From Acidimicrobiia bacterium (GTDB lineage: Bacteria; Actinomycetota; Acidimicrobiia; Spongiisociales; ZC4RG35), in assembly GCA_040878345.1 (NCBI GenBank), contig JBBDML010000022.1, forward strand, positions 21,130 to 85,129: a stretch of DNA of 64,000 bases. Reading direction: 5' to 3'. How positions within the stretch are numbered: the stretch's first letter is position 1; each line of letters opens with the position of its first letter. Under the pieces are notes generated by a model that searched no databases, was not told the DNA's origin, and worked only from the letters and a program-made list of their open reading frames with translations. Shown piece after piece: positions 1 to 64,000 of this stretch. The position numbers and the translations under genes are program-made.

Positions 1-814
1 CGGGGACCACCAGGTCGCCATCCCTTCGCGCCGAGCCATCCAGCTCCATCCTGGCCAGCTTGACGAGGGCCTCGGAGATGGTGACACCCCACAGGGCTGG
101 GAGTTGGTCGACTGTCACCCCGCCGGAAGGCAATGAGCTCGACTCACCCCCGTCGATCGGCCGCGCCGGCCCCAACACCAGCTCCAACTCCTCGATCATG
201 TCGCGGGGGCCGAGCACCGGGTGGGCACCATCTTTGATGAGGCGGTTGCAGCCCACCGATGCCGGCCGGTCGACGTCACCCGGTACCACGAACACCGGTC
301 GGCCGATCTCGGCGGCGAGCCGGGCGGTTATCAGCGCGCCCCCGGTCTCGGCTGCCTCCACCACCACCACGGCCCCCGACATGGCCGCGATGAGCCGGTT
401 CCGCGCCGGGAATCGCCAGCGATCGGGGGGTGTCCCCGGCGGATACTCGGACACGATGGCCCCTCCACTGGCGATGATCCGGTCGTACAACAGGCGGTTC
501 TCGGCGGGATAGCAGACGTCCGCCCCCGACCCGAGAACCGCGACCGCCATGCCACCCGCAACTAGGCAGCCCCGGTGCGACGCGGCGTCGATCCCTCGGG
601 CCAGCCCGCTCACTGTCACCCAACCGGCCCTGGCGAGGACGACACCAAACGACTCGGCCAGACCAAGGCCGTAAGCGGTGCACCGTCTGGTTCCAACCAC
701 CGCCACCGACGGCCCTGGTGGGAAGTCTCCGATGACATGGATCGGGGGCGACTCCTCCAGGTCGCACAAGCCCTGCGGGTAGCCAGGATCGCCCGGAGAA
801 AGGGTCTCGATCAC
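1..814 (-). CDS. dprA: DNA processing protein DprA/Smf (C-terminal end cut by the window edge)
   Basis: Open minus-strand frame, absent from the ORF track because it has no stop inside the window. It translates VIETLSPGDPGYPQGL..VAVVGTRRCTAYGL..SGLARGIDAASHRG..RWRFPARNRLIAAMSGAVVVVEA, the DprA core. The GTG at 814-812 overlaps the comM stop (GTGA). Its position after comM fits the yraN-comM-dprA synteny. Confidence 0.8.
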   Translation of the reverse strand, partial: MIETLSPGDPGYPQGLCDLEESPPIHVIGDFPPGPSVAVVGTRRCTAYGLGLAESFGVVLARAGWVTVSGLARGIDAASHRGCLVAGGMAVAVLGSGADVCYPAENRLLYDRIIASGGAIVSEYPPGTPPDRWRFPARNRLIAAMSGAVVVVEAAETGGALITARLAAEIGRPVFVVPGDVDRPASVGCNRLIKDGAHPVLGPRDMIEELELVLGPARPIDGGESSSLPSGGVTVDQLPALWGVTISEALVKLARMELDGSARRDGDLVVP

Positions 815-2244
815 CAGTCGACCCTGAGTGCCATCGCCTCGGCCACGTGCTCCTCGGTGATCCGATCCGAGACGGCGAGGTTGGCGATGGTCCGGGCGAG
901 GCTCCGGAGCCGGGTGGCTCCCCGGGCGGTGACCAGGCCCGCCTCCAACGCCGCGACGATCATCCGGAGCGCCGTGGGGTCGACCACCCCCTCGACCTGG
1001 GAGCCGAACCCGAGCGCTTCGACCACTCGGGCCCGCACCCTTGCCGATGGCTCCCCGGTGAATGCGTCGAGGGTCATGGTCTCGACCCGGCCCACCTTGA
1101 CCACCAGGTCGATCCGGTCCAAGAGCGGGCCCGACAGACGCTGGCGATATCGCGCCACCTGGGAGGGTCGACACTCGCATGGCTTACGGCTGTCGCCCTG
1201 AAACCCACAGGGACACGGGTTGGTCGCGGCCACCAAGTGGAACATCGACGGGAACCGGAGGGTCATGCCCTTGCGGGCCACCGTGACGAATCCGTCCTCG
1301 AGGGGTTGACGGAGGGTGTCCAGGTTGCCACCCGGAAACTCGGCCAACTCATCGAGGAACAACACGCCACGATGGGCCAGCGACACCTCTCCCGGGACGG
1401 GAATACCCGATCCGCCACCCACCAGGGCTGCTCTCGAGGCGGTGTGATGTGGCGACCGGAATGGTCGTTCCCTCACCAGGTCTCGTCGCAGACCGGCGGC
1501 ACTATGGATCAAGGCAACCTCGACCGCCTCGTCCCCTGACAACGGGGGGAGAATTCCGGGAAGCCTCCTCGCCAGCATGGTCTTGCCACCACCGGGTGGC
1601 CCATGGAGCAGGAGATGGTGTCCCCCGGCTGCGGCGATCTCCAGGGCCCTCCTCGCCACCGGCTGTCCCTGCACGTCGGCCAGATCCGGGACCGGTGGTG
1701 TCATCGGATCAGCGTCGGCGGTCACTGCGGACCGCCTCGCGGTCCCCTCGCTGAGCAGTGACACCGCTTCGGCGAGGCTCGCTACCCCATAGACCGTCGA
1801 GCCGGGCACCACCGCCGCCCTGGAGGCCACCTCGCTGGCAACCAGACAGGGAATCTTGGTGCGGGCGGAGAGGACCGCCGCCCCCAGACTGGCCAACCCG
1901 GCTCGTACCGACCCGTCAAGGGCCAGCTCCCCAACCGCCACCGCCCGGGTAAGACCCGGCACCTCACCCGAGGCGGCCAGCACGCCGAGGGCGATGGGGA
2001 GATCGAAGTCGGTGCCGGCCTTGGGAAGATCGGCCGGCGCCAGGTTCACCGTGACCGTGCGATTGGGGAACCTGATCCCACTTGATGCGATGGCGGCCCG
2101 GACCCGGTCCTTGGCCTCGCGCACTGCGGTGTCGGGGAGCCCGCTCAGCTTGAAGGCCTCGGTCTGACGGCCCACATGGACCTGGACTTCGACCGCCCGA
2201 GCCTCTCCCCCAACCAGTGCCACCGAAATGGTGGCGGCATACAT
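811..2244 (-). CDS. comM: Mg-chelatase-like AAA+ protein YifB/ComM
   Basis: 477 aa. Lon-like N domain, Walker A HGPPGGGKTMLARRLPGILPPL, Cys cluster CPCGF..CEC, and C-terminal RGATRLRSLARTIANL typical of ComM/YifB. Confidence 0.9.
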   Translation of the reverse strand: MYAATISVALVGGEARAVEVQVHVGRQTEAFKLSGLPDTAVREAKDRVRAAIASSGIRFPNRTVTVNLAPADLPKAGTDFDLPIALGVLAASGEVPGLTRAVAVGELALDGSVRAGLASLGAAVLSARTKIPCLVASEVASRAAVVPGSTVYGVASLAEAVSLLSEGTARRSAVTADADPMTPPVPDLADVQGQPVARRALEIAAAGGHHLLLHGPPGGGKTMLARRLPGILPPLSGDEAVEVALIHSAAGLRRDLVRERPFRSPHHTASRAALVGGGSGIPVPGEVSLAHRGVLFLDELAEFPGGNLDTLRQPLEDGFVTVARKGMTLRFPSMFHLVAATNPCPCGFQGDSRKPCECRPSQVARYRQRLSGPLLDRIDLVVKVGRVETMTLDAFTGEPSARVRARVVEALGFGSQVEGVVDPTALRMIVAALEAGLVTARGATRLRSLARTIANLAVSDRITEEHVAEAMALRVDW

Positions 2245-2246
2245 GC
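2223..2246. repeat. 24-nt direct repeat, copy 1 (contains the comM start codon)
   Basis: ccgaaatggtggcggcatacatgc. Identical at 23/24 positions to 3276-3299. Confidence 0.85.
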
Positions 2247-2432
2247 TTTGGAAGGTACGGAGGCGGCGGGAAGGAATCCAGGGGTGTGACTGCCACGGCC
2301 GGGCTCAGCTTCCGCGAATCTGTGCTGGTTTCTGGGAGACAGACCCTCTCACTGGTGCCCGCCTGCAGCACTTGGTCTTGACTTGGAAGCTATGTGCGTT
2401 TGTAGGACCGGGGTCGGTGAGACCTCTCCGCT

Positions 2433-3131
2433 CTAGGTTGCTGGCATCGCCGCCGACTTCTGCCACATCAGGAACCCCGTGTAGATGATCCACAATGTGA
2501 ACAGGATCGATGCGATCGGGAATAGCACGAATGCCGAGAGCATCGATGGTCCGGCAAACCACTGCAGCACCCCGGCGACGACGCCTAGGACCCCGGCTAA
2601 CCCCGCCACCCAGCCGAGCCAAGTCGGATAATCGTCGCTGGAGAGAATTGTCGCTGCGTAGAGCAGCGGCAGTGCTCCGAAGGAGATCACGATGAACCCG
2701 GTGAAGAGGGCAAAACTCAGCGAGATCATCGCTGAACCAACTGCAAAGGCGGTGTCTTTGGCCGCCCCAGAAGCACTCGACCAAGTCTCGGCTGCGTCAG
2801 CCACGGCGATCCCGTCAACAAACAGCACCACCAGCCCGATCGCCGTTGAGGCAACTGCCGCGCCCCAGGCGAGCCGAGCCCATTGCCGGCCACTCTCACT
2901 GGTGATGGAACGGCTGACACCGTACAGAGCAGCTAGCAGCAGCGCGAGCGCAACCGCGATAGCGAAATGGTCCCCGACCCAGATGTCTGACCCGGCGACC
3001 TCAGCCAACAACCCCTCCGTGCTGTCGAGAATGTCGGCGTCACGCGGGTGCAGGATGTTGGCCACCAGACCGATGACACCTCCGACGATGGCTGCTACCG
3101 CACCTATGCGGAGCGTCACCCGCTCACCCAT
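2433..3131 (-). CDS. Polytopic membrane protein, function unknown (possibly DUF4386-like)
   Basis: 232 aa with about 6 hydrophobic helices (AVAAIVGGVIGLVANILHP, FAIAVALALLLAALYGV, FIVISFGALPLLYAATIL, FVLFPIASILFTLWIIYTGFLMW). No catalytic motif recognised. Confidence 0.6.
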   Translation of the reverse strand: MGERVTLRIGAVAAIVGGVIGLVANILHPRDADILDSTEGLLAEVAGSDIWVGDHFAIAVALALLLAALYGVSRSITSESGRQWARLAWGAAVASTAIGLVVLFVDGIAVADAAETWSSASGAAKDTAFAVGSAMISLSFALFTGFIVISFGALPLLYAATILSSDDYPTWLGWVAGLAGVLGVVAGVLQWFAGPSMLSAFVLFPIASILFTLWIIYTGFLMWQKSAAMPAT

Positions 3132-3275
3132 GATTACCTCCCTCTATCGGCGCGCCCACATGCGCTCCCTAACTGGCCATGTCTCCAGCCGAAGGCTAGC
3201 AACCGGGCCGAGAGCGCGGGGCCGGCACATCTCGAGTGGTTTCTCGCCCGGATTGAGTCTCGAGGTTCGACGTGG

Positions 3276-3299
3276 CCGAAGTGGTGGCGGCATACATGC
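3276..3299. repeat. 24-nt direct repeat, copy 2 (pseudo comM start)
   Basis: ccgaagtggtggcggcatacatgc. On the minus strand it reads ATG TAT GCC GCC ACC ACT, mimicking the comM N-terminus MYAAT, but the frame then diverges and stops after about 33 codons. Confidence 0.85.
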
Positions 3300-3345
3300 C
3301 ACGAACATGTGACTCGGCGCCGCTCGCTACCAGGAGCTCGCGCCC

Positions 3346-4125
3346 TCAGCGGCCCTTCCATTCGGGTGATCGCTTCTCGAGGAAGGCCGCCACTCCCTCT
3401 TTGGCATCCTCGGTGCCGAGGGTGATGCTCTGGGACTGGCCCTCCCAGCTGATCGACTCGGCGAAGCTGGACTCGAAGGCAGCGTCGAGGGCCTGCTTGG
3501 CGAACATCTGGGCGATGGGGGCCCCCTCGAGGAAGCCGTGGGCGATCTCCACCGCCCTTTCCAGGAGCCTGGCGTGATCGACCATCTCCATGGCGATCCC
3601 GATCCGGACCGCCTCTTCAGCCTCGACGATCCGTCCCGAGAGGGCGAGTTCCTTGGCCCGCTGCAATCCAACAGCCCTGGGAAGCAGCCAGGTCCCGCCG
3701 AAGTCGAGGGTGAGGCCCCGTTTGACGAAGATCTCCGAGAACCGGGCGCGTTCCGTGGCCACCGTCACGTCACACCCCAGGGCCAGGTTCATTCCGGCGC
3801 CCACCGCCACCCCGTCGACGGCAGCGATCGTGGGCTTGCTGAGGCGGTGAAGGGCGCTGGCGGCGGCTTCCACCACCTTCATCCGGCGATGACGATCGGT
3901 GATCCCCTCGGATGTGGGGAAACGGTCCAGATCCAGGTCGGCGCCGGCACAGAACTCTCCTCCCGCACCGGTGACGATCAATACCCGCGCCTCCGACCTC
4001 TCGAAATCGGTGAATGCCTCCCTGAGACGTGGCCAGCCCTCGTAGGGGATGGCGTTCTTGCGCTCGGGTCGGTCGATGACGAGCAAACGGACCGCGTCGC
4101 GGTCCTCGACGTGGAGCCAGGTCAC
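3346..4125 (-). CDS. Enoyl-CoA hydratase/isomerase (crotonase family)
   Basis: 259 aa. Crotonase signatures LVIDRPERKNA, VLIVTGAGGEFCAGADL, PTIAAVDGVAVGAGMNLALGCD. Confidence 0.85.
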   Translation of the reverse strand: MTWLHVEDRDAVRLLVIDRPERKNAIPYEGWPRLREAFTDFERSEARVLIVTGAGGEFCAGADLDLDRFPTSEGITDRHRRMKVVEAAASALHRLSKPTIAAVDGVAVGAGMNLALGCDVTVATERARFSEIFVKRGLTLDFGGTWLLPRAVGLQRAKELALSGRIVEAEEAVRIGIAMEMVDHARLLERAVEIAHGFLEGAPIAQMFAKQALDAAFESSFAESISWEGQSQSITLGTEDAKEGVAAFLEKRSPEWKGR

Positions 4126-4168
4126 GAGGTGAATGTAGACACCCCGATGTGACGGTTACCGTCTCGGT

Positions 4169-4282
4169 GTGGGATTCAACCCCTTTCGCAAGCAGGAGAA
4201 GACCCGGACCGACGTGGTGATGATGGTGTTGGCGCTCCTGGCGACCGTGGCCCTGATCGCGTGGGCAGTCTCACCGAGGTGA
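4169..4282 (+). CDS. Small single-pass membrane peptide (37 aa), hypothetical
   Basis: GTG start. VGFNPFRKQEKTRTDVVMMVLALLATVALIAWAVSPR has a charged N-terminus followed by one TM helix. Its TGA overlaps a GTG of the next ORF (GTGA at 4279-4282). Below the size cut-off of the ORF track. Confidence 0.35.
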   Translation: MGFNPFRKQEKTRTDVVMMVLALLATVALIAWAVSPR

Positions 4283-4461
4283 CAGTCACCCCCGTGCAGC
4301 CTTATCAGGCGCGCAAGGAGTACATATGCCCCGGGTGTGAGGGAACCATCCCGCCGGGGACGTTCCATTTGGTGGTGGTGCCGGATGAGTCCCCTGACCT
4401 CAGACGGCATTGGCACCACGGCTGTTGGCACAAGGACCTCAGAAGGCGATTCGGCAGGTAG
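4279..4461 (+). CDS. Small Cys/His-rich (zinc-ribbon-like) protein, hypothetical
   Basis: Track ORF 4261..4461. The likely start is the GTG at 4279, coupled to the upstream peptide. Contains CPGCEGT ... HWHHGCWH, i.e. CxxC plus HxxC-type ligands. Confidence 0.5.
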   Translation: MTVTPVQPYQARKEYICPGCEGTIPPGTFHLVVVPDESPDLRRHWHHGCWHKDLRRRFGR

Positions 4462-4464
4462 CGG

Positions 4465-5175
4465 CTAGGCGTCGCGACGACGAAGACCCCACCAGGTGAG
4501 CCCGAACGCCAGGACGGTCCACCCGACGAGGGTCACGGCTGCATGGGTCAGCGAGATCTCAGACCCGGGGAGGAACGCGCCGAAGAATCCGTCGAGGAAC
4601 TCTCCGAAGAGGGCGGTGGTGGCGGCGGTCACCGAGACGTTGGCGTAGGGCGGCCAGAGGGCGAGGATCCCCTCGAGGAAGGAAAAGGCGAGCGCGGCGC
4701 CGATGGCCGGCCCCACCGAGCGGAGCAGGGCAACCGCCGCCAGCCCGAGGGAAGACCACACCAAGGCCACCAGGCCGACCCGCCAGCCCAGACCCAGCCA
4801 CTCGGTGGCGCCGGGGCCCCCCTCGCCCGGAGCAGCGAAGAGGGTGAATCCAGCCCATAGCATCACGCCGAGGGCGAAAGCCAACCACGAGGCCAGCGTG
4901 AGCATGGTGATCCTCGCTCCCACATGACGGAGCACCGACGATTCCCTGGTGAGGGAGGTGGCCCACACCGTCGATCCCAGCTCTCCACCCAGGATCACCA
5001 CCGCCAAGATCAGGGGGAACCAGGTCTGACCGGCCACCTGCTGGGCGCCGATGGTGTAGGCGTCAGGCTTGGCCAGCACCGGGACCTCCTCCGCCAGGTC
5101 CGGGGCGATCTGGCCGAAGATCAAAAGGAAGAAGGCGGTGAGCCCCACGAGGAGGAACAGGATCAACAGAAGCAC
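4465..5175 (-). CDS. ABC-2-type transporter permease
   Basis: 236 aa with about 6 TM helices, immediately downstream of an ABC ATPase on the same strand. Confidence 0.65.
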   Translation of the reverse strand: MLLLILFLLVGLTAFFLLIFGQIAPDLAEEVPVLAKPDAYTIGAQQVAGQTWFPLILAVVILGGELGSTVWATSLTRESSVLRHVGARITMLTLASWLAFALGVMLWAGFTLFAAPGEGGPGATEWLGLGWRVGLVALVWSSLGLAAVALLRSVGPAIGAALAFSFLEGILALWPPYANVSVTAATTALFGEFLDGFFGAFLPGSEISLTHAAVTLVGWTVLAFGLTWWGLRRRDA

Positions 5176-5225
5176 CGGATAGAGCTTGCGCCGGCTCAGC
5201 TTGAGGTACTCGGCGTGAACCAGGC

Positions 5226-6125
5226 TCAGAGACCGCTCCCCTCTCCGGTCATGCCCAGGAACACGCTCTCCAACGAGCTCCGCTCGGGTCTCACCTCGCT
5301 CGGGAAGATCCCGGCCGCGGCCAGGGCCCTCACCACCGCCGACCCGTCCTGACTCTCGACCACCACTCCCCGGTCGTCGCTCCTGCCCTCGAGGCCGGCG
5401 GCAGCGAGCACGGCAACCGCGGCTCCGGGGTCGGGTACCAATACCCGTATCCCCCCGGCGTCGAGCATCGACTCCAGTGACCCCTGGGTGACCAGCCTTC
5501 CGTGGTTTATCACCACCACGTAGTCGGCCAGCGCCTCGATGTCGGCGAGGTCGTGACTGGAGACGACGACTGTCCTCCCCTCGGCGGCGACAGCACGCAG
5601 CCTGGCCTTGAATACGTGTTGGCCGGCAGGGTCGAGCCCGTCGAGGGGCTCGTCGAGGATCAAGAGCTCGGGGTCGCCCAACATGGAAGCGGCGAGGGCG
5701 AGACGCTGACGCATCCCCTTCGAGTACTCATCGACACGGCGCCTGGCGTCGGCGGTGAGCCCGACGAACTCCATCAACTCCGAGATCCGGCCATGGCCGA
5801 ACCCGAGTGTGTCCGCCGCCACCTCCAGGTTGACCGTCCCGGAGAGGGCCTTGATCAGCCCCGGCTCCTCGACGATCACCCCCACCTTCTTGGTGATCTC
5901 GGCCAACCGGTGGGGGCTCCTCATCCCGAGGATCTCGATCTCACCCGCCTGGGGACGGGTCAACCCGAGAATCGAGCGGAAAGTGGTGGTCTTGCCGGAG
6001 CCGTTGGGACCGAGGAACCCGGTGACCTGACCGGCGGGGATCTCGAAGTCGAGCCCGCGCAGGGCCTCGGTCTTCTTGTAGGTCTTGTGGAGGCCGGTGA
6101 CCGCGATTGCTGATGCCTGCGTCAT
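5226..6125 (-). CDS. ABC transporter ATP-binding protein
   Basis: 299 aa. Walker A GPNGSGKTT, signature YSKGMRQRL, Walker B LLILDEPLDGLD, H-loop SSHDL. Confidence 0.9.
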   Translation of the reverse strand: MTQASAIAVTGLHKTYKKTEALRGLDFEIPAGQVTGFLGPNGSGKTTTFRSILGLTRPQAGEIEILGMRSPHRLAEITKKVGVIVEEPGLIKALSGTVNLEVAADTLGFGHGRISELMEFVGLTADARRRVDEYSKGMRQRLALAASMLGDPELLILDEPLDGLDPAGQHVFKARLRAVAAEGRTVVVSSHDLADIEALADYVVVINHGRLVTQGSLESMLDAGGIRVLVPDPGAAVAVLAAAGLEGRSDDRGVVVESQDGSAVVRALAAAGIFPSEVRPERSSLESVFLGMTGEGSGL

Positions 6126-6161
6126 GCTCTAAAACAACGGGATCGTCTCAAAGGAGACGGG

Positions 6162-6488
6162 TCAAGACGCCGCCGGGACCCAATGGACGTCGAAACCCGA
6201 CCGGTGGATGCGGATCCCGAGGACATCGACCCTGGTGGCGGCGATCTGTCTTGCCAGCGCCTTGACCCGGGCCCGTTTTGCGGGATCCGCAGCGTCGACC
6301 GGGTCGGGGCCCCCGAGCCGGGTCCTCACCTCGACCGCCACCCGCTCGCTCCCGTCCACCGCCAGGAGATCGATCTCCCCTCCAGGGACGATCACGTTGG
6401 CGGCCACCACATCGAGACCCACCTCCTCCAGGTACCATCGCGCCAGGGCCTCACCGATGGTGCCGAGCTCACGACGCGAAACGCTCAG
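6162..6488 (-). CDS. yraN: YraN family (UPF0102) endonuclease-like protein; proposed CTG start
   Basis: The track ORF starts at GTG 6422, but the family-typical N-terminus (RRELGTIGEALARWYLEE) continues upstream in frame. No ATG/GTG/TTG occurs there; the only candidate is CTG 6488-6486, overlapping the DUF2469 stop (CTGA). GEIDLLAV core present. Confidence 0.6.
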   Translation of the reverse strand: MSVSRRELGTIGEALARWYLEEVGLDVVAANVIVPGGEIDLLAVDGSERVAVEVRTRLGGPDPVDAADPAKRARVKALARQIAATRVDVLGIRIHRSGFDVHWVPAAS

Positions 6489-6823
6489 ATCGAGAGCTCC
6501 GGCTTCTCGAGTTCCTCCACGTTGACGTCACGGAACGTGAGGACCTGCACTTGCTGGAGGAATCGGGCAGGGCGGAACATGTCCCACACCCAGGCATCCC
6601 TCATCTGGACCTCGAAGAACATCGACCCGTTCGATTCGCGGACGTCGATGTCGACCTGGTTGGCGAGATAGAAGCGACGCTCGGTCTCCACGACGTACTT
6701 GAACATCGGGAGGACGTCGTGGTACTCCTTATAGAGCTTCAGCTCCACCTCGGACTCGTAGCGCTCCAGGTCTTCTTCCATCTCTTCCTCGCTCCGGCCT
6801 TGGTCGACTCCCGGCCCGATCAT
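6485..6823 (-). CDS. DUF2469 family protein (Rv2901c-like)
   Basis: 112 aa. EDLERYESEVELKLYKEYHDV...RFYLANQVD resembles the conserved actinobacterial protein found between lepB/rnhB and yraN. Confidence 0.75.
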   Translation of the reverse strand: MIGPGVDQGRSEEEMEEDLERYESEVELKLYKEYHDVLPMFKYVVETERRFYLANQVDIDVRESNGSMFFEVQMRDAWVWDMFRPARFLQQVQVLTFRDVNVEELEKPELSI

Positions 6824-6868
6824 ATGACAGGCCCCGACATAACCAATAGGGATTCCAGGTGACAGTTT

Positions 6869-7513
6869 CTAGAGACCGCCGAAGTGCGAGGTCGGCCAGA
6901 TGACCAAGAAGGCTCGACCCACGATGTCGTCGATCGGCACCGCGCCAAAGCGACGAGAGTCGAAGCTGAACTCGCGATTGTCCCCCATGACGAACACCTG
7001 GGCGGCGCCGATCGTCACCGGGCCGAAGTCAGGCATCTGGGTTCCCTCGGGCAGATAGGGCTCCGCCAAAGGCACCCCGTCGATGTGAACCCGATTCTCC
7101 TCGATCGAGATGGTCTCGCCGGGCAGTGCGATCACCCGCTTGATCAGGTCCTCGGCGCCACGCGTCCTGACGCCGACGGCTTCCATGATCGAGCGGATGA
7201 CGGCCTCGGGAATCGACTCATCGGGCTCGGGACTGGCCGGGTCACGGAAGACGACCACATCGCCCCTGCCCGGGTCACCGAACCGCAGGGACAGCTTGTT
7301 GACCATCACCCGATCGTTGATCTCGAGAGTGGGCACCATCGACTCTGAGGGGATCCAGAACGGCTGGACCAGGAATGTCTTTATCACCACCGCGATCACC
7401 AGGGCGGTGAGCAGGAGCCCGGGCAACTCGGCCCAGAAAGAGCGACGCTTCCCCTCCGGGCTCCCCTCTTCCTGGTCCTTTTGGAGGTGGCGGCCTCGGC
7501 TCGACCGGTTCAG
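6869..7513 (-). CDS. lepB: Signal peptidase I; proposed CTG start
   Basis: Catalytic box [35 protein letters not shown]. The only canonical start (TTG 7426) falls inside the TM anchor. The typical charged N-region [14 protein letters not shown] lies upstream and is reachable only from CTG 7513-7511, which overlaps the rplS stop (CTGA). Confidence 0.8.
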
Positions 7514-7854
7514 TCGCGGAGCTCCTTGATGCGCGCCGACTTCCCCACCCGGTCGCGCAGGTAGTAGAGCTTGGAGCGACGGACGTCGCCTCGTCTGACG
7601 ATCTCGATCTTCTGGATGATCGGGGCGTGAACCGGGAAGACCCTCTCGACACCGACCCCGAAGCTGAGCTTGCGGACGGTGAAGGAGGCTCGGGGCCCGT
7701 CGCCGTTGCGGGCGATCACGATGCCTTCGAAGACTTGGACGCGCTCCCGACCCCCCTCGACCACCCTGACGTGGACCTTGACGGTGTCGCCGGAGCGAAA
7801 ATCGGGCAAGTCGTCGCGGACATGCGCGCTCTCTACGGCTTGAAGATCGTTCAT
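7510..7854 (-). CDS. rplS: 50S ribosomal protein L19
   Basis: 114 aa. [48 protein letters not shown]. Confidence 0.95.
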
Positions 7855-7909
7855 GGAAGGCTCCTAGAGATCCGGGGCGGATGCCATGGCCCCGGGTCGG
7901 GCGATTGTA

Positions 7910-8593
7910 TCAGGTCTCCGATTCCTCGCCATCTCCCAGGAGATCGGGGCGACGCTCTCGGGTCCGCTTCGAACGCTGCTCAGCCCGCCAGGCCTCGATC
8001 CGCGCATGGTCCCCGCTGAGGAGGACCTCGGGGACGGCCCAGCCCTCGAACTCGGCGGGTCTGGTGTACACCGGCTCCTCGAGGAGACCCCCGCGGAAGG
8101 ACTCCTTCTCGGTCGACTCGGGGTTCCCCACCACCCCGGGTATGAGCCTGGCCATTCCCTCGATGGCGGCGGCAGCCGCGACCTCCCCCCCGGCAAGAAC
8201 GTAGTCGCCGAGGGACACCTCCTCATCGATCAGGTTGTCGATGACCCGCTGGTCGACACCCTCATACCGCCCGCAGACGAAGGTGATCTCAGGAGTGCCG
8301 GCCCACCGGTCGAGGGTGGCCTGGGTCAGCGGCCGGCCCGCCGGCGTGAACAGGACCCGATGAGTCGCCTCGAGAGGGACCAACGCCTTGGCCAGGGGCT
8401 CGACCATCATCACCATGCCCGGACCTCCGCCAAACGGGGAGTCGTCGAGCTGCCGATGCCTTCCCAGCCCGTGTTCCCGGAGGTCATGGATCGACACGGT
8501 CAAGGCCCCGTCCTCGATGGCCCGGGCCACGATGGAAACCCCAAGGGGCCCGTCGAACCACCCAGGGAACATTGTCAGGACATGGATCCTCAC
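7910..8593 (-). CDS. trmD: tRNA (guanine37-N1)-methyltransferase
   Basis: 227 aa. MRIHVLTMFPGWF, DDSPFGGGPGMVM, CGRYEGVDQRV, SLGDYVLAGGE. Confidence 0.95.
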   Translation of the reverse strand: MRIHVLTMFPGWFDGPLGVSIVARAIEDGALTVSIHDLREHGLGRHRQLDDSPFGGGPGMVMMVEPLAKALVPLEATHRVLFTPAGRPLTQATLDRWAGTPEITFVCGRYEGVDQRVIDNLIDEEVSLGDYVLAGGEVAAAAAIEGMARLIPGVVGNPESTEKESFRGGLLEEPVYTRPAEFEGWAVPEVLLSGDHARIEAWRAEQRSKRTRERRPDLLGDGEESET

Positions 8594-8607
8594 GAGGCCG
8601 TCGTTGG

Positions 8608-8787
8608 CTAGAGAGGTCTGATGAACACGATCCCGGTGGCCTTCAGAGCCTCGGCGACCCGGTCGTGTTGCTCCGGGTGGTGCTCGCGGGAATGCCTCAG
8701 CGCCCTGTCGGCCAGCCTGTCCCGGTGCTCGTCTCGATCTTCGTGGGTGCAGCCGGGGATGATGCGATCGCAGATGAACTCGAACAA
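8608..8787 (-). CDS. Small DUF1059-like protein (59 aa), hypothetical
   Basis: Not in the track (below 60 aa). TTG start 10 nt after an AAGGAG at 8803-8798. MFEFICDRIIPGCTHEDRDEHRDRLADRALRHSREHHPE resembles the DUF1059 pattern (xFxCxD..PGC...H..HH). Confidence 0.45.
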   Translation of the reverse strand: MFEFICDRIIPGCTHEDRDEHRDRLADRALRHSREHHPEQHDRVAEALKATGIVFIRPL

Positions 8788-8861
8788 CTCGTCAGGTCTC
8801 CTTGCGGACAGGTCGGATTATTACAGGTCGAGCGGGCAGCGACCCCATGGGCGGGAATCTT

Positions 8862-10040
8862 TCAGGAGAGACGCTCAACGATCATCGCCATGCCCTGGCC
8901 ACCCCCGACGCACATCGTCTCCAGGCCGTAGGTGCCGTCGAGGGCCCGGAGACCATTGAGCAGGGTGCCCATGATCCGGGCGCCGGTCATCCCGAAAGGA
9001 TGGCCGAGGGCGATTGCCCCGCCATGGGGGTTCAGACGGTCGATGTCGATCCCGATCTGGTCGACACAGGCCAGCACCTGGGCGGCGAAGGCCTCGTTGA
9101 GCTCGATGATGTCGATGTCGCCCAGGCTCATCCCAGCCTGGTCGAGCACCTTTCGGACGGCGTGAACCGGTCCCATCCCCATGAACTCCGGCGCCAGGCC
9201 GGCGACCGAGGAAGCGATGATCCTGGCCATCGGAGTCAACCCGAGTTGATCGGCTCGGGTGGCCGACATCACCAGCACCGCAGCCGCGCCATCGTTCAGG
9301 GGGCAGGCGTTTCCGGCGGTGACCGTCCCATCCGGCTTGAAGATCGTGGGGAGCTCGGACAGCCTCTCCAGCGTGGTGTTGGGTCGCGGCCCGTCGTCGT
9401 CGCTGATGGTCCGCCCGTCGGCCACCACCACCGGCGTGATCTCGTTGGCGAAGAAACCGTTCTTCTGGGACTCGACCGCAAGATCCTGAGACCTCTTGGC
9501 GAACTCGTCCTGACGCTCCCGGGTGATCCCGAAACGCTCGGCGACGTTTTCGGCGGTGTTGCCCATCGGGATGTAGACCTGGTTGATGAAGTCGTCGCGG
9601 TCCGGATCGGTGAACCGGGGGTTGAGGTCCTCGCTGGCGAAGCCCTTGCCGTAGGTCCGGGTGGTCGACTCGACACCGGCGGCGAGGTAGACGTCGCCCT
9701 CACCATCTCTGATGGCATGGAAGGCCATCCGGATCGTCTGCAACGAGGAGGCGCAGAACCGATTGACGGTGGTGGCTGGCACGGTCTCGGGCATACCTCC
9801 CAGCAACGACGCCGGCCGTGCCACGTTGTACCCCTGCTCGTTATGGGTCAGGGCACAGCCAACCATCACGTCCTCGACACTGGCTCGGTCGACCTCGGGG
9901 ACACGGGACATCACCGCATCGATCGCCAGACCGGCGAGATCGTCAGCCCTGACGTCGATCAGCGAGCCCTTGTAGGCACGCCCGATCGGGGTCCTGGCCG
10001 TAGCCACGATCACCGCCTGAGGCGCCTCATGCCCTGTCAT
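8862..10040 (-). CDS. Acetyl-CoA C-acetyltransferase (thiolase II)
   Basis: 392 aa. Active-site context VNRFCASSLQ, NEAFAAQ, GGAIALGHPFGMTGAR, CVGGGQGMAM. Confidence 0.9.
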   Translation of the reverse strand: MTGHEAPQAVIVATARTPIGRAYKGSLIDVRADDLAGLAIDAVMSRVPEVDRASVEDVMVGCALTHNEQGYNVARPASLLGGMPETVPATTVNRFCASSLQTIRMAFHAIRDGEGDVYLAAGVESTTRTYGKGFASEDLNPRFTDPDRDDFINQVYIPMGNTAENVAERFGITRERQDEFAKRSQDLAVESQKNGFFANEITPVVVADGRTISDDDGPRPNTTLERLSELPTIFKPDGTVTAGNACPLNDGAAAVLVMSATRADQLGLTPMARIIASSVAGLAPEFMGMGPVHAVRKVLDQAGMSLGDIDIIELNEAFAAQVLACVDQIGIDIDRLNPHGGAIALGHPFGMTGARIMGTLLNGLRALDGTYGLETMCVGGGQGMAMIVERLS

Positions 10041-10076
10041 CGAGTCATCCCCTGTTCGCCGTGTCGCTCAAACCTA

Positions 10077-10952
10077 ATGGCTGGCCTTAGCCTTACCGAC
10101 ATGCGACCCGGGGCAGAGACGTTGGTGATCGCCGTGCTCCTCCTCGCCGCCTGCACCGGCCCGCTGACCCCCGGCCCCACCAGCTCGACTTCGACCACCA
10201 TGAGTCTCCCCGGCACCACGGGAGCTCCAACCCCGCTTTGCGATCGGGCCATAGAGTTCACCGAGGGAGGGCGTGTCGCCTCCCTGGATAGCCCCGGGTC
10301 GGATACCCAGACCGTCGGGTTGATCTCGTGGGAGGCACCGTCCGAATGCGAGACCTTCACCATCGCCTTCGTGAGCTCGGAGGGAGCGCCTGCCACCACA
10401 CCGCCCAGCGTCACAGTCGACTTCCTCGACCCGGCCCCGATCCTTCGGATCGCGCTCGACGCCACCGGCTCGGTGATCGCCGACCAGGTGGTGGACACCG
10501 GGCTGGTGGACAGGCTGTTCGTGGTCGATTCGGTCGACGGCGGCGTGTTCATCGATCTCCACCTCAAAGGCCCGGCGCAGGCCAGGGTGAGCACCGGTGA
10601 ATCACCTGCGACGCTCCAACTCGAGCTCCAACCCGGCCTCGTCGATCGTCCCAATGTGGCGGTGATCATCGAAGACCTGGTGGTGATCAGCCCTATGGAA
10701 GGGTCAGAGGTTGATTCGCCGGTTGAGATCTTCGGCTACGCCCGGAAGGCGCCGGGAGGGCTGGTGGTCATCGCTACGTCGGGGGACCTGGTTTTGGGCG
10801 AGCATCATCTCGAGCCCGCCGGGGAGGTGGGCTCTTGGGGCGAGTTCCGGACTTCACTGGCGCTGGACCCGGGGTCGGTGACCGTCTTCGCCGGGGAGGA
10901 TCTGGGGCCGGGGGGCCTGGAGGGGGTCACGATCCAGATGACGGTGGGATGA
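10077..10952 (+). CDS. Putative secreted lipoprotein (C-terminal Ig-like/Gmad2-like region)
   Basis: Only the 3' third of track ORF 8802..10952 is credible. ATG 10077 is followed by the signal/lipobox LVIAVLLLAAC and a Ser/Thr/Pro linker. The upstream part of that ORF is antisense to the thiolase. Confidence 0.6.
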   Translation: MAGLSLTDMRPGAETLVIAVLLLAACTGPLTPGPTSSTSTTMSLPGTTGAPTPLCDRAIEFTEGGRVASLDSPGSDTQTVGLISWEAPSECETFTIAFVSSEGAPATTPPSVTVDFLDPAPILRIALDATGSVIADQVVDTGLVDRLFVVDSVDGGVFIDLHLKGPAQARVSTGESPATLQLELQPGLVDRPNVAVIIEDLVVISPMEGSEVDSPVEIFGYARKAPGGLVVIATSGDLVLGEHHLEPAGEVGSWGEFRTSLALDPGSVTVFAGEDLGPGGLEGVTIQMTVG

Positions 10953-11460
10953 GACCCTCGATCTCGACGATCTCAACATAGCCGGCTTCCTGGTCGACCC
11001 GGGGCACCAGCTCGACCACGAGTGGGACCTCGAACACCGCGCCGGCCCGCTCGATGACCAGGCGATCCTGGGCCGGGCCGCTCTCCACCCCGATCACCAC
11101 CCCACCCCCCGGCCTGACCTCGAGCCCGATCAGGTCCTTCAGCCAGTATTCGCCCTCGGTGAGCCGACGGCGGTCCTTGGCAAAGACCTCTTGATTCCTG
11201 ATCGCCTCGGCGGAATCGCGGTCGGGGAGCTCGACGAAGGCGACCTGATGACCTCGGGGCCCGCGACGAACCTCTCGCACCGTGAGCGGCCGGCCATCGA
11301 CTTCGACCGCGGCCCCGACCTCGAAGTTGGCCAGGTCTGCCGGGTCGACGTAGAGCCCCAAAAAGCCATCGAGGCCATGTGGGCGACCCAGGCGGGCGAC
11401 CCGGGTCAGGGCGGGATCAGTCGAGGAACTCAACCCCGGCTGTGATTCCCTCTTCCTCAC
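10927..11460 (-). CDS. rimM: 16S rRNA processing protein RimM
   Basis: VARLGRPHGLDGFLGL...YWLKDLIGLEV..G.V..V......D.LV is the RimM/PRC-barrel pattern. Start uncertain: GTG 11460 overlaps the KH gene by 44 nt; TTG 11433 is an alternative. Confidence 0.8.
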   Translation of the reverse strand: MRKRESQPGLSSSTDPALTRVARLGRPHGLDGFLGLYVDPADLANFEVGAAVEVDGRPLTVREVRRGPRGHQVAFVELPDRDSAEAIRNQEVFAKDRRRLTEGEYWLKDLIGLEVRPGGGVVIGVESGPAQDRLVIERAGAVFEVPLVVELVPRVDQEAGYVEIVEIEGLIPPSSGS

Positions 11461-11668
11461 CGGCGGCGGCGGCGGCGGCCCGGATCGCCTTGGCTACCCG
11501 GCCCCGGCGCCCGATCACCCGGCCCATGTCGCCTTTGGCGGTACGGACCTCGGCCACCACTTCGTTGGGGCCTTGCTCTATGAGATTGACCTCTACCGCA
11601 TCAGGGTCGTCGACGATGCTCCGCACCACGTAGGTGACGACCCGCTCCACGATATCCCCGGTCGCCAT
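11417..11668 (-). CDS. KH-domain RNA-binding protein (YlqC/Rv2908c-like)
   Basis: 83 aa from ATG 11668. VVRSIVDDPDAVEV...AKGDMGRVIGRRGRVAKAIR contains the GxxG KH motif. The start shares 1 nt with the rpsP stop (TGATG). Confidence 0.8.
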   Translation of the reverse strand: MATGDIVERVVTYVVRSIVDDPDAVEVNLIEQGPNEVVAEVRTAKGDMGRVIGRRGRVAKAIRAAAAAAGEEEGITAGVEFLD

Positions 11669-12012
11669 CACTCTTCCTCCGTGGCTGCGGCCATTGGCAC
11701 CTCGTCGACCCTGGGGCCTGTTTGCTCCAACCCCACCACGTGGACCTGGCCGGACCGCACCTTCATGGTGTTCATCGCCCCCGAGATGTTGAGCAGCTTC
11801 TCTACGGTGTCGCTGGGCTGGGCGCCTCTGGCCAGCCACTCAGCCGCCTTCTCGTTGTCGATCTCGACGATCGAGGGGTCGTGGAGCGGCTCATATCGCC
11901 CTATCTGCTCGATGTAGCGGCCATCACGTTGAGAGCGCCCGTCGACCACCACGACCCGGTACATGGGCTGCTTCTTCTTGCCCATCCGCATCAATCTCAT
12001 CCTCACAGCCAT
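11668..12012 (-). CDS. rpsP: 30S ribosomal protein S16
   Basis: [42 protein letters not shown]. The ATG at 12012 was chosen over the longer track ORF. Confidence 0.9.
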
Positions 12013-12016
12013 CGAT

Positions 12017-13366
12017 TCACCTCTTGCCGGTCTTCTTCCTGGCGGGCCGGCCACCCATCAGGGCCTCCAGGTTCGGAATGCCCCTGGTCCCCGCCAGTGT
12101 CTTCATCAACTTCTGTGCCTCGGTGTGCTGCTTCAACAGCCGGTTCACGTCCTGGGGCATGGTGCCCGACCCGGACGCGATGCGCCGCTTTCGGCCACCA
12201 CCGATGATCTTGGGATTCCGGCGCTCATCGGGTGTCATCGACTGGATGATTGCCTCGACCCGTTTGAGGTCGCGATCATCGATGTCGACCTCGCGCAAGA
12301 GCGACCCGGAGCCGGGAAGCATAGCAAGGATGTCCCTGAGAGACCCCATCGACCGGAGGGCCTGGAACTGGGCGAGGAAGTCGTCGAGCGTGAACTCCCC
12401 CTTCTGGATCTTGCGCGCCGCCTTGTCTGCCTCGGCCTGGTCATAGACGCTCTCTGCCCGCTCGATGAGGCTGAGCACGTCGCCCATCCCCAGGATCCGG
12501 GAGGCCATCCGCTCGGGATGGAACGGCTCCAGGTCGCCAGGCCCCTCCCCCACACCGGCGAACTTGACCGGCGCTCCTGTCACCTCACGCACCGAGATGG
12601 CGGCCCCTCCTCGGGCGTCACCGTCGAGCTTGGAGAGGACCACCCCGGTGAGACCGACCCGCTCCTGGAACCCGGCGGCGACGTTGACCGCGTCCTGACC
12701 GGTCATGGCGTCGACCACCAACAGCACCTCATCGGGATCGATTGCTCTGCGGATGACAGCAAGCTCGGACATGAGCTCGTCGTTGATCTGATGACGACCG
12801 GCGGTGTCGACGATGATCACATCACGGCCGGTGCGGGCCGCCTCTTTGCGGGCACCCTTGACCAATCGGACCGGTTTGCCTCCACGGTCGGAGATGACAG
12901 GGACCCCGACCCCCCGGCCCAAAGTCTCCAGCTGATCGATAGCCGCAGGCCGCTGCATGTCGGCCGCAACCAGCAAAGGCTTCTTGCCGGAGTCGAGGAG
13001 GTGACGGGCCAGCTTGGCGGCGGTGGTGGTCTTCCCCGTGCCCTGGAGACCCGTCATCAGGATGACCAGAGGAGGGGCGGTCGTGGCCAGAGCGGCGGTC
13101 TCCCCGCCCAAGGTGACGATCAGCTCGTCGTGGACGATCTTGATCACCTGTTGGCCCGGAGTGATCGACTTCGACACGTCCTCACCAAGGGCACGGTCCC
13201 TTACCCTGTTGAGAAAGCTTCTGACCACTGCCACGTTGACGTCGGCCTCGAGAAGGGCGAGGCGGACTTCCCGCAAGGCCTGTTCGATGTCCGTCTCCGA
13301 CAGCTTGCCCTTGCTCCGCAAACCGGCGAACACCGCCTCGAACCTCTGGGTCAACGAGTCGAACAC
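12017..13366 (-). CDS. ffh: Signal recognition particle protein Ffh
   Basis: [32 protein letters not shown], and an M-domain with a Met-rich segment. Start set at GTG 13366 (MFDSLTQRF.., the typical Ffh N-terminus) rather than TTG 13387. Confidence 0.95.
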
Positions 13367-13386
13367 TGTGGCGTAGGTTATGGCCA

Positions 13387-13743
13387 ATGGCTCTGCAACT
13401 CGACACCGTCTTCGTCTGGGTGAGCGACATCGAGCGGTCGCTGCCGTGGTATGCCGAGGTGGGCATCGACCCGGGGCCGCGGTATGGTCAATGGCAGAGC
13501 ATGGAGACGGCCGGGGAGACCCACTTCGCCCTGCATGAGGGTCCGAGACCGCGGGGCAGGCCGACGTCTGTCCCGTCCTTCCGGGTCGCCGACCTCGACG
13601 CCCAGATCGATCGTCTGGCCTCGCGGGGGATCCGTCCCTCGGACGGCGAGATCACCGACACCGGTGCCGCCCGATTCATCACCTTCACCGATCCCGACGG
13701 GAACGAGATCCAGCTGCTTCAGAGAGGTGACAGAGACGAATGA
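13387..13743 (+). CDS. VOC/glyoxalase-bleomycin resistance family protein
   Basis: 118 aa. LDTVFVWVSDIERSLPWY ... FTDPDGNEIQLLQ is the typical VOC fold pattern. Confidence 0.8.
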   Translation: MALQLDTVFVWVSDIERSLPWYAEVGIDPGPRYGQWQSMETAGETHFALHEGPRPRGRPTSVPSFRVADLDAQIDRLASRGIRPSDGEITDTGAARFITFTDPDGNEIQLLQRGDRDE

Positions 13744-13765
13744 AGCCCCTCCGAGGGGCTTCATT
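13739..13765. terminator. Bidirectional stem-loop between convergent genes
   Basis: Perfect 12-bp stem aatgaagcccct / aggggcttcatt with loop ccg, overlapping the VOC stop codon and 20 nt from the stop of the convergent gene. No long U tract. Confidence 0.55.
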
Positions 13766-13784
13766 CGCATGTCGTTGGCAGAGG

Positions 13785-14357
13785 TCAGCCGGCGAAGGCC
13801 GCCTCGAACGAGCCGCGTAGCTCGGGGGTGCTCACTCCCGAGAACCCGCAGTAGTTGACCGTCCCGTCGTAGGCGGTGATCAGATAGGTCTCACCGACTT
13901 CGAACGGGATCCCGCCGATGAGGGTCTCCATCCCGGCCGGGGCGTTGATCACGACCTGGGAAGCGTCTCCACCCTTGAACCAATGGTCGACGTCGAGGCC
14001 GATCGTCTCCCCGTCGGCCGATGTCACAGTGCCCTCGAAGGCAACCGGCGCCTTGGCCAGCTCCTCCTCGGAGAACTGGATGCAGCTCATCATCGGGTTG
14101 TCCACCCCGGCACTCAGGGCCAGGGGCTCTCCGCCGCCACCGCCGAGAGTCAGGGCGCCGATCACACCGGCCACCACCACGACCACGGCCGCCGCCGGGA
14201 GCCATCGGGCCCTCCGGGGAGCGGTGCTCTCTTCGACATGGGTACTCATGATGTCCTCCAATAGTTTGCGTGACGACGGCGTCGCCACCGACTCTGTGGA
14301 CACGCCCTGGCGCATGGGATCGAGTCGGGCCAGCCGATCTCTCATCTCATCAGTCAT
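13785..14357 (-). CDS. Putative anti-sigma factor (single-pass membrane protein)
   Basis: Start taken at ATG 14357 (MTDEMRDRLARLDP), overlapping the sigma gene stop by 8 nt. One TM helix (WLPAAAVVVVVAGVIGALTL) and an extracytoplasmic domain. Assignment rests on position downstream of the ECF sigma. Confidence 0.5.
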   Translation of the reverse strand: MTDEMRDRLARLDPMRQGVSTESVATPSSRKLLEDIMSTHVEESTAPRRARWLPAAAVVVVVAGVIGALTLGGGGGEPLALSAGVDNPMMSCIQFSEEELAKAPVAFEGTVTSADGETIGLDVDHWFKGGDASQVVINAPAGMETLIGGIPFEVGETYLITAYDGTVNYCGFSGVSTPELRGSFEAAFAG

Positions 14358-14934
14358 CCTGGTGCTCCTCGGTGTGTCTGACCGACTCCTGTCCGGAAAC
14401 GGCGCGATCCTGTCCGACATCTCTGGGAGCCAGGGCCGCGGCGAGCTTCTTGCGAGCCCGGCTCAACCTGATGGTGGCGGCGTTGACGGTGAGACCGAGC
14501 ACCGGGGCGAGCTCGCGTGGCTCCAGACCCTCCCACGCCCAGAGACGGAGGATCTCCTGATCGGCTGCCCGCAGCCGATCCAAGGCCTCGATCAGGTCCG
14601 GGTCGCCGTCATCGACGCCCACCTCCACCGGCGGCGGGGCCGGCTCAGCCTCCAGCCTGGTCACCAGCTGCAGATGGCGGCGGCGCCCACGACGGTGGTT
14701 GGCCATGGTCCTCCTCGCCACCCCGTAGCACCAGGGAAGCGGGTCATCGGTGGGAACCTCGTCGAGACGGCGCCAGATGACGAGAAGGGTGTCGGAGAGA
14801 ACATCGGCGGCGTCCTCCGGGCCAAGGCGACGACGCAGGTATCGCTGCAGAGGGTCGAAGACCATCTCGGCCAGGGCCTCGAATCTCCGGCGCCGATCTG
14901 AGCCGGCCGGGCGCAGACGCTGCGCGCTTCTCAC
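14350..14934 (-). CDS. ECF-type RNA polymerase sigma-70 factor
   Basis: Region 2 (DVLSDTLLVIWRRL, PWCYGVARRTMANHRR) and region 4 HTH (ILRLWAWEGLEPRELAPVLGLTVNAATIRLSRARKKL). Confidence 0.85.
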   Translation of the reverse strand: MRSAQRLRPAGSDRRRRFEALAEMVFDPLQRYLRRRLGPEDAADVLSDTLLVIWRRLDEVPTDDPLPWCYGVARRTMANHRRGRRRHLQLVTRLEAEPAPPPVEVGVDDGDPDLIEALDRLRAADQEILRLWAWEGLEPRELAPVLGLTVNAATIRLSRARKKLAAALAPRDVGQDRAVSGQESVRHTEEHQDD

Positions 14935-15021
14935 TGGACGATGATTGTGTCCGGCATCTGGCGAAGTCTGTCATGGCTCCGGAGATCGGCGCAGCAGTTG
15001 GCGAGCCCGTAACCTGTCCCA

Positions 15022-15900
15022 GTGACCCCATCGAGCATCGAAGAGCTCGCCGCCGGGCTCGAGCGCCACGACTACTTCGCCGGGGAAGACCTCACCGTCG
15101 CCATCCACCTCGCCCTCCAGCTGGGGCGACCGTTGTTCCTCGAAGGCGAGGCCGGGGTGGGCAAGACCGAGGTCGCCAAGGTCCTGGCTGCCATGACCGG
15201 AGAGGAGCTGATCCGGCTCCAGTGCTATGAGGGGCTCGACATCGGCCAGGCCCTCTACGAGTGGGACTACGCCCGTCAGATGTTGGAGATAAGGCTCATC
15301 GAGGCAAGGGGAGAAGGGGACACCGCCGACGCCCGGGACATCATGAGCCGGGACTTCCTCATCGCCCGCCCCCTCCTCCGGGCGATCGAAGCCAGCACCT
15401 CGGGGCGGAGGGCTGTCCTGCTCGTCGACGAGCTCGACCGGGCGGACGAGGAGTTCGAGGCCTTCCTCCTCGAGATTCTCTCCGACTTCCAGGTCAGCAT
15501 CCCCGAGATAGGGACGGTGAAGGCGGAGGCCCCCCCGATCGTCGTGGTGACCTCCAACCGGACCCGGGAGATCCACGACGCCCTGAAGCGCAGATGCATC
15601 TACCACTGGATCGACTACCCGACACCCGACCTCGAGGCGGCGATCGTGAGGCGGAAGGTGCCGGGGATAGAGGAGACCCTGGCAGCCGCCCTGGCCCGGG
15701 CCATGGAGCGGCTTCGCTCGATGGACCTGTTCAAGCCGCCGGGAGTTGCCGAAACGCTCGACTGGGCCGAGTCGCTCGAGCTCCTCCACGACGGCCAGCT
15801 GAGCCCCTCCCTGATCGACAAGACCCTGGGCGTGATCCTCAAGTACAAGGACGACATCGAAGCAGTGCGTCAGGCCGGGGTCGAGCGCCTGGTGGGATGA
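15022..15900 (+). CDS. coxD: MoxR-type AAA+ ATPase, CoxD-like CODH maturation factor
   Basis: Walker A GEAGVGKTEVAK, Walker B LLVDELDRADEEFE, TSNRTREIHDALKRRC. Adjacent to a VWA protein and coxMSL. Confidence 0.85.
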   Translation: MTPSSIEELAAGLERHDYFAGEDLTVAIHLALQLGRPLFLEGEAGVGKTEVAKVLAAMTGEELIRLQCYEGLDIGQALYEWDYARQMLEIRLIEARGEGDTADARDIMSRDFLIARPLLRAIEASTSGRRAVLLVDELDRADEEFEAFLLEILSDFQVSIPEIGTVKAEAPPIVVVTSNRTREIHDALKRRCIYHWIDYPTPDLEAAIVRRKVPGIEETLAAALARAMERLRSMDLFKPPGVAETLDWAESLELLHDGQLSPSLIDKTLGVILKYKDDIEAVRQAGVERLVG

Positions 15901-17024
15901 GCCCCACATTCTTGATCGAGGACCCGGTCCGGGACATCGCCTCGTTTGCCGGGGCGCTCCGGCTTCGGGGGATGACGGTCACCCCGGACCAGATGTCCGC
16001 CATGGCGATCTCGCTCACCATGATCGACCCCACCCGTCGCCAGCAAGTCCATTCAGCCCTCCGCAGCCTGGCCATCACCGACCCGGCGCACCGTGAGCCC
16101 TACGACGAGGAGTTCCGCCGGTTCTTCGAGGGCCTCCGGCTGCCCCGCCCCTCCCCCGAGCAGCACTCTCGTCTCGCCGATTCGAGAGCGGCCAAGCCGA
16201 TCGTCCAATCGGACCCCAAGACCGCCTTTGGTGACACCAGCAGCCAGAGCGGGGCCTCGGCAGTCGAGAACCTGGCAACTCGCGACTTCGCCGACCTGGA
16301 GGACGACCAGCTGATCGAGGCCAAGCGGTTGGTGATGAGGATGTTCTGGGAACCATCAGACTTCCGTACCCGCCGCTGGGTTCCCGACTCGACCGGCCGA
16401 CGCCCCGATCTTCGCCGCACCCTCCGTCGGGGCGTCGGCCCTGAAGGCGACCTGATGCGGATCGAGATGCGTCGGCGGCGCCTCCGTAAACGCCCCCTCA
16501 TCGTGATCGCCGACATCTCGGGGTCGATGGAGAAGTACGCCGAGCTCTTCCTGGTCTTTGCCCATGCCGCCCAGCAGCGGTTGGAGTCGGTGGAGGTGTT
16601 CACCTTCTCCACCCGGCTCACCCGGATCACCGACGACCTCAAGAAGCGCGACACCAAGGCGGCGTTGGCCGCGGTCACCCGGACCGTGCCCGATTGGTCG
16701 GGCGGGACCATGATCGGGGAGGCCTTCGGCGAATGGAACAAGCGATGGAGCCGGAGACTGGCACGCGGGGGCCCGGTGGCCATGGTTCTCTCCGACGGAT
16801 GGGACTGTGGCAACCCGATTCTCCTCGCCGAGGAGACCGCCCGACTCGCCCGTTCGGTGCATCGATTGATCTGGCTCAACCCGCTGGCGGCGAGGCCCGA
16901 CTACCAGCCGGCCACCCGAGGAATGAGGGCCGTCCTGCCCCACGTCGACCACCTCCTTCCAGCGGCCACGGTCGACGACCTCCGTGGGCTGGTGCGACTG
17001 CTCGACACCATCTCCGTCTTCTAG
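15897..17024 (+). CDS. coxE: VWA-domain protein, CoxE-like
   Basis: ATG 15897 overlaps the coxD stop (ATGA). MIDAS-like LIVIADISGSM and the C-terminal VWA fold (VLSDGWDCG). The upstream part of track ORF 15261.. lies in another gene's reading frame. Confidence 0.8.
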   Translation: MSPTFLIEDPVRDIASFAGALRLRGMTVTPDQMSAMAISLTMIDPTRRQQVHSALRSLAITDPAHREPYDEEFRRFFEGLRLPRPSPEQHSRLADSRAAKPIVQSDPKTAFGDTSSQSGASAVENLATRDFADLEDDQLIEAKRLVMRMFWEPSDFRTRRWVPDSTGRRPDLRRTLRRGVGPEGDLMRIEMRRRRLRKRPLIVIADISGSMEKYAELFLVFAHAAQQRLESVEVFTFSTRLTRITDDLKKRDTKAALAAVTRTVPDWSGGTMIGEAFGEWNKRWSRRLARGGPVAMVLSDGWDCGNPILLAEETARLARSVHRLIWLNPLAARPDYQPATRGMRAVLPHVDHLLPAATVDDLRGLVRLLDTISVF

Positions 17025-17092
17025 CGATACCACCGACGCGTGGGGTGGTCCACGAGTAGGTTCCGGCGCACCAAGCGAGACAGGGAGCCCTG

Positions 17093-17968
17093 ATGTATCC
17101 AGCGAGGTTCGACTATGTCGCGCCCGAAACCCTCGAGGAGGCCCTCTCCCTTCTCGCCGAGCGTGGGAGCGAGATGAGGATCCTGGCGGGGGGCCAGAGT
17201 CTGTTGCCGATGATGAAGACGAGGCTCGCCCAGCCCGACACACTGGTCGACATCAACCGGATCCCCGGTCTGGGCGGGATAACCAGGGCCAACGGGCAGA
17301 TACTGGTGGGCGCACTGGCCAGGCACAATGATGTCATACGGTCCGACGCCGCCAAGGGCAACCACACGGTTGCCAGCGCAGCTCCTTGGATAGCCGACCC
17401 CATCGTCCGCAACCTCGGCACCATGGCCGGCTCCCTTGCCCACCACGACCCGGAAGGCGACTGGGCCAGCGTGGCGCTGGCCACAGGGGCCGAGCTCACC
17501 CTCACCTCCAGCACCGGGTCGAGGACGGTCCCCGCCACCGAGTTCCTGGTCGATATGTTCACCACCTCGATCCGTCCGGATGAGATGGTCACCGAGGTCC
17601 GGATCCCGGCCCACAGCAGCAATGGCGGAGGGAACTACCAGAAGCTGGAGCGCAAGGTCGGGGACTACGCCACCGTGGGAGTGGCCACCAGCCTCGAGTT
17701 GGGGGCCGATGGCAAGATCGCAGGTGCCGGCATCGCCCTCACCTCGGTGTACCCGCACAACCTCAAGGCCACCGAGGCCGAGGCGGCAATGGTCGGCCAG
17801 AGCCCGAGCCCCGAGCTGTTCGCCGAGGCGGGGCGCCTCGCGGCGGAGGCCTGCGACCCCGCCGGCGACACCCGTGGCAGCTCCGAATACAAGCGTCACG
17901 TGGTCGACGTCTTCACCCAGAGGGGGCTCGCCGAGTCTCTTGTCATCGCCCAGGGAGGCGGGTCATGA
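17093..17968 (+). CDS. coxM: CO dehydrogenase medium (FAD-binding) subunit
   Basis: 291 aa. ILAGGQSLLPMMK, NLGTMAGSLAHHDPEGD, EYKRHVV are the xanthine dehydrogenase family FAD subunit patterns. Confidence 0.9.
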   Translation: MYPARFDYVAPETLEEALSLLAERGSEMRILAGGQSLLPMMKTRLAQPDTLVDINRIPGLGGITRANGQILVGALARHNDVIRSDAAKGNHTVASAAPWIADPIVRNLGTMAGSLAHHDPEGDWASVALATGAELTLTSSTGSRTVPATEFLVDMFTTSIRPDEMVTEVRIPAHSSNGGGNYQKLERKVGDYATVGVATSLELGADGKIAGAGIALTSVYPHNLKATEAEAAMVGQSPSPELFAEAGRLAAEACDPAGDTRGSSEYKRHVVDVFTQRGLAESLVIAQGGGS

Positions 17969-18437
17969 ACATCACGGTCAATGTCAACGGGACCGCCCAC
18001 CGCGCCGATGTCGAGCCCCGGCTCCTCCTAGTCGACTTCATCCGGGGAAACCTGGGACTCACCGGGACCCACGTCGGGTGCGACACCACCAGCTGTGGGG
18101 TGTGCACCATCCTCGTCGACGGCACCCCCATCAAGTCGTGCACCGTTTTGGCGGTCCAGGCCAACGGGCGATCGATCACCACCGTCGAGGGCCTCAAGCA
18201 GGGTGGCGCCCTCTCCCCGATCCAGGCGGCATTCAAGGAGCACCACGGGCTGCAATGTGGGTTCTGCACCCCGGCCATGATGCTGGTGGGCACGGCCCTG
18301 ATCGCCGAGAACCCCGACCCCAGCGAGGACGAGGTGCGGTGGGCCATCTCGGGGAACCTGTGCCGGTGCACCGGGTACATCAACATCGTCAAGTCGATCA
18401 AGGCGGCCGCAGCCACCACACGTGAGGGAGCAAACGC

Positions 18438-18441
<4 letters not shown>
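17965..18441 (+). CDS. coxS: CO dehydrogenase small ([2Fe-2S]) subunit
   Basis: 158 aa. GCDTTSCGVCT and QCGFCTPAMM ... CRCTGY iron-sulfur motifs. 4-nt overlaps with coxM and coxL. Confidence 0.95.
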
Positions 18442-20804
<2,363 letters not shown>

Positions 20805-20814
20805 GTGCAAGCCC

Positions 20815-21732
20815 ATGAATAGCGAGCTGCTCGAGCTGGCAGCCGACCTGAGCCGTCGGCACCAGCCGTTCTTGACGGCAACGGTGGTGTGGGCCCGGGG
20901 CCCCTCGTCGGGCAAACGCGGCTCGACCGCGATCATCGAGCCGGACGGAAAGGTCCACGGTTGGATCGGAGGTGCCTGCGCCGAGCCTGTGGTGATCCGG
21001 GAGGCACGTGACGCCATGTCGGACGGGAAGCCGAGACTGCTGTTCATGGGGACCGAAGACGACATCGCCTCGGTGGTGAACCGGCCGGACGTGACCACGG
21101 TGCCGATATCGTGCACATCCGAAGGGGCCATGGAGGTGTTCTTGGAGCCGATTCTCCCTCAACCGCATCTCGTCGTCGTCGGTGGCTCACCTGCGGTCAA
21201 GACACTGATGACTCTCGCCGAGACGCTCGACTGGCGTGTCGACCTGATTGGTGAGGACCTCGCCTTGCCCCAAATCGGTGCCAGCTCAGCCATCGTGATC
21301 GCCACCCAGGGTCACTACGACGAGCCTGCGGTCGAGGCGGCGCTGGCAACCAATGCCGGGTACATCGGTCTGGTGGCTTCACACAAGCGGGCCGAGACCG
21401 TCCTCGGGTATCTGCGAGACCGTGGGGTGGCGGCCGATCAGCTCGATCGGGTCGTAGCACCCGCCGGGCTCGACCTCGGCCACATCGCCCACCGCGAGAT
21501 AGGGGTGTCCATCGTGGCCGAGCTGGTGAAACGGCGCGCCTCCGGCGAGCTCCGGGGCTGGCCGATCCCGGCAGAGAGACCGCACGTGGCCATGGACCCT
21601 GTGTGCAACATGGAGATCGTGGTGGCCACCGCTCGCTGGATCAGCGAGCATGACGGGGAGACCTACTACTTCTGCGCCCCGGGCTGCAAGGCGGCGTTCG
21701 AAAGGTCGCCCGCCGAATTCGTCAGCGCATGA
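20815..21732 (+). CDS. XdhC/CoxF/CoxI-family maturation protein fused to a C-terminal YHS/TRASH metal-binding domain
   Basis: N-terminal XdhC_CoxI pattern ([27 protein letters not shown]) and a Rossmann part ([13 protein letters not shown]). The last ~45 aa, MDPVCNMEI...[14 protein letters not shown], match the YHS domain pattern. Confidence 0.8.
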
Positions 21733-22037
21733 GGAGTCAACTCGCCCTCCGAAAGAAATGGGTCGACGAGGGCAAGAGAGTGGCCGTGGCCACCGTGATC
21801 CGGGTCCATGGCAGCGCCCCGCGGCCCGAAGGATCCAAGTTCATGGTGTCCGACGCCGGTGACATGGAGGGCTCGGTCAGCGGGGGCTGCGTCGAGAACG
21901 ACGTCTTCCTCCATGCCCAGGAGGTGATCGAAACCGGCAAGGCGAGGATGGTCACCTACGGGATCGCCGACGAGGACGCATTCGAGGTCGGGATGGCCTG
22001 CGGCGGAACCATCGACGTCTTCATCGAGCCCTGGTGA
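21729..22037 (+). CDS. XdhC_CoxI N-terminal domain protein (stand-alone)
   Basis: 102 aa. [21 protein letters not shown]...[12 protein letters not shown]...[13 protein letters not shown]. Confidence 0.7.
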
Positions 22038-22810
22038 GCGACCCTCTCGAAGTGGTCCATGAGATCCTCGTCGCCGAGCGGTTCGGCTCGGTCTTGACCT
22101 TCGTTGCCGGCCCCGAGACCGGGGCGAAGGTGGTCCTCGATGATCGAGGGTCCGTCCTGGCGGGGACGATCCCCGAGGAGATCGCCGACGACCTCATCGA
22201 GGATGCGGTGACCCTGATGACCCACGAGCAGCACAGGGCCCTCGATTACGGGGAGCGCAGTGTCTTCGTGGAGACACTTGCCCCACCGCCCGACCTGCTG
22301 ATCTTCGGGGCGGTTCACATCGGGCAGGCTCTCTGCGCATTCGGGGCCCAGATGGGGTACCGGGTCACCGTCGTGGACTCCCGGTCGATGTTCGCCACCG
22401 AGGAGAGATTCCCCAATGCCCACCGGGTCTTGGTGGGTTGGCCCAGAGACCTGATGGACCAGCTCGGCTTCGACCGGCGGACCTGGGTGGTGGTCCTCTC
22501 CCACGACCCGAGACACGAGACACCACCTCTGGTGGCAGCTCTCAAGGCCGACACCCGATACATCGGGGCAATGGGCAGCCGTCGCACCCACCAACAGAGG
22601 GTGGAGCGTCTCGGCGGGATGGGCTTCACCGCCGAGGACCTGGCCCGGATCCACTCCCCGATCGGGCTCGACATCGGCGCCGAGACCCCCCAAGAGGTTG
22701 CGGTGTCGATCCTCGCCGAGATGACCCTGATCAGATACGGGGCCGGTTCCGGCCTCTCCCTCCACGGCCAGGAGGGCCGGGTCCACAAGCAGCGCCCCGA
22801 GGACGGCTAG
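22034..22810 (+). CDS. XdhC-family protein (second XdhC_CoxI-like domain plus Rossmann XdhC_C domain)
   Basis: 258 aa. [71 protein letters not shown]. The GTG start overlaps the previous stop (GTGA). Confidence 0.75.
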
Positions 22811-22851
22811 ACCGCCCTCACCGGGCCAAGGAGGCGGCTTAGTCTCCGGTC

Positions 22852-23472
22852 ATGCCCGTGACCATCGTCGACCACCCTCTGGCCGCTGACCTGCTCACCG
22901 TCCTCCGCGACCGTCACACCGAGCCTCCAGAGTTTCGCCAGACCGCCGAGCGGCTCGGCTATTTGTTGGTCGCAGAAGCGATCTCCGACATGGTCACCGA
23001 CGAGGTGGAGATCGACACCCCTCTCGAGACCACGCAGGGCACCAAGCTGCATCGCCCCGTGGTGGCGGTGGCGGTGCTCCGCGCCGGCCTCGGGCTGCTG
23101 GAGTCGGTGCTCACCCTGGTCCCCGACGCCGCCATCGGGTTCGCCGGGGTGCAGCGTGACGAGGAGACCGCGGAGCCGATCGAGTACTACACGAAGTTCC
23201 CGACCCTGGACGGGGCCCGCGTCCTGATCCTCGAGCCGATGTTGGCCACCGGCGGCTCCCTGTCATGGGCGGTGGGCAAGGTCAAGGAGAACGGGGCTCG
23301 CGACGTCACCGCGGTTTGTGTGGTCGCCGCACCAGAAGGGGTCGCCCGGATGGAGGTTGACCACCCCGATGTCCGCATAGTGGCCGCCACCCTCGACCGC
23401 GGCCTCAACGCCAGCTTCTACATCACACCGGGCCTGGGTGACATGGGGGACCGCCTCTTCGGGACCTTGTGA
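22852..23472 (+). CDS. upp: Uracil phosphoribosyltransferase
   Basis: 206 aa. AVAVLRAGLGLL, ILEPMLATGGS (PRPP motif), YITPGLGDMGDRLFGT. Confidence 0.9.
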   Translation: MPVTIVDHPLAADLLTVLRDRHTEPPEFRQTAERLGYLLVAEAISDMVTDEVEIDTPLETTQGTKLHRPVVAVAVLRAGLGLLESVLTLVPDAAIGFAGVQRDEETAEPIEYYTKFPTLDGARVLILEPMLATGGSLSWAVGKVKENGARDVTAVCVVAAPEGVARMEVDHPDVRIVAATLDRGLNASFYITPGLGDMGDRLFGTL

Positions 23473-23750
23473 CCGGGTTCGAAGACGCAGTGGTGGGGGT
23501 GATCGCCTCGCTCCAGCCCGGCGACGTGGTCACCTACGGGGAGGTCGCAGCCGAGGCCGGGTACCCGGGGGCCGCCAGGGCGGTGGGGACCGTTCTGCGC
23601 AAGTTGGACGCCGACATCCCCTGGTGGCGAGTCGTGGGGGCCGGGGGGCACATCAGGAGCCCTGACGTCGCCCGCCAGGCCCGTTTGTTGGGCGCCGACG
23701 GCGTCCTGGTGGTGAATGGCCGGGTCAGATTGGGGCCCGACCCGGAGTAG
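23469..23750 (+). CDS. Alkyltransferase-like (ATL) protein, MGMT DNA-binding domain without the acceptor cysteine
   Basis: 93 aa. GDVVTYGEVAAEAGYPGAARAVGTVL then IPWWRVV where O6-alkylguanine transferases have PCHRV. Confidence 0.7.
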   Translation: MTGFEDAVVGVIASLQPGDVVTYGEVAAEAGYPGAARAVGTVLRKLDADIPWWRVVGAGGHIRSPDVARQARLLGADGVLVVNGRVRLGPDPE

Positions 23751-23776
23751 CCACCGAGGAACCCACGGCCGACCCC

Positions 23777-24514
23777 GTGCGTCCAATTCCCATGAGACGC
23801 ATTCTCCTCGTAGGCACGGCCCTCCTCCTGGGGGCGTGCACCACCCAGAGCCCCGACGGCCAACCCATCATCAACGTCAACACGAGTGAGACACCGGTCG
23901 GTGTCTCGGTATCGGGCTCAGGTGAGGTCACCGGGGTCCCCGACACTCTCTCCGTCGATCTAGGAGTCTCGGTCCTTGGAGCCACCGTGTCCGAGGCGAC
24001 GTCGAGTGCCGCCACCCGGGCCGAGGCGATGATCTCAGCGTTGGTCTCGGGGGGCGTCGATCGGGCCGACATCACGACTGCCAACTACACAGTCGGCCCC
24101 GAATACGACTGGAGCAACGACCAACAGCGGCTGCTCGGATACAGGGTGGCCAACACCATCCGCGCCAAGATCCGAGACATCGCCGATGCGGGGAGCATCC
24201 TCGACTCGGCGGTGGCCGCAGGTGGCGACGCAGCCCAGATCCACAACCTCTCGTTCTCCATAGAAGACGATGCCGAGCTGGTCGAGATGGCTCGGGATGC
24301 CGCCTGGGACGAGGCCTTCAACAAGGCTGAGCAACTGGCAGGCCTCTCGGGCCAGACACTGGGCAAGGCGGTTTCGATCACCGAATCGGTCTCGTCACCA
24401 CCGATCTTCTACCCGGCGGCCCGGGCGGAGGCTGCCGACGGCTCGACACCCATCGAGCCCGGTACTTCGTCGATCACCATCACGATCCAGGTGCAGTTCT
24501 CCTTGGAGGGTTGA
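23777..24514 (+). CDS. SIMPL/DUF541-like lipoprotein
   Basis: Signal plus lipobox LLVGTALLLGAC. The body resembles the SIMPL family (VSGSGEVTGVPD.., YRVANTIRAKIRD, ITIQVQFSL). Confidence 0.7.
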   Translation: MRPIPMRRILLVGTALLLGACTTQSPDGQPIINVNTSETPVGVSVSGSGEVTGVPDTLSVDLGVSVLGATVSEATSSAATRAEAMISALVSGGVDRADITTANYTVGPEYDWSNDQQRLLGYRVANTIRAKIRDIADAGSILDSAVAAGGDAAQIHNLSFSIEDDAELVEMARDAAWDEAFNKAEQLAGLSGQTLGKAVSITESVSSPPIFYPAARAEAADGSTPIEPGTSSITITIQVQFSLEG

Positions 24515-24568
24515 GCCCGGGCCGATCGAATGCCCAGGTGGTGGTCGGAGGCGAATAGCGTGCCGCCG

Positions 24569-25867
24569 ATGGCCTACACCGCGCTGGAGCTGATCGAGAT
24601 GAAGCGCGACGGCCTCTCCCTGAGCCCCGACGCCATCGAATGGCTGATCGGCGCCTACACCCGCGACGAGGTCCCCGATTACCAGATGGCGGCGATGGCG
24701 ATGGCCATCGTCCTCAACGGGCTCGACGACACCGAGCTCTCGGCATGGACCACCGCCATGCTCCACTCCGGCGAGGTCATGGACTTCTCGGATGTCAACC
24801 GGCACAAGGTTGACAAACACTCGACCGGGGGTGTAGGTGACAAGATCTCGATACCCCTGGCGCCCCTGGTGGCGGTCTGCGGAGTGGCGGTCCCCATGAT
24901 GTCTGGGCGAGGTCTGGGCCACACCGGGGGCACCCTCGACAAGCTGGAGTCGATACCGGGGTTCACCACCGCCTTGAGCCCTTACCGCTTCAGGGAGATC
25001 CTGATCGAGCACGGGCTGGTGCTCGCCGGGCAGTCCGACACGATGGTCCCTGCCGACCGCAAGCTCTACGCCCTGCGTGACGCCACCGGCACCGTGCCCT
25101 CGATCCCGCTGATCTCGAGCTCGATCATGTCGAAGAAACTGGCGGAGGGGCTCGACGGGCTGGTCCTCGACGTCAAGACCGGCTCCGGCGCATTCATGAA
25201 GGATCTCGAACGTTCCCGCGAGCTGGCCCGGACCATGGTGGGCATCGGCAACGGCCATGGCCTGGAGACGGTCGCCCTGATCACCTCGATGGAGCAACCC
25301 CTGGGCCGTGAGGTGGGCAATGCTAGCGAGATCAGGGAGTCGGTCGAGGTCTTGCGCGGTGAGGGGCCGACCGACGTCATCGAGCTGACCCTGGCCCTCG
25401 GCGAGGTGATGCTGGAGCTCGCCGGGATCGACGGTGGCCGGGACCGGCTCCAGTCCGCAATCGACGCCGGCTCAGCCCTGGCCAAGCTGGTGGAGGTCAC
25501 CATCGCCCATGGCGGTGACCCAGGGGTGCTAGAGGACACCAGCCGTCTGGCGGTGGCCCCCCACGAAGGTCGGATCACGGCCCCGGCCGACGGATACGTC
25601 AGCAGGTGCGACGCCCTGGTGGTGGGGACCGTCGCCACCCGTCTTGGTGCAGGTCGGGAACGCATGGAGGAGACGATCGACCCCGGTGTGGGAATAACCC
25701 TCGAAGCCAAGATCGGGGACCAGGTGCGCCTCGGTGAGACCCTGGCTCGGGTCAAGTACCGGGACGAGGGGAAATGGGAGGCCCACCGGGCCCAACTGGC
25801 CTCCGCATGGGCCATCGACGACGCTCCGGCCGACCCACCCCGGCTGATCATCGACCGGATCTCGTGA
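24569..25867 (+). CDS. deoA: Thymidine/pyrimidine-nucleoside phosphorylase
   Basis: LIEMKRDG, KHSTGGVGDKISIPLAP, SGRGLGHTGGTLDKLESIPG. The ATG at 24569 was chosen inside track ORF 24530... Confidence 0.9.
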   Translation: MAYTALELIEMKRDGLSLSPDAIEWLIGAYTRDEVPDYQMAAMAMAIVLNGLDDTELSAWTTAMLHSGEVMDFSDVNRHKVDKHSTGGVGDKISIPLAPLVAVCGVAVPMMSGRGLGHTGGTLDKLESIPGFTTALSPYRFREILIEHGLVLAGQSDTMVPADRKLYALRDATGTVPSIPLISSSIMSKKLAEGLDGLVLDVKTGSGAFMKDLERSRELARTMVGIGNGHGLETVALITSMEQPLGREVGNASEIRESVEVLRGEGPTDVIELTLALGEVMLELAGIDGGRDRLQSAIDAGSALAKLVEVTIAHGGDPGVLEDTSRLAVAPHEGRITAPADGYVSRCDALVVGTVATRLGAGRERMEETIDPGVGITLEAKIGDQVRLGETLARVKYRDEGKWEAHRAQLASAWAIDDAPADPPRLIIDRIS

Positions 25868-25923
25868 CCGCCCACATCGTTAGCATCGCCCGCCCCGAAC
25901 ACTGACACGAGGAGAGACCAGGA

Positions 25924-26682
25924 ATGAAGCTGGTGGTTTGCGTCAAGCAGATCCCGGACCCAGCCACTCCCTACCGGCTGGAGGAGGGCACCGGGTGGAT
26001 GATCCGACCCGACGACCAGGTACTCGACGACACCGATCGCTACGGGGTCGAGATGGGGCTGCAGATCTCCCATGCCACCGACGGCACGGTGACCCTGGTC
26101 AGCATGGGGCCGACCGGTAACTCACAGGGGATCCGCCAGGCGCTGGCGATGGGCGCCGACAAGGCAGTGCTGGTCGACGACCCGACCCTGCGAGGGGCGG
26201 ATGCCCTGACAACCGCGCGAGTCTTGGCGGCGGCCATCGAGAGAGAGGGCTTCGACCTGGTGATAACCGGGACGGAGTCCACCGATGGCTACGCCGGTGT
26301 GCTCCCCCAGATGCTCTCCGAGCTCCTCGATGTCCCGGCCCTCACCTATGCCACCAAGGTTGAGGCCTCGGGCGAATCGGTGACCATAAATCGTCAGACG
26401 GCGGTCGGGTTCGACGTGGTCACCAGCTCATTGCCGGCCGTCGTCTCGGTCACCGCTGGGGTTGTCGAGCCCAGATACCCGACCTTCAAGGGGATCATGG
26501 ACGCCAAGAAGAAGCCGGTGGAGACACCTGCCCTGGCGGACCTCGGTAGCGGGGCGGGCGGCTCGCAGAGGGTGACCGCCATCACCCCGGCACCGGGGAG
26601 GGGTGCCGGACAGAGGATCGAGGACGACGGTCAGGCTCATCTGGCGATCATCGCCCTCCTCGAGCAGAGGAAGGTGATCTGA
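25924..26682 (+). CDS. etfB: Electron transfer flavoprotein beta subunit
   Basis: MKLVVCVKQIPD, DLVITGTESTDGYAGVLPQMLSELL. Confidence 0.9.
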   Translation: MKLVVCVKQIPDPATPYRLEEGTGWMIRPDDQVLDDTDRYGVEMGLQISHATDGTVTLVSMGPTGNSQGIRQALAMGADKAVLVDDPTLRGADALTTARVLAAAIEREGFDLVITGTESTDGYAGVLPQMLSELLDVPALTYATKVEASGESVTINRQTAVGFDVVTSSLPAVVSVTAGVVEPRYPTFKGIMDAKKKPVETPALADLGSGAGGSQRVTAITPAPGRGAGQRIEDDGQAHLAIIALLEQRKVI

Positions 26683-27629
26683 TGGCGGCGATCTGGGTAT
26701 TCGTCGAAGGCACCGACGGTGCCCCGTCAACACTGGGCCTCGAGCTGCTCGCCAAGGCGAGGGCCCTCGGCGAGGTCACCGTGGTCTACCTGGGAGAGGC
26801 CGATGCCGAGTCGATGACCACTCTCGGAGAGCACGGAGCCACTCGGGTGCTCACCGCCGACTCCGGTGAGCGACTCCCCTCCGGGCCTGTGGCCTCCGCT
26901 CTCGCCGGCCTGGCGAAGGAGTCATCGCCCGACCTGATCCTGTTCGGCCAGGCCTACACGGATCGGGACATCGCCGGCCGTCTCGCCGTCAGGCTGGGAG
27001 TCGGCATCCTCTCCAACGCCACCGACGTCAGGCTCAGCGAGGACGGTGTCGAGACCGACCACGAGATCTTCGGTGGCACCCAGGTGGCCACCGTGGCCAT
27101 GACCGGGAGGCCTTCGATCGTCCTGGCCCGCCCCAAGTCGTTCCAGGCCGAGCCGGTAGGAGGCGCCAATCCCACCGTGGAGGCCCTCGAGTTGCCGGAC
27201 ACCGGTCGCTCCGAGGCCCGCGTGGTGGAGTCCCATGTCGAGGAGCGGCAGGGCCCGCAGCTGGGCGAGGCCGCGGTCGTGGTCTCCGGTGGTCGCGGCC
27301 TTGGATCGGCCGAGGCCTATCAGCTGGTTGAGCGGCTGGCCAAGCTCTTGCGAGCGGCGACTGGCGCCACCCGGGCCATAGTCGACGCCGGCTGGGTCCC
27401 CTACGCCAAGCAGGTCGGCCAGACCGGGAAGACGGTCAAACCGAATGTCTATATCGCCTGCGGGGTCTCGGGGGCCATGCAGCACCTGGTCGGGATGAAG
27501 GACGCCGGGACCATCATCGCCATCAACAAGGACCCCGACGCCCCCATCTTCTCTGTGGCCGACCTGGGTGTCGTGGGGGACGTCCACAAGGTCATCCCCA
27601 AGCTGATAGAGGCCCTGGAGAGCCGTTAG
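26682..27629 (+). CDS. etfA: Electron transfer flavoprotein alpha subunit
   Basis: VVSGGRGLGS, ATRAIVDAGWVPYAKQVGQTGKTVKPNVYIACGVSGAMQHLVGM, IIAINKDPDAPIF. Confidence 0.9.
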   Translation: MAAIWVFVEGTDGAPSTLGLELLAKARALGEVTVVYLGEADAESMTTLGEHGATRVLTADSGERLPSGPVASALAGLAKESSPDLILFGQAYTDRDIAGRLAVRLGVGILSNATDVRLSEDGVETDHEIFGGTQVATVAMTGRPSIVLARPKSFQAEPVGGANPTVEALELPDTGRSEARVVESHVEERQGPQLGEAAVVVSGGRGLGSAEAYQLVERLAKLLRAATGATRAIVDAGWVPYAKQVGQTGKTVKPNVYIACGVSGAMQHLVGMKDAGTIIAINKDPDAPIFSVADLGVVGDVHKVIPKLIEALESR

Positions 27630-27633
27630 CCGA

Positions 27634-28023
27634 TCAGAGATCGAACCGATGGGGCAGCAGCTCGTCGAGGGTGTGTTGCCGGATCTCCGAGCCATCGCCG
27701 GCGGTCACCACGACGGTGTCGACGTCGAACTCGGACATGATCTGACGGCACCGACCACAGGGATAGGCGCCTTCCACGTCGTCGGCGTCGATGCAGGCCA
27801 CCGCCACGGTGTCGATCTTCCGCACTCCCTGGGCCACCGCGGTGCTGATGGCGGTGGCCTCGGCACAGGACGACGCCGGGTAGGCGGCATTCTCGACATT
27901 GGCCCCGGTAAAGGTCTCCCCGTTCGAGCCCACCACCACCGCCCCCACCCGGAAGTTGGAATAGGGCGAGTAGGAGCTAGTGGCAGCTGCCCTCGCCACC
28001 GACACCAGCTCTTCGTTTCTCAT
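27634..28023 (-). CDS. cdd: Cytidine deaminase
   Basis: 129 aa. Zinc motifs CAEATAI and PCGRCRQ. Confidence 0.9.
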   Translation of the reverse strand: MRNEELVSVARAAATSSYSPYSNFRVGAVVVGSNGETFTGANVENAAYPASSCAEATAISTAVAQGVRKIDTVAVACIDADDVEGAYPCGRCRQIMSEFDVDTVVVTAGDGSEIRQHTLDELLPHRFDL

Positions 28024-28994
28024 TCCTGGAGCAAGCTTGCCACAAAGCCCTCCGGGTCGAACGGCTCGAGGTCGTCGACACCCTCGCCGGTCCCCACCAG
28101 CTTGACCGGGACCCCGAGCTGGCCCTCCACCGCCACCACGATCCCACCCCGCGCCGTGCCATCCAGCTTCGCCAGGACCAAACCGGTGACCGGGATGGTG
28201 GCGGTGAACTCCCTGACCTGGGCCAGGCCGTTCTGGCCCCCAGTGGCGTCCAACACCAACAGGACCTCCCCGACACCGGCTTCACCGCCCGCCACGCGAT
28301 GGACCTTGGCCAGCTCCGCCATCAGGTCTCTGCGGGAGTGGAGACGTCCTGCGGTGTCCACGATCACCACGTCGGCCCCCTTTGACCTGGCGGCGTAAAG
28401 GGCGTCGAACACGACTGAGGCAGGGTCTCCGCCCTCCATCCCCTTGACCACCGGGACCCCGATCCGATCACCCCAGACCGCGAGTTGCTCGCCTGCCGCC
28501 GCCCGAAAGGTGTCGGCCGCGGCGAGTACCACCGACCTCCCCTCCACGGAGAGCCGGTACGCCAGCTTGGCGATGGTGGTGGTCTTGCCCGACCCATTGA
28601 CCCCCATGACCAGGATCACCGCGGGGCTCCCCTCCAGGTCGAGGTCTCGGCCTCCGACCCTGAACTCGCCCAACACCGCGGAGCTCAGGGCTGTCACCGC
28701 CTCCTCGGCGGTGGACGGAGTGCGTCTTCTCACCGACTTGACGATCCGAGCAGTGGCATCGACACCGACGTCGGCCCCGAGCAGGACCTCCGCGAGACGA
28801 TCCCAGGTCGAGTCGGACATCCCACTCCCCCAGAGACGCCGCAGCGTCTGACCCAGCGGCCCAGTGCCCTTGGTTGGTGTCTTCATGGCCGCGTCGACCT
28901 CACCACGCCGTCGGGCGGCCCCAACTGCGAGGAGGATGGCGACAGCCACCAGGACCACCATCAGGACGACGATCAGAGTCGCAGACCGGCTCAC
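28020..28994 (-). CDS. ftsY: Signal recognition particle receptor FtsY
   Basis: N-terminal TM helix, then the NG domain with GVNGSGKTTTIAKLA, DTAGRLH, AKLDGTARGG. Confidence 0.9.
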   Translation of the reverse strand: MSRSATLIVVLMVVLVAVAILLAVGAARRRGEVDAAMKTPTKGTGPLGQTLRRLWGSGMSDSTWDRLAEVLLGADVGVDATARIVKSVRRRTPSTAEEAVTALSSAVLGEFRVGGRDLDLEGSPAVILVMGVNGSGKTTTIAKLAYRLSVEGRSVVLAAADTFRAAAGEQLAVWGDRIGVPVVKGMEGGDPASVVFDALYAARSKGADVVIVDTAGRLHSRRDLMAELAKVHRVAGGEAGVGEVLLVLDATGGQNGLAQVREFTATIPVTGLVLAKLDGTARGGIVVAVEGQLGVPVKLVGTGEGVDDLEPFDPEGFVASLLQE

Positions 28995-28997
28995 CGA

Positions 28998-31900
28998 TCA
29001 GGCGATCTGCTCAACCACCACGGAGGTCATGTCCTTGCGGAGGGCCTGGGAAGCACCCCCGGGCTCCATGGTGACCCCGTAGAGGACGTCTGCGGCCCCC
29101 ATCGTCTGTTGCTGGTGGGTGACGATGACCAGCTGGGCGCGGCCCCGGAACTCGTCCACGATCCGCAGAAAACGCCGCAGATTGGTGTCGTCGAGGGCCG
29201 CCTCGACCTCGTCGAGGACGTAGAACGGGCTTGGCCGGGCCTCGAAGATGGCAAAGAGGAAGGCGAGGGCGGCGAGGCTGCGCTCCCCACCGGAGAGCAG
29301 CGACATCTGGCTCAGCTTCTTGCCCATGGGCTGGGCATCGATGGAGACGCCTGACTCCGGGTCGTCGGGGTCGATGATCCGGAGTCTCCCCCTCCCCCCG
29401 GGGAAGAGAACTGCGAAGTACCGATCGAATGCCTCGGCCACCTCTCCGAAGGCGGTCTGGAACCGCTGGTCGATCTCGGCGTCGAGGGCAGCAATCACCT
29501 TGCGGAGCTCGGAGCGCGAGGTCTCCACGTCGCTCATCTGCGACACCATGAAGTCTTGTCTCTCCGAGAGCTGGCGGTACTCGGAGGCGGCGAGGGGGTT
29601 GACCGGGCCCAGCCTGCTCAGCTCGGCGAGCTTGGTGGACAGTGCCTCCTCGAGGTCGGCCCCTTCGGTGAGGTCGGGTCGTTCCGCCTGATAGGCGGCC
29701 TCCACGTCGGCATCGGCGTCCCTGCGTATCGACTCGCCAACCGACTCCCTCATCATCCTCAGCTCGGTGAGACGGATGTCGAGCTGGGACACCCGCTCTC
29801 TCGCCGCGGTGACCGAGGTGCGGCGCTCTGAATACTCACTCTGCACCGACGTCAGCTCGGCCCGGACCGAGTCATGTCTCGCCCGAAGGCCAGCCTGTCT
29901 CTCCCGTATCTGGGCGAGACGCGCCTCCAGGACAGCCAAGCCACGCCGGGCGATCGACTCGACCGTCTCCAGCGCCGATGGGTCATAGTCGACCCGGTTC
30001 CCGGGCTCGAGACGCTCCACCTCGTCGGCGATCCGGGCGATCCGATCGGTGAGGAGGCTCTCCCTCTCCAGTATCCCCCTGAGTCGTCCGGCCGCCTCTT
30101 GCCACTCGGATCTCGCCATCTCCCGGTCTGCCGTCAACTGGAGTCGGCGTGCCTCGAGATCCTCCCAGACCCGGAGCTGCTCGGCTTCGGCGCCGTGGAG
30201 CGACTCGATTCGCCGCCGCAGTGATGCGGCCTGGGCGTCGCCGGTCTCGATCGCCAGGTTGAGAGCTGCCCGACGCTCGTCGAGCCGGCTGATCTCGGTC
30301 TCGATCCCGACCACCGAGCGCCGAAGCCTGCCCATCGCCTCGGACCTCCCGGCTACCGCGGTTTCGGCAGCTTCCAGGGCCTCCAGAGACCGCCGTTCCT
30401 TCTCGCGGCTCTGATCGAAGTCGCGTCGGGCCGAAGTGTGTATCGAGGCCGCCCTGGCGGTCTCGGTGCAGGCACGCTCCCGAGCAACCTCGGCGTTTTC
30501 GAGCATCACCGGCCCGGCGCCGTCGGGGCTGGCGATTCGAGCGCCCACGGCGGTGATCAGGTCACCGTCGGGGGTCACCGCTCTCAGGTGGGGATGAGCC
30601 GCCACCAGTTCCCAGGCAGCGCTCCAGCCTTGCACCAGGAGGACGTCACCGATCAGGATCTCGGCAAGCCCACGATCGGATCCGGGTCCCAGGGAGTCGA
30701 CCAGTGCCTCGAGGCCAAGCTTGGAGGCGACCGGGCGAGCAGGCGTGTCGGCGGGCGCCCACGGCGAGACCACGCTCACCGAGCCGCCACCGGAGGCCTT
30801 GACCTGCCCCATCACCTCCCTGACGAAGTCTCGGCCCTCGAAGGCGATGGCATCCGCCCAGTCGCCCAATGCCGCCCCAACCGCGGCCTCGAGCCCTTCC
30901 GGGACGTCGAGCCGGGTGATCAGCGCCCCGAGAGACCCGGCTGATGACCCGGCCAACTCCCGCGCTCCCCGGTCATGCCGACCGGCAAGAGCGGATGCAA
31001 TGGCATCGACGCGGGCCTCCGCCGAAGTCATGCCCAGACGGGTCTCGGCCAATGTCTCCTCGGCAGCCGACCATTTCTCCTGGTGGGCCATCCGGGCTGC
31101 TGCCGTCTTCTGGTAATCGCCCTGGAGCAAGGCGATGGTCGAGTCCATCAGTTGGATCTCGGTGTTGATGTCGTCGACCTCACCGGTCTCGGCCTCGACC
31201 CGAGATCGCAGCATCCCGAGCCTGGCGTCGAGCGCTGCGATCTCCCGACCGTCACGGGCGAGGGCGGCTTCGAGGGCGCTCAGCTCGCCGCGAACCGCGG
31301 CCAGGGCACCTTCGGGCGAGAGGGCGGTCTGGGTGGCCAGGGCCCGCTCCTCGTCCTCGATCCGGCGGAATCCGGCCTCTGCGGTCTCGGCCACGTTCCC
31401 AAGCCGATCCCGGTCGCGGGCGATCCCCGAGAGCTCCTCTTCGATGGCGAACGATTCGACGGAGAGATCGCGAAGACGTCCTTCAGCCGCTTCGAGACGG
31501 CCCGAGGCAGCCCGGCGACGCTCATGTGCCACCGAGACGATCCTGCGGAGTCGCTCCCCGGCCGTTTCCAGCAGAGCGCCGGCTGTGGTGTCGCGGTCGA
31601 GCTCGGCGCCAACCTCCGAGGCCTGATCGGTGAGCCGGGCCAAGTCGGCCTCCAGGGTATGCATCCGGCCCTGGTCGACCTGGAGCCCTTCGAGCAGCCT
31701 GGCCCGCTCCGAAGAGGCGATTGTCAAGTCGCGGTCATGGGCTGCCAGCGACTGGCCCCCCAGGAAGAGCCGCAGGGCTACGACTTCGGCTTTGAGACCG
31801 TCGTAACGCTCGGCGGCGCGCGCCTGTCGCCTCAGAGGCCGAATCTGACGGGTGATCTCGGCGAGGATGTCCTGAAGCCTGAGCAGGTCCTCGTCTGTCC

Positions 31901-32447
31901 GCTCCAGCCTGCGCTCCGCCCGCTCCTTGCGACGCCGATGCTTGAGGATCCCGGCGGCCTCCTCGATCACCGCACGATGGTCTTCGGGCGAGGCGCTCAG
32001 GACCTCGCCGATCTCCCCCTGGCCGATGATCACGTGCTGATGCCGTCCCACGCCGGAGTCGGAGAGGAGGTCCTGGATGTCCATCAACCGACAGCCGACC
32101 CCATTGAGCTCGTAGTCGCTCGAACCGTCCCGGTAGAGACGGCGGGTGATCGCCACCTCGTCGAGATCGAGGTCGATCTCACGATCGGCGTTGTCGATGA
32201 CCAGCACCACCTCGGCCCGATTGAGGGCGGGCCGGGTGGCAGTGCCGGCAAAGATCACATCCTCCATCTTCGGAGTGCGAAGGCTCTTGGGCGACTGGGT
32301 GCCGAGGACCCAGGAGAGGGCGTCGACCAGATTCGACTTGCCCGAGCCGTTGGGCCCGACGACAACGGTGACACCGGGACGGAACTCGAGACGGGCGCGA
32401 TCGGCGAACGATTTGAACCCGGTCAGCTTCAATGACTTGAGATACAC
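28998..32447 (-). CDS. smc: Chromosome partition protein Smc
   Basis: 1149 aa. Walker A GPNGSGKSNLVDA, long coiled coils, hinge, C-terminal LSGGERSLAALAFLFAIF and YVLDEVEAALD. Confidence 0.95.
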   Translation of the reverse strand: MYLKSLKLTGFKSFADRARLEFRPGVTVVVGPNGSGKSNLVDALSWVLGTQSPKSLRTPKMEDVIFAGTATRPALNRAEVVLVIDNADREIDLDLDEVAITRRLYRDGSSDYELNGVGCRLMDIQDLLSDSGVGRHQHVIIGQGEIGEVLSASPEDHRAVIEEAAGILKHRRRKERAERRLERTDEDLLRLQDILAEITRQIRPLRRQARAAERYDGLKAEVVALRLFLGGQSLAAHDRDLTIASSERARLLEGLQVDQGRMHTLEADLARLTDQASEVGAELDRDTTAGALLETAGERLRRIVSVAHERRRAASGRLEAAEGRLRDLSVESFAIEEELSGIARDRDRLGNVAETAEAGFRRIEDEERALATQTALSPEGALAAVRGELSALEAALARDGREIAALDARLGMLRSRVEAETGEVDDINTEIQLMDSTIALLQGDYQKTAAARMAHQEKWSAAEETLAETRLGMTSAEARVDAIASALAGRHDRGARELAGSSAGSLGALITRLDVPEGLEAAVGAALGDWADAIAFEGRDFVREVMGQVKASGGGSVSVVSPWAPADTPARPVASKLGLEALVDSLGPGSDRGLAEILIGDVLLVQGWSAAWELVAAHPHLRAVTPDGDLITAVGARIASPDGAGPVMLENAEVARERACTETARAASIHTSARRDFDQSREKERRSLEALEAAETAVAGRSEAMGRLRRSVVGIETEISRLDERRAALNLAIETGDAQAASLRRRIESLHGAEAEQLRVWEDLEARRLQLTADREMARSEWQEAAGRLRGILERESLLTDRIARIADEVERLEPGNRVDYDPSALETVESIARRGLAVLEARLAQIRERQAGLRARHDSVRAELTSVQSEYSERRTSVTAARERVSQLDIRLTELRMMRESVGESIRRDADADVEAAYQAERPDLTEGADLEEALSTKLAELSRLGPVNPLAASEYRQLSERQDFMVSQMSDVETSRSELRKVIAALDAEIDQRFQTAFGEVAEAFDRYFAVLFPGGRGRLRIIDPDDPESGVSIDAQPMGKKLSQMSLLSGGERSLAALAFLFAIFEARPSPFYVLDEVEAALDDTNLRRFLRIVDEFRGRAQLVIVTHQQQTMGAADVLYGVTMEPGGASQALRKDMTSVVVEQIA

Positions 32448-32508
32448 AGTTATCTACCTGGCGAATGACATGACTGTGATTACCCGTCCAGGCTAACAAG
32501 ACCTGCCA

Positions 32509-33339
32509 TCAGGCCTGGCACTTGGGGCAGAAATGGGTCGAGCGCTGCCGAACCACGATCCTCTCGACAGGGCTGTCGCAAACCGGGCAGGGCCGACCCG
32601 TCCTGGCGTAGACCCTGAGACGGCCCAGGTTTTCCCCTGCGGTTCCATCCGGCAGGAGATAAGCGAGGTCCTCGAGTGTTGTTCCGCCCGATTCGATTGC
32701 CTCAGCCAGGATCTCGCCCATGGCCAGGACCAGGGCTCCGGCCCTGGCGACCCCCAACTCCCCTCCGGGGGTGAGGGGATGGATCCTCGCCAGATGGAGG
32801 ATCTCGTCGGCGTAGATGTTTCCCAAACCCGCCACCGGGCCCTGGTCGAGGAGCAGCGCCTTGATCGGTGCGGTCCTCCCCGCCAGGCGCTTCACCAGCT
32901 CGGTGGCGTCAGGCGGCTCCTCCCAGGCATCGGGGCCGAGACGTCGCAAGGGCGACTCGTGGATCTCGTCCTCGTCGAGGACGGCCACGAACCCGAAGGT
33001 CCTGGGATCGACGAAGCGCACCTCTACCCGATCGTCCAGCACCGCCACCAAGTGGGTGTGGGCCACCCGCTCCTCAGACCCGTCCCCCAGGCTGAATCGG
33101 CCCGACATCCCGAGGTGGGCGATCAGCACGAATCCGTCGTCGAGATCGGCCACCAGGAATTTGCCATGCCGGCGCATCGACTCCACCCGGCGACCGAACA
33201 GCCGGGCTTCCACCTCCTGGGGTGAGGCGTTGAGCCGGGCAGTGCGTGGATGGGTGACGCTCACCGAGGTGACCGTTCTGCCCACCATTGCAGTCTCGAG
33301 ATGGCGTCTGGTGATCTCGACCTCTGGAAGCTCGGGCAA
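32509..33339 (-). CDS. mutM: Formamidopyrimidine-DNA glycosylase
   Basis: MPELPEVE N-terminus, H2TH region, C-terminal zinc finger CPVCDSPVERIVVRQRSTHFCPKCQ. Confidence 0.9.
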   Translation of the reverse strand: MPELPEVEITRRHLETAMVGRTVTSVSVTHPRTARLNASPQEVEARLFGRRVESMRRHGKFLVADLDDGFVLIAHLGMSGRFSLGDGSEERVAHTHLVAVLDDRVEVRFVDPRTFGFVAVLDEDEIHESPLRRLGPDAWEEPPDATELVKRLAGRTAPIKALLLDQGPVAGLGNIYADEILHLARIHPLTPGGELGVARAGALVLAMGEILAEAIESGGTTLEDLAYLLPDGTAGENLGRLRVYARTGRPCPVCDSPVERIVVRQRSTHFCPKCQA

Positions 33340-33356
33340 GTCCTCTCACCGGCTCG

Positions 33357-34271
33357 GTGGGCGATTACGGTACCGGGCCGATGCGGATACTCCCCCGCCC
33401 GTTTGGCCAGGTGCTGAATGACGCTCTCGGCTCCCTGCTTCGAACCTGGAGACCGCTGGCATCGACGGCGATCATGGTATTCCTGCCGGTGGGAGCGGCC
33501 ACTCTGCTCGTCTTCGAGCTGTCAGGCGCCACCGATTTCCTCGAGGCCGTCCTCTCCGAGCCCTCATCCTTCAGGACCCTCCCCAACGATGTCCTCCTCG
33601 AGCTCGCCCGGCCTTTCATCTTGGCCACGACCATCGCACTCGCCCTGCAGGGCTTGGCCACGCTCTACGTCTATCTGGTCTGTCATCGGTTGACGGCCCT
33701 CGACATCAAGGGCGAGCCCTGGAATGCCAGGATCGAGCGGCGAAACGCATTACGGCGATACGGGCGCGCCCTGGTGTCGTCGCTCATCGTGTTGACGGCC
33801 GTGAGTGCCCTCATCGCCCTAGGGGCCCTGGCGTGGGGCATACCGGCGGCGATGGTGGGAACCCCAAACTCGACGAGTGCCGTGATCGCAGCCTCCCTGT
33901 TGGTGGCTCTCCTCGCCCCTGGCGTCTGGCTGGGGATATCACAATCGATGCTGACCTCGGTGCTCTCGTTGGAGGAGCTGGGGATCACTCGCTCCCTCCG
34001 CCGAAGCCACGCCCTGGTCAAAGGCAGATGGTGGGCGACGTTCGGATTCCTGGCAATGATCGGGTTGCTCGGTTCGGTGGCGATCCAGTTGATCCAGATC
34101 GTGGCTATCCCGATGGCGGCGGTTGGGGGTGTCGGGTTCGGGCTGATCCTGGTGTCACTTTTGGGCCTGGCCGCCCAGGGGCCCATCGTCGCTGCGATGG
34201 GCGCGGCCTACACCCACTGGTACGTCGACCTGCGATCCCGTCGCGAGCCGTTCATGCGAGATCAGCTCTGA
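33357..34271 (+). CDS. Polytopic membrane protein, function unknown
   Basis: 304 aa with about 6 TM helices. The 3' end overlaps the convergent rnc by 10 nt. The start could instead be ATG 33381. Confidence 0.55.
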   Translation: MGDYGTGPMRILPRPFGQVLNDALGSLLRTWRPLASTAIMVFLPVGAATLLVFELSGATDFLEAVLSEPSSFRTLPNDVLLELARPFILATTIALALQGLATLYVYLVCHRLTALDIKGEPWNARIERRNALRRYGRALVSSLIVLTAVSALIALGALAWGIPAAMVGTPNSTSAVIAASLLVALLAPGVWLGISQSMLTSVLSLEELGITRSLRRSHALVKGRWWATFGFLAMIGLLGSVAIQLIQIVAIPMAAVGGVGFGLILVSLLGLAAQGPIVAAMGAAYTHWYVDLRSRREPFMRDQL

Positions 34272-34930
34272 CTGAGCGTCTCCAACGCCACCTGTGCCGC
34301 CATCTGCTCGGCGTCCCTCTTGGAGCGCCCCTCGCCGGTGCCCGCCACCGCGCCGTCGATCACCGCCCTGGCCACGAATCGGCGGTCGTGATCCGGCCCT
34401 GAGCCGTCGACCTCGTAGATCGGGCGCCGGCCCACGCGGGCCAGCTCCTCTTGAAGGCGGGTCTTGTAGTCCTTGACCCCTGGCCTCATGGCGCGTTCTG
34501 AGACTCGGTCGATCCAGAGCCCGAGGATCACATCGGTTGCCGCCTCCAGCCCGCCGTCCAGGTACACGGCCCCCAGGATGGCCTCGACCGCATTGGCCAG
34601 GATCGAAGCCTTGGTCCTGCCCCCGGTCCGCTCCTCCCCCGATGCCAGTTCGACGAATCGGCCGAGATCCAGCTCGTGTGCCACCTCGGCAAGGGTCGGC
34701 TTGCTGACCAACGCCGCCCTCACCTTTGCCATCTGGCCTTCCGCCAGATGCGGATAAGCGCTGAAAAGATGGCCGGTGATCACCAGCTGGAGGACGGCAT
34801 CCCCGAGGAACTCGAGACGCTCGTTGTCGGTGCGGCCCGGGTCCTCGGAGCTGATCGAGCGATGGGTCAACGCCAGCCGCAGCAGCGCCGGATCGGAGAA
34901 GGTGTGACCGAGGCTGGCGTCGAGGGTCAT
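34262..34930 (-). CDS. rnc: Ribonuclease III
   Basis: NERLEFLGDAVLQLVI signature and a C-terminal dsRBD (DYKTRLQE..). Confidence 0.92.
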   Translation of the reverse strand: MTLDASLGHTFSDPALLRLALTHRSISSEDPGRTDNERLEFLGDAVLQLVITGHLFSAYPHLAEGQMAKVRAALVSKPTLAEVAHELDLGRFVELASGEERTGGRTKASILANAVEAILGAVYLDGGLEAATDVILGLWIDRVSERAMRPGVKDYKTRLQEELARVGRRPIYEVDGSGPDHDRRFVARAVIDGAVAGTGEGRSKRDAEQMAAQVALETLSQS

Positions 34931-35895
34931 CCCAACTGGGCGGCGATCTGTCCGGGTAGATCGCGATCCGCACCTTCCGAGGCCATGGCCAAGGCATTGG
35001 ACATGGCGACTCGCGTCGACGACCCGTGGGCGATCACGGTCACCGCCCTCACCCCCAACAACTGGGCGCCCCCGTAGGTTTCGGGGTCGAGCTTCTCCCT
35101 CACCGTGGTCAGAGCCGGGAACACCTGGACCTGGATCTCCGATGAGAGCTTGGAGATGGCCTCGAGAAAATACTGGGTGACCAGCTTGGCGGCTCCCTCG
35201 GTGGTCTTGAGGAAGACATTCCCGGTGAAGCCGTCGGTCACCACCACGTCGGCGCGATCGGTTGCGATGTCACTCCCCTCGAGATTGCCGATGAAGTTGA
35301 GGGTCCCCGCCTCCAGGAGGTCATAGGCGGCCCTCTCCAGATCGCGGCCCTTCCCCTTCTCCTCCCCATTGCAGAGCAGGCCAACCCTCGGGTTCTCCAC
35401 ACCGAGAAGAATGCGGGCGGCCACCGTGCCCATCACCGCGAACTGGAACAATTGCTCAGGCGTCACCTCGGGGTTGGCGCCCGAGTCGAGGACCAGGGTG
35501 GGGGTCCCATGAGTGGGGAATATCGAGGCGATGGCGGGTCTGATCACTCCGCGGATCCGGCCGATGATGATGGCGGCAGCGGCCATCGCCGCCCCTGTAG
35601 ACCCGGCGCTGACCAACCCGGAGGCCGAGCCCTCGGCCACGAGGCGGGCGGCAACGCTGATGGAGGCCCCGGGCCTCTCCCTCAACGCCCGAGCCGGGTC
35701 GTCTCCCATCCCGATCACCTCACCGGCCTCGACGATGGGGATATCTGCCTGGTGCGATTCGAGCTCGGGGGCCAGCAGGTCGCGCCGGCCGACCAGGACC
35801 ACGTCGACACCGCGCCGCGTGGCATCCACGGCTCCGGCCACGGTCTCGGAAGGGGCGAAGTCGCCCCCCATTGCGTCGAGGGCGATCCGGGCCAA
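34927..35895 (-). CDS. plsX: Phosphate acyltransferase PlsX
   Basis: IALDAMGGDFAP, VVVTDGFTGNVFLKT, GAQLLGV. Confidence 0.92.
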   Translation of the reverse strand: MARIALDAMGGDFAPSETVAGAVDATRRGVDVVLVGRRDLLAPELESHQADIPIVEAGEVIGMGDDPARALRERPGASISVAARLVAEGSASGLVSAGSTGAAMAAAAIIIGRIRGVIRPAIASIFPTHGTPTLVLDSGANPEVTPEQLFQFAVMGTVAARILLGVENPRVGLLCNGEEKGKGRDLERAAYDLLEAGTLNFIGNLEGSDIATDRADVVVTDGFTGNVFLKTTEGAAKLVTQYFLEAISKLSSEIQVQVFPALTTVREKLDPETYGGAQLLGVRAVTVIAHGSSTRVAMSNALAMASEGADRDLPGQIAAQLG

Positions 35896-35899
35896 GTGG

Positions 35900-36076
35900 T
35901 CAGCCCGTCTCTATTACTTCGCGGCCGGCATAGGTGCCGCACTCCCGACATGCGCGATGGGGGAGCTTCGGCTTGCCGCACTGCTCGCAGGCGACGGTGG
36001 TGGGGGCGCTCACCTTCCAGGCGGCCTTGCGGCGGCGGGTGCGGGAGCGCGACATCTTCTTCTTGGGCACCGCCAT
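35900..36076 (-). CDS. rpmF: 50S ribosomal protein L32
   Basis: MAVPKKKMSRSRTRRRKA...CEQCG...HRACRECG. Confidence 0.9.
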   Translation of the reverse strand: MAVPKKKMSRSRTRRRKAAWKVSAPTTVACEQCGKPKLPHRACRECGTYAGREVIETG

Positions 36077-36095
36077 CAGGGGCACTCCTTGGTAC

Positions 36096-36587
36096 TCAGG
36101 GATCGAACAGGTCTTTGAGGGCTGCGAACGGGGAGTCGGTGTCGTCTCCGTGCCCGTCGCACGGGTCAGTATTCAAGTCGTTTCCACACACTGGGCAAAG
36201 TCCTCGACAGTCCCGGCGACAGAGGGGCGCCAGGGGTATCCCCAGGGCGAGCTCGTCGGTTATCGGGGCGCCCAGATCGACCTGACCACCGACGATTACA
36301 TAGCCATCCTCATCCGGGATTTTCGAGAAGTGCTGGGAGCCCTCCACCTCGATGTTCTCGACCCACTCGGTCAGACACCGAACACACCTCAAATCGGCGA
36401 CGGCCCTGGTGGTGAAGCTTGCCTGGACACCGTCGACGGTTCCCACCACCACCCCGCTGGCCTGCATCGGGCCGGTCACGGTGGAATCACCGAGACGGAG
36501 ACTCACCACCCGCGACCCGGTGAATACCCGGCTCTTCTCGGGGTGACCGATCAGGTCATCGACCCGAAGCACCAACTCGGGGCTCAT
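36096..36587 (-). CDS. yceD: YceD/DUF177 family protein
   Basis: 163 aa. CVRCL ... CRRDCRGLCPVCGNDLN cysteine pattern, and the conserved position upstream of rpmF-plsX. Confidence 0.85.
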   Translation of the reverse strand: MSPELVLRVDDLIGHPEKSRVFTGSRVVSLRLGDSTVTGPMQASGVVVGTVDGVQASFTTRAVADLRCVRCLTEWVENIEVEGSQHFSKIPDEDGYVIVGGQVDLGAPITDELALGIPLAPLCRRDCRGLCPVCGNDLNTDPCDGHGDDTDSPFAALKDLFDP

Positions 36588-36628
36588 CAGCCAAGCCTAC
36601 GAAACTTGGACCAGTGCGCGGGGATAGC

Positions 36629-36748
36629 GAACCCAGGGTTCGTGCCACCGCTCAGCGACGCCCAGAGCCCCGGGTTCGAGGGCGACGACCCCCACCAGCA
36701 AACCCAGGGTTCCTACCCCCGCTCAGCGACGTCGGTAACCCTGGGTTC
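36629..36748. repeat. 71-bp tandem duplication carrying four AACCCNGGGTT palindromes and two CCGCTCAGCGACG boxes
   Basis: Palindromes at 36629-36641 (gaacccagggttc), 36665-36677 (gagccccgggttc), 36700-36712 (aaacccagggttc) and 36736-36748 (taaccctgggttc). Centre spacing is 36/35/36 bp. ccgctcagcgacg occurs at 36648-36660 and 36719-36731. Confidence 0.8.
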
Positions 36749-36791
36749 CGCCCCACTGGAGAAGGATCCGCTCCTCGTCTACAGGACGGTG

Positions 36792-37331
36792 TCAGATGGG
36801 GACTTCGGGTGGGCGGGGACGGGCCTGGTGCAGCTCGTCACGAGCCGTCTGGATCTGGGCCACGATCCCGTTGAGGAGGTGCTCGACCCGCTCCAGACTC
36901 TTTTCGATGTAATCCTCCGCCTCGAGGCGGAGACGCCGGGAGTCGCCCTCGGCACGGCGCACCAGGATGTTGGCCTCTTCCACCGCCTCGGCCACGATGC
37001 TGGAGTCGGCGACAAGGTCGTCGGCCTCGGTGCGGGCATGGCCCAGCACCTCACGGGCCTTCTCGTTGGTCCTGGAGATGAAGGCCTCGCGCTCTCGAAC
37101 CATCCAACGGGCGGCGCGCAGCTCGTCGGGGAGGCTGGCGCGCAGGCGCTCCAGCATGTCGAGGAACATCTCCCGGTCGACGAGGGCGTTGGCCGAGAGG
37201 GGCATACCCTTGGCCTCGTGGACGTGAACGATCAGGTCGTCGACGAGATCCAGGATGTCGGAGGTCTCGTGACGCCCGGTGGCGTCGATCACCACCTCGG
37301 TGTCGTGGTCTATCTGTGTTTCCTGGGTCAT
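36792..37331 (-). CDS. Coiled-coil protein, function unknown (DivIVA / ATP synthase b-like heptad pattern)
   Basis: 179 aa. Acidic N-terminus then long helical repeats (REREAFISRTNEKAREVLGHARTEADDLV..RRAEGDSRRLRLEAEDYIEKSLE). 4-nt overlap with coaD. Confidence 0.55.
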   Translation of the reverse strand: MTQETQIDHDTEVVIDATGRHETSDILDLVDDLIVHVHEAKGMPLSANALVDREMFLDMLERLRASLPDELRAARWMVREREAFISRTNEKAREVLGHARTEADDLVADSSIVAEAVEEANILVRRAEGDSRRLRLEAEDYIEKSLERVEHLLNGIVAQIQTARDELHQARPRPPEVPI

Positions 37332-37795
37332 TGCAAACGCTCCTTGAGTGCCTTCTCCACGATGTCGGGGACCAGACCGCTCACCGATCCCCCGAGTCTC
37401 GCCACCTCTTTGACCAATGACGACGAGATGAACCTCAACTCGGGGCGGGTGGGGATGAACACCGTCTCCATCCCGGTGAGGTGCCGGTTCATCTGCGCCA
37501 TCTGGGTCTCGTACTCATAGTCACCACCGGTCCGCAGCCCCTTGATCACCAGATCGACGCCCATCTCCCTGGCGTGCTCGACCAAGAGACCGCTGAAAGT
37601 GATGACCTCCACGGCTTCCCCATATATCTCGCTGAACAGCGACACCCGCTCCGCAGCGGTGAACAGGGCCGACTTCGACGGGTTGTCGATGACCGACACC
37701 ACCACCCGGTCGAAGAGCTCGATGGCCCTGTCGATCAGATCGATGTGCCCGCTGGTCGGCGGGTCAAAACTCCCCGGGCATAGGGCGCTGGTCAT
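37328..37795 (-). CDS. coaD: Phosphopantetheine adenylyltransferase
   Basis: CPGSFDPPTSGHIDLIDRA (T/HxGH motif), ISSSLVKEV. Confidence 0.92.
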   Translation of the reverse strand: MTSALCPGSFDPPTSGHIDLIDRAIELFDRVVVSVIDNPSKSALFTAAERVSLFSEIYGEAVEVITFSGLLVEHAREMGVDLVIKGLRTGGDYEYETQMAQMNRHLTGMETVFIPTRPELRFISSSLVKEVARLGGSVSGLVPDIVEKALKERLQ

Positions 37796-38339
37796 CGCTC
37801 GCTTTCAACTTCTCGTATCTTAGGATTCTGGTATCCCCGTAGCGCTTATCGGTGGCAACCCGCCAGGTTTCGGGCGGCTCGGGTGCGGCATCGCCCGCCC
37901 GTCGCGACACCACCACTTCGGCGTCGACCAGCAGAAGTGGATCGAGCAGCGCCATCTCCCCCTCCATCACCGACGCCGCCAGCTCCCAAGGTGGGTCCAT
38001 GAACACCAGGCTGAACCGCCGGTCGGTGTGGGTCAGGAAGCTGCCGACCTCCCTGCCCACCACCTCACCACCGAGGGCCACGGTGTCGACGTTGGCCCGC
38101 AACGCCTGGAGCGCTTTTCGGCCTTTCTCGACGAAGACCACCGAGGCGGCGCCACGGGAGAGGGCCTCGAGCCCGAAGGATCCCGAGCCGGCATAGAGGT
38201 CGGCGACTGCGGCGCCCACGACCCTGCTCCCGATCGACGAGAACAGCGCCTCTCTGACACGATCGGTGGCTGGTCGGGTATCTCGGGTGTCGGGAGCCTT
38301 GAGCCGTCTGCCCCGTGCCTGGCCGGCGATGACCCTCAT
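37764..38339 (-). CDS. rsmD: 16S rRNA (guanine966-N2)-methyltransferase RsmD
   Basis: MRVIAGQARGRRLKAP...TRPATDRVREALFS, DLYAGSGSFGLEALSRGA, VFMDPPW. The ATG at 38339 was chosen inside the longer track ORF. Confidence 0.85.
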   Translation of the reverse strand: MRVIAGQARGRRLKAPDTRDTRPATDRVREALFSSIGSRVVGAAVADLYAGSGSFGLEALSRGAASVVFVEKGRKALQALRANVDTVALGGEVVGREVGSFLTHTDRRFSLVFMDPPWELAASVMEGEMALLDPLLLVDAEVVVSRRAGDAAPEPPETWRVATDKRYGDTRILRYEKLKASDDQRPMPGEF

Positions 38340-38346
38340 CGAGGCC

Positions 38347-40506
38347 TCAACTGACGAACAGCCACTCGACCGCTTCGCCCAGCAGGGCACGAACCTCGTC
38401 CGCCAGGTCCGGGTGCTGGCCCAGCGAGGGGTCGGAGTCGACCAGCCCGAAGGCATCGCGGCGCGCCGCCACCAGCAGGTCGATGTCGGCGATGATGTCG
38501 GCCAGGCGCAGGTCCTTCATCCCCGATTGGCGGGTCCCGAACACCGTGCCCTGCCCTCGGATCTCCAGGTCCTGGTGGGCTAGCTCGAACCCGTCGTTGG
38601 ACCCGACCAGGGCCGCGATCCGGGCCTCGGCCTCCTGGGTGGTGGGGTCGGCGATGAGCAGGCACAGCCCTCGATGCTTGCCCCGGCCGACCCGGCCCCG
38701 GAGCTGATGGAGCTGGCTGAGCCCGAACCGGTCGGCGTCCTCGATCACCATCACCGTCGCATTGGCAACATCGATGCCCACCTCGATCACGGTGGTCGAC
38801 ACCAGGACCTCGGTCTCGCCCGCCCGGAAGGCGGACATCACCCCCTCCTTGTCGGCCGGGCGCAGCTGGCCGTGGATCAGCCCCACCCTGAGGTCGTCGA
38901 AGATCGCCGACAGTCGCTCATACTCGGCGGTGGCGGATGCCGCCTCCACCTTGTCGCTGTCCTCGACCAGCGGGCAGACCACAAAGGCCTGACGACCCTC
39001 TTCGACCGCAGCCCGCACCGCCCGCCACGCGATCTTCTCCTCGACCCGATTGAGATGCCGGGTCTCCACTGGAGCCCGGCCAGGGGGCATCTCATCGATG
39101 GTGGAGATGTCGAGATCTCCATAGAGCGTCATCGAAAGTGTCCTCGGAATGGGGGTGGCGGTCATGATCAGCAGGTCTGGCTCGGGGCCTCCCGCCTTCT
39201 CCCTGAGCTCGACCCGCTGGGATACGCCAAACCGGTGCTGCTCGTCGACCACCGCCACCCCGAGACGGTGGAAACGGACGCCCTCCTGGATCAGGGCATG
39301 GGTGCCGACCACGAGATCGACCTGACCGCCGGCTATGTCCGAGACCAGCTGCTCCTTGGTGATCCGGCCGTCGTAGTTGGTGGTCGCCGTCGACCCGGTG
39401 AGGAGGGCGAGATGAACCGCCGGCTCGCCGCTCTCGAAGAGACTGCCCATCCCCAGCCGCCCCCCGCCACCAAAGGGCTCGGGTGACATGCCTGCCTCGG
39501 CGAGGAGCCGGGCCACCCCCAGGAAGTGCTGCTCGGCGAGGACCTCGGTTGGGGCCATGATCGCTCCCTGCCACCCGCCTTCGATCCCGTCGAGCAGGGC
39601 CGCAACCGCCACCACCGTCTTTCCCGAGCCCACCTCGCCCTGTAACAGACGGTGCATCGGGTTGGATGACCTCAGGTCGACACGGATCTCGTCCAGGACC
39701 GAGCGCTGGGCACGTGTCAGGCTGTATGGGAGCCCGCCGACGAAGCGTTGGGTCAGTTCACCGGTGGGAGCATGGGCGATCCCGTTGGCCCCCTCGACCC
39801 GCATTCGCTTCTGGAGGGCCAGGGCGAGCTCGAGACGGAACAGCTCGTCGTAGATCAGCCTCCGTCTGGCGTGCTCGGAGGCCTCCATGGTCTCGGGGAA
39901 ATGGACGTCGGCAAACGCCTGGTCCCGGCTGGTGAGGCCATGGGCCGCCAGGAACTCGACCGGGACCGGGTCGTCGATAGGCCGGGAGCGCTTCAGCGCC
40001 GTCCTGATCCATCCCTGGATGGCGCCCATCTTCAGCGGGCCGACCACCGGGTGGACCGGGTAGATCTCGGCCTCGCCCACTGACCGGAACTCTGTCCCCA
40101 GGTTCTGCGTCCTCCGCACCCGTATCTGGAGATTCCCCCGGAACCTCTCCATCACCCCGGACACCGCGAGCCAGGTCCCCGGCTCCAGACGAATCAGGTG
40201 CTGCTGGTTGAACCAAATGGCGGTGACGGTCCCGGTGTCGTCGGCGAGGACCGCCTCGACGATGAGCAGGTTGCGGCGGGGGCGACGGTCCTTGACCGAG
40301 CGGACCTCTCCGATCAGGGTGACATCCGTGCCCAAGGGGGCGGCGGCAATGGAGCTGCCCTGTGACTCCACGTATCGATGGGGCACATGATGGAGCAGGT
40401 CGGCCACCGACTCGACGCCCGCCTTGGCCAGGGTTCGGGCGGTGACCGGCCCGATTCCTTTGATCTCCTCGGTCGATATCCCGGCGAGACGGGCCAATGA
40501 AGCCAT
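38347..40506 (-). CDS. recG: ATP-dependent DNA helicase RecG
   Basis: 719 aa. Wedge domain, helicase motifs [47 protein letters not shown]. Confidence 0.95.
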
Positions 40507-40564
40507 GATCCAACGGTAACGGTGGAATGGGACTTGAAGCAGCAGGTCGCTAGGATTTGCCGCT

Positions 40565-40584
40565 CGGCCGGGGACACCCGGCCG
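40565..40584 (+). promoter_or_regulatory. GC-rich hairpin in the presumed rpmB leader
   Basis: cggccggg gaca cccggccg, an 8-bp perfect stem 33 nt upstream of the rpmB ATG in the recG/rpmB divergent region. Function unknown. Confidence 0.25.
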
Positions 40585-40617
40585 CCTCTAGGTTTCGGAC
40601 CACCCCAGGAGCATTCC

Positions 40618-40806
40618 ATGTCTTATCGGTGCGAGGTCTGCGGCAAGGAGCCGAGCTACGGGAAGAGCGTCAGCTTCTCCCACAAGCGCAGCAACCGCCG
40701 CTGGCTCCCCAATATCCAGAGAATCCGGGTCCAGGACGGGTCGAACACCCGCCGTGCCCGGGTCTGCACCTCGTGCATCCGCGCCGGCAAGGTGGTCAAG
40801 GCCTGA
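40618..40806 (+). CDS. rpmB: 50S ribosomal protein L28
   Basis: [38 protein letters not shown]. Confidence 0.9.
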
Positions 40807-41021
40807 TGGACCAGGGGGTGGTCAAGGCATACGACCCGGTGACCGGTGTGGGGATCGTGGTCCGAGACACCGACCGCTCCGAGGTGTTCCTTCGACCCGG
40901 CTCCCTCAAGGGCTCGGTGTTCCGCAGCCTCCGGCAAGGCCAGCGGCTTCTGTTCGACACCGTCGAGGAGGACGGCCGCCGGTTCATCACCCAAGTGCGA
41001 CTGGGCCAGGACGGTTATTAG
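40806..41021 (+). CDS. Small cold-shock-domain-like (OB-fold) protein, hypothetical
   Basis: 71 aa. GVVKAYDPVTGVGIVVRDTDRSEVFLRPGSL...GQRLLFDTVEEDGRRFITQV has CSD-like topology but lacks the canonical RNP1/RNP2 motifs. The ATG shares 1 nt with the rpmB stop (TGATG). Confidence 0.5.
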   Translation: MDQGVVKAYDPVTGVGIVVRDTDRSEVFLRPGSLKGSVFRSLRQGQRLLFDTVEEDGRRFITQVRLGQDGY

Positions 41022-41118
41022 CCCGACCAGCCACATGTACGGGACATCGGGCTGTCTTCAGCCCGCCACGGTCCGATCCACTAGTGTCGCCCGACCTAGA
41101 GAGCGATAGGAGGCTCAA

Positions 41119-41352
41119 TTGGTGGAGGCGTATGTCCTGATTCAGACCGAGGTCGGCAAGGCCGCCTTGGTCGCAGAGCAAGTGCGTGTGATCCCCGGCG
41201 TGGAGAGCGCCGACGACGTCACCGGGCCTTATGACGTGATAGTCAAGGCGAGCAGCGATGACGTCGACTCCCTCGGGAAGTTGGTCGTCGCCAAGATCCA
41301 GGCGGTGGAAGGCATCACCCGCACCCTCACCTGCCCCGTAGTTCACCTCTAA
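41119..41352 (+). CDS. Stand-alone Lrp/AsnC ligand-binding (RAM) domain protein
   Basis: 77 aa. AYVLIQTEVGKAALVAEQVRVIPGVESADDVTGPYDVIVKA. TTG start 5 nt after AGGAGG. Confidence 0.7.
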   Translation: MVEAYVLIQTEVGKAALVAEQVRVIPGVESADDVTGPYDVIVKASSDDVDSLGKLVVAKIQAVEGITRTLTCPVVHL

Positions 41353-41371
41353 AGCACCAAGTAATCCCGCC

Positions 41372-42448
41372 TCAGCCCAGCTTCGAGGCGATCGCTCCTG
41401 CGCTCCGTAGCGCCGTCCCGTCGCTGCCCGCGACCGAGAAGACACGAGTCGGAGAGGCCAGCGCCTCGTCGAGCATGTCCCTGAACAACCGACTGCGCTC
41501 GATGGGCGGGTCGATCCACAGATAGGCCGCCATCGAGCCGGGGATGGTGTTGACCTCGTTGACGAAGAGCTCGCCATCCTTCTCCAGGAAGTCGATTCGA
41601 GCGATCCCGCGCAGCCCGGAGACCTCGGTGACCCTCCTCGCCAGACGGGCGATCCCCTCCTCGGTATCCGACTCGAGGACCGCAGGCAGCTCCCGTCCTC
41701 CGCTGACCTCACCACCCCAGGCCAGGTATTTCTGGTCGTAGGAGTAGATGCCATCCCCGGAGCGGGCCGGGGCCTCGACCGCGGACAGCTCGAAACCGGG
41801 GTGGGTCCGAACCGCCACCTGCAGGTCGCGGCTTCCCACCAGGAACGGCTCCACCACCGCCCCCTGGTCGAAGTAGGAAGAGCGAGCCTTGAGTGCCAGC
41901 ACCGTTGCCCAGTCCTCGGCGACCTCGATCCCGATCGAAGAGCCACCGAATCTGGGCTTTACGATGTATGGGGCGGAAAAGCCGGCGACCGGCTCGTCGC
42001 CATTGGCCACCAGGGCGCGGGGCAGGGTTGGCAGCCCGACAGATGCCATCGCCGAGCCGAAGGCCAGCTTGTCCATCCCCAGCGCAGACGCCGCCTGCCC
42101 GGGCCCGGTGTAGCGGAGCCCGGCCAGATCGAGGAGGCCCTGCAGTGTCCCGTCCTCACCGGGCCCGCCATGACAGGCGATCACCACCGCCGAGACCTCG
42201 AGTGGTCGCTTCTTGATCATGAAACCCTGCCCTGGGGAGGCGACAAAGCTGATCTCGCGGGCACGGCGCGGCACTCCGTCGGCGAAATCCCTCGCCTCGA
42301 GGTCGGGGTCGACCAGGAACCACTCCCCCGACTTCGACCAGTAGACCAACGTGACGTCGACCAGGGCGCGGGCCACCTGGAGGCCGGTGAGGATCGATAT
42401 GTCATGCTCGTCGGACGGGCCTCCGAAGAGGACAACCGGTTTGGTCAT
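41372..42448 (-). CDS. ddl: D-alanine--D-alanine ligase
   Basis: 358 aa. VLFGGPSDEHDISILTG, HGGPGEDGTLQGLLDLAGLRYTG, ATP-grasp region, NEVNTIPG. Confidence 0.92.
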   Translation of the reverse strand: MTKPVVLFGGPSDEHDISILTGLQVARALVDVTLVYWSKSGEWFLVDPDLEARDFADGVPRRAREISFVASPGQGFMIKKRPLEVSAVVIACHGGPGEDGTLQGLLDLAGLRYTGPGQAASALGMDKLAFGSAMASVGLPTLPRALVANGDEPVAGFSAPYIVKPRFGGSSIGIEVAEDWATVLALKARSSYFDQGAVVEPFLVGSRDLQVAVRTHPGFELSAVEAPARSGDGIYSYDQKYLAWGGEVSGGRELPAVLESDTEEGIARLARRVTEVSGLRGIARIDFLEKDGELFVNEVNTIPGSMAAYLWIDPPIERSRLFRDMLDEALASPTRVFSVAGSDGTALRSAGAIASKLG

Positions 42449-42458
42449 TCAGCCGCTC

Positions 42459-43946
42459 TCATGGGTAGTGGTCGGGCAGGTCGTTCTCATAGAGGACCAC
42501 ATCGCCCGGCACCAGATTGGCACGGGCCCAGGCGACCGCCTGGTCTCTGGAGCCAACGACCGTAACCGAGGCCCGGCGGTCGGCGGATCCGCGCAGCAAC
42601 GAGGCGCGGTTGGTGCCGCCCACGATGATCAGATGATCGGCGGCTTCAGCGGCCATCGCGGCGAAGGCGGCATTCTCCTCGTCCTGGAGCGGGCCCAGCT
42701 CGACCATCCCCGGGGTGACCACCGCCTTGGCCCCCGGGCCGGCAGCCGCCAGTACCTCCAGAGCCCGGCGTGCGCCCGCCGGGTTGGAGTTGAAGGTGTC
42801 GTCGATGATGGTGATCCCCGACTCCCCTACCGAGACGGTCTGCCGGTGCTCAGGAACCGGAAGGTCGGCCAACCGGTCCACCCAAGCGGAGGTGTCGAGG
42901 CCCAAGGCGACGCAGACGCCGGCGGCGGCCGCCAGGTTGGAGGCGAACACACCTTCCGGGGCTGCCGCCACCACCTCCCCCCCGATCACCACCTGTCCCT
43001 CGACCACCCGCACACGGCCCCGTTCCCCGGTGGAGACCTCGATCATCGGCATGCTCCCGGCCCGGTCGGTGGCAAGACCGGCGAGGAGCGGGTGGTCGAC
43101 ACAGATCACCCCGATCTCGGCCCGATCCAGGATCTCCGCCTTGGCCTCGAGCACCCGGCCCTCGGTCCTGAACCGTTCAAGGTGCACCGGCCCCACTGAG
43201 ACGATCACACCCACCTTGGGCTTGACCCAACTACACATCTCGGCGATCTCGCCGGGCCCGTAGCTGCCCATCTCGGCGATGAAGACATCGGTGCCGGGAG
43301 TCAGGGCCTCGTTGATCGACCTGGCCAGCCCCATTCGGTTGTTGAAGGAGGCAGGGGTGGCAACCGTCCTCATGGCACCGGAGAGGAGGTGGCTCAGATA
43401 GCGCTTGGTGGTGGTCTTGCCGTAGGAACCGGTGATGGCCACCACGTCCGGCCCCACCACAGCCAGCTTCCGTGTGGCCCGTTCGACCCATTTGCCCCCG
43501 AGGCGCTTCTCCACCGGGCCGAGGGCCAGCAGGGCAAGATCGACGATGACCGGCAAGAGCGCCAGCCCCGCCACCGCGATGAGAGGTGTGTCGGCCATGG
43601 CGCTGATGAGGTAGAAGGTCCCCGCCACCAACCCCGAGAGGAGGGCGAGACGTCGGAGCCGGGCGGTCCATGCCAGCGGCGAGCTGATCCCCCGAACCCC
43701 GAGACCGATGGGGCCGACCTGGGCCAGAACGACCAGGAAGCCGGGCCACTCCGACCACAGAGACCCGATGACACCGGCCATCCCGAGCACCGCCAACCCC
43801 AGATTCAGCGGGCCGTGGGCCCACCACCTCAGGGCGAACCGGCTCACCGACGGGCTCAGATAGTGCTCCCGCTGGGCAACCCGGAGCCACCGCAAACCTG
43901 CGGGGACCGTGGCCAGGGCACACGCCGTCGCCAGCACCCAGATCAA
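42459..43946 (-). CDS. Mur ligase family protein, MurF-like, with an N-terminal ~150-aa multi-pass membrane domain
   Basis: 495 aa. Four hydrophobic segments precede the Mur ligase P-loop ITGSYGKTTTKRYL. Central and C-terminal Mur ligase domains follow (FIAEMGSYGPGEI, IIDDTFNSNPAG). Confidence 0.75.
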   Translation of the reverse strand: MIWVLATACALATVPAGLRWLRVAQREHYLSPSVSRFALRWWAHGPLNLGLAVLGMAGVIGSLWSEWPGFLVVLAQVGPIGLGVRGISSPLAWTARLRRLALLSGLVAGTFYLISAMADTPLIAVAGLALLPVIVDLALLALGPVEKRLGGKWVERATRKLAVVGPDVVAITGSYGKTTTKRYLSHLLSGAMRTVATPASFNNRMGLARSINEALTPGTDVFIAEMGSYGPGEIAEMCSWVKPKVGVIVSVGPVHLERFRTEGRVLEAKAEILDRAEIGVICVDHPLLAGLATDRAGSMPMIEVSTGERGRVRVVEGQVVIGGEVVAAAPEGVFASNLAAAAGVCVALGLDTSAWVDRLADLPVPEHRQTVSVGESGITIIDDTFNSNPAGARRALEVLAAAGPGAKAVVTPGMVELGPLQDEENAAFAAMAAEAADHLIIVGGTNRASLLRGSADRRASVTVVGSRDQAVAWARANLVPGDVVLYENDLPDHYP

Positions 43947-44740
43947 GATGTCACCTCGATCACCAGGTGGCGGAGGGCGTCAGGGGCCTGAGTGGGGAGG
44001 AGATGACCCACGTTGTCGAGCACCTCGAGACGCACCGGGAGCCCGGCCGCCTCCCGGACCTCGACTGCCTTCCGTGCGACCGCCAGCGGCACATCGGTGT
44101 CGTCGGCACCCCAGAGCAGCGTGATCGGGGCGCGGACGGCGGCCAACTGCTCCTCATAGGTCTCATTGACCGCTTTGACCAAGATGTCCCTCATCAGGCC
44201 AGTGACAGCCCGATAGTCGGCCGAGCCGGCCTTCCTTCGTCTCTCCTCCAGACGGATGTCGGAGATCAGCCCGAGCCGATTCAGCAGACGGATCGCCCGA
44301 TAGCTCGTCGAAGGCGGTGCCGGGGGTCTGAGACGTACCAGCGGCACCCCGGTGAGGACCATCGGTCCCACCCGATCGGGAAACAGGTCGGCCAGGCACA
44401 ACGCCACCCTCCCGCCGAAGGAGTGGCCGATAAGGACTGGAGGCCCATCGAACTCGGAGAGGATCTCAGAGACAATTCGGGCATAGCCATCGGCACCGAT
44501 CACCTCCTGCGGCGCAGGGGTGGCACCGAAGCCAGGTAGATCGAGGGCCAGGGCGGGCAGACCTTCGAGGCTGGGCTTGAAGTCTGCCCCACGACGACCC
44601 CAGCCGTGGAGGGCGAGTATGCGAGGTGGCCCTTCACCTAGGACCTCGGCGAAGAGGGCACCCTCTGCGAAAGACCTCAATGCCAAGATCAATCCTCGAT
44701 CAGACCGGGAGAAACGCCGAGAATAACTGTTGGAAACCAA
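43943..44740 (-). CDS. Alpha/beta hydrolase
   Basis: 265 aa. ILALHGWG, nucleophile elbow GHSFGG, and a C-terminal His in NVGHLLP. Confidence 0.8.
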   Translation of the reverse strand: MVSNSYSRRFSRSDRGLILALRSFAEGALFAEVLGEGPPRILALHGWGRRGADFKPSLEGLPALALDLPGFGATPAPQEVIGADGYARIVSEILSEFDGPPVLIGHSFGGRVALCLADLFPDRVGPMVLTGVPLVRLRPPAPPSTSYRAIRLLNRLGLISDIRLEERRRKAGSADYRAVTGLMRDILVKAVNETYEEQLAAVRAPITLLWGADDTDVPLAVARKAVEVREAAGLPVRLEVLDNVGHLLPTQAPDALRHLVIEVTS

Positions 44741-44746
44741 TTACCA

Positions 44747-46531
44747 ATGACCACCGAGCGCACTCTGCCCACCGTCAACGAGGCGATGGCCCGGTTTCGG
44801 GCGTCCTTGTTGCGCCGTGCCTCGGCGGTCGCCTGGGTGATCCTGATCATCGTCGGCGCCCAGGCGGTTCGCAGCGAGGTCTACATCGAGTCCGGCTTCT
44901 ATGCGCCGATGATCGGGTTGACGACCCTGTTGGTGATCTCGACCGCGGTTCGCTGGGACCGGGTGATGGCCACCAGGGGAGCGCCCTGGGTCAGCTGCGT
45001 GTGGATGCTGGCCCTGATCGCCGGCTTCACCGCCCTGGGGGTGGTCCCGGAGTTGGCAGGGACCGCAGAGCCGATCTTGTTCGGTCTGGCGGCTGTCTCG
45101 GGCTTGCTTCTCATCTGGTGGACACATGCCCTGGTCACCGTGGTGCTGGGGGCAGCCATCTCCTATCTGGCATTCCAGGCCGGTCAGGCCGACGCCATCG
45201 CCGACGTGGTGGCTCCGGTCCTCACCGTGTTCGTGGTGGCCGCCGCCACCGCGTTGGTCGGGTTCGAGTTCGAGAAGGAGGCGGTGGTCTCCTCGGGCAA
45301 GGAGAGCATCCTGGAGCAGCAGCGGCTCGACTTCGAGAGGCTGTATGCGGTGAGCGCCACCCTGGCCCGGGCCGAGTCGCTGGCCGAGATCGTCCCCCAC
45401 CTCATCGGCACCATCTGCAAGTACCTCGACGCCCAGGTGGGGGTGGTGCTGCTCAACGACACCGACCTCAACCGGCTCACGGTGATGAGCCCGATCTGGG
45501 TCAACGGCTACCCACTGGAGACCGAGGAGGTCACCGTGGACATCAACGCCCCAAGCGTGGTGTCCCAGACCTATCGGGCCGCCAAGCCGATCTACGTCAG
45601 GAGGGTTGACGATCACACCGACTCCCACGTCCTCTTGAAGGACCTGGGGCTCAAACAGGCCCTGGTGGCGCCGCTGAAGGTCGAGTCGATGAGGGTGGGG
45701 GTCATCATCGTCGGCGACCCGTACGTCGGGGACTTCACCGAGGACCAACTCGACCAGCTCGGCTCGCTGGCGGCACCGGCCGGGCTTGTGCTGAGCCAGA
45801 TCGGGCGTTACGAGGCCCAGGCCGAGATGACGCGACGGCTCGAGGAGGTGGCCCAGATGAAGACGGACTTCGTCTCCACCGTGAGCCATGAGCTGAGGAG
45901 CCCCCTCACCTCGATCATCGGATCCCTGGACACGGTCAACCGCCCCGAGCTGGCCCCTCCCGAGCCCACCTCACAACAGCTCCTGCTCAGCGCCCGTCGG
46001 CAAGCGGGCCGTCTGCAACGTCTCATCGAGGACCTGCTGGTGGTCTCACGGATCGATCGGGGCGCCATCCCGGTGCAGTTGGGGCCGATCGCCCTCAAGG
46101 AGATCTTCGACGAGGTGAATCGGGTGGTGGCGGTCGAGCCAAAGATCACCATCGACCCGCCGGACACCATGGTGGAGGCGGATCGCGACCATCTGTCGAG
46201 GGTCCTCATCAACCTCGTTGAGAACGCCGCCAAATACGCCCCGGACAGCGAGATCGAGATCTATGGCTGGCAGAGGGGGACCCGCGGCTTCATCGCGGTG
46301 GTGGACCACGGCCCAGGCATCCCTGTGGAGCAAAGAGAACGCGTCTTCGAGCGCTTCACCCAGCTCGACCAGTCGGACACACGCTCCAAGGGCGGCACCG
46401 GTCTGGGTCTCTCCATCGTCAAGAGCCTCACCGATGTGATGAGGGGGTCGGTGAGGATCGAGGCCACCGAGGGCGGGGGCGCAACCTTCGTCATCGAGCT
46501 CCCCCTGGCCGCCACCGTCGGCGTGCGCTGA
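44747..46531 (+). CDS. Sensor histidine kinase (multi-TM sensor, GAF, HisKA, HATPase_c)
   Basis: 594 aa. About 5 TM helices, a GAF-like region, H-box SHELRSPLTSIIG, N-box LINLVENAAKY, G-boxes DHGPGI and GGTGLGLSIV. Confidence 0.85.
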   Translation: MTTERTLPTVNEAMARFRASLLRRASAVAWVILIIVGAQAVRSEVYIESGFYAPMIGLTTLLVISTAVRWDRVMATRGAPWVSCVWMLALIAGFTALGVVPELAGTAEPILFGLAAVSGLLLIWWTHALVTVVLGAAISYLAFQAGQADAIADVVAPVLTVFVVAAATALVGFEFEKEAVVSSGKESILEQQRLDFERLYAVSATLARAESLAEIVPHLIGTICKYLDAQVGVVLLNDTDLNRLTVMSPIWVNGYPLETEEVTVDINAPSVVSQTYRAAKPIYVRRVDDHTDSHVLLKDLGLKQALVAPLKVESMRVGVIIVGDPYVGDFTEDQLDQLGSLAAPAGLVLSQIGRYEAQAEMTRRLEEVAQMKTDFVSTVSHELRSPLTSIIGSLDTVNRPELAPPEPTSQQLLLSARRQAGRLQRLIEDLLVVSRIDRGAIPVQLGPIALKEIFDEVNRVVAVEPKITIDPPDTMVEADRDHLSRVLINLVENAAKYAPDSEIEIYGWQRGTRGFIAVVDHGPGIPVEQRERVFERFTQLDQSDTRSKGGTGLGLSIVKSLTDVMRGSVRIEATEGGGATFVIELPLAATVGVR

Positions 46532-46807
46532 TCAGCCACCGACGCCCACATCCACCCACCTGATCGACTCGAAGGTCACCCGCAGCCCGTCGGGTGTCGG
46601 CACCACCACGATACTGACGGCACCGCAGGAAGAGCAACGCGCCACCTCCCCGGGGGCGTCCCGATAGACCACCAGTTGTCCCAGCAGAGCGACGGCTCCG
46701 CACGCGCCACAACAGCCCGCCTCGTCCGTCATCTCCCGGCCGAACAGGTCCCAGAGCCTCCCGCCCAGGGAATTGCCGTCGAGGTGTCTTTCTCCATCCA
46801 TGCTCAA
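46532..46807 (-). CDS. Small Cys-rich protein (resembles DUF6510)
   Basis: 91 aa. CCGACG ... CSSCG motifs. Last gene of the Mo-oxidoreductase/FNR operon, overlapping it by 4 nt. Confidence 0.5.
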   Translation of the reverse strand: MSMDGERHLDGNSLGGRLWDLFGREMTDEAGCCGACGAVALLGQLVVYRDAPGEVARCSSCGAVSIVVVPTPDGLRVTFESIRWVDVGVGG

Positions 46808-47553
46808 CCTCCGGTAGGACCGAAACGCTCCGTCCTGATTCTCTCCGGCTCATGGCCCAGCCCGACCAATGCCGATGCGACCGACTCGACGAACCCGGTG
46901 GGTCCGCACACGAACGTCAGCGGTCGCTCACTCGGGGGCCACCCCAGTTCGCCCAACATCTCCCGGTCCACCCGGCGGCTCGGTCCCGGCCATCCCTCCG
47001 GATGGGAACGGGTCAGCGTGGTGGTCACGGCGATGCCGTCTCGGCGGGCGGCCGCCCTCTGGAGCTCCTCGCGATAGATGACGTCCTCCAACGATCTTGC
47101 CGACACCACGCATCGCACCTCCTCACTCCCGGTGAGCAGCCGAGCTCGTATCATCGCCATAAGTGGGACGATCCCGCTGCCCCCTGCCACCAGGAACAGC
47201 GGTTGGCCTCGGCCCGGCTCCCACACGAAGTATCCCCCGATCGGGCCCCGCAACTCGAACCTGTCGCCAACCCGTGCCTCATCGATGAGGTACGAAGAGA
47301 CCTCGCCGTTCTCGACACGCTCCACCGTGATCGTCACCCGCTCCCCATCGGCCGGAGTGGCGATCGAGTAGCTCCGCTGTGCCTGATAGCCGTCGGCGGC
47401 GGTCAGCCTCACGTCGATGTGCTGGCCGGGGCGGTGGCCGGCCCAGCCCGGGCAGTTCAGGATCAGGCTGCGGGCCCTGGGTGTCTCCTCGACGAGACCG
47501 ACCACCTCGGCCACCAGCCAGGTCAGTCGCCCGTGTATCGCTGCTCCCGCCAT
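46804..47553 (-). CDS. FNR-like FAD/NAD(P)-binding oxidoreductase
   Basis: RSYSIAT (FAD RxYS motif), LVAGGSGIVPLMAMIR, FVCGP. Start uncertain: ATG 47553 overlaps the upstream gene by 31 nt; GTG 47514 is an alternative. Confidence 0.75.
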   Translation of the reverse strand: MAGAAIHGRLTWLVAEVVGLVEETPRARSLILNCPGWAGHRPGQHIDVRLTAADGYQAQRSYSIATPADGERVTITVERVENGEVSSYLIDEARVGDRFELRGPIGGYFVWEPGRGQPLFLVAGGSGIVPLMAMIRARLLTGSEEVRCVVSARSLEDVIYREELQRAAARRDGIAVTTTLTRSHPEGWPGPSRRVDREMLGELGWPPSERPLTFVCGPTGFVESVASALVGLGHEPERIRTERFGPTGG

Positions 47554-48131
47554 GGGTCCCCGTAGTTGTGATAGCCGTAGGACTCCCAGAACCCAGGCCG
47601 GTCCGACTCCAGGAGGACCAGGCGATTGACCCATTTTGCGCTCTTCCAGAAGTAGAGGTGTGGCACCAACAGCCTCGCCGGGCCCCCATGCTCCGGAGCC
47701 AAAGGCCGGCCCTCGTAGGAGTGGGCGATCCATGCCTTTCCCCCCGTCAGGTCGGGTAAGGGGAGATTTGTGCTGTATCCGCCATAGGAGTGCGCCAGCA
47801 CGTACCGCGCCCCGATCAGGTCGACATCGGCCAGCAACGTGTCGAGTGAAACGCCCTGCCACGAGGTGTCGAGCTTGGTCCACTTGGTCACGCAATGGAT
47901 GTCCACCTTCGGGCTCTCACTGTCGAGGGCCTGGAGCTCATCCCAACTCCAGGACACCTCGGCCCCCCGGGTGTCGGTGATGGTGAGCCTCCACTCGTCC
48001 AGTTCGACTCTCGGCGTGGGACCGGCAGACAGGACCGGGAAGTCACTGGTGGCGTACTGACCGGGCGGCACCCGACCTGGAGGTGCCTCGACGCCCCGAC
48101 GCCCCCCGAAACCCCTGGTGACGAAACTCAT
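47523..48131 (-). CDS. Sulfite-oxidase-family molybdopterin oxidoreductase (small, MsrP/YedY-like catalytic domain)
   Basis: 202 aa. DIHCVTKWTKLDTSWQGV, GGPARLLVPHLYFWKSAKWV. Confidence 0.8.
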   Translation of the reverse strand: MSFVTRGFGGRRGVEAPPGRVPPGQYATSDFPVLSAGPTPRVELDEWRLTITDTRGAEVSWSWDELQALDSESPKVDIHCVTKWTKLDTSWQGVSLDTLLADVDLIGARYVLAHSYGGYSTNLPLPDLTGGKAWIAHSYEGRPLAPEHGGPARLLVPHLYFWKSAKWVNRLVLLESDRPGFWESYGYHNYGDPWREQRYTGD

Positions 48132-48163
48132 CGGGACATCCTGGTCTCCTCGCCGGACGCCGG

Positions 48164-48952
48164 CTACGGCCCCTCGCCGATGCCGGCCGCCACGGCGTGG
48201 AACCCAGCGTCGACATGGACGATCTCACCGGTGGTCATCTTCGACCAGTCGCTGAGCAGGACGCACACCATGCGCGCCACCGGGTCGGGGTCGCCGGTGT
48301 CCCAGGGCAGGGGTGAGCGCTCCTTCCACACCTGGTCGAATCGCTCGAACCCGGGGATCGACTTGGCGGCCACGGTGCTCAGAGGGCCGGCGGAGACCGC
48401 GTTGACCCTGACACCATGTGGGCCGAGATCGCGGGCAAGGTAGCGAGTCACGCTCTGCAGAGCCGATTTGGCCACCCCCATCCAGTCGTAGGCAGGCCAC
48501 GCCTGGGTGTTGTCGAAGTCCATGGCAACCAACGAACCGCCACCGGCCTCCTTCATCAGGGGCAGGAGGGCCACGGCGAGGGTCTTGTAGGAGAACGCCG
48601 AGGTGACGAATGCGATTTGGGCCGACTCCACCGGGGTGTTGAGGAAATTGCCCCCCAGGGCATCGCTGGGGGCGAAGGCGATGGCATGCAGCGCCCCGTC
48701 GACCCGTCCCCATCTCGAGGCCAGGTCCTGGCTCAGGCTCTCGACATGGGCGGGGTCGTTGATGTCCAGCTCGAGGACATCACAGACCACCGGCAGTCTC
48801 TGGGCGGCACGCTCGGTGAGCCTCAGGCCCCGCCCGAAACCGGTGATCACGATCTCGGCACCCTCCTCCTGGGCGATCCTGGCGGTGTGCCAGGCGATGG
48901 AGTCGTCGGTGAGGACCCCGGTGATCAGGAGTTTCTTGTCAGGGAGCAGCAT
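48164..48952 (-). CDS. fabI: Enoyl-[acyl-carrier-protein] reductase [NADH] (FabI/InhA type)
   Basis: MLLPDKKLLITGVLTDDSIAWHTA, YDWMGVAKSALQS (Y..K catalytic pair), VNAVSAGPLST. The ATG at 48952 was chosen inside the long track ORF. Confidence 0.9.
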   Translation of the reverse strand: MLLPDKKLLITGVLTDDSIAWHTARIAQEEGAEIVITGFGRGLRLTERAAQRLPVVCDVLELDINDPAHVESLSQDLASRWGRVDGALHAIAFAPSDALGGNFLNTPVESAQIAFVTSAFSYKTLAVALLPLMKEAGGGSLVAMDFDNTQAWPAYDWMGVAKSALQSVTRYLARDLGPHGVRVNAVSAGPLSTVAAKSIPGFERFDQVWKERSPLPWDTGDPDPVARMVCVLLSDWSKMTTGEIVHVDAGFHAVAAGIGEGP

Positions 48953-49314
48953 CAGAAGTTTCCTCCGAAGGTCATGATGCCTCGTATGCCGAGACCCATG
49001 GCGAAGAGTAGAAGAAGGCCGTAGTACAAGGCAGGACGCTTGCGGAACTGAGCTCGATAGATATAGGCGAAGGTGAAGGTCACCGCGATCACCACCCCGT
49101 AGAAGACATGCTGGTTGCCGGGGTCCAGGTTCTCGCTCGACATGGCAATGACGCCGAGCACCACCTGTGCCAGCATCCCGATTATGGCGACTCCCACCGC
49201 CCAGTAGAAGGCCTTGGGGAGGTGTTGGCGTCTTGTCATTACCACTCCCCAAACCCCCACGACACCGCTGACCGCGGCGGCGACAGGCCCCCAGAATTCG
49301 TGGATGGCACTCAC
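48952..49314 (-). CDS. Membrane protein, function unknown
   Basis: 120 aa with 4 TM helices. Its stop shares 1 nt with the fabI start (TGATG). Confidence 0.55.
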   Translation of the reverse strand: MSAIHEFWGPVAAAVSGVVGVWGVVMTRRQHLPKAFYWAVGVAIIGMLAQVVLGVIAMSSENLDPGNQHVFYGVVIAVTFTFAYIYRAQFRKRPALYYGLLLLFAMGLGIRGIMTFGGNF

Positions 49315-49385
49315 CGGAGGGGAGCATAGGAGGGTGTGCGCCGAGTCGATGCGGCCCTAGAATCGCCGCCGGAGGCGATCGATCG

Positions 49386-49679
49386 ATGTATCAGTTCGAG
49401 GCGGTGGAGTTCATCGAGCACGTGGGCAAGGCCGACTCGGACGAGAACGTGCTCGGTGTGTTCTATGAGGAGGCAGATGCCGTCAAGGCTGCCCGTGTCG
49501 CCCGAAGGGCCTTTCTCGCCTCCGGTTCCAAAGAGTACGCCTGGTGGGTGGTGCGGGTCCAGGGAGCCCGACTCGCCAACTTCATCGCCGACTCCCGTAG
49601 CGATCGAGAGTTCATGGTCGACCTCACCACCGGCGCCCTGATCGAGATCGACCCCGTTCCGGCCAAGCGGAACCGCTAA
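49386..49679 (+). CDS. Hypothetical protein
   Basis: 97-aa ORF with balanced composition (MYQFEAVEFIEHVGKADSDENVLGVFYEE..). No family recognised. Confidence 0.4.
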   Translation: MYQFEAVEFIEHVGKADSDENVLGVFYEEADAVKAARVARRAFLASGSKEYAWWVVRVQGARLANFIADSRSDREFMVDLTTGALIEIDPVPAKRNR

Positions 49680-49703
49680 TCCCGGGATTGGCGTTAACTA
49701 CCC

Positions 49704-50315
49704 GTGATGAAGAGAGCTCGCGTTGTCGCGGCCATCGCTTCGCTCGCCCTGGCGTCCTGCGGTGCCGAGCCGACGACCACCACTGAGACGAGCCCCGAGA
49801 CCACCACCTCGACTGGCCCTTCCACCACTACGGCATCCTCGACAACCACCACCCTCTCCCCCTTTGACAGGGCGACCCCGATCGTCACCGATGACCTCGT
49901 AGCAGCGCTCGAGGATGGGACCTACATCGGCCTCATCGACCATGTGTTCACCGAGGGGATGACCGGGGGCCCCGAAGTCCAATTCGATCTCGCCGTCTGG
50001 TTCGGCGGCGAGGAGGCAGACCACTACGCCGAGATCGATGGTGAGGAGTCCCCCCGACCCAACGACTACTACATCCGCAACCTCGACCCCACGGTCCTGG
50101 TCCTGCCGGTCGACCCAGAAGTCAGGGTGACCTCGGTGTGGTACCACTACGAGGAGACCCAGGACCTGACCGCGAGGCCCATCACCTACGAGGAGCTGGT
50201 CGAGGCATTGACCGGCGAAGTCGAGGAGTCACGGCTCGCCATGAGGTTCAGCCCATGGTGGGTCACCATCGAGAACGGCCAGGTGGTGGCCATCGAGGAG
50301 CAGTACGTCCCCTGA
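49704..50315 (+). CDS. Putative lipoprotein
   Basis: Signal plus lipobox AAIASLALASCG, a Thr/Ser/Pro linker, then a globular domain. No family recognised. Confidence 0.6.
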   Translation: MMKRARVVAAIASLALASCGAEPTTTTETSPETTTSTGPSTTTASSTTTTLSPFDRATPIVTDDLVAALEDGTYIGLIDHVFTEGMTGGPEVQFDLAVWFGGEEADHYAEIDGEESPRPNDYYIRNLDPTVLVLPVDPEVRVTSVWYHYEETQDLTARPITYEELVEALTGEVEESRLAMRFSPWWVTIENGQVVAIEEQYVP

Positions 50316-50328
50316 TCCGATGTGCGGC

Positions 50329-51930
50329 CTACTCCATGAGGAGGTCGGCGTACTGGTCTCTGACTACTTTCTTGTCGAACTTGCCGGTCCCGGTCTTGGG
50401 GACCGAGTCGATGAACACGATCTTGTCGGGGAGCCACCAGCTCGCCACCCGGGACCGGAGGTGCTCCATCAGCTCCTCTTCGGTCACCTCGGACGACTTG
50501 ACCACGAAGGCGGCGGGCCGCTCCTGCCACTTGACGTGCTTGAGCCCGACCACGGTCGCCTCGAGCACCGCCGGGTGGGCCATCAACGCATTCTCCAGGT
50601 CGAGTGAGGAGATCCACTCACCACCCGACTTGATCACGTCCTTTGCCCGGTCGGTGATCCGGATGTAGCCCTCCGGGGTGATCTTGCACACGTCCCCCGT
50701 GCGCAGCCAGCCGTCTTCGAATGAGCTGGCGCTCCGCTCGTCCTTGTAGTACTCGGCGGCGATCCACGGGCCGCGGATGAGCAGCTCGCCGAAGGCCTCG
50801 CCATCGTGGGGCAGCTCCTCGCCGATCTCGTCGACGATCTTGACCTGGAGCCCGGCCACCGGGATGCCGGCGGTCTCCATCCGGTCGAGCTGGTCCTGGA
50901 GGTCCCACTCTTCCATGTGTGGCTTGAGCACCGCGGCCGAGGCCACCGGGTTGGTCTCGGTCATGCCCCAACCCTGGATGACCCGCACCCCGCGCTCGGT
51001 CCAGAACCACTCGATCATCGACCGGGGCACCGCCGATCCGCCACAGAAGAAAGCTCGGATGTGGGAGACGTCGATGTCCGGGTGGGCCTCCAGGTACTGC
51101 TTGATCCCCAACCAGACGGTTGGGACCCCGGCGCTGAAGGTGACCTTCTCATCGGTGATCAGCTTGACCAAGCCCTCGGGTGAGAGGTCGGGCCCGGGGT
51201 AGGTCAGCTTGGCTCCCCTGGTGACCGCCATGTACGGGTAGCCCCAGGCGGCAGCATGGAACATCGGCACCACCGGGAGCACGTTGTCCTTCGCCTCGAT
51301 TCCATAGTTGGCCAGGTTGGAGATGGTGTGGACGTAGGTCGACCGCTGGGTGTAGGCCACCCCTTTTGGGTTGCCGGTGGTACCCGAGCTGTAACAGAGC
51401 ATCATCGGCGAGCGCTCGTCGAGCATCGGCCAGGCGCCATGCTCGGGGGCATCGGCGATCAGGTCCTCATAGGCGATCGAGCCGGGGAGGGAGTCACTCG
51501 CCTCGGCACCGAGCACCACCCAATTCTCCACCGTCGCCATCTTGTCGACCAGTGGCGCAATCAGCGGGACCAGGCCGGGGTCGACGAACATCACCCTGTC
51601 ACCGGCATGGTTGGCGATGTAGGCGATCTGGTCGGCGAAGAGCCGGAGATTGATGGTGTGACAGATCCTGCCGGTGTTGGCGGTGGCCCAGTAGAGCTCA
51701 TGGTGTCTCTGGTTGTTCCAGGCAAACGTGCCCACCGCGTCCCCACGCTCGATGCCGAGACTGTCGAAGGCCGAGGCGAGCTTCCGGACCCGGGCATCGG
51801 TCGAGCCGTATGTCGAGCGGGAGACCGAGCGGTCGGCCTCCACCGACACGATCTGCTGATCGGGGTGGATCCAGACCGCGTGGTCGTACAGCGTTGACAG
51901 GAGCAGCGGGAAGTCCTGCATGTGGGCCAT
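50329..51930 (-). CDS. Long/medium-chain acyl-CoA synthetase (AMP-binding family)
   Basis: AMP motif YSSGTTGNPKGV, GWGMTET, WLRTGD, PKTGTGKFDKK. The ATG at 51930 was chosen; the 180-codon N-terminal extension in the track is Arg/His/Pro-rich junk. Confidence 0.9.
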   Translation of the reverse strand: MAHMQDFPLLLSTLYDHAVWIHPDQQIVSVEADRSVSRSTYGSTDARVRKLASAFDSLGIERGDAVGTFAWNNQRHHELYWATANTGRICHTINLRLFADQIAYIANHAGDRVMFVDPGLVPLIAPLVDKMATVENWVVLGAEASDSLPGSIAYEDLIADAPEHGAWPMLDERSPMMLCYSSGTTGNPKGVAYTQRSTYVHTISNLANYGIEAKDNVLPVVPMFHAAAWGYPYMAVTRGAKLTYPGPDLSPEGLVKLITDEKVTFSAGVPTVWLGIKQYLEAHPDIDVSHIRAFFCGGSAVPRSMIEWFWTERGVRVIQGWGMTETNPVASAAVLKPHMEEWDLQDQLDRMETAGIPVAGLQVKIVDEIGEELPHDGEAFGELLIRGPWIAAEYYKDERSASSFEDGWLRTGDVCKITPEGYIRITDRAKDVIKSGGEWISSLDLENALMAHPAVLEATVVGLKHVKWQERPAAFVVKSSEVTEEELMEHLRSRVASWWLPDKIVFIDSVPKTGTGKFDKKVVRDQYADLLME

Positions 51931-52529
51931 CAGCTGCCACCCATGAGATGGCGCTTCTCGGTGTCGAACTCCTCGTCGGTCAGCTTGCCCTGGTCGTGGA
52001 GCCTCGAGAGTGTCTCGAGTTGGGACGCCCTCGACTCGCCACCGCGGCCCCCGCTCTCCATTTGCCGCATCCGGGCCTCCCGTACCTTGTAGATGACAGT
52101 CTGGACTGCTTCCGGCTTGGGGATGTCCTTGTAGCGGCTCTGCCCATGGGTGCCGGCGGACTCGATGAGCAGGTCGCCGGTCCCGAAGACCCTCTCGAAC
52201 ACCGACTGGGTGAAAGCCACGTCGTTTATCACTTCCAATGGGATCTCCTTGCCCCGCTTCGAGATGAACCCGGCGCGGTAGATGACCCGCTCGTTGGTTA
52301 TGACGTGGGTGGTGGTGATCCATGTGATCACCCCGTTGGCGATCGCCAGGAGCACGACCACCCAGAGCCCGATGATGATCCACACCGGGGCATCCATCAC
52401 GCCGAGGATGATGGCGAGAGCGATGGCCGCCGCCACCAGCAGGCCCTCCCTGAGCAACTGTGACCAATGCGGCCGGAACTGGGCCTCGATCACCTCACCG
52501 TCGCTGAGCAGTCGATCCGGGTATCCCAT
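51930..52529 (-). CDS. Membrane bPH_2 (DUF304/YdbT-like PH) domain protein with C-terminal SHOCT domain
   Basis: 199 aa. GEVIEAQFRPHW, two TM helices, HVITNERVIYRAGFISKRGKEIPLEVINDV..GTGDLLIES, C-terminal LETLSRLHDQGKLTDEEFDTEKRHL (SHOCT). Confidence 0.75.
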   Translation of the reverse strand: MGYPDRLLSDGEVIEAQFRPHWSQLLREGLLVAAAIALAIILGVMDAPVWIIIGLWVVVLLAIANGVITWITTTHVITNERVIYRAGFISKRGKEIPLEVINDVAFTQSVFERVFGTGDLLIESAGTHGQSRYKDIPKPEAVQTVIYKVREARMRQMESGGRGGESRASQLETLSRLHDQGKLTDEEFDTEKRHLMGGS

Positions 52530-53185
52530 CAGCCCTCCTTAAGGACTCTTGCCTTCTCGGCGTTGAACTCTTCGTCGGTGAGGCTGCCCTGCCGATGCAG
52601 ACGCGCCAGGATCTCCAGCTGTTCGGCGCGGCTGGCTCCCATCGAGGGGCTCGAGGCCGTGGCCCCCTGCGTCGCCGACGGCTCGGCATGCGGCTGGGAC
52701 GCCTGGCTGAACCGATGCTCGGCCCGTGACTCCCTCGCCTCGCTCACCAGCTGCTTCCACTCGGTGGGGCCCGGGACGTTCGACACCGCGGTGCGCCCAT
52801 TACTCGCAGAGGTCTCCAGCATGAGGTCACCCGCCCCCACCATTCGCTGCAGGCCTGACTGCCTGAAACCCACGTCCTGAACCCGGTCAACCGGGATCTC
52901 GTAACCCTTCTTGGAGAGCAGCCCCTGTCTGAAGATCACCCGGCGGTTGGTGAGCACCAGGTCGGTCGTGTACCAATTTGTGACCCCCCTGAAGCTGGCG
53001 ACGGCCCAGGCGATGACCAGAACGACATAGACCCAACCGGGGAAGTTGGTGGCTGCCAGGAGCACGATGATCAGGAGCAGGAGACCAGCGGTGTAGAGGA
53101 TCTCCCGGTATAGAGCAACCCAATGCAGCTTGGTGTCGCGGATCAGCCGCTCGTCTGGCTGCAGCATGCTCGGGGGGAAGACCAT
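52529..53185 (-). CDS. Membrane bPH_2 (DUF304) domain protein with C-terminal SHOCT domain, paralog of the downstream gene
   Basis: 218 aa with the same architecture: DERLIRDTKLHW, two TM helices, LVLTNRRVIFRQGLLSKKGYEIPVDRVQDV..GAGDLMLET, LEILARLHRQGSLTDEEFNAEKARV. Confidence 0.75.
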   Translation of the reverse strand: MVFPPSMLQPDERLIRDTKLHWVALYREILYTAGLLLLIIVLLAATNFPGWVYVVLVIAWAVASFRGVTNWYTTDLVLTNRRVIFRQGLLSKKGYEIPVDRVQDVGFRQSGLQRMVGAGDLMLETSASNGRTAVSNVPGPTEWKQLVSEARESRAEHRFSQASQPHAEPSATQGATASSPSMGASRAEQLEILARLHRQGSLTDEEFNAEKARVLKEG

Positions 53186-53203
53186 GGACGCGCCGGAGAT
53201 TAC

Positions 53204-53248
53204 TGCGTGAGTAGATGATGTCGTCTGGCTACGTCATCTACTCACGCA
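53204..53248. repeat. Inverted repeat with 18-nt arms and a 9-nt spacer
   Basis: tgcgtgagtagatgatgt (53204-53221) / acgtcatctactcacgca (53231-53248). 17/18 positions are complementary. The exception, 53219/53233, is U-G on the plus strand and A-C on the minus strand. Lies 18 nt upstream of the 53185 start codon. Confidence 0.85.
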
Positions 53249-53710
53249 CGGGAATCACAGACGCGAGAAACCCCGAGGGAGCCTCGGCCGAAGCCTCAAC
53301 CCTCTCGGGGTTCTCAGTCCGTCTTCGTCGGGCCGGGGACCCAACTCCGAGCGGTGCCATCGACCGAAGCCGTTGGCGTGCGGTCCGAAGACCGCTCTCC
53401 CCGTCTCCGGGGAGGGTGCAGGCCTTGCGGCCTGCGGTCGTCAAACCGCTCGACGATCCCGAGGGATCCCCGTTCGGTCTGGCGACCTTCCGAGTCGCCT
53501 CCGGTTTCCCGGGTGCGATCCGGCGAGCCTTCCGTTCGGTTTCCCGTCCATCCGGCTCGACCTGTGTCGGCGGTTTCCCGCCGATACTGGCCCTGTCTCG
53601 GGGTTTCCCCTTCGACGTGGGCGGAAAGGTAGACCATGGCCCCGGACGGCACAAGTTGAGAGCCACATTGTTTTTCGCGAGCTCTCGATCAGATTTCGCG
53701 GAGGCCGGAG
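53249..53710 (-). ncRNA. Candidate structured RNA, module A (~460 nt; family unassigned, boundaries approximate)
   Basis: On the minus strand it runs from the A-rich box CGCGAAAAACAATGTGG (plus 53663-53679) to the terminator-like hairpin R1 followed by UUUCUCGCG. It contains GAAA-capped stems (plus 53503-53510, 53539-53546, 53568-53583, 53602-53609), cUUCGg stems (53361-53372, 53380-53395, 53286-53295) and a GCAA-capped 7-bp stem (53418-53435). Confidence 0.4.
53260..53316. repeat. 57-nt hairpin element R, copy 1
   Basis: gacgcgagaaaccccgagggagcctcggccgaagcctcaaccctctcggggttctca. 55/57 identical to 53744-53800. Confidence 0.9.
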
Positions 53711-53743
53711 GGAGAGGGCTTTTGCACTTTGGGAAGGGCTACG

Positions 53744-53800
53744 GACGCGAGAAACCCCGAGGGAGCCTCGGCCGAAGCCTCAGCCCTCTCGGGGCTCTCA
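53744..53800. repeat. 57-nt hairpin element R, copy 2
   Basis: Same sequence as 53260-53316 except a->g at 53783 and t->c at 53795. Confidence 0.9.
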
Positions 53801-53985
53801 TGCCATCTCGCCGGGAAAGCGGGCCCCCAGCAAGGCGGCCTCGAAGAAGCCGAAGCTCCTTCGACACCGACCTGAGGTTGCCCTCGAGTCGGCGAGGGGA
53901 AAGTAGGCGAGCCGGTCGGACCGAGTCAAGGGCAACCCCACATAGTTTTTCGCGTCTTTCGGCTCTTTTTCGCGGTCGGCCCCGA
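53744..53985 (-). ncRNA. Candidate structured RNA, module B (~240 nt; family unassigned, boundaries approximate)
   Basis: Same bracketing as module A: A-rich box CGCGAAAAACTATGTGG (plus 53938-53954) and hairpin R2. Also a 9-bp helix 53876-53884/53929-53937, and a 10-bp UUCG-capped stem at 53841-53864 that is perfect only on the minus strand. Confidence 0.35.
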
Positions 53986-54015
53986 TGGTCCCGGAATCTG
54001 TCGCGGGCCATTCCT

Positions 54016-54849
54016 ATGATCGATCACATGACCGTCGAGGCGAGAGTCGTGCCCATTGACCTCCCCAGGTCCCTTCAGACACTCTCGCCTAGCCGGGCGG
54101 GCGATTTCAAGACCTGCCCCCAACTGTTCAAGTTCCGGGCCATCGACCGGATCCCCGAGCCGGTCTCGATCTACCAGGCGCGTGGGACCACCTCCCATCT
54201 CGCCCTCCAACGGCTGTTCGACGAGCCGATGGCCGTCCGCACCCCGGACCGTCTCTTCGACCTGTTTCGCCAAGCTTGGACCGAGATCCGCTCGGAGGAG
54301 GAGTTCGAAGGGCTCTTCGAGTCCGTGGATGAAGAACGCGAATGGGGTCTCCAGTCCCTCGAGCTGCTCGCCAACTACTTCGCCATCGAAGACCCCACCA
54401 GCTTCGACCCCGCGGACCGCGAGCTCGATCTTCTCGAGGACCTCGACGGAATGATGATTCGGGGGATTCTCGACCGGATGGACCGCACCGACGACGGCCG
54501 ACTGGTGATCACCGACTACAAGACGGGCAAGGCGCCACCCGAGGCCTACGCCCTCCCCGCCTTCTTCGCCCTCAAGATCTATGCCCTGCTGATCCGCAAC
54601 AGCACCGGGGAGACTCCGTCTGAAGTCCGGCTGCTCTACCTCAATGGCCCCACCCTGTACCGGCTCCCAATCGAGGACCGCCAGCTCGATGCGATGCACG
54701 CACAACTCAGGGCGTTGTGGACCGCCATCGACCGTGCCATGGAGTCCGAGCGCTTCCCGGCCCGCCCGGGAAGACTCTGTGATTGGTGCTCCTACAAGGA
54801 GATCTGCCCGGCGTGGGCCGCTCCTGCCGATGAGGTGCCTGCGGTCTAG
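54016..54849 (+). CDS. PD-(D/E)XK nuclease, RecB/Cas4-like with Fe-S cysteines
   Basis: Only the last 277 codons of track ORF 53215..54849 look like protein. They carry FKTCPQLFKF, GILDRMDR, LVITDYKTGK (D..D/ExK) and C-terminal CDWCSYKEIC, the Cas4/AddB-type 4-Cys pattern. ATG 54016 (or 54028). Confidence 0.8.
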   Translation: MIDHMTVEARVVPIDLPRSLQTLSPSRAGDFKTCPQLFKFRAIDRIPEPVSIYQARGTTSHLALQRLFDEPMAVRTPDRLFDLFRQAWTEIRSEEEFEGLFESVDEEREWGLQSLELLANYFAIEDPTSFDPADRELDLLEDLDGMMIRGILDRMDRTDDGRLVITDYKTGKAPPEAYALPAFFALKIYALLIRNSTGETPSEVRLLYLNGPTLYRLPIEDRQLDAMHAQLRALWTAIDRAMESERFPARPGRLCDWCSYKEICPAWAAPADEVPAV

Positions 54850-54897
54850 TGGGCCGTCGCCCAAACAGCTACACGGCATCAACTGAGCGACAGACCG

Positions 54898-56133
54898 CTA
54901 GGGGAACACCCCTCTGACCAGCTTGGCGTCCGCCACCCTCCTGATCCCCTTGATCAGCGCTGCCGTCCTCATGTCGACGTTCTCACTGATGGCGATGGAC
55001 TGCACATCGTCGAATGCACGGGTCATGATCTCCCTGAGACGGGCAACCACCTCGTTCTCGGTCCAGAAGTATTTCTGAACGTCCTGCACCCACTCGAAGT
55101 AGGAGACGGTGACCCCACCTGCGTTGGCGAGGATGTCGGGGACGATGACCACGCCACGCTCTCTCAGGAGGTCGTCGGCCTCGAGGGTCATGGGGTTGTT
55201 GGCGCCTTCGATGATCAGCCTCGCCTTGACCTCGTGGGCATTGTCCTTGTGGATGACCCCCTGGATCGCTGCCGGGACGAGTATGTCGACGTCGAGCCCG
55301 AAGACGGCGTTCCCATCGATGTGGTCGGCGTCCGGGTAGCCCTCGAGGACCCGGTTCTCCTCTACCCATTTCGCGGTGGCGGGCACATCCAGGCCATCGG
55401 GGTTGTACACCGCCCCGGAGATGTCGGAGACCGCCACCACCTTGAGCCCGGCCTGGTCGGCTGCGATGGCGGCGTATAGCCCGACATTGCCGAACCCGTG
55501 GATCGCCACGGTGGCCTCGACGGGGTTGAGGTCGGCCACCGCGGCGGCCTGAGGCACCAGGAACATGAGACCCCTGCCGGTGGCCTCACGGCGGGCCACG
55601 GTCCCCCCCAACGCAGGCGGCTTCCCTGTGACGACCGCGGGCACGGCGTGACCGACGTGCTGGGAATAGGTGTCCATCAGCCACGCCATGACCTGCTCGT
55701 TGGTCCCGAGGTCCGGTGCCGGGATGTCGGTCTCGGGGCCGATCACGTTGATGATCTCCATGGTGAATCGGCGAGTGACCCGCTGCAGCTCGGCCCGCGA
55801 CAGCTCCATTGGGTTGATACGAACACCCCCCTTGGCGCCGCCGAATGGCAGGCCGACGATGGAGCACTTCCAGGTCATCAGCATGGCCAGCGCGGAGACC
55901 TCGCCGAGATCGACGTCCGGGGCGTACCTGATGCCTCCCTTGGTGGGGCCCATCGTGGTCAGGTGCTGGACCCGGTAACCGAAGATGGTCTCCACCCTGT
56001 TGTAGTTGTCGCGGCGGAAGGGGAAACTGACCACCGTCGACTTCTGAGGGACCCGGAGTCGATCCGCGATGTTGGAGTCGAGACCGATCAGTTTGGCGAC
56101 CCGGTCGAACTGGCCGACCGCCTCGTGATACAT
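54898..56133 (-). CDS. gdhA: Glutamate dehydrogenase (Glu/Leu/Phe/Val dehydrogenase family)
   Basis: GPTKGGIRY, LPFGGAKGGVRINP, Rossmann GFGNVG. Start ATG 56133; GTG 56181 is possible. Confidence 0.9.
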   Translation of the reverse strand: MYHEAVGQFDRVAKLIGLDSNIADRLRVPQKSTVVSFPFRRDNYNRVETIFGYRVQHLTTMGPTKGGIRYAPDVDLGEVSALAMLMTWKCSIVGLPFGGAKGGVRINPMELSRAELQRVTRRFTMEIINVIGPETDIPAPDLGTNEQVMAWLMDTYSQHVGHAVPAVVTGKPPALGGTVARREATGRGLMFLVPQAAAVADLNPVEATVAIHGFGNVGLYAAIAADQAGLKVVAVSDISGAVYNPDGLDVPATAKWVEENRVLEGYPDADHIDGNAVFGLDVDILVPAAIQGVIHKDNAHEVKARLIIEGANNPMTLEADDLLRERGVVIVPDILANAGGVTVSYFEWVQDVQKYFWTENEVVARLREIMTRAFDDVQSIAISENVDMRTAALIKGIRRVADAKLVRGVFP

Positions 56134-56254
56134 CGGTGAGTCGTATTCGTTACCCGGCTGCAACCTGTCTCCCTTGGTCACCGGCCATCCTATTTGGTGG
56201 CGGGGCAGTCGTCGGGCAGGGAATCTGTCACACCCCGCCCATAGCCTGGGCACC

Positions 56255-56407
56255 ATGAGCAATCGAACACCACAACCTGAGCTCGAGAACGTCCCGGCCG
56301 CCGACACCGACCCTGAAGTATTTGCCGACCCGGTGAACTACTTGAGACGGTTCGGCATCGAGGCCGAGCTGGTCTGCCAGATCCTGGCTCTCGATCACGC
56401 TGCCTGA
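56255..56407 (+). CDS. Small hypothetical protein (50 aa)
   Basis: ATG 56255 inside track ORF 56174..56407. MSNRTPQPELENVPAADTDPEVFADPVNYLRRFGIEAELVCQILALDHAA. Non-repetitive composition, ends 16 nt before the helicase gene. No family recognised. Confidence 0.3.
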   Translation: MSNRTPQPELENVPAADTDPEVFADPVNYLRRFGIEAELVCQILALDHAA

Positions 56408-56423
56408 GACCTACGATCGACCG

Positions 56424-59375
56424 GTGACCATCAGGGAGTCGAGGATCGGCCTCGGCGACTGGCCCGCCGCCATAGAGCGAACCAATGGCTACCAGATCGT
56501 GGTGGCCGGTCCAGGGACCGGCAAGTCAGAGCTCTTGGTCAGGAGGGTCGCCCATCTCCTCGAGGCGGCGAAGGCCCGCCCCGGCGAGATCGTGGTGCTG
56601 TGCTTCTCGAGACGAGCCGCCGCCGCCTTGCGGCACCGGATCGGGCTGGCCGCGGGCAATCCCGGCGCCGGGGTCGACGCCACCACCTTCCACTCCCTTG
56701 CCCTCCGCCTCACCGAGAAGCTAGGGGTTGGACCGACACCGTCGCCACTGACCACACCGGAGCAGATCGGGTTCGTTGCCGCTGTCCTCGCCGACGAGCG
56801 CCCCGATGAGTGGCCCATGGTCTATCGGGAGATCCTGACCACCACCGCTTTCGCCGCCGAAGTCGCCGACTTCCTCATGAGATGCTCGGAAAGGCTGCTC
56901 AGCCCCGATGACCTGGCCTCACGGGCCGCCCAACGCGCCGATTGGCGGGGGCTGCCCGGTCTCTACAGGCGCTATCTCGATCGCCTCGGCCAGGCCCAAC
57001 GGACCGACTACGGGGTGCTCCTCGCCTCGACCGCCGCCCTCCTCCAGGGCGAGGTCGGCAAAGAGGTGTCGGCCGGCTACCGCTACGTGCTGGTCGACGA
57101 GTATCAGGACACCACTCCGGCCCAGGCCGAGATCGCCCGGCTGCTCGCCGGCGCCCATCACAACCTCACCGTCGCAGGCGATCCCTACCAGTCGATCTAC
57201 TCGTTTCGTGGGGCGGAGCTTCGCAACGTCGCCGAGTTCACACAGACTCATCCCGACGCAGAGCGCCTGATCCTCACCGAGAGTCTCCGCGTCCCCGCCG
57301 AGATCATGGCCGCCGCCCTTCGCGTCGTCTCCGGGGGCGACCTTCCCGGAGCCGCCGGTCCGGTGACACCGGCGCCCCACCCGGGCAGATGCGAGGCGTA
57401 TGTGTTCGACCAGGAGACAGGTGAGGCGGAGTGGATCGCCGGCCAGGTGGAGCAGGCGATGGTCATCGAAGGCACCAAACCGTCACAGATAGCGGTGCTG
57501 GTGCGGTCCAAGCGGGAGGCGCTCACCGAGCTCTCCCGGGCCCTGGACAGGAGAGGCATACCCCACGACCCACCGGAGAGCCGGCTGATCGACCACCCGG
57601 CCGTCCAATTGGTCCATGACCTGGTGATCCTGGTGGTGACCGGTGGATCGCTCCCGACGACAACTGCAGTGGAGGCGGCTGCTGCGGACCGAGCGATGCG
57701 ACGGGTGCTGCTCGGGCCACTGGTCGGGCTCGGGCTGGGCCGGGAGCGGAGCCTGCTGAGAGCGAGAAGACGCACCTGGGAGCCGTGGCATCAGGTGATC
57801 GCGGAGCGGCTTCCGGAGAACCCAGGCCTGGGAGCCTTGCTCCAGGAGCTCGACTGGGCCACCGTCCGGAGCGCCACGGACGGCTTTTGGCATCTATGGA
57901 CCACGCTCGATGGGCTGGAGGCAGTGGTCGCCGATGCGGGGCGCGGCGACTGGCGCCGGGCGTGGGCCGCCTTCGCCCAGAGCCTGGCGCGCCAGGCCGA
58001 GCGGGACCCCTCGATGACCTTGGCCCGTTACTTCGCCCTCACCGAGGAAGACGACTTCGAGGCCGAGCCGATGTTGACTCATCACCTGACAGCCGACCGG
58101 GTCACCCTGACCACCTTGCACCAGGCCAAGGGTCTCGAGTTCGAGTTGGTATTCATCGCCAATGCCTCAGAGGGTGTGTTCCCCGACCTCCGGCGTAGTC
58201 GTCGCATGCTCCGTCCCGAGCTGCTCTCCCCGGAGCGAACCACCGACCCCCATGCCATCCATCTGTTTCAGCTCCAGGAGGAGATGCGCCTGGCATACAC
58301 CGCAATGACCAGGGCCCGATCCAGGGTGGTGCTCACCGCCACCTCCGCCGGGATCGACCAGGGGGAGAGGAGACCATCCCGGTTCCTGGTGGCAGCCTCC
58401 GGAACGGGGCTCGATCAGCTGGGCCCGCCGGAGGAGAGCGACCGCGACCCGATCACCGTCAACGAGACGGAGATCGTGCTGAGACGCTTGCTCCTCGACC
58501 CGGCAGCCCCGGCACCCCGTCGTCTGGCTGCTGCATCCACCCTGTGCAGGCATGCTGACGGCCGATGGGAACCACACCGTTTCGCGGGGGTCGCGGCCCC
58601 GGGGCCGGACCGCCCCATCCTGGGAGAGACGATCCGTCTCTCGCCGAGCCAGGCCGAGTCATACCAATCTTGCCCCCGCCGCTATGCGCTGGAGCGCCGG
58701 CTGCGTCTCAGTGACGGCGACTCGCAGTACACCATGTTCGGTTCCCTGATCCATGACCTCCTGGAACGTGCGGAGAGGGAGGTGATCGGGACCGGGGCCA
58801 GACACGCCGAGCTGGGGAGGGCGCTCGAGCTCCTCGATGATGTCTGGGAGGGGGCCAGCTTTGGAACCCCTCAGCTGGATCAGGCGTGGAAGGCCAAGGC
58901 AGTGGAGCTGCTGGAACGGCTCTACCAGAACTGGCCGGGAGCCGGTCCCCCGGTGGCCGTCGAGCGTGAGGTGGCCACCAGGATCGAAGGTGTCGACTGG
59001 GTGGGCAAGATCGACCGGGTGGAACAGGCGGGCGACGGTGTCCGGGTAGTGGACTACAAGACGACCACCAGGCCCCTCACCTACCCCGACGCCGCTGTTT
59101 CGGTGCAGCTCGGCTTCTACGCCACCGCCCTCGCCACCGAGGGACGACCGGTGGTCGATGCCCAGTTCTGGTACCCGCGGGCTGACTCGAAGGCAGTCAC
59201 CACTCGTCCACTGGACATGTCGGCCCTCGACACCCTCGCCGACGAGATGAGACAGATCACCCACTCCATCCTCGCCGAGGACTGGGCTCCGCGGGTGGGG
59301 AGCCATTGCGACCGATGCGACTTCAGGGGGTCCTGTCCCGCCTGGCCCGAAGGAAGGGGGGCATATCTCCCATGA
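56424..59375 (+). CDS. adnA: UvrD/Rep-type helicase fused to a C-terminal PD-(D/E)XK nuclease, AdnA-like
   Basis: 983 aa. GPGTGKSE Walker A, VDEYQDT, TLHQAKGLEFE, VAMTRAR. The nuclease part has SCPRRYALE, VVDYKTT, CDRCDFRGSC. Confidence 0.8.
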   Translation: MTIRESRIGLGDWPAAIERTNGYQIVVAGPGTGKSELLVRRVAHLLEAAKARPGEIVVLCFSRRAAAALRHRIGLAAGNPGAGVDATTFHSLALRLTEKLGVGPTPSPLTTPEQIGFVAAVLADERPDEWPMVYREILTTTAFAAEVADFLMRCSERLLSPDDLASRAAQRADWRGLPGLYRRYLDRLGQAQRTDYGVLLASTAALLQGEVGKEVSAGYRYVLVDEYQDTTPAQAEIARLLAGAHHNLTVAGDPYQSIYSFRGAELRNVAEFTQTHPDAERLILTESLRVPAEIMAAALRVVSGGDLPGAAGPVTPAPHPGRCEAYVFDQETGEAEWIAGQVEQAMVIEGTKPSQIAVLVRSKREALTELSRALDRRGIPHDPPESRLIDHPAVQLVHDLVILVVTGGSLPTTTAVEAAAADRAMRRVLLGPLVGLGLGRERSLLRARRRTWEPWHQVIAERLPENPGLGALLQELDWATVRSATDGFWHLWTTLDGLEAVVADAGRGDWRRAWAAFAQSLARQAERDPSMTLARYFALTEEDDFEAEPMLTHHLTADRVTLTTLHQAKGLEFELVFIANASEGVFPDLRRSRRMLRPELLSPERTTDPHAIHLFQLQEEMRLAYTAMTRARSRVVLTATSAGIDQGERRPSRFLVAASGTGLDQLGPPEESDRDPITVNETEIVLRRLLLDPAAPAPRRLAAASTLCRHADGRWEPHRFAGVAAPGPDRPILGETIRLSPSQAESYQSCPRRYALERRLRLSDGDSQYTMFGSLIHDLLERAEREVIGTGARHAELGRALELLDDVWEGASFGTPQLDQAWKAKAVELLERLYQNWPGAGPPVAVEREVATRIEGVDWVGKIDRVEQAGDGVRVVDYKTTTRPLTYPDAAVSVQLGFYATALATEGRPVVDAQFWYPRADSKAVTTRPLDMSALDTLADEMRQITHSILAEDWAPRVGSHCDRCDFRGSCPAWPEGRGAYLP

Positions 59376-62300
59376 GCCAGATCGTCCCCACCGATGAGCA
59401 GCAGGCGATCCTCGACCTCGGCCTCACCACGATCAAGGTGAGGGCAGGGGCGGGGACCGGCAAGACCACAACGGTGGCGATGGTCATCGCCAACCTGATC
59501 GCCACCCACGGGGTCGAGCCGGAGCAGGTGCTGGGGATCACGTTCACCAACAAGGCCGCCTCCGAGCTCGCCGATCGGGTTCGTGCCATGGTCGGGTCCG
59601 ACGAGCCGGGGCGACAGGCCGAGGTCCACACCTACCACGGGTTCGCCGCCCAGATCCTGGCCGAGCTCGGGGCGTTGGCGGGGGTCGACAACCGGGCCAA
59701 GGTGATCACCCCGACCTTTGCCAGGCAGCTGATGAGCGAGACCTTCCATCACCGCTCCTATCAGTACCTCGACATCACCCAGAGCCGCACCCTCGACCAG
59801 ATCAGGAGACTCGGGGAACGGCTCGGCGATCACCTGCTGACCCCCCAGGACATCCTCGACCTGCCGGTTGCCGATGACATCGAAAGGGCCCGGCACGAGA
59901 TGGCTCAAACCCTGGTCCAATACCAGGAGGACAAGCGACGGCTCAAGGTTGTCGACTATTCCGACCTGGTCACACTCTCCACCCGGATCGTCACCGAGAA
60001 CCCCGATCTGGCCCGGGCCATCCGCGATCGATATCGGGTGGTGGTCCTCGATGAGTACCAGGACACCAACCCGGCACAACGTGGACTGCTACTCGCCATC
60101 TTCGGTGACGGGTTCCCGGTGATCGCAGTGGGAGACGAGGACCAGACCATCTACGAGTGGCGCGGGGCGTCGGCCGAGAACTTCGAGCTATTCGCCGATC
60201 ACTTCCGGCGACCCGACGGTGGGCCGGCCCATCTCAAGGGGCTCCGGCTCAACCGGCGCTCGACCCAGCGCATCCTCGAAGTCGCCAACCAGGTTCGAGC
60301 CCGGGCAGGTGTAGATCCCGAGCCACTGATCTCGGCCAGGCCCGACGACGACGACAGCGAGGTCGTCACCCACTGGGCGGCCGACGCCCTCGAGGAGGCG
60401 GAGTGGATCGCGGCCAGGTTCGAGGGGCTCCACGACCAGGGCGTGCCATGGAGGGAGATGGCGGTGCTGTTCAGGAAGAACAAGGACTTCGCGGTCATGG
60501 TCGACGTCCTGGGTCGCCATGAGATACCGCTGGAGGTCGCCAACATCGGGGGTCTCCTCTCCGTCCCGGAAGTGGCCGATCTCAGGGCATGGCTCACCAT
60601 CCTCGAGCGCCCCGAGGACTCGACGGCTCTGACCCACATCCTTTTCGGGAGTCGCTACCGCCTCGGGCTCGCCGACCTGGCCCCCCTGGTCGGGCTGGCC
60701 GGCGCCGAGAACCGCGGGGACGACGACGACGAGGAGCCCACCCCGGTGACATTGATCGAAGTGATCGAGAGCCTCGACGAGCTCCCGAGCCTCCGAGGGG
60801 AGGCCCGCCTGGCCCTCGACGGATTCCTCGATGCGTATCGCCGGGTTCTCCTCGAGAGCCAGGGGCTGGCACTGGTCGACGTTTGCAGGTTGATCCTCGA
60901 CCAGACCGGGGCCTGGCGGGATATCGAGGCACTGCCCGTCAACCGGCGCCTCACCGCCCGTCTCAACCTCTATCGGCTCCTCGACCTGACCGAGGACTGG
61001 AGCCCGCTCAAGGGGCGGCCCTCGATCCAGGCCTTCCTGGAGTACCTGGACGCGATGGAGGATGAGCCGGCCGAGGAGCTCGATTCGGCAAGGCTGTCGG
61101 GGGAGAACGCGGTCACACTGGTCACCGTCCATCGGGCCAAGGGGCTGGAGTGGGAGAACGTGGCGGTTCCGGCGGTCACCAAAGCCGGCTTCCCCTCCGG
61201 TCAGGGGACGTTCCCCAACCCGGCGTCGGTGGCCGATCAGGTCCCGGTGGGCTTGAGGATCGACACTGTGCTCGACCAGCTCCCCGGTGACCTGGAACGG
61301 GCCAAGGACTTCCTCCGTGAGCGCCACCTCAGGCAAGAGTGGCGGGTGGCCTATGTCGCCATCACCAGGGCCAAGCGGCGTCTCTTTCTGTCCGGCGCCC
61401 ATTGGTACGGTCACCCCGAGGCCAACAAGAGACCCAAAGAGCCCTCCGACCTCTGGCTCCTGGTCGACGGTCTCGAGGTCTCCACCAACGCCGGTGTGGC
61501 GGCCGTCGGCGATCGGCCCGATGTGTTGAGGCTTCGCCACGAGGATCCGACACCCGACCCCCTGTTCCCGGACGGTTGGGACGGGGCCCTGCGGCGTGCG
61601 CTCGACGACCCCGACACCATCTCGGCACTGGCACGCCAACTGGGTCTCGAGCAGGAGCACCGGGTGCTGGCGGACGAGATGGAGATTCGTCTCTTCTCAT
61701 TGGCCGACCCCGCCAAGCCATCCTCGGGGCCCGATGCCGACACCGTCTCGGTGACAGGACTGGTCACCTACGCCCAGTGCCCCAAGCAGTTCTATTGGAG
61801 CGCGGTCGACCCTCTTCCCCGCCGTCGCAACCTGGCTGCGGTGATGGGCACCGCGGTGCACCGGCGAATCGAGCTCCACCAAAGAGGCCAGGTCCCATTG
61901 GATCTGGTCGATGTCGAGCTCTACGACGTCATCGACACGGATGCAGACGGCGGCGGGGCCGGTGCCTTCGCCAGCTACATGGCCTCGAGATTCGCCGACG
62001 CCAGGGCGATCATGGTCGAGACGCCCTTCACCATCGGGTTGGCATCTGGGATCCGGGTCAACGGGAGGATCGACGCCATATACGAGGATCATGGTCGGTG
62101 GGAGGTGGTCGACTTCAAGAGTGGACGCCGCAACAACGACCCCTCGCGTATCGTCCAGCTCCAGGCATATGCCGTGGCCGTCAACGACTTCGACTTCGGG
62201 TTCCCCAAGCCAGAGGAGGTCACCGTGACATTTGCCTATCTCGGTGGTGGTGGTGGTGACGAGGTGTCCCACGTCGCCAACGGCCCCTGGCTCGATGACG

Positions 62301-62428
62301 CCCGCCACTCGCTCGAGTCTCTGGCGACGGGTATTGGCGGCAAGCAATTCACAGAGCGCACCGGCGAGTGGTGCAGAGGCTGTGACTTCCTGCGGTTCTG
62401 CGGGCCGGGACGGGAACGAGTGGGATGA
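59372..62428 (+). CDS. adnB: UvrD/Rep-type helicase-nuclease, AdnB-like
   Basis: ATG 59372 overlaps the adnA stop (ATGA). GAGTGKTTT, FTNKAASEL, LDEYQDTNP, VGDEDQTIYEWRGA, TVHRAKGLEWE, YVAITRAK. The nuclease part has QCPKQFYW, VVDFKSG, CRGCDFLRFC. Confidence 0.85.
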   Translation: MSQIVPTDEQQAILDLGLTTIKVRAGAGTGKTTTVAMVIANLIATHGVEPEQVLGITFTNKAASELADRVRAMVGSDEPGRQAEVHTYHGFAAQILAELGALAGVDNRAKVITPTFARQLMSETFHHRSYQYLDITQSRTLDQIRRLGERLGDHLLTPQDILDLPVADDIERARHEMAQTLVQYQEDKRRLKVVDYSDLVTLSTRIVTENPDLARAIRDRYRVVVLDEYQDTNPAQRGLLLAIFGDGFPVIAVGDEDQTIYEWRGASAENFELFADHFRRPDGGPAHLKGLRLNRRSTQRILEVANQVRARAGVDPEPLISARPDDDDSEVVTHWAADALEEAEWIAARFEGLHDQGVPWREMAVLFRKNKDFAVMVDVLGRHEIPLEVANIGGLLSVPEVADLRAWLTILERPEDSTALTHILFGSRYRLGLADLAPLVGLAGAENRGDDDDEEPTPVTLIEVIESLDELPSLRGEARLALDGFLDAYRRVLLESQGLALVDVCRLILDQTGAWRDIEALPVNRRLTARLNLYRLLDLTEDWSPLKGRPSIQAFLEYLDAMEDEPAEELDSARLSGENAVTLVTVHRAKGLEWENVAVPAVTKAGFPSGQGTFPNPASVADQVPVGLRIDTVLDQLPGDLERAKDFLRERHLRQEWRVAYVAITRAKRRLFLSGAHWYGHPEANKRPKEPSDLWLLVDGLEVSTNAGVAAVGDRPDVLRLRHEDPTPDPLFPDGWDGALRRALDDPDTISALARQLGLEQEHRVLADEMEIRLFSLADPAKPSSGPDADTVSVTGLVTYAQCPKQFYWSAVDPLPRRRNLAAVMGTAVHRRIELHQRGQVPLDLVDVELYDVIDTDADGGGAGAFASYMASRFADARAIMVETPFTIGLASGIRVNGRIDAIYEDHGRWEVVDFKSGRRNNDPSRIVQLQAYAVAVNDFDFGFPKPEEVTVTFAYLGGGGGDEVSHVANGPWLDDARHSLESLATGIGGKQFTERTGEWCRGCDFLRFCGPGRERVG

Positions 62429-63021
62429 CGGTCTTGACCATTGCCATCGGGTACCTGCTCGGTGCCCTCCCCACCGCTGGATGGTTGGGGAAGTCGTTGA
62501 AGGGCGTCGACCTACGCAGTGTGGGATCGGGCAATCCCGGCGCCAACAACGCCCTCCAGACCGGGGGCGCCGGACTGGCGGCGGCGGTGCTGGTGGTGGA
62601 GATGGCCAAGGGCGCCGCCGCAGTGCTCATCGGTGAGAGACTGGGTGGAGAGGCCGCGGCGGTCGCTGCCGGCCTGGGGGCCGTAGCGGGCAATCTCTAC
62701 AACGTCTTCTACCGGTTCAAGGGGGGCAAGGGCCTGGGGATAACCGCCGGCATTCTCGGCACTGCCTGGCCGACGGCCCTGGTCCCCTGCATCCTGGTAA
62801 TAACCTTGGGAGCCCGACTCACCAGGTCTTCGGGAGCCGCCGCCATCATCGCCATCGTCGCCCTGGTCGCGATGGGGGTCACCTGGATGGCCTTCGATCT
62901 CCCGGTTGGCTGGGGGCTGAGCCGACCTGGGCTCTTGTTGCTGCTGGCATTGGGCGTCGGGGTGCTGATCTGGCCCAAACATTGGGCGGTGGCCAGATTC
63001 ACACGATCGAGCCCTGCCTGA
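62425..63021 (+). CDS. plsY: Glycerol-3-phosphate acyltransferase PlsY
   Basis: 198 aa. YLLGALPTAGWLGK, GSGNPGANNA, FKGGKGL. Confidence 0.9.
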   Translation: MTVLTIAIGYLLGALPTAGWLGKSLKGVDLRSVGSGNPGANNALQTGGAGLAAAVLVVEMAKGAAAVLIGERLGGEAAAVAAGLGAVAGNLYNVFYRFKGGKGLGITAGILGTAWPTALVPCILVITLGARLTRSSGAAAIIAIVALVAMGVTWMAFDLPVGWGLSRPGLLLLLALGVGVLIWPKHWAVARFTRSSPA

Positions 63022-63454
63022 CCTCGATGACCAGAGTCACCGGGCCATCGTTGACCAGCCCGACCTCCATGTGGGCACCGAACCGGCCCTGGGAGGCAGA
63101 GACACCCCGCTTGCGGAGCCCGTCCACCATCTCGTCGATCAGGGGGGCGGCCAACTCGGGTGGGGCTGCCCCGGTGAATGAGGGGCGACGACCCCTTCGA
63201 AGATCGCCGAGCAAGGTGAACTGACTTACGACCAGCACCTCGCCACCCGCCTCGGCGAGCGACAGGTTCATCTTCTGAGCCTCGTCGGGGAACACCCTCA
63301 GCCCAACGATCTTCTCGACCACCGCGGACACGTCCTCGGACCCGTCGCCCACCGCCACGCCCACCAATAGGCACAGACCTGGGCCGATGGCCGCCACCAT
63401 CTCGCCGTCGACGCTCACCGAGGCATTCGACACCCGTTGCACCACCACACGCAT
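62999..63454 (-). CDS. dtd: D-aminoacyl-tRNA deacylase
   Basis: MRVVVQRV...LCLLVGV...VSQFTLLGD..RGRRPSF...GAHMEVGLVNDGPVT. The ATG at 63454 was chosen inside the longer track ORF. Confidence 0.9.
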   Translation of the reverse strand: MRVVVQRVSNASVSVDGEMVAAIGPGLCLLVGVAVGDGSEDVSAVVEKIVGLRVFPDEAQKMNLSLAEAGGEVLVVSQFTLLGDLRRGRRPSFTGAAPPELAAPLIDEMVDGLRKRGVSASQGRFGAHMEVGLVNDGPVTLVIEVRQGSIV

Positions 63455-63489
63455 CGAAGCCGATTCTGCCAGCCCAATAGAGTGACCGG

Positions 63490-64000
63490 ATGGCGCGTCC
63501 CCCCTCCCCTGAGGCCCCATCCTTGACCTCGCCGGACGGCAAGACTGCGGTTTTCCTCCTCGACGCCGCCTCCGACCTCGAGCAGCGACATCTGGAGAGA
63601 TGGATGAGCAGGGCCACCGGGCGACGGGTGGAGACCTTGAGGATTGCCTCGGCACGGAGACGCGGCGGCCCTGATCGCAGCCTCGCGCTGGAGGCCCGTC
63701 TGAGGCGTGGAGACGATCCCTTCCTGATCGCGGCCCGGGTGGTGTGGATCCCCCCGGAGCGGGAGGGCCGAAGGTCTGTGGGTTGGTCGGATGTGTTCAA
63801 GCCCGGTGACCCCCGCGATCCGAGAGGCCTCCGCGCCCACTGGATCCGAGCGGTGCACCCGGACCGGGTCGTCCCCGTGGCCGGTCAGGGCGCCGCGCTT
63901 GGCGAGCTGATCGAGGCGCATCGGGAGGCCGACGAAGTGGACGGGCTCGCCCAATTCGTGACGAGGAGGGCGTGGAGGTCCCTCGACCAGGCCGAGCGCA
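63490..64000 (+). CDS. Probable glycerol-3-phosphate acyltransferase PlsB-like protein, N-terminal fragment (runs off the window)
   Basis: Open frame from ATG 63490 with no stop before the edge. VFLLDAASDLEQRHLERWM ... PFLIAARVVWIPPE resembles the N-terminal region of actinobacterial PlsB-type acyltransferases. The catalytic HxxxxD lies outside the window. Confidence 0.5.
   Translation, partial: MARPPSPEAPSLTSPDGKTAVFLLDAASDLEQRHLERWMSRATGRRVETLRIASARRRGGPDRSLALEARLRRGDDPFLIAARVVWIPPEREGRRSVGWSDVFKPGDPRDPRGLRAHWIRAVHPDRVVPVAGQGAALGELIEAHREADEVDGLAQFVTRRAWRSLDQAER

Follow-up and report, generated by a model that had tools for sequence, protein, structure and literature searches.

The described systems closest to the locus considered here are the CsrB/CsrC and RsmX/Y/Z RNAs of gamma-proteobacteria, the Qrr RNAs of Vibrio, the 6S and Ms1 RNAs, the OLE RNA/OapA system of Firmicutes, and the 6C (B11) RNA. 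CsrB/CsrC and RsmX/Y/Z occur as several paralogues of unequal length per genome, each with a conserved site upstream for a single activator, a body in which the number of hairpin units varies, and a 3' hairpin that is conserved; the Qrr RNAs form a paralogue set with a common promoter design that includes upstream activator sites, a common terminator and invariant single-stranded segments. 6S and Ms1, the latter found in Actinobacteria, are RNA-polymerase-binding RNAs (PMC9130861, PMC4191392), and the synteny of Ms1 involves HAD-IB hydrolase / 'inhibition of morphological differentiation' and oxidoreductase genes (PMC9130861). Both are stable RNAs of the abundant type, 180–300 nt in length, with strong promoters, and 6S is co-transcribed with a downstream gene. 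In the OLE system, the gene of a small membrane protein comes immediately after that of a large structured RNA and in the same orientation, and 6C is a short and stable sRNA of actinobacteria, rich in hairpins and with C-rich loops.

It is in these traits that the present locus resembles them. The gap between two genes at positions 53186–54015 of the 64-kb window, by which we mean the whole stretch of DNA analysed, contains two tandem minus-strand cassettes for predicted structured RNAs of ~355 and ~145 nt, hereafter RNA A and RNA B. However, each of the known systems also differs from it. The hairpin loops here are of the GNRA and UNCG types and drift, without the conserved GGA of the CsrB/Rsm RNAs, and the upstream element is a direct CGCGAAAA repeat present in two copies, 20–21 nt apart, rather than the GacA/UvrY palindrome; we know of no CsrA partner in this lineage. 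The Qrr genes have sigma-54 promoters and LuxO sites, and their Hfq-dependent products are ~100 nt long with conserved bodies, whereas the promoters here are sigma-70-like, RNA A ranges from 350 to 480 nt and the bodies are highly variable. Unlike 6S and Ms1, the RNAs are arrays of short hairpins with no rod and central bubble, and the flanking genes of Ms1 are absent. OLE shares neither sequence nor structure with RNA A, a predicted RNA that lacks a conserved multi-junction core, and the PH-SHOCT gene that takes the place of the small membrane-protein gene is missing at the loci of some relatives. The loop signature of 6C is absent, and its synteny and size are different.

At the gathering thresholds of Rfam 15, which covers RNase P, tmRNA, SRP, 6S, riboswitches, OLE, GOLLD, HEARO, ROOL, raiA, 6C and CsrB/Rsm, no matches were obtained either in the whole window or in 15 related loci; the first-pass annotation had likewise not found the cores of RNase P RNA, tmRNA, SRP RNA or the TPP and cobalamin riboswitches. 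At lower scores, the region gave only chance matches (E > 1), and eight related loci gave none at E <= 1. No tmRNA was found by ARAGORN, and TRF detected no tandem array in the region. A ToxI-like RNA of a type III toxin–antitoxin system was considered and rejected, given that TRF found no tandem array, such as the near-identical repeats of ~36 nt in ToxI, and that the downstream gene encodes a bPH_2/SHOCT membrane protein rather than an endoribonuclease toxin.

The gap is bounded on one side by the PH-SHOCT gene (52529..53185, minus strand; bPH_2 and SHOCT domains) and on the other by a gene for a PD-(D/E)XK nuclease. The open reading frame 53215..54849 runs across the gap, but no Pfam match was found in its gap-crossing part, and the nuclease match begins only after 54016, in line with the original reading of this frame. 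The MFE z-score of the gap is -8.45 for the minus strand and -6.28 for the plus strand. Hairpins with GNRA or UNCG caps and stems of at least 4 bp number eight on the minus strand versus two on the plus strand, while dinucleotide shuffles of the gap contain 1.29 +/- 1.07 of them (maximum 5 in 300 shuffles) and other 830-nt windows 0.76 on average. Every hairpin listed in the first-pass annotation was present exactly where it had been placed, and these statistics, together with flat codon positions, confirm its view that the gap is non-coding and structured beyond chance. Promoter, box and spacer DNA, together with a lineage-specific palindrome, account for about 330 of the 830 bases, and these do not belong to an RNA body. 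Two further features of the gap had escaped the first reading, namely an internal duplication of a 68-nt module (D1, at 53257–53324 and 53741–53808, with 91% identity between the copies) and the box CCACATWGTTTTTCGCG, which occurs twice, at 53663 and 53938.

The DNA of the gap proved to be conserved in the homologue search, with 68–84% identity in eight Acidimicrobiia MAG loci of the common gene order ACS / PH-SHOCT / gap / nuclease / GDH, each of which contains exactly two hairpin modules. A pattern built from the 3' hairpin then retrieved 107 loci from metagenomes, in which 76 units are of type B, 71 of type A and 17 of other kinds. Nearly all of the ~160 units occupy one syntenic position, and no copies were found in the viral and plasmid collections searched. 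In the Streptosporangiales, the homologues of the nuclease gene adjoin an intergenic region of ~130 nt with no cassette. The predicted RNAs A and B represent an undescribed family that is conserved in more than 100 Acidimicrobiia-like genomes.

The original proposal of one large structured RNA on the minus strand holds with respect to structure and strand, but not with respect to a single molecule, since there are two genes, each with its own promoter and 3' hairpin. In related loci, protein genes are located between A and B, and also between B and the nuclease gene; those between the units include ceramidase-like, MFS and DUF2306 genes on the opposite strand and an F420H2 quinone reductase gene on the same strand. 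Because of these intervening genes, A and B are regarded as separate genes, and a single 830-nt RNA is ruled out by them and by the conserved internal promoters.

The two cassettes share one order of elements: two CGCGAAAA boxes, -35, spacer, -10, hairpin body and 3' hairpin. Transcription of both RNAs, their start sites and their 3' ends are predicted from the DNA; the 5' end of RNA A was placed 6–8 nt after the -10 element, and its 3' end at the U-tract after the 3' hairpin. The promoters of both units are of the sigma-A type, with a TTGAC/TTGTG -35 element, 17–18 nt of spacer and a TACYTT -10 element. For RNA A, the putative -10 element (TACCTT) lies at 53626..53631 and the -35 element (TTGTGC) at 53649..53654, both on the minus strand; TAC(T/C)TT does not vary among 51 distinct A units and follows TTG(T/C) at 17–18 nt, and the cTTGt/c motif is kept, the spacer being fixed in length and free in sequence. 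For RNA B, the corresponding elements on the same strand are TACTTT at 53900..53905, in which T, A, T and T are invariant in alignment A1 and in 52 distinct B units, and TTGACT at 53924..53929, in which TTGAC is invariant and is followed by 17–18 nt of unconserved spacer.

Upstream of each promoter, the boxes form direct repeats centred near -57 and -78. On the minus strand, box 1 (CGCGAAAAAC) and box 2 (CGCGAAAT) of RNA A are located at 53670..53679 and 53693..53700, approximately -57 and -78 from the predicted start, and the conserved boxes 1 (CGCGAAAAAC) and 2 (CGCGAAAAA) of RNA B at 53945..53954 and 53966..53974. Box 1 begins 25 nt before the -35 element in every unit examined. The double box was found 181 times in 884 kb of loci, each time ahead of such an RNA, and in the 64-kb window no box was found outside this gap. 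Boxes, promoter geometry and 3' hairpin are retained even in distant units with unrelated bodies. Of the features generic to independent sRNA genes, a conserved -35/-10 promoter of its own, a free spacer of fixed length and a 3' stem-loop are present, and a long U-tract is absent.

RNA B is predicted to occupy ~145 nt (53749..53893, minus strand). It is composed of three hairpins, one capped by GCAA and enclosed in a CCGA/UCGG helix, one capped by UUCG and one whose loop is invariant, and of the 3' module. Alignment A2, comprising 47 sequences, supports 43 pairs, 14 of them with compensatory changes; 99.3% of its cells are paired, a level matched by none of 500 shuffles and compared with 35–70% in slid controls. 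The third of these hairpins, CUGGGGGCCCGCUUUCCCGG (53811..53830, minus strand; helix 4 of A2), has a covarying stem, CYNGG/CCN'GG, in which the pair 76–91 appears as GC in 31, GU in 10, CG in 5 and UA in 1 sequence. Its loop columns are invariant or nearly so, the loop GGCCCGCUUU being unchanged in 45 of the 47 sequences. A search of the window for the complement of this loop matched only the RNA B gene itself.

The RNA A gene (53265..53620, minus strand; ~355 nt, with both ends predicted) specifies an array of hairpins with GAAA, GCAA, GAGA or UUCG loops. In alignment A3, compensatory changes were observed in 34 of the 84 consensus pairs and 96.2% of the cells are paired, a level reached in 0 of 500 shuffles. 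Two elements stand out on the minus strand. The hairpin block ACGGGGAUCCCUCGGGAUCGUCGA (53450..53473; helix 9 of A3) is near-invariant, with 8 of 11 pairs that never vary, and is kept across ~50 A sequences, its cap being CUCG in the window and in one relative (L048) and UUCG in most relatives. In the hairpin GUUGGGUCCCCGGCCCGAC (53327..53345; helix 14), two pairs covary around an invariant GGGUCCCCGGCCC core. The remainder of the RNA bodies is much less constant: the number of hairpins differs by lineage, whole hairpins are gained or lost, loops swap among GAAA, GCAA, GUAA, GAGA and CUUG between lineages, and no repeated sequence motif is retained.

In both RNAs, the sense strand is the minus strand, as had been suggested. 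Cells with G-U pairs outnumber those with A-C by 384 to 5 in RNA B and by 197 to 16 in RNA A, in agreement with the UUCG/GNRA loops and the -35/-10 geometry, and the three pairs cited in the first reading as A-C on the plus strand and G-U on the minus strand (53847/53858, 53363/53370 and 53753/53795) were verified base by base. The compensatory changes and the strand-specific G-U pairing demonstrate that selection acts on an RNA fold. A plus-strand transcript with its end at the TTTTT of the boxes is ruled out by the same G-U versus A-C counts, the occurrence of UUCG/UCCG and GNRA loops on the minus strand only, and the promoter geometry.

The 3' hairpins of the two RNAs are near-identical, ~55 nt long, and end in GGGGUUUCUCGCGU. 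The module of RNA A (53261..53316, minus strand) reads UGAGAACCCCGAGAGGGUUGAGGCUUCGGCCGAGGCUCCCUCGGGGUUUCUCGCGU and then CGCGU, coincides with one D1 copy and comprises helices 15 and 16 of A3; some of its G-U pairs would be A-C mismatches if read on the plus strand. That of RNA B (53745..53800, minus strand), likewise followed by CGCGU, is the second D1 copy, 91% identical to the first, and comprises helices 5 and 6 of A2. The conservation of this hairpin among the collected loci is partly by construction, since its 5' half served as the search pattern. It carries a short U-tract, GGGGUUUCUC, of only UUUCUC, which can pair with an upstream GAGAG, and it does not pass a simple intrinsic-terminator scan. 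The hairpin is terminator-like and probably ends the transcript at least in part. The CGCGU after the U-tract is invariant. CGCG is unlikely to be a fixed element of a PH-SHOCT promoter, because its spacing from the start codon ranges between 18 and over 150 nt.

As noted in the first-pass annotation, the structured region is located ahead of the PH-SHOCT/acyl-CoA synthetase genes and shares their orientation, and this arrangement is almost constant: a co-oriented PH-SHOCT or ACS gene directly follows RNA A in 66 of 67 evaluable units, with only 18 to about 150 nt from RNA A to the start codon. PH-SHOCT, which has two TM helices and bPH_2, is also found downstream of nine units with other bodies, and is absent from the locus in three relatives (L002, L003 and L005). 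RNA B is followed by a convergent gene in 23 units and otherwise by the RNA A promoter; in L005, it is also found ahead of a co-oriented gene.

These observations could be taken to mean that RNA A serves mainly in cis, as the leader of the PH-SHOCT/acyl-CoA synthetase operon, with the 3' hairpin as a regulated terminator of the attenuator or riboswitch type, and that RNA B is a duplicate with the same role downstream. The constant neighbourhood of RNA A and the position of RNA B in L005 agree with this, and the weak U-tract makes read-through plausible and the efficiency of termination uncertain, so that the chief role of RNA A could be that of a long leader. However, the RNA B of the same cassette type meets a convergent gene or the RNA A promoter, the body has no conserved aptamer, with hairpins that come and go and unrelated bodies in distant lineages, and in many loci PH-SHOCT has a TAnnnT element of its own, 6–11 nt before the ATG, resembling a leaderless promoter. 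We therefore consider the leader function unlikely. Slightly lower still is our estimate for RNAs that titrate a protein, like CsrB/RsmZ, or bind RNA polymerase, like 6S/Ms1. Two paralogues of unequal size with a common upstream repeat, a strong promoter and a 3' hairpin, as well as a variable number of hairpin units, would suit such RNAs, and GGAAGG, GGAGG and GGGAAAC are enriched (5.5-fold for GGAAGG linkers), although this enrichment is inflated by the shared ancestry of the sequences. But the loops are 4-nt GNRA/UNCG caps and not the GGA loops of 5–6 nt, and their switching between lineages speaks against a sponge of the classic type, which binds a sequence-specific protein. With regard to a polymerase-binding RNA, the A2 and A3 folds are local hairpin arrays whose sole long-range helix has 3 bp and no covariation, the Rfam models of 6S, like those of CsrB/Rsm, give no match, and the flanks consist of PH-SHOCT/AMP-binding acyl-CoA synthetase and PD-(D/E)XK nuclease genes instead of the hydrolase and oxidoreductase genes of Ms1.

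Two other explanations deny the region an RNA function and seem far less probable. A small mobile or dispersed repeat of the MITE/REP type, bounded by inverted repeats (ACGCGAGAAAC ... GTTTTTCGCGT), is suggested by the complement of the 3' flank, which resembles the promoter boxes in inverted orientation, and by the adjoining of two similar units, but the likeness of the inverted repeats is largely the complement of the U-tract, only two copies are present in 64 kb, and the single syntenic position, the absence of copies from the viral and plasmid collections, and the strand-specific G-U pairs with compensatory changes make this origin very improbable. The long stop-free frames on both strands, namely ORF 53215..54849 and minus-strand ORFs of 75–142 aa, could be thought to encode a protein or peptide, yet such frames are expected at 64% G+C, and neither a Pfam match nor conserved start codons were found. 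The coding check showed no periodicity in the gap, where substitutions by codon position number 494/503/586 (B) and 484/556/549 (A), compared with 765/233/137 for the strongly periodic nuclease control, and most indels have a length not divisible by 3, so that we give this possibility next to no credence.

On balance, RNA A and RNA B are probably two tandem, independently transcribed sRNA paralogues that would be controlled by a box-binding factor and act in trans as stable RNAs, the functional part of this proposal being, in our judgement, much less certain than the anatomy. One could hypothesise, by analogy with known systems, that both are switched on together by a protein binding the CGCGAAAA repeats and would then work in trans, as stable RNAs with a regulatory or protein-binding role, by way of invariant elements: the loop GGCCCGCUUU and the linker GGGGAAGGAG of RNA B, the GGGGAUCC-YUCG-GGAUCGUCG and GGGUCCCCGGCCC hairpins of RNA A, and the 3' hairpin common to both. 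The variable hairpins would form a scaffold that stabilises the RNAs, and read-through beyond the 3' hairpin of RNA A may contribute to how strongly the PH-SHOCT/acyl-CoA synthetase operon is expressed.

Acidimicrobiia abound in soils, sediments and waters, and to our knowledge almost nothing has been described of their RNA biology; a literature search for sRNAs of Acidimicrobiia or RNA motifs linked to PH-SHOCT brought up no relevant work. It is conceivable, as a tentative suggestion that we rate well below an even chance, that RNA A and RNA B supply the RNA component of a lineage-specific system, regulatory or RNP in nature, in Acidimicrobiia, with a dedicated factor at the CGCGAAAA repeats, a fixed promoter and 3' hairpin and a fast-evolving scaffold, in a CsrB-, 6S/Ms1- or OLE-like role and maybe together with PH-SHOCT. 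The promoter-upstream repeat is very specific, with no occurrence elsewhere in ~0.9 Mb of related DNA, and the locus raises the questions of which protein reads it, what the ligands of the invariant loops are, and why PH-SHOCT is the neighbour. Alignments of the A2 and A3 type can serve as seeds of new covariance models with which to annotate genomes. The two structured RNAs that the locus offers are well supported and belong to an undescribed family; homologues number more than 100, covariation is strong, and the predicted promoters are precise.

The gap at 53186–54015 is bordered by a minus-strand gene for a bPH_2 + SHOCT membrane protein (PH-SHOCT, 52529..53185) and by a divergent plus-strand PD-(D/E)XK nuclease gene, whose Pfam match starts after 54016; the translated gap-crossing part of ORF 53215..54849 matched no Pfam family. 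Every hairpin listed for the gap in the first-pass annotation was found in its place on reading the sequence, and the three positions described as A-C on the plus strand and G-U on the minus strand were correct base by base. Relative to shuffled sequence, the gap folds with z = −8.45 (−444 kcal/mol) on the minus strand and z = −6.28 (−420 kcal/mol) on the plus strand. The minus strand carries eight hairpins with GNRA or UNCG caps and stems of at least 4 bp and the plus strand two, versus 1.29 ± 1.07 (maximum 5 among 300) in dinucleotide shuffles and a mean of 0.76 in other 830-nt windows of the 64 kb. A search of the whole window against Rfam gave no match at gathering thresholds, and the gap gave only chance matches (E > 1), in line with the first-pass annotation, which had not recognised the core of several known RNA families there.

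The first-pass annotation overlooked an internal duplication: a 68-nt module occurs twice in the gap (53257–53324 and 53741–53808, 91% identical), as does a 17-nt box, CCACATWGTTTTTCGCG (at 53663 and 53938), and neither was found elsewhere in the 64 kb. The gap thus consists of two minus-strand units of different lengths with the same ends, RNA A (about 355 nt, predicted at ~53620 to 53265) and RNA B (about 145 nt, predicted at ~53893 to 53749). With the nuclease protein as query, nine loci in Acidimicrobiia MAGs were retrieved (74–82% amino-acid identity), and the gap region was fetched for eight; in related genomes the gap DNA is conserved, at 68–84% over hundreds of bases. All eight loci share the gene order acyl-CoA synthetase (ACS), zero to two PH-SHOCT genes, gap, nuclease and glutamate dehydrogenase, and contain exactly two hairpin modules. 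Insertion of protein genes in the relatives makes the module spacing vary, from 484 nt up to 1107 nt. An insertion between units A and B can encode a membrane protein weakly resembling ceramidase (plus strand) or an F420H2-dependent quinone reductase (minus strand); the space separating unit B from the nuclease can hold a gene for an MFS transporter or for a DUF2306 protein. The insertions between units A and B indicate that these are separate genes and rule out a single RNA filling the gap; of the one large structured minus-strand RNA proposed earlier, the structure and the strand stand, but not its being a single molecule.

In the alignments, each unit begins on the minus strand with CGCGAAAA (box 2; 53693–53700 in RNA A and 53966–53974 in RNA B), followed after about 12 nt by (ga)CGCGAAAA(A)C (box 1; 53670–53679 and 53945–53954) and, after about 19 nt more, by a −35 element, cTTG(T/C) in A (53649–53654) or cTTGAC(g) in B (53924–53929). 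A 17–18-nt spacer of free sequence leads to the −10 element TAC(T/C/G)TT (53626–53631 and 53900–53905) and then to the conserved RNA body, with predicted transcription starts near 53620 and 53893; the unit closes with a ~55-nt hairpin that has C(UUCG)G as its inner cap and GGGGUUUCUCGCGU at its end (3′ module; 53261–53316 and 53745–53800). Invariant hexamers on either side of a spacer that is constant in length but free in sequence mark a sigma-70-type promoter, not an RNA helix. Matches to the promoter regular expression stood at the expected distance in 51 distinct A and 52 distinct B units, and the start of box 1 always precedes the −35 element by 25 nt, including in distant units with bodies unrelated to A or B. 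The fetched loci, 884 kb in all, contain 181 double boxes, every one upstream of such an RNA; the canonical hairpin follows in 149 cases, and behind the remaining 32 lie bodies of A-like, B-like or related type, either truncated or with a hairpin variant. All three occurrences of the single box in the 64-kb window lie within the gap. The space between cassettes is a hotspot of gene gain and loss among the related loci (L003/L004/L007/L008, L005, L009 and L001/L002/L004/L006–L008), and the inserted plus-strand genes each begin about 50–60 nt past box 2.

A degenerate pattern derived from the hairpin retrieved 107 metagenome loci with 164 hairpin copies, of which 76 belong to type B, 71 to type A and 17 to units with a different body; because the search used the 5′ half of this 3′ hairpin, the conservation of that half in this set is partly by construction. 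Viral contigs and plasmids gave no matches, and in Streptosporangiales, where nuclease homologues are more distant, the intergenic region is short and holds no such unit. A distant lineage (loci L070, at 4557 and 5776, L072, L104, L107 and L117) carries a pair of RNA genes at a distance of about 1.2 kb, with unrelated bodies and with boxes and promoter geometry as in units A and B; the 3′ hairpin is the same for one, and the terminator tail is GGGGUUCCGCCUUUU, without CGCGU. Five metagenome contigs (L030, L041, L099, L107 and L117) end within a few bases of the 3′ module, probably because its near-identical copies in RNA A and RNA B collapse the assembly graph.

Compensatory changes were found in both RNAs. 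The RNA B consensus fold (47 sequences) has 43 pairs, 14 of them with compensatory double changes, and standard pairs in 99.3% of cells; none of 500 column shuffles reached the observed values, and pairing fell to 35–70% when the 3′ partners were slid. An additional helix, GCCAC/GUGGC, is probable. The core, kept even in short variants of about 95 nt, is a hairpin with a covarying stem (CCGGG/CCCGG, CCUGG/CCAGG, CCCGG/CCGGG) and a 10-nt loop, GGCCCGCUUU, unchanged in all sequences except two. For RNA A, 18 sequences of similar architecture gave a fold of 84 pairs (34 compensatory, 96.2% of cells paired), with 0 of 500 shuffles at the observed level and 35–57% pairing for slid partners. RNA A varies from 326 to 481 nt, entire hairpins are gained or lost between lineages, and loops drift between GAAA, GCAA, GUAA, GAGA, CUUG and UUCG; RNA A gave no evidence of a complex conserved core, and two hairpins, GGGGAUCC-YUCG-GGAUCGUCG and GGGUCCCCGGCCC, are almost sequence-invariant. 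In consensus pairs, G-U outnumbers A-C by 384 to 5 cells in RNA B and 197 to 16 in RNA A, counts biased toward the minus strand by structure prediction on that strand; the magnitude of the ratio, the kinds of loop and the direction of the promoters all agree on a minus-strand RNA. The U-tract after the 3′ hairpin is short (UUUCUC, followed by an invariant CGCGU), and with it the hairpin does not pass a simple terminator scan.

The first-pass annotation placed the RNA upstream of, and co-oriented with, the PH-SHOCT and ACS genes, and a co-oriented gene of one of these two kinds indeed comes next after RNA A in 66 of the 67 units that could be evaluated. PH-SHOCT also lies downstream of nine units with other bodies, five of them with the nuclease divergent on the far side, which makes nuclease (divergent), RNA, PH-SHOCT the ancestral order. 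Such adjacency is what favours an RNA acting in cis on the PH-SHOCT/ACS operon, as a leader or attenuator. However, RNA B, which is followed by the RNA A promoter, a convergent gene or, in loci of the L005 type, a co-oriented gene, does not fit this explanation, the RNA body is not conserved, and PH-SHOCT has a promoter-like element of its own, TAnnnT, 6–11 nt before the ATG in many loci (TAATCT at 53197–53202 in the window), suggesting a leaderless mRNA from its own promoter; we consider a leader unlikely. A CsrB-type sponge or a 6S/Ms1-type RNA-polymerase binder, which the paralogues, upstream repeats and variable hairpin number would suit, appears slightly less likely still, because loop types and fold shape disagree with it, Rfam gave no match, and the known synteny of Ms1 (PMC9130861) does not fit. 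A dispersed repeat is highly improbable. So, by a little more, is a coding region: substitutions per codon position are flat (494/503/586 in B and 484/556/549 in A, versus 765/233/137 in the nuclease control) and indels are mostly not multiples of three, giving no coding signal.

Several features of the surroundings were also recorded. An 18-bp imperfect palindrome (53204–53248, TGCGTGAGTAGATGATGT / ACGTCATCTACTCACGCA) separates the RNA A 3′ hairpin from TAATCT, the element of the first PH-SHOCT gene. Only the closest relatives, L048 and L114, share it, with a compensatory change of C-G to T-A; it may serve as an operator for the PH-SHOCT promoter or form a second stem-loop. The window has two tandem PH-SHOCT genes (51930–53185). 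Most relatives have an orthologue of the second (51930..52529, MGYPDRLL...); the first (52529..53185, MVFPPSML...) is an additional, divergent copy that shares only 33–40% identity with PH-SHOCT genes of related loci. At 54015–54030, TATGAT precedes the ATG at 54028 by 7 nt, so that the nuclease mRNA is probably leaderless, starting at 54028 instead of 54016; in homologue L041, TACACT stands 7 nt before the GTG. The RNA B boxes are about equidistant from this start and that of RNA B. A G/C-rich element, GAGGGGGGACGACCCCCCTC..GACCCCCCGAC, which looks like a REP-like dispersed hairpin repeat, lies between RNA A and the next gene in eight loci (L022, L057, L078, L085, L088, L094, L108 and L110), sometimes twice. 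Microsatellite-like runs directly follow the RNA 3′ hairpin in L104, (CCAGTCT)n, and in L106 and L112, (GTACCAA)n. Just past glutamate dehydrogenase, at 56424–62428 (plus strand), are two large AdnA/AdnB-like UvrD-helicase + PD-(D/E)XK nuclease genes.

By architecture, the closest known systems are CsrB/RsmZ and Qrr, each a set of paralogous sRNAs that share an activator site and a terminator, and by context OLE RNA with OapA, in which the gene downstream of the RNA gene codes for a small membrane protein; in the tests applied, the units fell into none of these nor into any Rfam family. Their organisation is that of independent sRNA genes in the generic sense, the transcript being predicted from sequence. 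New bacterial RNA motifs are found often; this is a new family of paralogous structured sRNA genes with shared control elements, and its support is unusually clean, with more than 100 loci, strong covariation and exact promoter geometry. The upstream repeat is distinctive.

Confidence is high in the anatomy: two cassettes, both conserved and lacking a coding signal, that combine promoter-like elements with covarying folds on the minus strand. Transcription would start 6–8 nt after the −10 element and end, at least partly, at the common 3′ hairpin, and the two CGCGAAAA repeats, near −57 and −78, may be sites for one DNA-binding factor co-regulating both paralogues. RNA A and RNA B would act in trans via hairpins and loops of invariant sequence, whose binding partner would most likely be a protein; such a partner is favoured since stems, and not loops alone, are sequence-invariant. 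The variable tetraloop hairpins may provide a stable scaffold, and read-through from RNA A may feed the downstream operon. The trans-acting, protein-binding mode is put forward tentatively; the explanation taken as a whole is judged more likely than not. More speculatively still, the units may be part of a regulatory or RNP system particular to this lineage, served by a box-binding factor of its own and connected with PH-SHOCT.
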